A stretch of 29,471 bases of DNA from Bacteroidia bacterium. Lineage in GTDB: Bacteria; Bacteroidota; Bacteroidia; UKL13-3. The stretch's first letter is position 1; each line of letters begins with the position of its first letter. Location: contig JACFNJ010000002.1 in the NCBI GenBank assembly GCA_019454865.1, positions 1-29,471 of the forward strand. The letters run 5' to 3'. The notes under the pieces are model-generated. The model worked only from the letters and a program-made list of their open reading frames with translations, was not told where the DNA came from and made no database searches. Both the position numbers and the translations under genes were made by a program. This document shows, piece by piece, positions 1 to 29,471 of the stretch.

Positions 1-696
1 GTAAAAGAAGCAGCTTTAAATCGTCTTCAAAAACTTGCAGATGATATTAAAAGCCAATATAATGTAAACTGTACAGCGCATATTAAATCAGGAAAAATAT
101 ATAACGTGGCTGCAGATGTAGTAGAAGAATTAGGCTGTGATAGTATAATTATGGGTTCAAATGGTGCATCCGGTTTGGGACAATTAATTGGAAGCAACTC
201 ATCACGTACAATAATTTCAAGTAAAGTGCCTGTTATTGTAGTTAAATCAGGGCAAACTTCAAACGTGTATAAAAACATTGTGTTCCCTGTTGATTTAACT
301 TTAGAGTCGCGCCAAAAAATAAAATGGGCGGTTCATTTAGCTAAATCCTATAAGTCCACTATTCGTTTATTTAGTTTTAAAACAAACGATGAAATATTGG
401 ATGCTAAAATTCAAGGTGGATTGAATCAATTGGAAAATATTTTAAAAGAGAATAACATTGATTTTACTGTTCACATTAAAGAAAAACTTTCAGGGAACTT
501 TGCTGATGAAACCATAAATTATGCTGAAAGTATCAACGCTGATTTATTATTAATTATGACACAAAGCGAAGATAAAGACTTCTCAGAAATGGTTTTTGGA
601 ACATACGCACAGCAAATTGTTAATACCTCGCGTAAAGTGCCTGTAATGTGTATTAATCCGGTAAAAACAGGTATTGTAGGTAGCTGGGGACGTTAA
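1..696 (+). CDS. Universal stress protein (tandem USP domains), 5'-truncated by the window edge
   Basis: Frame 1 is open from base 1 (VKEAALNRLQKLADDIKSQYNVNCTAHIKSGKIYNVAADVV...), so the GTG at 106 in the ORF track is internal. USP motifs IIMGSNGASG...SKVPVIVV, NIVFPVD, ADLLLIMT, VPVMCI. Confidence 0.88.
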   Translation, partial: VKEAALNRLQKLADDIKSQYNVNCTAHIKSGKIYNVAADVVEELGCDSIIMGSNGASGLGQLIGSNSSRTIISSKVPVIVVKSGQTSNVYKNIVFPVDLTLESRQKIKWAVHLAKSYKSTIRLFSFKTNDEILDAKIQGGLNQLENILKENNIDFTVHIKEKLSGNFADETINYAESINADLLLIMTQSEDKDFSEMVFGTYAQQIVNTSRKVPVMCINPVKTGIVGSWGR

Positions 697-716
697 ATTA
701 AATTCTTTTTTTACAT

Positions 717-762
717 AGGAGTTTATTTAGTAGCTTATGGCTTTAAGTAAACTCCTTTTTTT
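717..762 (+). terminator. Rho-independent terminator after the usp gene
   Basis: AGGAGTTTA (717-725) pairs perfectly with TAAACTCCT (748-756); the stem extends imperfectly inward and is followed by a T7 tract. Confidence 0.75.
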
Positions 763-915
763 ATGCATTTACTAAATTTATTTTGTGTTAATTTACATGA
801 TTTAGTAACTCATGTTTGAGTTAATAGAGTTCAAATCAATATATGTTAAATGAGCATTGTGTAGTGAAATGATTGTATAAACAAAACTAAGTTCATTTTA
901 ATGTTATAATTCAAT

Positions 916-923
916 TAAGTTTG
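916..923 (+). promoter_or_regulatory. Putative Bacteroidota -7 promoter element for ettA
   Basis: TAAGTTTG matches the TAnnTTTG consensus 25 nt before the ATG. No clear -33 TTTG found. Confidence 0.5.
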
Positions 924-948
924 CAATCCTTTTTATAAAAATTTATCT

Positions 949-2631
949 ATGACAGATCATAAAATTATTTTCTCCATGGCTGGTGTAACTAAAACGTTCC
1001 CACCACAAAAAACGGTTCTTAAAAATATTTATCTTTCATTTTTTTATGGAGCAAAAATTGGTGTTTTAGGTCTTAACGGTTCCGGTAAATCCAGTTTGTT
1101 AAAAATAATAGCAGGCATTGATAAGAACTTTCAAGGCGAAGTAGTATTTGACAGTAAAAATTATAAAATAGGATATTTAGAACAAGAGCCAACATTAGAT
1201 GACAGTAAAACTGTACTTGAGATAGTAAAAGAAGGTGTTGCTGAAACTATGGCATTGTTGGATGAGTTTAATGCAGTAAATGATGCGATGGGTTTGCCAG
1301 AAAATTATGAAGATGCCGACAAGATGGAGAAGCTGATGAATCGATCAGCTGAATTGCAAGATAAAATTGATGCTGTAAATGCATGGGATATTGATACAAC
1401 CATTGAAAAAGCAATGGATGCATTACGTGTACCGGAAGGGAATACGCCAATACAAGTATTGAGCGGTGGTGAACGAAGAAGGGTAGCTCTTTGTCGGTTG
1501 ATTTTGAGTAATCCGGATATATTGTTATTGGATGAACCTACCAACCACCTGGATGCTGAATCGGTAGATTGGTTGGAGCAATTTCTTAAAAATTTCCCGG
1601 GTACTGTAATAGCAGTTACACACGATAGATATTTTTTGGATAATGTTGCAGGATGGATTTTGGAATTGGATAGAGGAGAAGGAATTCCATGGAAAGGGAA
1701 CTACAGTAGCTGGTTAGAGCAAAAAGCAAATCGGTTGAAAGCAGAGGAGAAAGCCGAAGGTAAACGAGCAAAAGCACTAGAGAGAGAATTGGATTGGGTG
1801 AGACAAGGTCCAAAAGGAAGGCAATCGAAACAAAAAGCTCGTTTAAATGCTTATGATAAATTATTAAACGAAGAAACAAAAGAAAAAGAACAACAGTTGG
1901 AGTTGTTTATTCCTCCGGGGCCGCGATTAGGCGATGTTGTAATTGAAGCGAAGAATGTAAGTAAAGCATACGGAGATAAATTATTGTATGAAAACTTAAG
2001 TTTTAATTTACCACGAGGCGGAATAGTGGGAGTAATTGGTCCAAACGGTGCAGGTAAAACAACATTATTTCGGATGATGATGGGATTGGAATCACAAGAT
2101 TCCGGTGATTTTAAAGTGGGCGAAACCGTTAAAATTGCCTATGTGGATCAAAGCCATAAAGATTTACTACCGGACAAAAGCATATTTGAAGTGATAAGCG
2201 GAGGCACAGAAACCATGATTGTAGGTGGAAAGCAAGTAAATGCAAGAGCATATATTAGTAAATTTAATTTTAGTGGAAACGACCAAAGTAAAAAAGTAGG
2301 AGTGTTAAGTGGAGGAGAACGCAACCGTGTACATTTGGCAATGACATTGAAAGAAGGTGGAAATGTTTTGTTATTGGATGAGCCTACAAATGATATTGAT
2401 GTAAATACCTTGCGTGCTTTGGAGGAAGCAATTGAAAACTTTGCAGGTTGTGTGGTTGTTATTTCCCACGATCGTTGGTTTATTGACCGTATTGCAACAC
2501 ATATTCTTTCGTTTGAAGGAGACTCACAGGTTGTGTGGTTTGAGGGTAATTATTCCGATTACGAGGAAAATAAAAGACAACGGTTAGGTAATATTCAACC
2601 TACTCGGGTTAGGTATAAAAAAATTATATAA
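949..2631 (+). CDS. ettA: Energy-dependent translational throttle protein EttA (ABC-F ATPase)
   Basis: Two ABC cassettes (GLNGSGKS, LSGGERRR, LLLDEPTNHLD; GPNGAGKT, LSGGERNR, LLLDEPTND), no TM segments, 560 aa, EttA-typical N-terminus (KNIYLSFFYGAKIGVLG) and linker (WVRQGPKGRQSKQKARL). Confidence 0.93.
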   Translation: MTDHKIIFSMAGVTKTFPPQKTVLKNIYLSFFYGAKIGVLGLNGSGKSSLLKIIAGIDKNFQGEVVFDSKNYKIGYLEQEPTLDDSKTVLEIVKEGVAETMALLDEFNAVNDAMGLPENYEDADKMEKLMNRSAELQDKIDAVNAWDIDTTIEKAMDALRVPEGNTPIQVLSGGERRRVALCRLILSNPDILLLDEPTNHLDAESVDWLEQFLKNFPGTVIAVTHDRYFLDNVAGWILELDRGEGIPWKGNYSSWLEQKANRLKAEEKAEGKRAKALERELDWVRQGPKGRQSKQKARLNAYDKLLNEETKEKEQQLELFIPPGPRLGDVVIEAKNVSKAYGDKLLYENLSFNLPRGGIVGVIGPNGAGKTTLFRMMMGLESQDSGDFKVGETVKIAYVDQSHKDLLPDKSIFEVISGGTETMIVGGKQVNARAYISKFNFSGNDQSKKVGVLSGGERNRVHLAMTLKEGGNVLLLDEPTNDIDVNTLRALEEAIENFAGCVVVISHDRWFIDRIATHILSFEGDSQVVWFEGNYSDYEENKRQRLGNIQPTRVRYKKII

Positions 2632-2653
2632 AATTTTAAGTACTATAACTTTT

Positions 2654-3232
2654 TTAATTCCAAGTGTAATCGTTTGGTGAGTTTGCCATGTATGCAAAAT
2701 CATCACCCAATAATTTTACCGTTTCTTTCCATATTGTATTTGTATTAGCAGCAAATACAATTGCTTTATTTCCGGGTATCATCCACCAGGCTTTTTGCTC
2801 AATTTCATTTTCTAGCTGGCCACCATCCCATCCACTATATCCAAGAAAAAACTTGAAATCATTGGGATTTAAATTGCCATTCTCAATGGATGTATTCACG
2901 TCATCCAAATTTCCGCCCCAGTAAACACCTGGAATTATCTCTATACTATTTCGGATATGTGCATTACCTTTATATATAAAATGAAGTGTATCGTGTTCCA
3001 TTGGGCCGCCAATGTATAGCGAAAAATTAAAGCTAAGCACACCAGGTAATGCATCATTTGTAGTTAAGTCTGTCGGTTTATTTAGTATAAAACCTATACT
3101 TCCGGTATTTGCTACTTCAGACAGAAACACTACTGATCGTGAAAAATTTTCATCATCCAAAAAAGGTTCACTAATCAATAAATTGCCTTTACCAATTTTA
3201 GTAAACTGTGATTTTACTTCGCGTATTTTCAA
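2654..3232 (-). CDS. YqgE/AlgH (DUF179) family protein
   Basis: LLISEPFLDDENFSRSVVFL, GFILNKP, LYIGGP, FFLGYSGWDGGQLENEI motifs. Confidence 0.9.
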   Translation of the reverse strand: MKIREVKSQFTKIGKGNLLISEPFLDDENFSRSVVFLSEVANTGSIGFILNKPTDLTTNDALPGVLSFNFSLYIGGPMEHDTLHFIYKGNAHIRNSIEIIPGVYWGGNLDDVNTSIENGNLNPNDFKFFLGYSGWDGGQLENEIEQKAWWMIPGNKAIVFAANTNTIWKETVKLLGDDFAYMANSPNDYTWN

Positions 3233-3283
3233 TTTTTATTACAATTAGGTTTATATAATTAATTAAAACAGTTATTTAGTTTA

Positions 3284-3291
3284 TACATTTG
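3284..3291 (+). promoter_or_regulatory. Putative Bacteroidota -7 promoter element for pdxH
   Basis: TACATTTG matches TAnnTTTG in the algH/pdxH divergent spacer. Confidence 0.5.
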
Positions 3292-3359
3292 CAATCGAAA
3301 GATGGTATAAAATTTTTACTTTACATAATTTTTAAGATTTTTTTAAAAGCACCTTGTTT

Positions 3360-4013
3360 ATGAGTGAATTAACAAATAAAGACATTGCAGCTTTGCGTGT
3401 TGATTACGGTTCCAAATCATTTAATGAAAACGAAATAAATGCTAATCCTTTTGAGCAATTTAAGATATGGTTTGAAGAAGCTGTAAGTGCGCAAATAAAT
3501 GAGCCCAATGCAATGGTTTTATCTACTGTTAAAGCTGATAATTCACCAAGTGCACGGGTAGTACTTTTAAAGGGAATAACTAAAGATGGGTTTACATTTT
3601 TTACTAATTATAAAAGTAATAAAGGAAACCAAATTAGCAAAAACAATAAAGTTGCATTAACGTTTAATTGGCTAGAGTTACATCGCCAGGTACGAATAGA
3701 AGGTGAAGTTGAACAATTATCAGCCGAGGAAAATGATCATTATTTTTATATTCGACCAATCGGTAATCAAATTGGGGCAATAGCATCGCCACAAAGTCAA
3801 ATTATTACTAATAGAGATGCATTAGAAAAACTTTTTATAGCTGCTGAAAAGCAATTTGAAAATAAAAATCCAATAAGGCCTGAACATTGGGGCGGGTATG
3901 TGGTAAAACCTTCATTAATTGAATTTTGGCAAGGTAGAAGTAATCGCCTGCACGATAGAATAGAGTTTGTAAAAAGCAACTCACTATGGAAATTCCACCG
4001 TTTGGCACCTTAA
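3360..4013 (+). CDS. pdxH: Pyridoxamine 5'-phosphate oxidase
   Basis: LRVDY, NPFEQFKIWFEEA, EPNAMVLST, SARVVLLKG, FFTNYKSNKG, RQVRIEG, WGGY, IEFWQGRSNRLHDR, RLAP. ATG at 3360 preferred over TTG at 3354. Confidence 0.95.
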   Translation: MSELTNKDIAALRVDYGSKSFNENEINANPFEQFKIWFEEAVSAQINEPNAMVLSTVKADNSPSARVVLLKGITKDGFTFFTNYKSNKGNQISKNNKVALTFNWLELHRQVRIEGEVEQLSAEENDHYFYIRPIGNQIGAIASPQSQIITNRDALEKLFIAAEKQFENKNPIRPEHWGGYVVKPSLIEFWQGRSNRLHDRIEFVKSNSLWKFHRLAP

Positions 4014-4089
4014 TTCTGTTTTAATTGATTTTTCTTCTTATTTTCGTCCAATTAAAACAATAACCATAGTCCCCAATCGTTATTAACGC

Positions 4090-5208
4090 ATGCAAAATAT
4101 TATTTTGTCATTTTTAACTTCGTTACTGATTGTAATATTTGGAATACCATCTATTATTACGGTAGCTAAGTTAAAAGGGTTGTATGATAAGCCGGATTTT
4201 AGAAAGATACATACAAACAAAATTCCTCGATTAGGTGGTTTAGCTATTATTGCAGGTTTTTCGATAGCTGTTAGTTTATGGGGAGTATCCGTAGGTATGG
4301 ATACCCGATTACAATATTTACAGGCAGCGGTTATAATTTTATTTTTTTCCGGTTTAAAGGACGACATTGTTATCCTTTCTCCTATGAAAAAATTGGGTAC
4401 ACAGATAGTTGTTACCTTAATTACTGTATTTGGCGAAGGCATATTGTTAAATAATTTTCACGGCTTGTTAGGCATTCATGCAATACCTGATTGGTTTGCT
4501 TATGCTTTAACGGTGTTTACAATTATAGTAATTACCAATTCATTTAATTTAATTGATGGGGTTGATGGGCTTGCAGGAGGCGTAGGTTTTATAATCTCAG
4601 TAACTTTTGGATTATGGTTTAATCATATTGAACAGATAGGTTGGAGTGTAATGGCATTTGGACTTGCTGGTGCATTATTAGGTTTTTTGGTGTTTAATTT
4701 TAATCCGGCTAAAATTTTTATGGGTGATTCCGGTTCCTTGTGTACCGGTTTTTTGCTTTCTGTATTTGCAATTAAATTTATACAGTTTAATGGACCGGAA
4801 GCTGTAAGTGCTTTTAAAATTTCTGCATCACCGGCAATTGCAATAGCAATTTTAATAATCCCATTGTTTGATACACTTCGTGTATTTATTCTACGTGTAC
4901 TTAACAAAAAATCGCCATTTGCAGCAGATAAAAATCACATCCATCATTACTTACTGCGTATAGGATTAAGCCACAGAGAAGTTTCATTAATTATGTATAG
5001 TGTAAATATTTCATTTGTTGCATTAGCATATTTATTACAAGATAGTTCAACCAATATGATTATGCTAATTGTTGGCGGATTGGCATGGATATTATCTCAG
5101 GTTCCGGTGTATATGTTTAATCATAAGCTACAAGATTTGGAAGTAGAAAACGAAGATTTGATACCGGATGATCTATTGAAACAGAAAAAACATTTTCACG
5201 AGAACTAG
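4090..5208 (+). CDS. Undecaprenyl-phosphate GlcNAc-1-phosphate transferase (WecA/TagO, MraY-like glycosyltransferase family 4)
   Basis: RKIHTNKIPRLGGLAI, GLKDD, NSFNLIDGVDGLA, FNFNPAKIFMGDSGS, PLFDTLRV, DKNHIHH; many TM helices. Confidence 0.9.
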   Translation: MQNIILSFLTSLLIVIFGIPSIITVAKLKGLYDKPDFRKIHTNKIPRLGGLAIIAGFSIAVSLWGVSVGMDTRLQYLQAAVIILFFSGLKDDIVILSPMKKLGTQIVVTLITVFGEGILLNNFHGLLGIHAIPDWFAYALTVFTIIVITNSFNLIDGVDGLAGGVGFIISVTFGLWFNHIEQIGWSVMAFGLAGALLGFLVFNFNPAKIFMGDSGSLCTGFLLSVFAIKFIQFNGPEAVSAFKISASPAIAIAILIIPLFDTLRVFILRVLNKKSPFAADKNHIHHYLLRIGLSHREVSLIMYSVNISFVALAYLLQDSSTNMIMLIVGGLAWILSQVPVYMFNHKLQDLEVENEDLIPDDLLKQKKHFHEN

Positions 5209-5786
5209 TTTATCTTTTCTTTTAAAAAACCGATCATTTTTGAGAATGCCTTACCACGGTGGCTTATTTTATTTTTGGTAGTTAAATCCATTTGAGCAAG
5301 TGTAATATCATATCCATCCGGAAGAAAAACAGGGTCGTACCCAAATCCGTTTGTTCCAATTTTTTCTTTGATAATTTTCCCTTTAAGCTCTCCTTCAAAT
5401 ACAAACATCTCGTCATTCCAAAATAGGCAAATGGAAGTTACAAACTTAGCGGTTCTATCCTGTTTGTCTTCAAGGTTTATTAATAGCTTTTGCATATTAT
5501 TATCATCGGTTGCATTTGGTCCGGCATATCTTGCACTAAATACTCCGGGTGCACCATTTAGTGCATTTACAATTAGTCCGGTATCATCAGCAAAACAATT
5601 GTATCCGGTTTTGTTGTTTACATACCTTGCTTTAATAAGTGCATTTGCTTGAAGTGTGCTGCCAGTTTCGGGTATATCTTCGGTTAAATTTATATCATTT
5701 AATGTCAGTATCTCAATTGTAGAGTCTAACATCTTTTGAATTTCTTTAGCTTTGTTTATATTGTTTGTTTCAAAAAATAATCGCAT
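5205..5786 (-). CDS. rdgB: Non-canonical purine NTP pyrophosphatase (RdgB/HAM1)
   Basis: ETGSTLQANALIKA, FADDTGL, GAPGVFSARYAG, GFGYDPVF, KNKISHRGKA. Confidence 0.94.
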   Translation of the reverse strand: MRLFFETNNINKAKEIQKMLDSTIEILTLNDINLTEDIPETGSTLQANALIKARYVNNKTGYNCFADDTGLIVNALNGAPGVFSARYAGPNATDDNNMQKLLINLEDKQDRTAKFVTSICLFWNDEMFVFEGELKGKIIKEKIGTNGFGYDPVFLPDGYDITLAQMDLTTKNKISHRGKAFSKMIGFLKEKIN

Positions 5787-5951
5787 AAAATAAGGTAAAT
5801 AAAGGATTAAAAAATGGATAATTAAAGTAAGACTTGAGTTGAACTTTTGTGTTCTGTGAGTATTAAAATGATTGTATTAATAAAGTTTGTCGCTTTGAAA
5901 CTTTGTTAAAAATGGTATGGTTTGCAAATGTGTTTGAAACTGTTGTTGCAT

Positions 5952-6617
5952 TCAGTCAATGTTTTTTACTTCTATAAGTTTTCGTTCAAAAAAATTCAAT
6001 GCAAATAAACTTCCATATCCTTCTTTGTGCTTAAATACGCAGCCCCCGTCTAAATTGATAGGGCTTTGAAAGGGTTGCGTAATGATAAAATTCCTTGGTT
6101 TTGGTGTGTGTCCGTGTATTAAGAGTTTTCCATTCAAATAATTATTTTCAATAGGAAAGTTCCTTATCCATAAAAGCGCATCTTTATCTTTCAAAGGGTC
6201 AGCAGCAGAAAAGTTTAAGCCGGCATGAACCAGTATAAAATATTTTGTTTGAATAAAATATTTTGTTCGCTTGAAGAAGTCTAAATATTTCTTGTCTAAC
6301 TCATAAATAGAACCTACTCCAAAACTCATGAATGTCTTATCGCCACCGTTGCATAGCCAATGTTCTTTTCCTGCTTCGTCAATTTCCGATTCTAACAAAA
6401 GTTGTTCATGATTCCCTCTAAGAGTATGAATTTTATATCCCTCGTTTCTAAGTTGAATTATAAAATCAATAACACCTTTGCTGTCGGGTCCTCTGTCAAT
6501 ATAGTCGCCAAGACAATAAATTTTATCAGTTTTCCGGATAGCTATCTTTTCTATCAGCAATTTTTTAAATGTCTTGCTGCATCCATGAATATCGCCTATG
6601 ATAAAGATTCTCGGCAT
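5952..6617 (-). CDS. PPP-family (PphA / lambda-phosphatase-like) metallophosphoesterase, probable Ser/Thr protein phosphatase
   Basis: GDIHG, LGDYIDRGPDS, LRGNHE, VHAG, IHGHTP and a degenerate LDGGC motif. ATG overlaps the kinase TAA (TAATG at 6619-6615). Confidence 0.85.
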   Translation of the reverse strand: MPRIFIIGDIHGCSKTFKKLLIEKIAIRKTDKIYCLGDYIDRGPDSKGVIDFIIQLRNEGYKIHTLRGNHEQLLLESEIDEAGKEHWLCNGGDKTFMSFGVGSIYELDKKYLDFFKRTKYFIQTKYFILVHAGLNFSAADPLKDKDALLWIRNFPIENNYLNGKLLIHGHTPKPRNFIITQPFQSPINLDGGCVFKHKEGYGSLFALNFFERKLIEVKNID

Positions 6618-8344
6618 TAAAACAGTTTGGTTTTATCATTTGTAAACTCATATTCAACATTGCCAATACCAACCGTATTTCTGCCAATCAACGGAGCTTT
6701 AAGATTTATTATTTTATCATTCAGGTAAGTTCCTGTACTGTTCAGGTCGTAAATCCAAATATCGTCTTTGTAATTTACGATTACACAATGTCTTCGGCTT
6801 ACTTCTGTACCACCGGGAACTTTCACATCATTTACATCATAATTTTCTCTTCCGAATTTGATGATGGGTTTGTTGGTTTCTGCTTCTTTAAAGTTTGCGG
6901 TGTTGCCGTTGGTGCAATACAAAGTTGATGGACTGTACTTGTTGAAGCGATAATCCATGAACAATAATTTTGATTTAAGCGTTGGCTCCTTTTTGTAATT
7001 GTGCGATGGTTGTGTTTCTAATAGTACGCCATAGTTGTAATTCAGAAAATGATTATCTGATTTATCAGCCTTTAAAACGGTATGCGGAAAAACCATTTGT
7101 CCCATGTTTTGCATTACACAACAGATGTAGTAATTATTTGCAAAGCATGGATTGTTTGGCTCAACTTCTAAAAGTATTCTTGCTAAATCCATTGCAGGCT
7201 CGTAGCGGTTGGTTTCGTAATAGCATTGCAGCAATAAATTATAGGCTTCATAGTCTGACGGATTGCGGTGCAAATGGTCGGATAACAAGGAAATTGCCGT
7301 AGGATAGTTTTGCAGTTCAAGATTTATCCATCCTAATTCTTTTTGTACGTCTAAGCGGGGGTTCCATTTCAGTGCTTTTTCGTAGTATGATTTTGCCTGT
7401 TCAATCTGCTGTGCCATCAGGTGATATTTGCCTTTTTGCAGCAAAATATTCACGCTGGGTTTTAAGTTGGTTTCGGCATACTCTAATAGTGAGAACGCTC
7501 TGTTCCATTTTTTGCGTTGTAATAATCGTTCGGCCTGCTCAGCCAAATCGCCTGCCTGAATTACCTCTTTATCAAACAGAATAGGAACTGATTGTGCCTG
7601 TATTGCCTCATGAAAATCTTTCATGCTCTGAAACCTTTGTTCAGGGATTTTGGCAATAGCTTTTAAAATAATTTCCTGCTGCCAGTTGGGTAGGGGTGTA
7701 ATTCCAAATTCTTTCCGGTCATGCAGTTCAATTATTTCTTCTGTTGATTTTCCATTAAATGGATTCTGGCCTGTACACATTTCTAAAAGTGTTACACCCA
7801 AAGCATATACGTCCACTCTTGGATCTTTTTCGGTATGGGTTTCCCAACTTAATGCTTCAGGACTCATGTAAGGTCTTGTGCCGCCTCCGGTATTGGCAAT
7901 GCCAAAGTCGGTTATTTTGATGGTGCGGTCTTCTGTAAAAAGAATATTGTCCGGCTTAATATCGTGGTGTACAATGCCTTTTTCATGAACCAACTGAAGG
8001 GTTTCGGTTAATTGGCTCATCCATTTCCAAATGAGAGTGGAAGCAGGGTTTTCGTTTCGCAGCAATTCGCGCAAGCTGCCCAATGTGCAATATTCCATTA
8101 CAATGTAGAGCAAATCATTCTGAACAAAATGATGCTTGTATAGCACAATATGCGGATGATTGAACTTTGATACCATCTGCATTTCGTAAATAATATCATC
8201 CTGCCTTGTCTTATCTTCGTTTTTTAACTGCTTGATGGCAACCAGATTTTCAGAGCGTTCCTCCTTTGCCAAAAACACTTTGCCAAAACCTCCATTGCCC
8301 AGGTCTTTTACATAGCGGTATTTATTATCAAAGAGTAGCTCCAT
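6617..8344 (-). CDS. Hanks-type Ser/Thr protein kinase with central TPR repeats and C-terminal FHA domain
   Basis: LGNGGFGKV, VAIK (K38), HHDIKPDNIL, TDFGIA, YMSPE, DVYALG. TPR-like helices (KGKYHLMAQQIEQAKSYYEKAL; AYNLLLQCYYETNRYEPAMDLAR). FHA motifs FGR, VSRRHCVI, DLNSTGTYLN. Confidence 0.9.
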   Translation of the reverse strand: MELLFDNKYRYVKDLGNGGFGKVFLAKEERSENLVAIKQLKNEDKTRQDDIIYEMQMVSKFNHPHIVLYKHHFVQNDLLYIVMEYCTLGSLRELLRNENPASTLIWKWMSQLTETLQLVHEKGIVHHDIKPDNILFTEDRTIKITDFGIANTGGGTRPYMSPEALSWETHTEKDPRVDVYALGVTLLEMCTGQNPFNGKSTEEIIELHDRKEFGITPLPNWQQEIILKAIAKIPEQRFQSMKDFHEAIQAQSVPILFDKEVIQAGDLAEQAERLLQRKKWNRAFSLLEYAETNLKPSVNILLQKGKYHLMAQQIEQAKSYYEKALKWNPRLDVQKELGWINLELQNYPTAISLLSDHLHRNPSDYEAYNLLLQCYYETNRYEPAMDLARILLEVEPNNPCFANNYYICCVMQNMGQMVFPHTVLKADKSDNHFLNYNYGVLLETQPSHNYKKEPTLKSKLLFMDYRFNKYSPSTLYCTNGNTANFKEAETNKPIIKFGRENYDVNDVKVPGGTEVSRRHCVIVNYKDDIWIYDLNSTGTYLNDKIINLKAPLIGRNTVGIGNVEYEFTNDKTKLF

Positions 8345-8347
8345 TGC

Positions 8348-11300
8348 TTACTCAATTTTTATTTTCTCATACTCCGCCTCGCTTAGCCAAAAATCTTTAT
8401 CTATTATTTTTACTTCATCATAAGTGAGTTCATACAGCTTGTAAACCAATACATCTATTTCTTTTTCTATAGCAGTAGTGTCCTGGTTTGCTTTTTTCTT
8501 TTTCAGGATTTCATCTACTAATTTTTCAAATTGATTTTCTAATCTACTTGTAAGAATTTTCGGAATTGGAAATTGTTTAGTATTAGCAATAAGAATTTTT
8601 TGGAAAATTTCTTTCTCCTTGTCTAAACACCTATTTGCATGATAGAACTTAATTAATTCAGAATTGAGTATTGCCAAAATGAATTTGATTTCACTTATGC
8701 TTTTCTTTTTTGAAATAACTCCAAAACCAATTTGAGTAAAGTATAATTCATCCTCAGTATAACCAGCATGAATTTTGAAATCTGGTTTACCAGCAACAAT
8801 TTGTCTAACTATAACTCTAGGCTCTTTGAAGAATTTTATCTCTCGTGGTGCACCAAGCCAATCGCCATATTTTAGAAACTCATCAATCGGTGTATTTTCA
8901 ATATTAAATTTATGAATATTCTTACCACTAATTAGCGGAACATATTTATTGTTGAGTTTCTTTTCAGAATGAAAAATTCTATTCTTAATATCTTCATTTG
9001 AATGCCCTTTGTATTTATCGTACGGTGTTATACCCAAAGAGAAGTCAGCAATATTCTTTAGAGTTTTACCAGTGCTTTCAATTTTTCTTAATATCAATTC
9101 AGTGTTATCGTCTGAGAAAATATTGAATCGGACATCCTTGTCCTTTTCCCAATCTTTCCTTGTGAAGTATGTGTATTCAAGATTGTTGAAATTTACATTC
9201 TCACCATTATCAAAATATCTTGTTTTAATAGTTTTTTCATTATTTCCTTTTTCTGCTTGTAAAATGATTGTCTCAACGATTGCTTCAAAAACATTATCAG
9301 GTAACTTGATAACTTGCTTCAAGCTTTGAATAAGATGCCTTCTTAGTAGCTGGTAAGATTCATTAACCAGTATTGAATTTGGAATGATGAAAATTATATT
9401 GCCATCTTTAGAAAGCAATGAATACCCCTTCTCAATAAATACTGCATATAGATTGATTCTTTTTTGCGTTGTCTTAAATGATTTGAAAAACTCTCTTACA
9501 ATTTCGGGCGGTAAACTTTTTATATCAACATAAGGCGGATTTCCAATTACCACATCAAAACCTTTGTCAATGCCAAACATCCATGTGGGAGAAAAGAAAG
9601 GGCTGGCTTTGCTGTCGTCAAAAGGGTTCCAGTGTTTTATTTTTTGTGCTATTTGTTTCAATACAGGGTCGTGTGCGGCTTCTATGTCGGCAATTACTTT
9701 ATCCCGTTGTTCAAAATAATTGGTCTTAAGTTTTTCTTTCTCGGTGCTTGCCAGGGCAGGTGTAAAAAATTGTTTACGCAAGTCTTCCAATGCTTTCAGT
9801 TGGCTTACTAATTTTTCAGTAAAGCCTTCGTGCAGTGTGCCTTTGCTTTGTTGTATAAAAGCATCTAATCCCAAATCAATTAAGCTATTGGCACATACAA
9901 ATTTAAAATCAAGGTTAGGCAGTGGTTTTACTCCAAAATTGTGCACCGGGTCTTTTGGGTTGTAGTTTTCTTCCAGCACCAAACTAAGCCATGCCCGCAA
10001 CCGTGCAATTTCTATTGCCATCGGCATAATGTCCACTCCATAAATATTCTGGCTCAGTATATCTTTCTTCAGTTCGTAGCTACTTTTTACTGTTCCCAGG
10101 GTTTCGTGTAGCTCAACCAACTTGTGCAAAATGCCCATAGGGAAGGCACCCGAGCCACAGGCAGGGTCTAATATTTTTATCTGCTCTAAAAATTGCAGCA
10201 GCAAGTTTTTTTCTTCCTTCTTTAATTGTGCTGCATAGGGTGTAGCACCAAAAAGCGGCTCAATGGCTTTTTCTATTTTGGTTTTTTCTTCCGGTTTCAG
10301 TTCATAGCGTTTTATTTCTATGGATAATTGCTGCGGTTTTTTGTTGCCAAAAATGTCGCCTGCTTGTTCGGGGTTATTCAGCGTTTTGGATTTCTTCTCA
10401 ATAATGTGCTGCTCCCACTGTGTTTGCAAATAGGCTTTAATGCTTTCGTTCACCATATAGTCCACAATCTCCCTTGGGGTATAAAAAGCACCATAAGCCT
10501 TTCGTTGGTTAGCTAATTTTTCAGTTTCTTCGTTTTGGCTTGCCAGCAGGTTTTCAAAAATACGACCCAGCATTTCGGGGTCAACTGCCACTTGCTGGTA
10601 TTGGCTGCTGCTTTCATCCACCGTAAAATCGTAGCTCTCCAATATTTCTACAAAAGGCAATAGCCATGCATCTAAATTTAAATTGGTAAACAGTTTGTCT
10701 TCATCACTTTCATCAAACAAGCCTCCGTTCAGGTAGGGTATATTGTCTGAACTATGATTTTTATGATTATTTGATTTCAGGATTTCTCTATCCTGAACCT
10801 TAGTGTTCAGCGTTTTGAAAAATAATGGAAGCAGAATGGTTTGATAATAGTTTGTTGTGTTGCGAATGTTTTCACAGCTGATTAATCCCGATGGAATAAT
10901 TCCTTTTTCTTTCAGAAACCAACAGAAAATATATCTGCCTATTAAGCGAACAGTAAATTGCTTTACCTGATTTTCGGTTGCTTTAGCATGTTGTGTTTTA
11001 ACTATGCCCAACAATGCATCAAAGCGTTCTTTTATTTGCTTGTAGAACTCTTTGTTTACTTCTTTAATGTCAAGTGATTTCCAAAGCAGGTCAGCAATTT
11101 CGGGTTTCGTTTTTGAGCCAACACCTTGCCATTGTTGTATGATTTTGTTGTATTGTGTGGTGGTTAATCTGCTGCGGAAAGAAACAATTCTTTTTTGTTC
11201 ACCCTGATTGAAAATCAGCACCAGTTTATCATAATCGGGTGTAGTTACAAAATGAATGAAATAGGGTTGCGGTGGAATGTATTGTGGTTTACCCGGAATA

Positions 11301-11665
11301 TGAATAATACCTTTAATAGAAGCCTGATAAGTGCTAAGTCCGGGGTCGTTGTCAACCAATTGGCTGATATATTCTTTCTTTAATTTTTTTAATACGGCAA
11401 AGCGGACACGGATATTTTGATTGTCGGCACTCAGGCGATACAACTGAGGTTGCACGGTTTGCGGAGCCGGAGCTAAATAATCTTTCAGTTTTTGGGTTTG
11501 TGGCGAAAGCAATTGCGGCTTGCCTGTCCCGTCTTTTGCGGGGCTGTCCTTGTTCACTTCAATGTTCATCCATTGCAGCAGGGCAAAAGCAAAATCCAAT
11601 ACATTTTCACGTGATGGATTTTCAGCCAAATGTGCTAATATTTTATTGATTTCGTTAATTGTCAT
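8348..11665 (-). CDS. Eco57I/Type IIG-like N6-adenine DNA methyltransferase with C-terminal TaqI_C-like target recognition domain
   Basis: YLNGGLF, VDPEMLGRIFENLL, GAFYTPREIVDYM, motif I ILDPACGSGAF, IYGVDI, motif IV VIGNPPY, TRD-type IVRQIV and FILAILNS, tail EIDVLVYKLYELT. No PD-(D/E)xK motif recognised in the N-terminus. Confidence 0.9.
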   Translation of the reverse strand: MTINEINKILAHLAENPSRENVLDFAFALLQWMNIEVNKDSPAKDGTGKPQLLSPQTQKLKDYLAPAPQTVQPQLYRLSADNQNIRVRFAVLKKLKKEYISQLVDNDPGLSTYQASIKGIIHIPGKPQYIPPQPYFIHFVTTPDYDKLVLIFNQGEQKRIVSFRSRLTTTQYNKIIQQWQGVGSKTKPEIADLLWKSLDIKEVNKEFYKQIKERFDALLGIVKTQHAKATENQVKQFTVRLIGRYIFCWFLKEKGIIPSGLISCENIRNTTNYYQTILLPLFFKTLNTKVQDREILKSNNHKNHSSDNIPYLNGGLFDESDEDKLFTNLNLDAWLLPFVEILESYDFTVDESSSQYQQVAVDPEMLGRIFENLLASQNEETEKLANQRKAYGAFYTPREIVDYMVNESIKAYLQTQWEQHIIEKKSKTLNNPEQAGDIFGNKKPQQLSIEIKRYELKPEEKTKIEKAIEPLFGATPYAAQLKKEEKNLLLQFLEQIKILDPACGSGAFPMGILHKLVELHETLGTVKSSYELKKDILSQNIYGVDIMPMAIEIARLRAWLSLVLEENYNPKDPVHNFGVKPLPNLDFKFVCANSLIDLGLDAFIQQSKGTLHEGFTEKLVSQLKALEDLRKQFFTPALASTEKEKLKTNYFEQRDKVIADIEAAHDPVLKQIAQKIKHWNPFDDSKASPFFSPTWMFGIDKGFDVVIGNPPYVDIKSLPPEIVREFFKSFKTTQKRINLYAVFIEKGYSLLSKDGNIIFIIPNSILVNESYQLLRRHLIQSLKQVIKLPDNVFEAIVETIILQAEKGNNEKTIKTRYFDNGENVNFNNLEYTYFTRKDWEKDKDVRFNIFSDDNTELILRKIESTGKTLKNIADFSLGITPYDKYKGHSNEDIKNRIFHSEKKLNNKYVPLISGKNIHKFNIENTPIDEFLKYGDWLGAPREIKFFKEPRVIVRQIVAGKPDFKIHAGYTEDELYFTQIGFGVISKKKSISEIKFILAILNSELIKFYHANRCLDKEKEIFQKILIANTKQFPIPKILTSRLENQFEKLVDEILKKKKANQDTTAIEKEIDVLVYKLYELTYDEVKIIDKDFWLSEAEYEKIKIE

Positions 11666-12268
11666 TGTTTTTTCTTCTTTCCGGTTTTCTTTACTTCTTT
11701 TAAAACATTTTTTTCTTCGCTATCCAATTTGCGTTTCAGTTTGATAATGTCTTCAGCAGGTGGCAATGCCTTTGCTGCGGATGATTGCGAAACCTTTATC
11801 GTCAACACCTCTTTCATAAATAATTCCCGAAAGTTTTTTCTCTGACTTAGAAAGCTTTTCTCTTGCAGTTACTCTTGCCACATCAAGTAATCGTTGCTCA
11901 ATGATTTCTTGTTTACGGGTTTGAACAGCAAAATAGGTTTGAGCAAATGCAATTTCACTTTTTGCCGGGTCGCCATTCTGAGCAACTAAATAACAAGCGT
12001 ATCTTGTGAGCGCAACATCATCAACAGGTCGTTGTGTTCCACTGCCAATATCAACCATTTTCCTGACATCAGGGAAATGGTTTTTCACCTCAACACCACT
12101 GGCTTCGCAAGCAGTTTTCGCTTTCTCAATCACTTTTGAAAAATTCTCCCACTTTGCGTAGCCCAGAATCACCTGTAATTCTCTTGCACTCCAGCATTCA
12201 ATACCTTCATATAAATAACAGGCGTTTTGGAATTTGTCAAAGAGTTCGTTTATCTGTTCTTTTTTCAT
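11662..12268 (-). pseudogene. dinD: DNA damage-inducible protein D (DinD, BRO-N-like) with internal out-of-frame deletion
   Basis: DinD motifs WSARELQ, LGYAKWENF, NHFPDVRKMV, LTRYACYLVAQNGDPAK, AFAQTYFAVQTRKQE up to ...RSKG, then IATC-stop at 11753. The shifted frame from 11769 encodes the DinD-like C-terminus ALPPAEDIIKLKRKLDSEEKNVLKEVKKTGKKKKQ-TGA (11664-11662), whose stop overlaps the methyltransferase ATG. Confidence 0.8.
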
Positions 12269-12313
12269 TTTTCTTTTTGTTTTTCAAACATTCCGAAGAT
12301 TAGCTTTGAGCGG

Positions 12314-15300
12314 TTACTCAAATATCTGTATAATTTCACTCAATGGTGCCCGCTCTGATTTTTCTTCGGGTTTGTATTGGTTAGCCAACGAAATGAATTG
12401 CTGGATAATTTCATCTGAAACATGTTCACCTCTACGGTTCAGGCGGTTTACCAATCGCACCAATTTTAAATTCTCTTTATTAATATAGGCATTTTGCGAG
12501 TGTTGAATACAATGTTCAACACGGTCAATTTCTTCAAACGGATAACCATACTCAATCATTTTGTTTTTTATAAATAGTATTGCACTTTGTTGAGGCTGAT
12601 TATATCGCACCTGATGCTCTTCTTCCGTAAACTGGTATCGTTGTAGTATGAAATCTGAAATGTAGGCTTCAGTTTCGGGTTTATGTTTGAATTTATCGGC
12701 AAAGCGTTCGTTTTGTTCGCTTGTTGCTTTTATGTGTAATAAGCCTTCGGTAGTGGTGAGCAACTCACCAATCTTATCTTTGGTGAATATCACAAAATAA
12801 CCTGCATCCAACGTTTCTTCTTCACCTGTAGCCAAATGACCAAGATGTATAAAATCATCTTCTTCTTTTCGCATTTGCACTTTGCCCCATTTTCCTTTAG
12901 GCATATTCTTAATTTGCTCTTTGTAAGTTAAAGTAAATTCTTCATTTCGGTCAAATGCTCTAAGGTCGTCCATAAATAAGTCTTCGGCAGCAAGCAATTC
13001 CGATGTTTCAAATATTTTTTGGAAGGCTGCCATACGTTTCTTTTCGTCACGGCTGTAAAGGTCTTCTGTATAATCTTGTGGCTCGGGATCTTCGTCTAAA
13101 ATAGATTGGTCGGTTCCAATAGTATAGCGAATCAGGTTGATTTTATCTTCTAATTTACGGACTAACTGCAAATAACTTTCCAACTGTTCTTCAGGACGGA
13201 AATTATAAATAAAAATCTCTTCGTGTTTAGTTCCCAAACGATTGATACGACCATTTCGCTGAATCATTCGCACAGGGTTCCAATGCAAATCGTAGTTAAT
13301 AATCATGCCGCAATCTTGCAGGTTCTGCCCTTCAGAAAGTTTGTCAGTAGCAATCAAAAAATCAATTTCCTTTTCTCCGTTTTTTAGTTGGTATTTTTTA
13401 GACACAGGAGCAAAGCGTTTGGCATAATCTTCTATCTCGCTTTTTGAACCTAAGGCAAATTCAATGTTTTTGCCTTTCACTAAATATTGTGGAAGGTTTT
13501 CAGACAGATATTGTAAAGTGTCGGCAAAGTAGGTAAACACCAAAACTTTTCGGTCTTCATTCTGATTCAGGTGTTTGGCTAATTCCTGAATCTTATCATC
13601 CTTATCTAACAAATACTTGATTTGTTCTTTCAGAATTTTTAGCACTGCAATATCTTTGCTGATGTCAGCTTTCAGTTGTGTTACATTAAACACTCCTTCA
13701 TCGGCATCAATACTGGTAAAGCCCTCCTCTGCACTTTCAAAATCTTCAATATCAAAGTCCAATTCATCCTCATCAGCATTTTGTTCATTGTAAGCATCAA
13801 TGGCTTTATTTAGAGCAGAAAGATTTTTAACCGAAATTATTTTATTGAATTTTTTCAATTTATTTTCAAAGTCAATCAGCTTTTTCTCATAGCTGCCAAT
13901 TGATTTATTGATAGAGAAAAGTGAAGATTCCAAACGTTTTAAGAATACGGTTCTGAAAATGCCGTAAATACCTATTTGTCTGCTCAGTTCCCGGTTTTCA
14001 TCTGCATTCAATTCTAATTCGCCACGTTTTCTGCCGTAGTAAGCATGACGATAAATGTTGTATCGATAGCATGGGAAACCTAAACTCAGTAATGCAGTGT
14101 AAATAATTTCAAGTGATGAATGAATGGGTTTGTCTCTTTCGGTGTAATGATCAAACAAATCAAGTGGATGTGCTAAATACTCCAAGTCAGCCAAACTGTT
14201 TATCTCATAGTTGAAAGCCCTTGTGAGTTCAGGATTGGTCTCGGCATATTTCAATAATTGCGATTTGAACTGATTGGAAACTTTATATTCTAAATTGTCG
14301 GGATAAGATTTTGGGAATTTTTGAAGTTTACCATTTATCTCTAATCCATCAGGATATTCTTTTTCAATTCCTTGCCTTGTTCGTCTTACAATAAAGCGAT
14401 TCAACAAAGGAGTGAGTTGTTCTTTTATTTGCTGATAATTTATAAATCCGCTTTCACGTATTTGCCTTCTCATATCTGTTTGCAGCAGTTCAAAGCGTTC
14501 TTTTAGTGTAAAATATTTTTGAGTGCTGCGGTCATAAAATTTCCCTAACTTAAAAATTTCGCCACCCGAACCTAACATGATTTGGTTGGTAAGGTCGGCT
14601 AACTGATTGTTGATAGGGGTTGCGGTAAGCAGCAAGGTTTTAGCATTTTCATTTTCCTGTCGCCATTTGATAAATACATCAAAGCGTTGTCCGCCAGATG
14701 CTCTTAGGTTGTGGCTTTCATCAAAAACAAATAAGCCAACGGGAATAGATTGCAGGTTTTCACGAACATCTTTAATTTTCTCGGTATCCTGCAAACTGTA
14801 AATTTCAGGAATATGAACCACTTTAAAATCATCGAATGATTTTCTCCATTGTTGAATTAGCCCCGCAGGTGCAATGACCACAACTCGTTGATTCAAATTT
14901 TGTTTGTAGTATTCAATCACCTTTATGGCTGTGTATGTCTTGCCCAAACCAACAGAATCAGAAAGCATTGCCACGCCTTGTCGTTCTAGTTTTTTAATAA
15001 GCGAATTGGCATTTTGTATTTGAAACTTCAATAGCTGTGGTTTCCCTGAACTTGGGTCGTCTGTGTCAACTTTATTTTCTTTCTCGTCTAACAAATCCTG
15101 CCCGTAAATGCGATACAAGGCATGGATATACATTTCGTAAGCACTAAAACAAGTACCGCCATGTTTACTCAAAGCCAGAATTTCTTCTTTGAAAGTTTTA
15201 CTCCAATCTTCACTATCGTTCCATAATTCTTCAAACCACGTGCGATGTGAAGGATGCTGAGAAAGATTTTTGCGGATAAAGTTTACAGTTGCATTGTTGT

Positions 15301-15820
15301 CCTCAAACTGGTTTAATTCAAGATTACCGAACAATCCTTGCTTTGTGAAATTAGAACAACCGATAATGCCTATTGCATTTTCTTCATCCGATCCAAAAAT
15401 GTAACACTAAGCATGAAGAAAGTTTTTACGGTAAACTTTGATTTGAATTTTTCCGGTATTCGTTTCGTTCATGTGTTTTCCTAGCAAGTCAGCAACTTGC
15501 TGAAACTCGTCTTTCAGTTGCAGGTTCTCTAAATCATTTTTCAAATATTTTTCGGGAAAGTCGGGGTCTTGCTGCTTTGGTTTTTTAACTTGATAGGCTC
15601 TTACAGATGGTTCTTCGCCTAATAGCAGTCTGAATGTAATATTGTCCCGTTCCAAAAACTGATTCAATTCTTCAAGGATTGTAACCATTCCGGGCAAATC
15701 CCAATAACCTGTTGCAATTGAAATTTGAGAAAAACTTTTGTCTTGTATTAGTTCTTTTAATACAGTACCAAGTTGATACTCGTTTGATGAATTGTCAATT
15801 AGCTTTATACCTTTCTTCAT
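12314..15820 (-). pseudogene. PLD (HxK) nuclease-SNF2/DExH helicase fusion interrupted by one in-frame TAG (1168 codons if read through)
   Basis: ORFs 15407-15820 and 12314-15334 are in the same frame, joined by 24 sense codons: FLHA-TAG-CYIFGSDEENAIGIIGCSNFTKQGLFGNLELN. Helicase motifs LSDSVGLGKT, FVFDESHN, LLTATPINN, VLVFTYFADT, ATDKLSEGQNLQ, QRNGRINRLG. Confidence 0.85.
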
Positions 15821-16104
15821 TTCTTCAAATTCTTTTTTAGAATGTTCAATGCATCAGGAGCTAAATCTTTTTCGTTACCAACAGCGTTTTCCAACTTATC
15901 AGCCAGCCAAAGCGTAAGCAGTTCTTCTTCGTAGGCTTTTAAGAATTTGGCAATCTCAATCACCTGTTGTTTGGATGCTTTTCTTTTCCCTCTTTCAATC
16001 TTGCTCATAAGTGCAGTGTCCACCTCGAGATGTGCAGCAACCTGTCGTAGTAGAAGGTTTTGCTTCTCTCTCAGTTCTCTGATTCTCTGCCCTAAATTGC
16101 TCAC
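15817..16104 (-). CDS. XRE-family HTH transcriptional regulator (controller-protein-like)
   Basis: LGQRIRELREKQNLLLRQVAAHLEVDTALMSKIERGKR; GTG start; its TGA overlaps the helicase ATG (ATGA at 15820-15817). Confidence 0.88.
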   Translation of the reverse strand: MSNLGQRIRELREKQNLLLRQVAAHLEVDTALMSKIERGKRKASKQQVIEIAKFLKAYEEELLTLWLADKLENAVGNEKDLAPDALNILKKNLKK

Positions 16105-16119
16105 GATGTTAGTTTTTTG

Positions 16120-16147
16120 TTTGACTTGTCAAATTATGTCAAATGTA
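16120..16147 (-). promoter_or_regulatory. Putative operator palindrome and -7 promoter element of the XRE operon
   Basis: TTTGAC-TT-GTCAAA perfect 6-2-6 palindrome at 16120-16133, a further GTCAAA half-site at 16138-16143, and minus-strand TACATTTG (TAnnTTTG) at 16147-16140. Confidence 0.55.
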
Positions 16148-16444
16148 AGTATTATTTCCGAAATCAAAATGTGCCAAATGCGGGAGGGCGTATAATTATT
16201 TTTTTAAATGTATGGTGGGAAAATTTTAATAACTTTTGGGTCGGGTTAGGTGTAGGCAAGGTCGGTCTGTTTCAAGATGCAATGAACTGTCTGTCGAATC
16301 AAAGTCCGCTTATGTTTTTGGCTGTAATGTCGTGCGATTTTTAGTCGAAATTGTCAAGGGTGAACGGTTGTCCTACTCATGTCTGTAACATGTGTATTTA
16401 ATACATTGTGTGTTTAAATAATTATACCTATTTACTTTTTAGTG

Positions 16445-17020
16445 CTATTGAAAAATTTGCTGAATTAAATTCCAAAGGACAAGTTTTTTTTCTTTGTTTT
16501 CGTGGTAGTTTTCGGGTGCATCTGCAAGCAGTATTTTCGTGTTGTTTTCAACTAAAATCTGATGAAAAGAAGTAGCAGGAAAAAACGGTTGTGTACCAAA
16601 AATTATTATTTGCTTAGGTGATAACTCCTCCAAAATTTGATTTTTAGTTAGTGTAGGGTTTTTTGAGATTCTAATTATTGCAATATCATCTAATTGTAGT
16701 TGCAATGCTTTTTGAAAAATATTTTGTATAAATAGCGCATTCTCCTTGCTATCGTTTGTAGTATCGTTGTAAATAAATACAATATGTTTTTGGTTTTTGC
16801 CTGCATACTCTATCTTTGGCAGGTTGATTGTATTTTGAGGTTGATTCAAAGAATCATTTATCAACGTATTTGATTGATTACTTTCTATTGCAGGAGTATT
16901 ATTTGTAACGGTTTCCTCTTTATTTGTCGAACCGGTAAATAACTCTTCTTTGGATGTAATATCCGATACCAAATAAAATTCATCAAATAAATCAACAATT
17001 GTTTCTATTTCTAATTTCAT
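16445..17020 (-). CDS. Conserved-looking hypothetical protein (low-complexity N/T-rich linker, alpha/beta C-terminal domain ending K..LW..I..IF)
   Basis: 191-aa ORF with host-like AT-rich codons; no function recognised with confidence. Confidence 0.65.
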   Translation of the reverse strand: MKLEIETIVDLFDEFYLVSDITSKEELFTGSTNKEETVTNNTPAIESNQSNTLINDSLNQPQNTINLPKIEYAGKNQKHIVFIYNDTTNDSKENALFIQNIFQKALQLQLDDIAIIRISKNPTLTKNQILEELSPKQIIIFGTQPFFPATSFHQILVENNTKILLADAPENYHENKEKKLVLWNLIQQIFQ

Positions 17021-17032
17021 AATTTATAAACA

Positions 17033-18112
17033 ATGGCAATTTCAATAAAAATAACCAAAACTACACAATCAAGAATTTCAGAGTGCGATTTTAATAACAT
17101 AAAATTTGGGAATATTTTTAGCGACCACATGTTTGTTGTAGATTATGAAGATGGAGAATGGAAAAATGCAGAAATATTACCTTTTGGAAATTTAAGTTTA
17201 TCTCCTTCTACTTTTGCGTTGCATTATGGGCAAGCAATTTTTGAAGGAATGAAGGCATTTATAAACAATAATGGTGAAGCACAATTGTTTCGTCCGTTAG
17301 ATAATTGGAAACGATTAAATTTAAGTGCCAAACGTATGGGAATGGCTGAACTACCTGCTGATATTTTTATGGATGGATTGAGTAAGTTAGTTGAGATAGA
17401 TAAGCAATGGATTCCTACACTTCCGGGAAGTGCACTTTATATTCGTCCGTTTATGTTTGCTGCCGATAATTATGTAGGTGTAAGAACAGCCTTAAAGTTT
17501 AAGTTTGTTATATTTACTTGTCCGGTAAATGCATATTACCCTAAACCATTACGTGTATTAGTTGAGCAAAAATATGTACGTGCATTTAATGGTGGAGTAG
17601 GAAATGTAAAAGCTGCCGGAAACTATGCAATAAGCATGTTACCCACTACCGAAGCAAATAATAAAGGGTTTGACCAAATAATTTGGACGGATGGAAATGA
17701 ACACAAATACGTTGAAGAAAGCGGAACCATGAATGTGTTTTTTGTAATAGGAAAGAAGGTAATTACACCAAATTTAGACGGAACTATTTTAGCAGGTATT
17801 ACCCGCGATAGCTGTATAAAATTACTAAAGTCAGAAGGGTATGAAGTTGAAGAAAGAAAAGTAAGTATTGACGAAATAATTGAGGCACATAAAAACGGAT
17901 TGTTAAATGATGCTTTTGGAACAGGCACAGCTGCTATTGTTGCAAAAATTGCTACCTTTAATCACAATGGAATAGATTATAACTTGCCTGATGTTAATAC
18001 CAGAGAGGTTAGTAACTTTTTATACAAGCAATTAAATGCAATACAAACCGGAAATGCAGAGGACAAATTCGATTGGAATTTGCCTATAAGAAATGCTGCA
18101 ATAAATATTTAA
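17033..18112 (+). CDS. ilvE: Branched-chain amino acid aminotransferase
   Basis: FSDHMF, LHYGQAIFEGMKA, LFRP, LYIRPFMF, PLP lysine in VKAAGNYA, EESGTMNVF, ILAGITR, FGTGTAA. Confidence 0.95.
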   Translation: MAISIKITKTTQSRISECDFNNIKFGNIFSDHMFVVDYEDGEWKNAEILPFGNLSLSPSTFALHYGQAIFEGMKAFINNNGEAQLFRPLDNWKRLNLSAKRMGMAELPADIFMDGLSKLVEIDKQWIPTLPGSALYIRPFMFAADNYVGVRTALKFKFVIFTCPVNAYYPKPLRVLVEQKYVRAFNGGVGNVKAAGNYAISMLPTTEANNKGFDQIIWTDGNEHKYVEESGTMNVFFVIGKKVITPNLDGTILAGITRDSCIKLLKSEGYEVEERKVSIDEIIEAHKNGLLNDAFGTGTAAIVAKIATFNHNGIDYNLPDVNTREVSNFLYKQLNAIQTGNAEDKFDWNLPIRNAAINI

Positions 18113-18188
18113 GTGTAAAAAGTAATTCGTTCAATATATTTCAGTCAAATTATTTTTATTTGTTGAATAAAATAAGCCCAAGTTTCGG

Positions 18189-21047
18189 ATGAAGTACCTT
18201 TTACACTTTATTTTGATTGTTGTGTTACTAAATACAACAAGTGCACAAACTAATACCGGAATAATTACAGGAACAGTTAAAGATAAAAAAGACAATTCTG
18301 AATTAATAGGAGTAAGCGTATTAATAAAAGGAACTTCATTTGGCGCAGCAACTGATGTTAATGGAAAATTTACTATAAAAAATGTTCGAGCAGGTGAATA
18401 CGCATTGGAAGTTTCTTACATTGGGTATAGCAAAACGGTACTTACAGGCATAAAGGTAAAAGCAGGCGAATCCAAAGAAGTAAATATTTTATTACAACCT
18501 GCAACTGTAACTACCGAAGATGTAATAATTGTAGGGAAAAAACCATTGATAGATGTAGATAAGGCATCATCTGTAAATACTATTTCGAAAGAAGCTATTG
18601 AATTAGCACCGGCAAGACAATTACAAAGTATTATAAATACACAACCCGGTGTTGTAAATTCACCAGCAGGTGTAAGTATAAGAGGTGGCAGAACGTATGA
18701 AACCGGAGTATATGTTGATGGTGTAAAAGTTACTGATCCATTAGCAGGAACCGGATTTGGATTAGACCTAGGTAGTAATGCTGTAGGCGATATAGAAATA
18801 ACTACCGGAGGTATAGGCGCTGAAATTGGTGATGCAACCGCAGGTGTAGTAAATACTAAAACTCGAAACGGTGGTGATAAACTGGAGTTTGGTATAAACC
18901 ATAAACGAGATAATTTTGGATTTAACTCATCCCGCTTAGATTGTTGGAACAGTAGTGTAACGGAAATAAATGTTGGTGGTCCATTGTTAAAAAAAATATT
19001 CGATAATCGGTTAAAATTTTCTACATCATTTCGTGCAGCTTTTACGGATGAATACTATAAAAATCCGGCTAATCAAGTTATATCTTACAATTTTCCGCAG
19101 AAAGGATGGGGCGATAGTCGCTTGTTTTCGCCCTTTCAGGATAACCGCTGGAATGTATTTGGTAAGTTGAGTTATAATTTTAAGAATGCAAAAAACATTA
19201 CAGTTTCCGGTTTACGATCAATAACAATAAATCAGGATGTAAATATGTTGCGCATATTTGGCAATGATTTGCCTTTTCAGCCAGGTTACCAATATAATTT
19301 TAGCCAGCAAATGGATAATGCCAATACTTATACGCATGATGCAAATATGGTATCGGTAGATTGGAAACAAGGTATTAGCAAACGATTTTCATACAACATA
19401 CTTGCTTCAAGATTTTTTGTAAAGTTACAAGCTGACGCAAATGGGCGACCATGGCGCCCAAGTAGTGTGAACCAAGTGTTGGATCCGGCATCAATTAACC
19501 AATTTCCTGTTACCTATTTTAATCCAAATGATTCCATCGTATTTATTAATCTTTCGTCAGGGTTTTATAATAACGGAGGTATAGCTACACTTTGGCACTC
19601 TCATTACTTTGAAGAGTATTCCGTAAAGGCACAAGGCAATTTGATATCAAAAAATTCATTGAATAAATTGACCTTTGGCTTTGAGATGAAGATGCAAGAA
19701 ATGCAATGGATAGATATTATACGTCCATGGGTAGGAGCTCCGCTACCATTAGCCGGAGGAGGTGAATCGCAAACGTTTCGTTTAGGGCAGCAAAGTGATA
19801 TATGGAAAGTAAGCCCACAGCGTGGAGGGTTTTTTATTACCGACCAAATTAAATACAAAGGATTGATTGCAACTGTTGGCGGACGTTTTGAATATTGGGC
19901 TCCCGGAAAGTTTGTAGATGATGCTATCGAAAATAAAAATGCTCCAATACGCCAAGAGATTCGCGATTCGTATCTAAAAAATTCAACCCAAATAGGCGAT
20001 TTACGCTACAAGTTCCGGTTTTTACCCAAAATTGCAGCATCTTTCCCAATTCGTGAAAATCAAATGTTGTATTTCAATTATGGACACAACACAATATTAC
20101 CACACCCTTCTTACATTTATCCGGGGTTAGATCCGTTTTATCAAGATCGTTCAACAATTGCTAATGTAGGAAATCCCGACTTAAACCCTGAAGTGGACAT
20201 TAGTTATGAGATAGGATTAAAAACACAAATTACCAGCAACGATGCTTTTACTATTTCAGCATTTTGGAAAGATAAATATGATTTTATAACTACAACAAGC
20301 GTATTTATTAAAGATGCAACCGGAAGGGAAGTAGCCCGAACTATGCGCATTAACAGTGATTATGCACGAAGCAGAGGTGTGGAGTTTGGTTATATTAAAC
20401 GAATAGGTAATTGGTATAATGGTCAGCTTTCTTATACCTATCAGGTTACAACCGGACAAAGTGCAAGTGCTAATGATAAATTAAAAGAGCTTTTAGCTAC
20501 AGGAGCAACTGAGGATACAAAAGAATTTTATCTACCATGGGATGTACCGCATAATTTCAAAACAAACCATATTTTTAAAATAGATACAAAAACCGGATTA
20601 TTTAATAAGAAATGGTTGAATAAAATGAGTTTTTATGTAGAAACAAACTTACGCAGTGGTATTCGATATACACCTTATGTGTTTGATAGAAATGATGTAA
20701 ATACCGGAAGACCTATTTATGTACAAGACCCAAATCCGGATGCGAAATGGGAAAAAATTGGGCAATATTGGTTTTGGACAGATGTAACGTTTACACGCTG
20801 GTGGAATATTGCAGGCAGGCAAATTAATTTTAGTATTCAGGTTACAAATATTTTTAACAATAAAAACGCAACTATAATAAATCCTGTAACCGGAAGAGCT
20901 TATGAACTTGGAGATAATGTTCCGGATTCATGGGTTGATTCAAGATACAGAGACCCTCGCTTAGGTGTTACCGGTCCACTTCCATTAAATCCGTCACGCT
21001 ATATGGAGCAACGACATATAATGGTAGGTGTTGCTGTTAAATTCTAA
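18189..21047 (+). CDS. TonB-dependent outer membrane receptor with N-terminal carboxypeptidase-regulatory-like domain
   Basis: Signal peptide; ITGTVKDK...GVSVLIKGT...GAATDVNGKF...SYIGY; plug SIRGGR..E...VDG, TGGIGAEIGDA..GVVN; GNPDLNPE; terminal beta strand ending in F (MVGVAVKF). Confidence 0.88.
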   Translation: MKYLLHFILIVVLLNTTSAQTNTGIITGTVKDKKDNSELIGVSVLIKGTSFGAATDVNGKFTIKNVRAGEYALEVSYIGYSKTVLTGIKVKAGESKEVNILLQPATVTTEDVIIVGKKPLIDVDKASSVNTISKEAIELAPARQLQSIINTQPGVVNSPAGVSIRGGRTYETGVYVDGVKVTDPLAGTGFGLDLGSNAVGDIEITTGGIGAEIGDATAGVVNTKTRNGGDKLEFGINHKRDNFGFNSSRLDCWNSSVTEINVGGPLLKKIFDNRLKFSTSFRAAFTDEYYKNPANQVISYNFPQKGWGDSRLFSPFQDNRWNVFGKLSYNFKNAKNITVSGLRSITINQDVNMLRIFGNDLPFQPGYQYNFSQQMDNANTYTHDANMVSVDWKQGISKRFSYNILASRFFVKLQADANGRPWRPSSVNQVLDPASINQFPVTYFNPNDSIVFINLSSGFYNNGGIATLWHSHYFEEYSVKAQGNLISKNSLNKLTFGFEMKMQEMQWIDIIRPWVGAPLPLAGGGESQTFRLGQQSDIWKVSPQRGGFFITDQIKYKGLIATVGGRFEYWAPGKFVDDAIENKNAPIRQEIRDSYLKNSTQIGDLRYKFRFLPKIAASFPIRENQMLYFNYGHNTILPHPSYIYPGLDPFYQDRSTIANVGNPDLNPEVDISYEIGLKTQITSNDAFTISAFWKDKYDFITTTSVFIKDATGREVARTMRINSDYARSRGVEFGYIKRIGNWYNGQLSYTYQVTTGQSASANDKLKELLATGATEDTKEFYLPWDVPHNFKTNHIFKIDTKTGLFNKKWLNKMSFYVETNLRSGIRYTPYVFDRNDVNTGRPIYVQDPNPDAKWEKIGQYWFWTDVTFTRWWNIAGRQINFSIQVTNIFNNKNATIINPVTGRAYELGDNVPDSWVDSRYRDPRLGVTGPLPLNPSRYMEQRHIMVGVAVKF

Positions 21048-22381
21048 TTTTTTGAAGTACTTTTTATTATTAAGTAATAAATAGGAATACCCAATAGTAC
21101 TATTAATATACCGGGTTTTTCAATAAGTAAACTTATGCATACAAATAATGCCATTAAAATATATAGTATTGGAATAACAGGATATCCCCAAACTTTGTAT
21201 GGTCGTTCGGTATTGGGTTGTTTCTTACGTAAAATAATTACACCGGCTACTGTTAGTATATAAAAAAGCATTACTGCTATTACAACGTAATCCAACAATT
21301 GGTTATATCCTCCACTAAGTGCAAGTATGCTAGTCCAGATTGCTTGTATAATAAGTGAAAACTGAGGTACTTCATTTTTATTTAATACTGATGCTTTTTT
21401 AAAAAACAAACCATCCAATGCCATTGCATAATATACACGCGCTCCACTTAGTGTTAAGCCATTAATGCAACCAAATGTACTTACCATTATTAATGCAGCC
21501 ATAATCCACATACCAATATTTCCAAAAATTGTATTTAAAAGTAATGTGCCTACTCTGCTATCTTTGGCTGTGGCTATTGCATCGTACGACAAGCAATAAA
21601 GGTAAATGTAATTAATAAAAATATAGATTAACAATACACCAAGTGTACCAATAAACAAGGAAAGCGGAAGTACACGTTTTGGGTTTTCAATTTCACTTCC
21701 GGTAAATGTTACGTTATTCCATGCATCACTACTAAAAATACTTCCTACTAATGCTGCTCCAAAAATTGTAGGTAATGCACTATAGTTAAAGGTTGATGGC
21801 AGACTCCACTCTATTTGTTTGGGTTGGTTGGTTAGTATAAAATAAAGTCCGGCAAGTATCATTACTACTAATGCACCGATTTTGGTGAATGTGAAAAAAT
21901 TTTGAACCAATGCGCCTATTTGAAGCCCACGGAAATTTACCCAAGATAAAATCCATACAACTGCAATAGCTAAAACTTGTTTAGTACTGATAGAAAATAC
22001 ACCAAATTGAAAAATAATTTCAGAATCAGCTATGGATGGGAAAAAAACACCGGTATAATTAGCAAAAGCTACAGCTACGGCAGCAATAGTTCCTGTTTGA
22101 ATAACTGTAAATAAAGTCCAGCCGTATAAAAATCCGATTAGTTTGTTATATGCTTCGCGTAAATATACATACTGACCACCCGCTTTGGGCATTAAAGCAG
22201 CTAACTCACCATAACTTAATGCAGCAAAAACGGTAAGCAGTGCAGTTACAATCCAAGCTAAAATTAGTAAAATAGGCGACTGCAACTCAAGTGCCATTGT
22301 TGCAGGAACAATAAATATGCCCGAGCCAATCATACTGCCTGAAATTAGCATTATACAGTCAGTAAGATTTAGCTTTTTCAT
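21044..22381 (-). CDS. APC family amino acid permease
   Basis: GSMIGSGIF, YGELAALMPKAGGQYVYLREAY, EIENPKRVLP, RVYYAMALDGLFF, RPYKVWGYP; about 12 TM helices. Confidence 0.93.
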   Translation of the reverse strand: MKKLNLTDCIMLISGSMIGSGIFIVPATMALELQSPILLILAWIVTALLTVFAALSYGELAALMPKAGGQYVYLREAYNKLIGFLYGWTLFTVIQTGTIAAVAVAFANYTGVFFPSIADSEIIFQFGVFSISTKQVLAIAVVWILSWVNFRGLQIGALVQNFFTFTKIGALVVMILAGLYFILTNQPKQIEWSLPSTFNYSALPTIFGAALVGSIFSSDAWNNVTFTGSEIENPKRVLPLSLFIGTLGVLLIYIFINYIYLYCLSYDAIATAKDSRVGTLLLNTIFGNIGMWIMAALIMVSTFGCINGLTLSGARVYYAMALDGLFFKKASVLNKNEVPQFSLIIQAIWTSILALSGGYNQLLDYVVIAVMLFYILTVAGVIILRKKQPNTERPYKVWGYPVIPILYILMALFVCISLLIEKPGILIVLLGIPIYYLIIKSTSKN

Positions 22382-22388
22382 ATTTAAG

Positions 22389-23309
22389 TTATTTTAATTC
22401 AAAGGTTGATTCGCCAATTACAAAACCATCTACATATAACTCTACCTTGTATATTCCTTTACCAAAAGTAGTACCACGCGACCAGTAAAGTTTTACATCC
22501 ATTGCTTTTTGTTCAAATTCAATTTCTTGCTTTGTGGAATAAAGCGATTCTTGTCCTTGAAAAGTGAATGACCCCGAACCAGCTGCTTCGTTATAAAGGG
22601 TTGCACCATCCGGTCCTATTACTTTTATAAATATTGTTTTTGTGCCTTGGTCATTAACATAGTTTTCATCAATGCGAAACGAAATTTTTAATTTTTCCAA
22701 TTGGTTTACCCGATTGGTTTCTCGTTCTTTCCCATTGCTTCGGGTTTTTACCCCGGTAACAAAAATTTGTTCGGCATTTAGTTTTGAACCAATTGCAACC
22801 TTGTTACTAAGGCGAATGTTTTCCATTGATAAATTTTCGTTTTTTCGTTTTTCTTTATCTACAGTGCCTCTTAGTTGGTTGTTTTCTTTATTTAAAAAAT
22901 CAATTCTATTGGATAAAGAATCAATTTGATTGAGGTATTTTCGTTTGTAATATCTTAATTGGTCTATCTCTTCAGTAGCTTTTTCTAATTGTGCTTTTGT
23001 AAGTCTATTGTTTCTAAGTAAATGATCAATTCTATCTGCAAATTCTTGTATTGAGTCGTTCTTTTCTTTTAAAAAAGCATCCAATTCACTGTTTTTTCCT
23101 TTATAAAGTTCTAATGACGATTGCGTTTCATTGAGTACTTTCTCTAATTCAGCCTTAGCAGAATCCGTAGCAAATAATGTTTCTTCGGTTTGAACTAATT
23201 TTTTATCGGTAGTGAAATAATTATAAACAAAAACACCATTTAATGAAAGTAGGATAAGTATTACGATGATGTAATAAATATCTCTTGATTTTTTGGATTG
23301 CTCTTCCAT
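22389..23309 (-). CDS. Membrane-anchored coiled-coil hypothetical protein with C-terminal beta-sandwich-like domain
   Basis: N-terminal TM helix (IYYIIVILILLSLNGVFVY), long heptad-rich region, beta-rich tail (GIYKVELYVDGFVIG). Confidence 0.75.
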   Translation of the reverse strand: MEEQSKKSRDIYYIIVILILLSLNGVFVYNYFTTDKKLVQTEETLFATDSAKAELEKVLNETQSSLELYKGKNSELDAFLKEKNDSIQEFADRIDHLLRNNRLTKAQLEKATEEIDQLRYYKRKYLNQIDSLSNRIDFLNKENNQLRGTVDKEKRKNENLSMENIRLSNKVAIGSKLNAEQIFVTGVKTRSNGKERETNRVNQLEKLKISFRIDENYVNDQGTKTIFIKVIGPDGATLYNEAAGSGSFTFQGQESLYSTKQEIEFEQKAMDVKLYWSRGTTFGKGIYKVELYVDGFVIGESTFELK

Positions 23310-23313
23310 GTAT

Positions 23314-23373
23314 AAAATAAGCGATTAGAGTTGAAAATTTTGGTGTGTAAAGAAAATAAAAAAATAAGCGATT
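23314..23373. repeat. 13-bp direct repeat AAAATAAGCGATT (23314-23326 and 23361-23373)
   Basis: Exact copies 47 bp apart in the 108-bp spacer between aat and the coiled-coil gene. Confidence 0.6.
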
Positions 23374-23417
23374 GCGTTAAAAAGATATTAACAAGTAAGC
23401 AAGTTCAATTGTTTAAG

Positions 23418-23987
23418 TTATTCAAAAAGTGCTTTGTGTAGTAGTTGTTTGTATGCTTCACGGGTTATTTCAATTGCTCCTAATGTTTTTAGGTGGTCAG
23501 AAATATATTGAGTATCCAATAATGTCATGTTGTTTTCTTGCATCCAATTTACCAAAACATAAAGTGCCACTTTACTTGCATCGGTTTTTAAACTAAACAT
23601 GCTTTCGCCAAAAAAAGCTTTGCCTAATGCTACACCATAAAGCCCGCCTACCAAGCAATGGTTGCTATCGCGTGTTTCAAAGCTAAATGCGTAACCCATT
23701 TCGTACAAATTATAATATATTTCAATAATTTCTTCGCTTATCCAAGTGCTTTCACGGTTAGCGCAGTTACGCATTACAAGTTCAAAATCATGGTTTATTG
23801 TTACATAGTATTTACCACTTTTTAATGTTTGTTTAAGTGATTTACTTACCTTGAACTTTTCCAATGGGATTATTCCTCTATACTCCGGTTCAACCCAGTA
23901 TATTTCATTGTTACCCATTTCATCTGCCATTGGAAATACTCCAATTTTGTATGCCTCTAAAACCATTTCGGGAGTAATGCTATACAT
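23418..23987 (-). CDS. aat: Leucyl/phenylalanyl-tRNA--protein transferase
   Basis: AYKIGVFPMA, YWVEP..RGIIP, VGGLYGVALGKAFFGESMFS, ASKVAL, LLDTQ, HLKTLGA. Confidence 0.94.
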   Translation of the reverse strand: MYSITPEMVLEAYKIGVFPMADEMGNNEIYWVEPEYRGIIPLEKFKVSKSLKQTLKSGKYYVTINHDFELVMRNCANRESTWISEEIIEIYYNLYEMGYAFSFETRDSNHCLVGGLYGVALGKAFFGESMFSLKTDASKVALYVLVNWMQENNMTLLDTQYISDHLKTLGAIEITREAYKQLLHKALFE

Positions 23988-23993
23988 AACTTT

Positions 23994-25325
23994 TTAAAAA
24001 TCCAGAATGTTTTTATTAGCATTAGAAAGCTCCATTGCTTCTTCTAACTTTATGTAATTGATTTTTATTTGGTGTAATATTTCACTTTCATGTTTTTTTA
24101 GCTCACCCATACTTTCCAATCGGTTGATGATAAAACTTAACGTGAGTTTGCTAATATCTACTGCCGGTACATAACAATTTTCTTTGTTTTTTTCTTGCTC
24201 GGATGTTTTTACAACTAAGTTACATTTTTGCATTACAGTTAAAAGCTGTTTGCAAAGGCTTGCCGGTAGTTGAAGGCGGGTTGCTATTTTGTCAATATCC
24301 GGTGGAGGGGTAGCATTTTTAAAACATTTGGCTATATAATGTAAAATGTAAATGCTATATAACATACGCATTTTATGACTTATGTTTTCATTCTGTTGTT
24401 CAGCCTGAAATGTTGCTATATTCTGTACACTATATGAAATTTCTGCACCTATCAATACAATCATCCAACTGAATTGTAGCCAGGTTATAAATAATGGAAT
24501 TGAAGCAAAACTACCGTAAATAGCATTGTACCGCGATACACCCACTTGAAATGCAATATATCCCCACTGAAAAATTTGAAACACACTACCTGCAATAATT
24601 CCTGATACAATTGCAGCCTTAGGTTTTACACGTATGTTGGGCATTACTAAGTATAAGAATGTAAACAAAAGGCTGGTTGTAATATATGGTAATACTTGTA
24701 AGGAAATAATTATGGACTCAGTAACAAATGTCCCCAAAAAACTTAATTTGGTAACGATGTTTTGTACTTGAGTGGTTATAAAAATATTGGCTGCACCCGA
24801 AATAATAATAAGAATAGGTGAAAGTAACATAATGGATAGATAGTCGGTAAACTTACGTGCCCATGTTCGAGATACGGTTACATACCATATTGAATTAAAA
24901 GTGTCTTCTATATTACTTAACACCTGCACAACACTCCACAGTAATAATAAAAACCCGAATCCGGCTACTATACCGCCCTTAGTACTTCCCAATAAATTGT
25001 GTGTGTAATTAATTACATTTTCAAGAATCATGGGTTGTGAACTGAACCATTCGCGCAATTGTTTGTCAAGATAGGTTTCTAACCCAAAGCCATGCGCAAT
25101 ACCAAATACCATAGCAAAAACCGGAACGATAGACATTAAAGTATATAATGTTAAAGCAGATGCACGAAGTCCGAGTTTTTTTCTGGAGTAATCCTTAACA
25201 GCTAATATACTAATACGAAGTAATCGTATCCCATTTCGTTGCCATTTCGGAAACTTTTCTAATTTTACATACCAAATATCATTTGTAATGAATTCTATTA
25301 CTTTTGATAATGTAGTTTTTGTCAT
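23994..25325 (-). CDS. YihY/virulence factor BrkB family membrane protein with C-terminal HTH-like extension
   Basis: RASALTLYTLMSIVP, IEDTFNSIW, YNAIYGSFASIPLFITWLQFSWMIVLIGAE. Confidence 0.9.
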   Translation of the reverse strand: MTKTTLSKVIEFITNDIWYVKLEKFPKWQRNGIRLLRISILAVKDYSRKKLGLRASALTLYTLMSIVPVFAMVFGIAHGFGLETYLDKQLREWFSSQPMILENVINYTHNLLGSTKGGIVAGFGFLLLLWSVVQVLSNIEDTFNSIWYVTVSRTWARKFTDYLSIMLLSPILIIISGAANIFITTQVQNIVTKLSFLGTFVTESIIISLQVLPYITTSLLFTFLYLVMPNIRVKPKAAIVSGIIAGSVFQIFQWGYIAFQVGVSRYNAIYGSFASIPLFITWLQFSWMIVLIGAEISYSVQNIATFQAEQQNENISHKMRMLYSIYILHYIAKCFKNATPPPDIDKIATRLQLPASLCKQLLTVMQKCNLVVKTSEQEKNKENCYVPAVDISKLTLSFIINRLESMGELKKHESEILHQIKINYIKLEEAMELSNANKNILDF

Positions 25326-25371
25326 GGCGTAAATATAAAAATCTTCTTGCTATTCTGTTTTTTTGTAAAAA

Positions 25372-26187
25372 ATGATTGAACCAAAAACATTTAATTATCT
25401 CCAGTCCGTAATTACATACCATCGGTATGGAAAAGGCACAAATACATTAGTAGCTTTTCATGGTTATAACCAAACCGGAGCTGAATTTGCATATTTTGAA
25501 GATGTATTGGGAGAGTATTTTACAATCATTGCAATTGATTTTTTTGAACATGGCGGCAGTAAATGGAACGAAACATTTGATTTTACTGATAAGCACATGA
25601 AAGAAATTTTGGAAGGAATTGCATTGCAAGAAAATATTTTGAACAAAAGATTTTCCGTTTGTTCGTATAGTATGGGAGCTCGTTTAGCTCGTGCATTGGT
25701 TCGAAATTTCCCTCATAAAATTGATTATTTTATTTTACTCTCTCCACCTACTAAAATTTTCAACCGTTTTTTAAGTTTTACGGTAAATAATCCCGTTGGG
25801 CTATCTCTCTTTCAATATTTTGTTAAGCACCCGCAAGCACTGCAAAATTGGGTAAAACGCCTACATCAATTAAAAATATTAAACAGAAGTATTTATGTTT
25901 TTACAAGTAAATTTGTAGGACGGAAAAACAGAATTGAGAAGGTGTATAAAACTTGGTTTGCTCAACGAAAACTAAAAACAAATTTGCGTTCTTTTAGTAA
26001 TTTATTAAACCTGCATAATATTACAACGATATTGATAGTTGGTAAATCCGATAATATTACTCCATCACGAAGTGCACTAACATTTATGAAAAAAATTAAA
26101 AACAAACGAATATTTATTTTGCCAAAAAAACATGAACTTGCTACACCTGAAACCAGGCAAGTATTTTCACAACTATTTAATAAATAA
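25372..26187 (+). CDS. Alpha/beta fold hydrolase
   Basis: LVAFHGY, IDFFEHGGS, nucleophile elbow SYSMG (GxSxG variant), IVGKSD, distal His (KKHE). Confidence 0.85.
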   Translation: MIEPKTFNYLQSVITYHRYGKGTNTLVAFHGYNQTGAEFAYFEDVLGEYFTIIAIDFFEHGGSKWNETFDFTDKHMKEILEGIALQENILNKRFSVCSYSMGARLARALVRNFPHKIDYFILLSPPTKIFNRFLSFTVNNPVGLSLFQYFVKHPQALQNWVKRLHQLKILNRSIYVFTSKFVGRKNRIEKVYKTWFAQRKLKTNLRSFSNLLNLHNITTILIVGKSDNITPSRSALTFMKKIKNKRIFILPKKHELATPETRQVFSQLFNK

Positions 26188-26193
26188 AAACAC

Positions 26194-26976
26194 ATGCAAT
26201 ACGAAACCGTTTTATTTGAACAAAACAATGGCATAGCCACTTTAACATTAAATCGTCCGGATGTATTTAATGCTTTTAATGATCAATTAAGTTTTGATGT
26301 GATGGCAGTTTTAAAGCACATTCAAAAAGAAAATACTGCCCGCGTATTGGTAATTACGGGTGCAGGGAAAGCATTTTGCAGCGGACAAGATTTAAAAGCT
26401 ATTTCCGGTTCCAAGAATCGATCATTGAGTGATAGTTTATACAATCGTTATAACCCTATGATAAAAGCAATTCGCGAATTACCAATTCCGGTATTGTGCA
26501 GGTTGAATGGAGTTGCGGCAGGTGCCGGATGCAGCTTGGCATTGGCTTGTGATATGATAATTGCATCTGAAAACGCAGCATTAATTGAAGTTTTTGTAAA
26601 TGTAGGGTTGGTATTAGATTCCGGCTCGAGTTATTTTTTACCGCGTTTAGTTGGCTCAGCACGTGCTTTTGAGTTATCTACAATGGGCAGTAAATTAACT
26701 GCTCAGCAAGCATTTGAGTGGGGAATAATAAATAGAGTAGTGGCACTGGATAAATTGGATGATGAATTAAATAAATTTACTGAATACTACGCTAAAGCAC
26801 CTACCAAAGCAATTGGGATGATGAAAAAAATGTTAAACAAATCATCACATTCAAGCCTAGATGAAATGTTGCAATACGAAGCCTACTGCCAAGAAATTGC
26901 CGGTAGAAGTAATGATTACAAAGAGGGTGTTGCTGCATTTAATGAAAAGCGAAAGCCTGAATTTAAAGGGATGTAA
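26194..26976 (+). CDS. Enoyl-CoA hydratase/isomerase (PaaG-like crotonase)
   Basis: LTLNRPDVFNAF, ITGAGKAFCSGQDL, NGVAAGAGCSLALACD, GLVLDSGSSYFLPRLVG, EGVAAFNEKRKPEFKG. Confidence 0.92.
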   Translation: MQYETVLFEQNNGIATLTLNRPDVFNAFNDQLSFDVMAVLKHIQKENTARVLVITGAGKAFCSGQDLKAISGSKNRSLSDSLYNRYNPMIKAIRELPIPVLCRLNGVAAGAGCSLALACDMIIASENAALIEVFVNVGLVLDSGSSYFLPRLVGSARAFELSTMGSKLTAQQAFEWGIINRVVALDKLDDELNKFTEYYAKAPTKAIGMMKKMLNKSSHSSLDEMLQYEAYCQEIAGRSNDYKEGVAAFNEKRKPEFKGM

Positions 26977-27029
26977 TTTGGTAATTTCGATTTTAATCCC
27001 TAACTTGGTAAAAGTTAAATAATTAAGTT

Positions 27030-27836
27030 ATGGGGTCAATATCAAAAATTCTGGTACCTGTTGATAACAGTAGTTACTCAGAGGTAGCACTTCAAGCTGC
27101 TCAAAACATTGCTAAGGCTTTTAATGCTTCACTTTATGTTCATCATGTAAGTGAAAACTCTTCCTCTACAGACGAAATACGTACTAAAGCTAAAAACATT
27201 TTGAACGACTTGCCTCATACTTTTAGTGAGGGTAGCGGTAGTGTATATAAAAATATTTTAGCTAAAGCATTAGATATTGATGCAAACTTAATAGTGATGG
27301 GAACACATGGGGCAACAGGGTTTCAAGAGTTCTGGTTAGGCAGTAATACCTACAAAGTAGTAAGTTCATCCAAATGCCCTGTATTAACGATACGTTATGG
27401 TTGCCGAAGTGTTGATTTTAAAAAAATTGTTTTACCGTTAGATACTTCGTTTGAATCCAGACAAAAAATACCTACAGCAATAAGCCTTGCAAATAGATTA
27501 AAAGCAAGCATACATGTATTAGGGGTTTCTACAAGTAAAGACAAAGAAGCTGAATATGCCGTAAGGAATTACATACGTCAAGCTATTGATAGCATAACCG
27601 ATAGTGGTATTGTTTCAACCTCAGAAACCCAATTGGGCGGAAATATTACAAATGTTACCATTGCTTATGCCGAGAAAATAAATGCAGATTTAATAGTAAT
27701 TATGACAGAACAAGAGCCCCAAATTGGTTCGTTTTTCTTAGGTAAATTTGCTCAGCAGATGGTTAACAATTCACCAGTTCCGGTATTGGTTGTACCTACT
27801 CGCGAAGACTTAATGGTATCTACAGTAAAATTTTAA
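27030..27836 (+). CDS. Universal stress protein (tandem USP domains)
   Basis: KILVPVDNS, LIVMGTHGATG...LGSNT..VV..SKCPVLTI, KIVLPLD, ADLIVIMT, VPVLVVP. Confidence 0.9.
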   Translation: MGSISKILVPVDNSSYSEVALQAAQNIAKAFNASLYVHHVSENSSSTDEIRTKAKNILNDLPHTFSEGSGSVYKNILAKALDIDANLIVMGTHGATGFQEFWLGSNTYKVVSSSKCPVLTIRYGCRSVDFKKIVLPLDTSFESRQKIPTAISLANRLKASIHVLGVSTSKDKEAEYAVRNYIRQAIDSITDSGIVSTSETQLGGNITNVTIAYAEKINADLIVIMTEQEPQIGSFFLGKFAQQMVNNSPVPVLVVPTREDLMVSTVKF

Positions 27837-27988
27837 GAAACACTACTAACTTAAACTTCTTTATTTATTAAAAATTAAAAAAGTCTTTATTGTTTATTGT
27901 AAAAACGGTATTTTTACCCATTAATTTAGTATCTAAAATTAAATAGTAAATTGTATATCATAAATTTATACAACTGTTTTACAATATT

Positions 27989-29471
27989 ATGATGGAAATA
28001 AAACCAGGTAAATACCTTGAACCAATCATCTATCCTGCCGATTTACGTAAGGTGAATGAGCATGATTTAGTAAAGGTATGTGAAGACTTAAGGCAATATA
28101 TAATTGATACCGTTTCGATAAATGGAGGACATTTTGCTTCCAGTTTAGGAGTAGTAGAACTTACTGTAGCGTTGCATTATGTGTTTAACACTCCATACGA
28201 CCAATTGGTATGGGATGTAGGGCATCAGGCATACGGACATAAAATACTTACCGGAAGAAGAAGTGTATTTCATACCAATAGAGTGTATAAAGGTATTAGT
28301 GGTTTTCCTAAACGAAGCGAAAGCGAATACGATACGTTTGGTGTTGGCCATTCTTCCACTTCAATTTCAGCAGCACTTGGAATGGCTGTAGCAAGCCGCT
28401 TAAAAGGTGAAAAAGACAGACAACACATTGCAATTATAGGTGATGGAGCAATGACAGCAGGGTTAGCATTTGAAGGCTTAAATCATGCAGGTGTTGAAGA
28501 TAGCAATTTGATAGTAGTACTTAATGATAATTGCATGAGTATTGACCCTAATGTAGGCGCATTAAAAGAGTACTTAACTGATATTACCACATCGCCAACT
28601 TACAATAGATTTAAAGATGATATATGGAAAGCTTTAGACAGATTTGCTAAAGTAGGTCAGTTGTCACAAGATATAATTTCAAAAGTATTAGATACGGTAA
28701 AAGGTGGATTATTAAAACACAGCAATCTTTTTGAGTCATTAAAGTTTAGATATTTTGGCCCAATTGATGGACACGATGTAAACCATTTGGTAAAGGTATT
28801 GGAAGATTTGAAAAAAATACCCGGACCTAAACTGTTGCATTGTGTTACAGTAAAAGGTAAAGGATTTCCACTTGCCGAAAAAAATCAAACCAAATGGCAT
28901 GCACCGGGATTGTTTGATAAAGTTACCGGTGAAATTTATAAAAATCCACCATCGCAACCACAGCCTCCAAAGTTTCAAGATGTGTTTGGACACACCTTAG
29001 TTGAATTGGCTGAGAAAAACGAAAAAATTGTTGGCATTACACCGGCAATGCCTTCCGGTTCATCAATGAATATAATGATGGAAGCCATGCCTAAACGTAC
29101 ATTTGATGTAGGTATTGCTGAGCAACATGCAGTTACATTTAGTGCAGGATTAGCAGCACAAGGGTTGGTTCCTTTCTGTAATATTTATTCCTCATTTATG
29201 CAGCGTGCTTATGATCAAGTAGTGCACGATGTAGCGTTACAAAATTTACATGTTGTTTTTTGTATGGATAGAGCCGGAGTAGCCGGAGCTGACGGACAAA
29301 CACATCATGGCATGTTGGATATTCCATTTATGCGTTGCGTTCCTAACATTACGGTTGCTGCACCATTAAACGAGGAGGATTTAAGAGACATGATGTACAC
29401 TGCATCGTTAGATAAAAATGCAGGTCCGTTTAGTATTCGTTATCCAAGAGGTAATGGTGTAATGGTAAATT
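27989..29471 (+). CDS. dxs: 1-deoxy-D-xylulose-5-phosphate synthase, 3'-truncated by the window edge (absent from the ORF track)
   Basis: Hand translation from ATG 27989: MMEIKPGKYL...GGHFASSLGVVELTVALHYVFNTPYDQLVWDVGHQAYGHK, GHSSTSISAALG, IGDGAMTAG, LNDN, YFGPIDGH, DVGIAEQHAVTF, FMQRAYDQ, GADGQTH, RYPRG. Confidence 0.96.
   Translation, partial: MMEIKPGKYLEPIIYPADLRKVNEHDLVKVCEDLRQYIIDTVSINGGHFASSLGVVELTVALHYVFNTPYDQLVWDVGHQAYGHKILTGRRSVFHTNRVYKGISGFPKRSESEYDTFGVGHSSTSISAALGMAVASRLKGEKDRQHIAIIGDGAMTAGLAFEGLNHAGVEDSNLIVVLNDNCMSIDPNVGALKEYLTDITTSPTYNRFKDDIWKALDRFAKVGQLSQDIISKVLDTVKGGLLKHSNLFESLKFRYFGPIDGHDVNHLVKVLEDLKKIPGPKLLHCVTVKGKGFPLAEKNQTKWHAPGLFDKVTGEIYKNPPSQPQPPKFQDVFGHTLVELAEKNEKIVGITPAMPSGSSMNIMMEAMPKRTFDVGIAEQHAVTFSAGLAAQGLVPFCNIYSSFMQRAYDQVVHDVALQNLHVVFCMDRAGVAGADGQTHHGMLDIPFMRCVPNITVAAPLNEEDLRDMMYTASLDKNAGPFSIRYPRGNGVMVN

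Follow-up and report, generated by a model that had tools for sequence, protein, structure and literature searches.

An inserted, defence-type cassette joining an HKD-SNF2 nuclease-helicase and PglX-type methylase pair to a promiscuous Ser/Thr kinase

Introduction

Type-2 BREX-related (BR) systems, or Hma, comprise an HKD-SNF2 helicase, a DUF1156 methylase, a DUF499 ATPase and DUF3780 (Rakesh & Krishnan 2026, PMC12839542), and the PglW kinase of BREX type 2/Pgl has been interpreted as a backup effector (PMC12839542). MADS consists of mad1-8 and includes the MAD6 kinase (10.1101/2023.03.30.534895, PMC13662399); MAD6, MAD7 and MAD8 are mandatory in its authors' MacSyFinder model, and MAD6 offers a precedent for a defence kinase (10.1101/2023.03.30.534895). 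In KKP (PfkA/PfkB/PfpC), the phosphatase acts as the antitoxin, restraining the kinase; phage sensing occurs at this phosphatase, which a phage protein inhibits (PMC11341870).

Here we describe a locus that partly resembles these systems, in a window of 29,471 nt (the whole stretch of DNA analysed). An initial annotation had proposed that six co-directional genes encode a methylation-based system with a phosphorylation layer; the genes and the junctions it described are present, and the features of the locus are as follows.

5787-16444, no strand assigned: inserted defence-type cassette, between rdgB (5205-5786) and a gene for a 191-aa protein (16445-17020)
16120-16144, no strand assigned: candidate operator 5' of the XRE gene, palindrome TTTGACTTGTCAAA followed by a second GTCAAAT, read from the sequence
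15817-16104, minus strand: XRE-family HTH regulator, 95 aa (Pfam HTH_31/HTH_3)
12314-15820, minus strand: HKD (PLD) nuclease fused to an SNF2 helicase (PLD-SNF2), 1168 codons, proposed restriction subunit (SNF2-rel_dom, ResIII, Helicase_C)
15407-15409, minus strand: TAG replacing the lysine codon of the HxK motif, specific to this assembly (metagenome contigs read AAG)
11662-12268, minus strand: DinD (Bro-N) remnant, a 171-aa ORF with an out-of-frame tail ending in ATGA at the methylase start
8348-11665, minus strand: gamma-class N6-adenine DNA methylase of Eco57I/MmeI/PglX type, 1105 aa (Eco57I, N6_Mtase, MmeI_Mtase, TaqI_C)
8665-9565, minus strand: swapped specificity region of the methylase, about aa 700-1000, from comparison with cassette loci
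6617-8344, minus strand: cytoplasmic Ser/Thr kinase, about 575 aa (Pkinase 1.4e-52, TPR_19, FHA)
5952-6617, minus strand: predicted lambda-phosphatase-like PPP-family phosphatase, 221 aa (Metallophos 2.7e-17)

Domains of the six genes were assigned with Pfam, defence profiles with PADLOC and equivalog cut-offs with NCBIfam; gene calls in related loci are simple ORF calls.

Results

Comparison with described systems

The initial annotation recognised no named system in this combination of genes, and this holds: against DISARM, BREX-2/Pgl, MADS, Type-2 BR and KKP the locus falls short of curated cut-offs or lacks required parts. The SNF2 helicase, N6A methylase and PLD nuclease domains of Class 1 DISARM are all in the cassette, but drmA and drmB are absent, as had been noted (the insertion holds six genes only, none DrmA- or DrmB-like, and its flanks are housekeeping), and the PLD domain is fused to the helicase whereas DISARM has a separate DrmC; PLD-SNF2 scored 144.6 bits against the DrmD equivalog NF038317 (cut-off 610) and 71 against NF038318 (cut-off 950). 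The likeness to Type-2 BR/Hma lies in an N-terminal HKD nuclease and SNF2 helicase effector paired with an N6A methylase in RM-like logic, and the intact orthologue carries the domains of such an effector (PLDc_2, SNF2-rel_dom and Helicase_C). The cassette differs in that it has no DUF499 ATPase or DUF3780, its methylase is of Eco57I/PglX rather than DUF1156 type, and its core is two genes.

MADS is likewise a methylation-based defence operon with a Ser/Thr kinase, and mad6 is the best PADLOC profile for the cassette kinase, but the alignment is confined to the kinase domain (profile positions 49-304 of 659), the kinase reaches 116.7 bits on the NCBIfam MAD6 model (cut-off 460), and the cassette is without MAD7, MAD8, MAD3 and MAD4; no window protein matched mad7 or mad8 among the PADLOC results listed. 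BREX type 2/Pgl also brings together a PglX-type methylase, a protein kinase and a phosphatase-fold protein, but PglW is a 1400-aa NERD-pseudokinase-kinase protein, and PglZ has an alkaline-phosphatase fold whereas the cassette enzyme is of the PPP family. The kinase scored 77 on the PglW model (cut-off 990) and the methylase 82 bits on BREX-1 PglX (cut-off 500) and 44 on BREX-2 PglX (cut-off 400); Pfam found no PglZ and no BrxC domain (PglY/BrxC) in the six cassette genes.

KKP is a mobile kinase and phosphatase unit for phage defence, and one of its kinases carries an FHA domain, but it has two kinases, one with a cold-shock domain (CSD), and a PP2C phosphatase, whereas the cassette has one TPR-FHA kinase, no CSD and a lambda-PP-like PPP enzyme, and most members of the kinase family are phosphatase-less. 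PD-T4-6 and Stk2 share with the cassette a Hanks-type kinase domain and a proposed abortive-infection logic; several PADLOC PD-T4-6 profiles, which have no curated cut-off, match the generic kinase domain only (E 1e-50 to 4e-55). The TPR-FHA tail of the cassette kinase sets it apart as a separate small family, operon-terminal beside methylase-based systems.

A cassette inserted between housekeeping genes

The site is empty in all eight same-genus genomes with enough contig (8/8), where rdgB directly adjoins the 191-aa gene and ilvE and a glycosyltransferase flank the two as in the window; the whole block 5787-16444, 10.6 kb with six minus-strand genes, is one insertion between housekeeping genes conserved in congeners. 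No target-site duplication or inverted repeats of at least 11 nt were found at its borders, and a scan for sigma-70 promoters and terminators gave counts not above those of shuffles, Bacteroidota promoters lying outside the models of the scan. From the XRE gene onward, the genes are joined by a 4-nt overlap (XRE/PLD-SNF2), a 45-nt gap (to DinD), an ATGA in the old DinD frame (DinD/methylase), a 3-nt gap (to the kinase) and a 1-nt overlap (kinase/phosphatase). Four different genomic contexts share this gene order, with kinases of 72-98% identity, which supports a mobile, defence-type cassette; as a complete unit it is stable in a shallow clade only, across these four contexts.

The near-zero gaps from methylase to kinase to phosphatase, and the movement of an identical gene order as a unit, favour one integrated system, in which the kinase and phosphatase would add phosphates to the methylase or nuclease-helicase and remove them, thereby directly licensing or restraining restriction, and none of the five genes would work without the others. 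Kinases are indeed integral and required in MADS and Pgl (10.1101/2023.03.30.534895; PMC12839542). The neighbourhoods of the helicase and of the kinase bear on this reading from both sides, as set out below.

The methylase and its specificity region

We propose that the methylase, with its TaqI_C specificity domain, is the modification and target-recognition subunit. PADLOC REase_MTase_IIG matches the methylase part, IIG profiles aligning from about aa 195 onward only, and the N-terminal PD..ExK-like residues (PD..EQK) are replaced in homologues L117, L118, L020 and L022. A complete MmeI-like Type IIG enzyme, with a PD-ExK nuclease in the same polypeptide, was therefore rejected for this protein, and the nuclease role falls to the HKD domain.

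Compared with the related locus L001, aa 1-700 of the methylase are mostly 92-99% identical (one 100-aa stretch is at 85%), and aa 700-1000 are only 21-38% identical; the same pattern was seen against L004, L007, L009 and L015. Metagenome run X2 holds a second methylase allele, with 1678 different letters in place of 8467-10122. Such a swap between near-identical cassettes, together with polymorphism within one metagenome, is what would be expected of a working RM-type specificity subunit.

The nuclease-helicase and its TAG codon

PLD-SNF2 is one open frame save for a single TAG. Its best PADLOC profile is C3a139 ('HKD+Snf2'), with a match to HmaA as well; PLDc_2 is recognised in the orthologues of L001 and L004, which are intact at 1167 aa, and the HxK, T and GSxN residues are conserved in five orthologues. 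At position 15409, contigs from four metagenome runs of four studies carry T and not A, giving AAG (Lys) on the coding strand, and the nuclease-helicase is therefore intact in the population. The share of the window's sampled words that is present is 0.90 in each of the 17 best-matching runs, an equality that fits none of the 17 carrying the window's variant. Three further window-only changes lie within 52 nt of the TAG (15358, 15374 and 15391), and two of them also alter residues, T144 and S155, that are invariant in five homologues. A shared motif around the four window-only substitutions, which would have been a sign of methylation-linked base-calling error, is not evident. The initial annotation would have had the TAG repaired to AAG; the population already reads AAG, and the TAG is an assembly-specific variant.

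An autonomous two-gene core

Homologues of PLD-SNF2 occur in 39 of 401 Bacteroidota genomes. Among 20 loci fetched from this one phylum, a few of them on short contigs, an Eco57I-type methylase was adjacent in 16 and a kinase or phosphatase in none (0/20), and these kinase-less loci include the nearest homologues, with 77% and 62% identity. The pair of PLD-SNF2 and Eco57I/PglX-type methylase is therefore autonomous and stands alone; we found no paper on such a two-gene pair in the literature searched. Seen from the helicase, these counts speak against the linkage to a kinase and phosphatase that had been proposed, and likewise against one integrated system.

A promiscuous kinase family

The kinase comprises a kinase domain (aa 1-250), a TPR region (about 270-400) and an FHA domain (about 495-550). 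Its catalytic residues (K38, D128, K130, N133 and DFG 146-148) and the phospho-Thr-binding residues of the FHA domain (R499, S516, H519 and N542) are invariant across the same nine homologues (63-83% identity), and the mad6 and PD-T4-6 profiles of PADLOC match the kinase domain only. The family comprises 79 loci from at least seven phyla, across which it is patchy; of 1.84 billion cluster representatives, only about 70 match the TPR-FHA module at E<=1e-30. For plasmids, a tblastn search of PLSDB gave no kinase homologue at E<=1e-40, and no paper on the family was found in the literature searched. The many homologues of equal length had raised the idea of a conserved housekeeping kinase with an RM system inserted next to it; this was rejected, since the homologues stand in differing contexts and the whole block, kinase included, is absent from congeners.

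The neighbour upstream of the kinase lies on the same strand in 54 of 66 loci and on the other strand in 12. The systems found upstream are BREX-1 (PglX-PglZ-BrxL), PglXI with SNF2, Hma (HmaB/HmaC), McrBC, PDC-S37/Hhe and PLD-SNF2 with methylase. With partner labels from a limited set of annotated clusters, a methylase-based system lies within 10 kb of the kinase in 33 of 54 informative loci; PLD-SNF2 is the single most frequent partner (16/54), and 14 of the 54 have no recognised partner. Kinases of this family also end true Hma operons L059 and L065; these had been candidates for true MADS loci, and PADLOC calls them Hma (HmaB, HmaC) with an OLD-type ATPase.

On the kinase tree, partner types are distributed randomly (39 changes vs 40.4 with labels shuffled). 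Near-identical kinases adjoin BREX, Hma, PDC-S37 or McrBC, or have no recognisable system beside them, and thus share no specific partner protein; the kinase is promiscuous, a small portable family that ends many methylation-based defence operons. For one integrated system this cuts both ways. PLD-SNF2 stands beside the kinase far more often than its roughly 10% genome-wide frequency, but the lack of a conserved partner protein, the kinase-less loci of closely related helicases and the loss of the phosphatase from two full cassettes (see below) all weigh against it, and we consider this reading unlikely. The neighbourhood count that the initial annotation had named as its refuting test gave a mixed outcome: a strong tie of the kinase to methylation-based operons stands on the 33 of 54 loci, while an integrated six-gene system with an obligate phosphorylation layer is not supported, with kinase or phosphatase in 0 of 20 PLD-SNF2 loci and PLD-SNF2 beside the kinase in only 16 of 54.

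The phosphatase

The phosphatase translation shows the motifs GDIHG, GDYIDRG and GNHE (the GDxHG, GDxxDRG and GNHE metal-binding set), and among solved structures its closest match is bacteriophage lambda Ser/Thr phosphatase 1G5B (also 221 aa, E 2e-10); the motifs together with the match to a solved protein phosphatase point to a lambda-phosphatase-like member of the PPP family. It also scores on ApaH and PrpE models, all under cut-off, as might suit an ApaH-like nucleotide (Ap4A) hydrolase, or a pair in ordinary cell signalling, with no defence link. We regard this as very improbable, given that the pair lies within an insertion missing from 8/8 congeners, that the family is patchy over phyla and found in defence contexts, that the nearest solved relative is a protein phosphatase, and that the phosphatase start overlaps the kinase stop. 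As a variant of the same reading, the phosphatase would remove phosphates set by phage kinases on defence proteins; the phage T7 kinase disarms defences by phosphorylation (PMC13645617), and a defence-linked phosphatase could therefore counter such a kinase.

The phosphatase lies 0-1 nt 3' of the kinase in 15 loci and is found 3' of the kinase in only 12 of 63 kinases; it is lost, with the kinase retained, in L007 and L015 (2/5 full cassettes). No PP2C or other phosphatase family was found in its place among the 63 downstream neighbours. A strict relation of kinase toxin and phosphatase antitoxin fails in general, because most kinases are without the phosphatase and because of these two losses.

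This bears on the proposal of an autonomous, toxin-antitoxin-like pair for abortive infection (KKP-like or PD-T4-6-like), lodged in defence islands with no functional tie to the restriction neighbour. Kinase-phosphatase pairs do adjoin AbiEi, NOV_C and TNT-toxin genes without any methylase, and such a pair would accord with the random placement of partner types, the 12 upstream neighbours on the other strand and the match of the kinase domain to single-gene PD-T4-6 profiles (E 4e-55); moreover, KKP shows that a phosphatase-restrained kinase is able to defend alone (PMC11341870). Yet toxin-antitoxin logic is not general when the phosphatase is absent beside most kinases, and the strong 3'-end bias in co-directional methylase-based operons (33/54), where starts overlap or nearly do, points to co-expression and to a functional link of some kind. 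We therefore judge an autonomous pair to be decidedly unlikely.

The XRE regulator, candidate operator and DinD remnant

The XRE regulator, which has PADLOC 'Control_protein' and capH-like matches, is conserved as the leading gene in the cassettes of L001, L004, L009 and L015. By analogy with the C-protein operators of RM systems, the palindrome at 16120-16144 may be its operator. The DinD remnant matches Bro-N in Pfam and PDC-S13 in PADLOC; its ORF (11753-12268) encodes 171 aa, compared with 283 aa in locus L001 (98% identical), where the intact orthologue passes the NCBIfam equivalog NF008573 (356 bits vs a cut-off of 242, residues 2-276). The truncation is real, being seen without gaps in metagenome runs X1, X2 and X10. 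A strain in run X4 is without the DinD gene altogether (joint at 11665->12333), and DinD is absent from L004 and L009.

Discussion

The reading that we favour, and to which we assign a probability of roughly 0.6, is that the cassette is a horizontally acquired, layered composite of three separable modules, an RM-like core, a decaying DinD gene and a second-layer kinase module, and not one new machine. The biochemistry that we infer for such a composite would begin with XRE controlling the two-gene restriction-modification-like core. The PglX/Eco57I-type methylase would mark host DNA and supply sequence recognition through its exchangeable specificity domain, and the HKD-nuclease/SNF2-helicase would be an ATP-driven translocating nuclease destroying unmarked DNA; by analogy, this core may resemble a split Type ISP or Type III arrangement. 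The DinD (Bro-N) gene would be a hitch-hiker, and the kinase-TPR-FHA protein with its lambda-phosphatase-like partner would most likely form a second layer at the 3' end. Here the TPR part may sense a phage cue or the failure of first-line restriction, upon which the kinase would autophosphorylate and then phosphorylate host or phage proteins such that infection is stopped; the FHA domain would read phospho-threonine, and the phosphatase would keep the kinase silent or reset it.

One may postulate, far more tentatively, that the kinase-TPR-FHA family is a general-purpose guard of methylation-based immunity at the 3' end of BREX, Hma/BR, McrBC, PLD-SNF2/methylase and other operons, one that detects phage anti-restriction or stalled or failed restriction and aborts infection by phosphorylation, with the lambda-like phosphatase resetting it. 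Such a guard would parallel PARIS or PrrC, but by way of phosphorylation, and we think it doubtful in so general a form.

The minimal pair of HKD-SNF2 and PglX-type methylase is common, being found in about one in ten sampled Bacteroidota genomes, and apparently uncharacterised in the literature searched; as a simple model, it could show how BREX-like methylases guide a translocating nuclease. If the layered reading is true, the attachment of one rare kinase family to many unrelated methylation-based systems would be a clear case of layered immunity through protein phosphorylation, and one directly testable with one small cassette. The locus also carries two cautions: an apparently inactivated nuclease was an assembly-specific variant, and the equation of operon with system failed a reciprocal neighbourhood count.

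Two observations weigh against the layered reading: the gap from methylase to kinase is -1 to 9 nt in eight loci, and PLD-SNF2 is the most frequent partner of the kinase. Coupling as tight as this might reflect a direct control of the restriction proteins instead.

A six-gene cassette acquired between rdgB and a gene for a 191-aa protein

The block at 5787-16444 holds six co-directional genes arranged head-to-tail on the minus strand, as the initial annotation had described, and the junctions that it had read between them were confirmed: in order of transcription, a 4-nt overlap, a 45-nt gap, an ATGA, a 3-nt gap and a 1-nt overlap.

Features of the cassette (protein domains from Pfam)
16120-16144: candidate operator of the C-protein type, directly upstream of the XRE start; perfect palindrome TTTGACTTGTCAAA (16120-16133) followed by a second GTCAAAT
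15817-16104, minus: XRE regulator, 95 aa
12314-15820, minus: HKD(PLD)-SNF2 protein, a single frame of 1168 codons whose sole break is a TAG (15407-15409) at the HxK lysine
11753-12268, minus: DinD/Bro-N remnant, 171 aa; the ancestral frame still terminates in the ATGA at the methylase start
8348-11665, minus: N6A methylase, 1105 aa, Eco57I/MmeI_Mtase/TaqI_C type
6617-8344, minus: kinase, 575 aa, Pkinase-TPR-FHA
5952-6617, minus: phosphatase, 221 aa, Metallophos

Eight same-genus genomes had enough contig across the site, and in all eight rdgB directly adjoins the 191-aa gene, with ilvE and a glycosyltransferase gene on the outside as in the window. Because the flanking genes adjoin in these congeners, the whole of 5787-16444 was acquired, with the kinase and phosphatase among its genes; no target-site duplication was found at its borders.

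Population evidence for an intact nuclease-helicase and an optional DinD

Logan contigs from four metagenome runs belonging to four studies (biofilm, bioreactor, sludge and activated sludge) were placed on 5900-16200. All four runs carry T rather than A at position 15409, which gives the coding-strand codon AAG (Lys), so that the TAG does not hold as a state of the population. The window differs from all four at three further positions (15358, 15374 and 15391), giving four window-only substitutions within 52 nt (15358-15409), and is otherwise identical to three of the four runs across about 10 kb. Three of these substitutions are non-synonymous and fall on PLD catalytic-core positions that are invariant among homologues (K138 to stop, T144S and S155C); T144 and S155, the latter in the GSxN motif, are unchanged in five homologues. 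The share of sampled words was 0.90 in each of the 17 best-matching runs, the value expected if none of them contained the 52-nt variant. From the AAG codon and these word shares we therefore conclude that the nuclease-helicase is intact in nature, and that the TAG is either an error of this assembly or a rare allele with a dead nuclease.

The truncation of DinD is real: three metagenome runs show the same internal deletion as the window, without gaps. In a more divergent strain (run X4) the gene is cleanly missing, with a joint from 11665 to 12333, and among related loci fetched through kinase homologues L001, L007 and L015 keep an intact copy and L004 and L009 have none. Because of this polymorphism of presence, absence and decay (window 11662-12333), DinD is an optional passenger.

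A proposed two-gene restriction-like core

No conserved nuclease motif was found in the N-terminal part of the methylase, and the HKD domain is for this reason the likely nuclease. Comparison of the methylase with that of L001, whose cassette is otherwise 98% identical, gave mostly 92-99% identity over residues 1-700 and 21-38% over residues 700-1000; the specificity region (window 8467-10122) is wholly different in the two, an exchange that counts as a sign of function. One metagenome run (X2) carries a second allele, with 1678 other letters in place of 8467-10122, at a depth similar to that of the first; specificity swapping is ongoing inside one population.

Among 401 Bacteroidota genomes sampled evenly, 39 carry homologues of the PLD-SNF2 protein (about 1100 aa), and 20 of these loci were fetched with 8-10 kb on each side. 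An Eco57I-type methylase adjoins the helicase in 16 of the 20, whereas none of the 20 carries the kinase or phosphatase of the cassette, including the loci of the two nearest helicases (77% and 62% identity). On these counts the pair is self-sufficient and the kinase module an optional extra.

Relation to named systems

The initial annotation did not recognise this combination as a named system, and none fits under NCBIfam curated cut-offs or by the parts that published definitions require. DinD was the sole protein to pass an NCBIfam curated cut-off (the L001 copy passes NF008573 with 356 bits against 242). Below cut-off were the helicase against DrmD (145 bits, cut-off 610), the methylase against the BREX-1 PglX (82, cut-off 500), and the kinase against both MAD6 (117, cut-off 460) and PglW (77, cut-off 990). 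The top PADLOC profiles were the candidate "HKD+Snf2" for the helicase, Type IIG methylases for the methylase (matching its methylase part), PDC-S13 for DinD, and mad6 or PD-T4-6 for the kinase, in the kinase domain only. MADS requires MAD6, MAD7 and MAD8 (10.1101/2023.03.30.534895), of which MAD7 and MAD8 are missing from the cassette. The HKD-SNF2 effector is also that of Type-2 BREX-related systems, but these need DUF499, DUF1156 and DUF3780 (PMC12839542), all of which the cassette lacks. Each part is of a known kind: the HKD-SNF2 protein is an RM-like effector, the methylase is of PglX type, and the kinase is a defence kinase. The specific cassette is unnamed, and neither the two-gene core nor the portable kinase family was found described in the literature searched.

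A portable kinase family

Homologues of the kinase number more than 100 and are constant in length (about 575 aa); catalytic and FHA phospho-threonine-binding residues are invariant across homologues of 63-83% identity. Its TPR-FHA tail defines a small family, which counts about 70 cluster representatives out of 1.84 billion at E ≤ 1e-30. Scanning a single genome per species yielded 79 kinase loci, in which ORFs were called and clustered and recurrent neighbours annotated; they span Bacteroidota, Verrucomicrobiota, Pseudomonadota, Acidobacteriota, Chloroflexota, Thermodesulfobacteriota and others.

The order XRE, PLD-SNF2, (DinD), methylase, kinase, (phosphatase) reappears in L001, L004, L007, L009 and L015, and in three cut contigs (L003, L011 and L040) the methylase lies immediately upstream of the kinase. 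A well-supported nine-row clade of the kinase tree unites five PLD-SNF2 cassettes (the window, L001, L004, L007 and L009), three rows whose contigs are too short to judge the partner, and L006; L015, with the same cassette, falls just outside. The cassette is flanked by four distinct genomic contexts. It moves as a unit inside this shallow clade, and beyond it the kinase is promiscuous.

Systems within 10 kb upstream of the kinase (54 loci whose upstream sequence spans 5.4 kb or more)
PLD-SNF2 gene: 16/54
Eco57I-type methylase only: 7/54
Hma (HmaB/HmaC): 5/54
BREX-1 (PglX-PglZ-BrxL): 3/54
PglXI plus SNF2: 2/54
PDC-S37/Hhe helicase-nuclease, DUF2779, McrBC, SNF2 alone or DUF6339, pooled: 7/54
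None recognised: 14/54

Mapped onto an IQ-TREE phylogeny of 66 kinases, partner type required 39 changes, against 40.4 with shuffled labels, and near-identical kinases accompany unlike systems (for example L076/L061, L029/L057 and L038/L027). The initial annotation had read the six genes as a candidate undescribed system; as one system this does not stand, given partners as scattered as shuffled labels and a kinase absent from the 20 helicase loci. The co-occurrence count that it proposed gave a mixed picture, with a PLD-SNF2 gene near 16 of 54 kinases and, seen from the helicase, the kinase at none of 20 loci. The association pattern of the kinase is nonetheless real and unusual. Non-defence signalling by the kinase and phosphatase is very improbable. 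The gene upstream of the kinase lies on the same strand in 54 of 66 loci. Given such exchangeable partners, we regard it as unlikely that the kinase and phosphatase act as a phospho-switch on the restriction proteins themselves.

The phosphatase carries the PPP metal motifs, and its nearest solved relative is the bacteriophage lambda Ser/Thr phosphatase, of equal length. Here its start overlaps the kinase stop by 1 nt. Of 63 kinases across the family, 12 have the phosphatase next downstream, all of them in the nearer part, and no other phosphatase family was found in its place among the 63. In L007 and L015 it is cut to an N-terminal stub and the kinase is retained. Kinase-phosphatase pairs also lie beside AbiEi, NOV_C and TNT-toxin genes, a setting that a fully autonomous abortive-infection pair might occupy; with so many kinases lacking the phosphatase, we consider this improbable, more so than the switch.

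The mechanism that we infer as most likely is a layered one. The XRE protein would set cassette expression, and the methylase would mark host sites and, where DNA is unmarked, recruit or license the HKD-SNF2 motor-nuclease. The kinase, presumably co-transcribed with this first layer, would provide a second: its TPR part may sense a phage cue or restriction failure, upon which it would autophosphorylate and phosphorylate targets, with the FHA domain reading phospho-threonine and the phosphatase restraining or resetting the kinase. Precedents for such a layer are PglW in Pgl, interpreted as a backup effector (PMC12839542), the MAD6 kinase of MADS (10.1101/2023.03.30.534895), and KKP, in which the kinases are let loose once a phage protein has inhibited the phosphatase (PMC11341870).

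Several individual loci merit description. At L006, a 34-aa remnant of the methylase C-terminus (9880-9981) lies directly upstream of the kinase-phosphatase pair, and the present upstream gene encodes a DUF2779 protein; the restriction genes have been replaced here and the pair retained. L045 is a decayed cassette: upstream of its kinase, the Eco57I-type methylase is split into five ORFs (about 4000-9700), the PLD-SNF2 gene and kinase being whole. An AbiH gene begins 1 nt past the kinase stop in L066 (11685-12743) and L081 (11700-12758). About a dozen Flavobacterium genomes (L026-L039 and L085) share a set of small genes (DUF6943, DUF5675, SNase-like and one of 267 aa) 1-8 kb downstream of the kinase, and their upstream system varies (BREX-1, PglXI/SNF2, PDC-S37 or PLD-SNF2); these loci resemble a hotspot for defence genes or a cargo site of a mobile element, the kinase marking the fixed edge.

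Follow-up and report, generated by a model that had tools for sequence, protein, structure and literature searches.

We identify a Hanks-type Ser/Thr kinase and a bacterial-type PPP phosphatase that form a tightly coupled module under purifying selection in a defense context, encoded in a 29,471-nucleotide stretch of a Bacteroidia genome (hereafter, the window). Here the pair is not an autonomous unit, since kinase and phosphatase came in together as the 3' end of a single inserted cassette. We propose with moderate confidence, from gene content and sequence comparison, that kinase and phosphatase act as a phospho-signaling add-on to a mobile restriction-like cassette whose other parts are a PLD-SNF2 helicase-nuclease and a IIG-like methyltransferase. 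The kinase belongs to a family of fixed architecture (Hanks kinase, TPR and FHA domains; about 570 residues) that has spread horizontally across many phyla, and in a Bacteroidota subclade the gene for a small lambda phosphatase-like PPP enzyme has been acquired directly downstream, translationally coupled through a TAATG junction.

The kinase gene (6617-8344, minus strand) encodes a 575-residue Ser/Thr kinase with TPR and FHA domains, a non-RD 'HHD' catalytic loop and an 18-residue activation segment. Pfam recognizes Pkinase (E=1.4e-52, 179 bits), TPR_19 and FHA (37.3 bits against a cut-off of 20.7), and an AF2 model (pLDDT 84.8, pTM 0.74) places the kinase domain at residues 1-250, the TPR helices at 259-412 and the FHA domain at 475-570. 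The hallmarks of a Hanks-type kinase are present (G16/G18/G21, K38, E54, H126-H127-D128, N133, D146-F-G and SPE163), and GxGxxG, K38, E54, HHD128, N133 and DFG146 are all invariant in 75 of 75 full-length relatives. The FHA domain likewise has the residues of a phosphothreonine reader (G498, R499, S516-R-R-H519 and N524); among the same 75 relatives, G498, S516 and N524 occur in every one, R517 in 74, H519 in 73 and R499 in 62. Within the activation segment, Thr152 is a candidate for regulation: 14 of the 15 phosphatase-linked kinases have it, an association that is confounded by phylogeny. We found no solved structure with the complete kinase-TPR-FHA architecture, the structural matches being to the kinase domain alone.

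Directly behind the kinase, the phosphatase gene (5952-6617, minus strand) encodes a 221-residue protein that matches Pfam Metallophos (E=2.7e-17) and is modeled by AF2 at a pLDDT of 96. Its PPP-family motifs, GDIHG (8-12), GDYIDRG (37-43) and GNHE (68-71), together with H131 and H168/H170, are invariant in 27 homologues. Both open reading frames are intact and meet at TAATG, where the stop codon of the kinase (TAA) and the start codon of the phosphatase (ATG) have one base in common, so that the original prediction described both the junction and the phosphatase motifs correctly. The same junction occurs in 11 of the 12 intact kinase-phosphatase pairs that we found, and in the window only 3 nt separate the stop codon of the upstream methyltransferase gene from the kinase ATG. 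Measured against a diverged homologue, dN/dS is about 0.07 for kinase and phosphatase alike.

The cassette spans about 10.7 kb from an HTH gene to the phosphatase gene (5790-16450, minus strand), and lies between chromosomal Ham1/RdgB and ORF191. Six genomes of the same genus, including G010 (contig C207), have an empty site in which the equivalent of window position ~5789 is joined within ~14 nt to the homologue of ~16454. G010 carries its own copy of the operon elsewhere, on contig C49, and only window 16151-5919 is common to both. We found no convincing flanking direct repeats or integrase for the cassette and no phage genes within it, and housekeeping genes lie on either side. The operon's first gene encodes a 95-residue Xre-type HTH regulator (15817-16104, minus strand; Pfam HTH_31, E=6.7e-11) with PADLOC control-protein and capH-like matches, which occupies the same position in related loci L010, L015 and L021. 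It is followed on the same strand by the PLD(HKD)-SNF2 helicase-nuclease (12314-15820), a truncated DinD/Bro-N-like gene of 171 codons (11753-12268), and an intact 1105-residue N6-adenine methyltransferase of the type IIG-like MmeI/Eco57I family with a TaqI_C specificity domain (8348-11665; Pfam Eco57I, N6_Mtase, TaqI_C and MmeI_Mtase; PADLOC REase_MTase_IIG, E=1.4e-93). The methyltransferase is 77% identical to its L010 counterpart over the first 780 residues, and the target-recognition part has diverged. The order HTH, PLD-SNF2, methyltransferase, kinase and phosphatase recurs in L010, L015 and G010.

The original prediction argued from a pair that stays intact while the genes upstream of it are broken, and this argument fails. 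In this assembly the helicase gene is split by an in-frame TAG (15407-15409) that replaces Lys138 of the HxK motif (reading FLHA-TAG-CYIF), with both sides 82-86% identical to an intact 1167-residue protein in L010. In three other sequencing runs (X10, X3 and X17; one DNA run and two RNA-library runs) the same position reads AAG (Lys) in otherwise identical sequence, and the amber codon is therefore specific to this assembly; the G010 helicase is also intact. Run X3, an RNA library, yields a 28.7-kb contig spanning the locus, most plausibly through DNA carry-over, X17 yields short contigs only, and neither proves transcription of the locus. The DinD-like gene is truncated, covering positions 2-175 of 288 in the NCBIfam DinD model and aligning to residues 23-175 of a 280-residue homologue in L021; both L013 and L021 have a full-length copy at this place in the operon. 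The view of the upstream genes as broken thus holds for the DinD-like gene and, in this assembly, for the helicase, but not for the helicase in the other runs, nor for the methyltransferase.

Full-length kinase relatives are encoded in 361 of 394 pattern matches among species-representative genomes of many phyla, and we analyzed 79 family loci from Bacteroidota to Planctomycetota, Acidobacteriota and Proteobacteria. At E<=1e-30, a TPR-FHA query retrieved about 70 clusters (50% identity level); it corresponds to residues ~255-575 of those matches that are full length (about 565-580 residues), and the remaining matches are shorter, of fragment length. In 2.9 million viral contigs (IMG/VR) we found only one full-length relative, the other matches being giant-virus kinases. 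The kinase is often the terminal gene of, or lies inside, methylation-based defense operons (PLD-SNF2/IIG-methyltransferase, DUF1156-DUF499 'BR' or BREX), and in five loci it sits directly between a DUF1156 methyltransferase and HEPN-DUF499. Genes for PLD-SNF2/IIG-methyltransferase, DUF1156/DUF499, BrxL, McrB-like or MTES helicase-nuclease proteins occur within 8 kb of the kinase at 41 of 80 loci, and at 32 of the 54 loci that have at least 6 kb upstream; at half of the loci, many of which are short contigs, a recognized methylation system is absent within 8 kb. Further immediate neighbors include Type ISP, Schlafen, McrBC and OLD-like genes, and the pair at L012/L019 sits on integrase/primase/AbiE islands. 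We found no paper describing the kinase family or the PLD-SNF2/IIG-methyltransferase/kinase cassette.

Could the pair instead be an autonomous toxin-antitoxin system (type VII-like) or abortive-infection switch, in which a toxic kinase is neutralized by the phosphatase until a phage factor tips the balance, with the restriction-like neighbors reflecting defense-island clustering only? The logic exists in nature, as shown by the KKP system, in which a phage protein inhibits the phosphatase (PMC11341870). Such an arrangement would be consistent with close translational coupling of two genes under strong purifying selection, and with the kinase domain's PADLOC ranking, with mad6 first (E=2.4e-61) and the single-gene defense kinase PD-T4-6 next. 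Moreover, at L012/L019, L016, L018, L056 and L050 neither a helicase nor a methyltransferase gene adjoins the pair, which may therefore work autonomously there. We nonetheless consider this explanation unlikely. Within the kinase family the phosphatase is restricted to the Bacteroidota subclade, with no trace of it at 64 of 80 scorable loci, and no alternative phosphatase (PP2C or other) recurs among the 24 downstream and 29 upstream neighbors of kinases that lack it. At four loci (L013, L017, L021 and L058) the phosphatase has been reduced to a 32-75-residue remnant or pseudogene beside an intact kinase, which is a full-length open reading frame in three of them, and at L013 and L021 the whole operon is intact around the decayed gene. 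The window's genome holds no second phosphatase homologue that we could find as a possible substitute. A toxin gene should not be kept without its antitoxin, and these kinase genes are; the decay at four loci thus argues against an obligatory toxin-antitoxin pair, and the addictive module first proposed is not supported. The placement of the kinase between core genes of BR systems also counts against autonomy, and the amber codon no longer lends support through the decay of everything else. What survives of the original prediction is a reversible phospho-switch stripped of obligatory pairing, which is plausible because the pair is tightly coupled, under purifying selection and in a defense context, and which has a precedent in KKP.

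A second alternative is that the phosphatase acts on something other than kinase substrates, either as a nucleotide or polynucleotide phosphoesterase (ApaH-, ALPH- or Pnkp-like, acting for example on Np4N caps or on DNA/RNA ends during restriction), or as a shield that strips inactivating phosphates placed on defense proteins by phage kinases. Sequence and fold comparison are tied on the substrate class, protein versus nucleotide. Structural Z-scores are level across RLPH2 (23.1), the CthPnkp phosphatase domain (22.8), ALPH (21.9), ApaH (21.9) and lambda phosphatase (20.1), and the best NCBIfam match is ApaH, though below cut-off (PRK00166, 57.7 bits against 176; TIGR00668, 31.5 against 222.85). 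The closest relatives outside the operon (58-62% identity) are stand-alone chromosomal genes in kinase-less surroundings, and a phage T7 kinase is reported to disarm defenses by phosphorylation (PMC13645617). The structural alignment with ApaH takes in the common catalytic core (198 of 269 ApaH residues). Weighing against this alternative, ApaH proteins reach about 270-280 residues and the 221-residue phosphatase lacks their extra ~70 residues beyond the PPP core. Lambda phosphatase is the best PDB sequence match (1g5b, E=2.3e-10, residues 3-175) and, although only about 25% identical, shares its length of 221 residues, GDxHG, GDxxDRG, RGNHEQ and the HWLxNGG motif; together with the bacterial PPP enzymes PrpA and PrpB, this Ser/Thr phosphatase is among the closest known enzymes. 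The genetic link points the same way: besides the recurrent TAATG junction, the phosphatase occurs within kinase-family loci only directly behind the kinase, and within the window's genus only in the two genomes that carry the kinase. We judge a function apart from the kinase to be distinctly improbable. A third possibility, that the cassette survives in this strain as an inactive remnant whose pair is conserved only through recent insertion, is very improbable. The amber codon within the nuclease motif would suit it, as would the truncated DinD-like gene, but the amber is missing from the three other runs, and at least 11 studies of wastewater or sludge (2020-2025) contain a near-identical locus. 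Moreover, the genes for the methyltransferase, the kinase and the phosphatase are all full length, and dN/dS is low.

We return to the model of a phospho-signaling add-on to the restriction-like cassette. In this model, the TPR part of the kinase would sense an infection cue or dock onto partner defense proteins, and the catalytically intact kinase would then phosphorylate threonines on defense, host or phage proteins. The FHA domain could read the resulting phospho-threonines, while the phosphatase would keep basal phosphorylation low and reset the switch. The phosphatase would thus serve as a clade-specific modulator or reset, and not as an indispensable antitoxin.

Several known systems combine related parts. 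MANTIS (Gao_RL) is a different, four-gene system. Single-gene defense kinases of the PD-T4-6/Stk2 type differ from our kinase in architecture and operon context, the PD-T4-6 models covering the kinase domain only (PADLOC; E=4e-55, residues 5-260). The TerY-P triad of vWA protein, PP2C phosphatase and Ser/Thr kinase (summarized in PMC11090510) likewise places a kinase-phosphatase module on restriction-like systems as a proposed phosphorylation switch, but it needs the TerY vWA protein, PP2C and a zinc-ribbon kinase, and among the cassette proteins Pfam finds neither a vWA nor a PP2C domain. MADS (mad1-8), in which the kinase MAD6 is required for defense (bioRxiv 10.1101/2023.03.30.534895), is a methylation-associated system that needs a Hanks kinase, and mad6 is the best PADLOC match noted above. 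That match is confined to the kinase domain, however, with MAD6 (NF047741) scoring 116.7 bits in NCBIfam against a cut-off of 460; the cassette has no other mad genes, MAD7 and MAD8 included, and descriptions of MADS mention no phosphatase.

Pgl, or BREX type 2, includes the kinase PglW (PMC4365076, PMC12839542) and resembles the cassette in that a single defense operon, with methylation-based self/non-self logic, encodes an adenine methyltransferase of the Eco57I family, a Ser/Thr kinase and a protein with a phosphoesterase fold. PglW is a protein of 1400-1600 residues with NERD nuclease, pseudokinase and kinase parts, however, PglZ has an alkaline-phosphatase fold and the PglY/BrxC ATPase is required, whereas the cassette encodes none of these; NCBIfam scores are correspondingly low (PglW, 77.2 bits against 990; BREX-2 PglX, 44.4 against 400). 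The DUF499-centered, BREX-related 'BR type 1' systems comprise a COG1743/DUF1156 methyltransferase, a DUF499 ATPase and an SNF2 helicase-nuclease (PMC12839542, PMC7641849); the passages of these papers that we searched make no mention of this kinase. Distant full-length members of the kinase family (39-43% identity) lie inside such operons, and these employ a PLD or PD-(D/E)xK SNF2 helicase-nuclease resembling that of the window; the window differs in having a type IIG-like in place of a DUF1156 methyltransferase, and no DUF499 ATPase.

A further precedent is KKP (PfkA/PfkB/PfpC), found in Pf and other prophages and experimentally shown to be a toxin-antitoxin system, in which a phosphatase opposes two kinases, one of them bearing a cold-shock domain (PMC11341870). 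The original prediction had named this module as a precedent and described its phosphatase as PP2C-type, which it is. KKP and our pair both set Hanks Ser/Thr kinase activity against a co-encoded phosphatase, involve an FHA domain and an anti-phage role, and would use the balance as a switch. The cassette differs in having one TPR/FHA kinase, no cold-shock domain and a PPP phosphatase instead of PP2C, and in being chromosomal and restriction-like, with a phosphatase that is dispensable in relatives, where KKP is prophage-borne.

What emerges is a compact kinase family of fixed architecture that is linked, in different phyla, to at least three distinct methylation-based systems. Kinases are required in both Pgl/BREX-2 and MADS, which raises the question of their targets and of the need for a kinase in methylation-based immunity. 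The cassette is small (five to six genes, about 10 kb) and so offers a tractable setting in which to ask how phosphorylation is wired into restriction-like immunity. With one natural subclade that has a dedicated phosphatase, and with natural phosphatase 'knock-outs', it also lets one ask whether such phosphatases are antitoxins, resets or anti-counter-defense factors. We tentatively suggest that the kinase-TPR-FHA family may be a portable, cross-phylum phospho-signaling part of methylation-based immunity (PLD-SNF2/IIG-methyltransferase, DUF1156-DUF499 BR and BREX-1), which might gate restriction versus modification or guard against phage anti-restriction proteins. In that case the Bacteroidota kinase-PPP pair would represent the first version of this part to work as a reversible switch, with a mechanism that parallels PglW/PglZ and KKP but without homology to them.

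At the window locus, a 575-aa Hanks kinase (6617-8344, minus strand), which has a complete kinase domain (Pfam Pkinase, E=1.4e-52), then TPR repeats and, at the C-terminus, an FHA domain, directly precedes a 221-aa PPP phosphatase of the calcineurin-like metallophosphatase type (5952-6617, minus strand) bearing the motifs GDIHG, GDYIDRG and GNHE. The kinase stop and phosphatase start codons have one base in common in a TAATG junction, and 3 nt separate the stop codon of the preceding gene from the kinase ATG. ORFs, Pfam matches, motifs and junction thus bear out the original prediction of an intact Hanks kinase overlapping the start of a PPP phosphatase. Domain and profile searches place the pair as the last two genes of a co-directional operon, also on the minus strand, that opens with an Xre-type HTH gene (15817-16104) and continues with a PLD(HKD)-SNF2 helicase-nuclease (12314-15820), a truncated DinD/Bro-N-like gene (11753-12268) and, before the kinase, a type IIG-like MmeI/Eco57I-family methyltransferase of 1105 aa with a TaqI_C specificity domain (8348-11665). 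Gene content establishes a unit of an active-looking kinase and predicted phosphothreonine reader, translationally coupled to a PPP phosphatase, that ends a mobile restriction-like cassette.

The cassette is an insertion: six same-genus genomes carry an empty site, in which Ham1/RdgB (window to ~5789) is followed after at most about 14 nt by a homologue of ORF191 (window from ~16454). In the window it is flanked by housekeeping genes, and a search of the window for an integrase or terminal repeats of the cassette found none. Within the genus, the operon occurs in just one further genome, G010, on a different contig with unrelated flanks and at 74-78% nucleotide identity; G010 is one of the six with an empty site at the locus corresponding to the window's. 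A conserved 129-aa ORF (p129) with no Pfam match lies 3 nt after the phosphatase in four related cassettes (L010:12397-12786; L002:3891-4280; L015; L014) and is absent from the window, whose homology with G010 stops 33 nt past the phosphatase stop. L014 (JBPOIP010000133.1) is a 3-kb contig with the kinase-phosphatase-p129 stretch, binned as 'Pseudomonadota bacterium'; it shares an identical phosphatase with L010, a Bacteroidota-type locus, and the taxon label is probably a binning error. The DinD/Bro-N-like gene lies between helicase and methyltransferase in only some cassettes (window 11753-12268; L013:5823-6692; L021:5668-6510). Full-length copies (L013, L021) coincide with a decayed phosphatase and absent (L010, L015, G010) or truncated (window) ones with an intact phosphatase, an anticorrelation that rests on 3 versus 4 loci and may be due to chance.

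The further claim, that the pair stays intact while upstream genes decay, did not hold up. Compared with the intact L010 operon, the methyltransferase retains its full length and has diverged in its target-recognition half, and the helicase has one in-frame TAG, at Lys138 of its HxK nuclease motif. The 10-kb locus recurs near word-for-word in wastewater, activated-sludge and bioreactor metagenomes from at least 11 studies (2020-2025), with 0.95-0.99 of the words sampled from window 5952-15900 present, and the host strain is therefore widespread in such plants. We compared the locus with contigs of four sequencing runs: X10 (DNA) and X3 (RNA library), which span all or nearly all of the stretch, X17 (RNA library), which gives short pieces only, and X15. 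Where they cover it, the first three are identical to the window except for four differences confined to 52 bp (15358, 15374, 15391 and 15409), all in or beside the PLD HxK motif; a second, minor X10 contig diverges at 14120-14330. At all four positions these runs agree with the intact homologues' consensus, with AAG (Lys) in place of TAG among them, and three of the differences are non-synonymous (Lys to stop, Thr to Ser, Ser to Cys). Contigs of X15 break precisely at 15357/15410, the edges of the variant patch. The amber codon is therefore a variant or error of this assembly and no feature of the element. Two explanations fit the 15358-15409 patch: a mistake in local assembly or polishing, or a nuclease-dead allele that exists alongside the intact one. 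The DinD-like gene alone is truncated in every run.

Close homologues of the kinase are plentiful and nearly all 575 aa long. Scanning a single genome of each species for a sequence pattern yielded 361 encoded relatives, and the best 79 loci, taken for analysis, come from Bacteroidota, Verrucomicrobiota, Planctomycetota, Acidobacteriota, Chloroflexota, Spirochaetota and several Proteobacteria, with full-length alignment holding down to 39% identity. Used alone as a query, the TPR-FHA half matches, at E<=1e-30, some 70 clusters (50% identity level); because it falls at the same residues (~255-575) in full-length matches (about 565-580 aa), the remainder being shorter and fragment-length, the kinase-TPR-FHA architecture is fixed. 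Across 75 full-length members, the catalytic residues are invariant, the FHA phosphothreonine-binding residues are conserved, and every protein (75/75) has an HHD (non-RD) catalytic loop and an 18-residue DFG...PE activation segment. An AF2 model (pLDDT 84.8, pTM 0.74) consists of the kinase, roughly eight TPR helices, a linker and the FHA domain, and the solved structures compared with it gave no match outside the kinase domain. Within the window's genus, full-length orthologues occur in genomes G000 and G010 only, other matches being weak, partial and to other kinases or TPR repeats; this patchiness, with near absence from viral contigs, marks it as a horizontally mobile, cellular gene.

Clustering of ORFs within 8 kb in 80 kinase loci revealed PLD-SNF2 and/or IIG-type methyltransferase genes in 28, nine of which have both, including Bryobacterales, Brocadiia and Bifidobacterium-labelled MAGs. 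Nine of the 80 have DUF1156 methyltransferase and/or HEPN-DUF499 ATPase genes, and in five of these (L070, L084, L086, L089, L091; MAGs of Proteobacteria, Spirochaetales and Phycisphaerae) the kinase lies directly between the two. DUF1156 and DUF499 here represent the BREX-related 'BR type 1' system (PMC12839542), also described as the COG1743-DUF499-SNF2 system (PMC7641849); the searched passages of these papers do not mention the kinase. BrxL, McrB-like AAA5 and the MTES_1575 helicase-nuclease occur at three loci each. At least one of these defence genes is found in 41/80 loci overall, and in 32/54 with at least 6 kb upstream. Further immediate upstream genes encode Type ISP, Schlafen, McrBC, DUF3800, NYN and OLD-like ATPase proteins. 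By these counts, the kinase repeatedly accompanies methylation-based defence systems, often from inside the operon.

The phosphatase is far more restricted. An intact 221-aa copy directly 3' of the kinase occurs only in the window and 11 other loci, where the kinase in each case shares at least 53% identity with that of the window, and 11/12 pairs have the TAATG junction. With the L056 pair as reference, kinase and phosphatase have dN/dS values of 0.072 and 0.076, respectively. Within the genus, the phosphatase is confined to the two kinase-bearing genomes, and a search of the window's genome for a second copy found none. Four more loci retain remnants only: the first 33 codons (L013), 33 codons with a stop (L017), an internally deleted gene without GDxxDRG (L021) and a frameshifted, stopped pseudogene (L058). 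As far as each contig reaches, the kinase is intact in all four, and in L013 and L021 so is the entire HTH/helicase/DinD/methyltransferase/kinase operon. Among the neighbour genes examined, no other phosphatase type recurs beside phosphatase-less kinases. In the phosphatase tree, a single clade (SH-aLRT 87) contains every kinase-linked member, with four stand-alone chromosomal genes nested inside it; a more distant, widespread Bacteroidota family (168/401 genomes, at most 48% identity) showed kinase linkage at 0/29 loci checked. The partner was thus recruited from an ordinary Bacteroidota PPP lineage. By distribution, the phosphatase is clade-specific and dispensable, and the kinase family generic to methylation-based systems.

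We propose, with moderate confidence, that the kinase serves the restriction-like cassette as an added signalling or effector component, in which the TPR part would sense or dock, the FHA part would read phospho-threonines of the kinase itself or its substrates, and the phosphatase would damp and reset the kinase. Kinases of the phosphatase-linked clade have ANTGGGT in the activation segment where most phosphatase-less relatives have ANK/R-N-x-GT, and Thr152 of this segment, present in 14/15 phosphatase-linked kinases versus Thr or Ser in 16/60 others (a phylogenetically confounded comparison), may be a regulated site. The original prediction, a toxin-antitoxin pair or reversible abortive-infection switch, draws support from stand-alone pairs on mobile islands and from the kinase-kinase-phosphatase (KKP) precedent, but is weakened by the natural loss of the phosphatase beside intact kinases, and we consider it the less likely reading. 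The enzyme class of the phosphatase is clear, but neither sequence nor fold singles out a substrate: among PDB sequences it matches lambda phosphatase best (E=2.3e-10), structural comparison gives tied Z-scores (RLPH2 23.1, CthPnkp phosphatase 22.8, ALPH 21.9, ApaH 21.9, lambda PP 20.1), and ApaH has ~70 extra residues that it lacks. That it acts on a non-protein substrate or against phage kinases we consider less probable still.

Our literature search turned up no description of the kinase-TPR-FHA family, nor of the PLD-SNF2/IIG-methyltransferase/kinase(/phosphatase) cassette. Profile searches rejected the MAD6 and PglW equivalogs for the window kinase. Like the window module, KKP (PMC11341870), TerY-P and Pgl combine a kinase with a phosphoesterase in defence, but the features that define each of them are missing from it. 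PADLOC groups such kinases among generic DNA-modification systems (MADS preprint, bioRxiv 10.1101/2023.03.30.534895).
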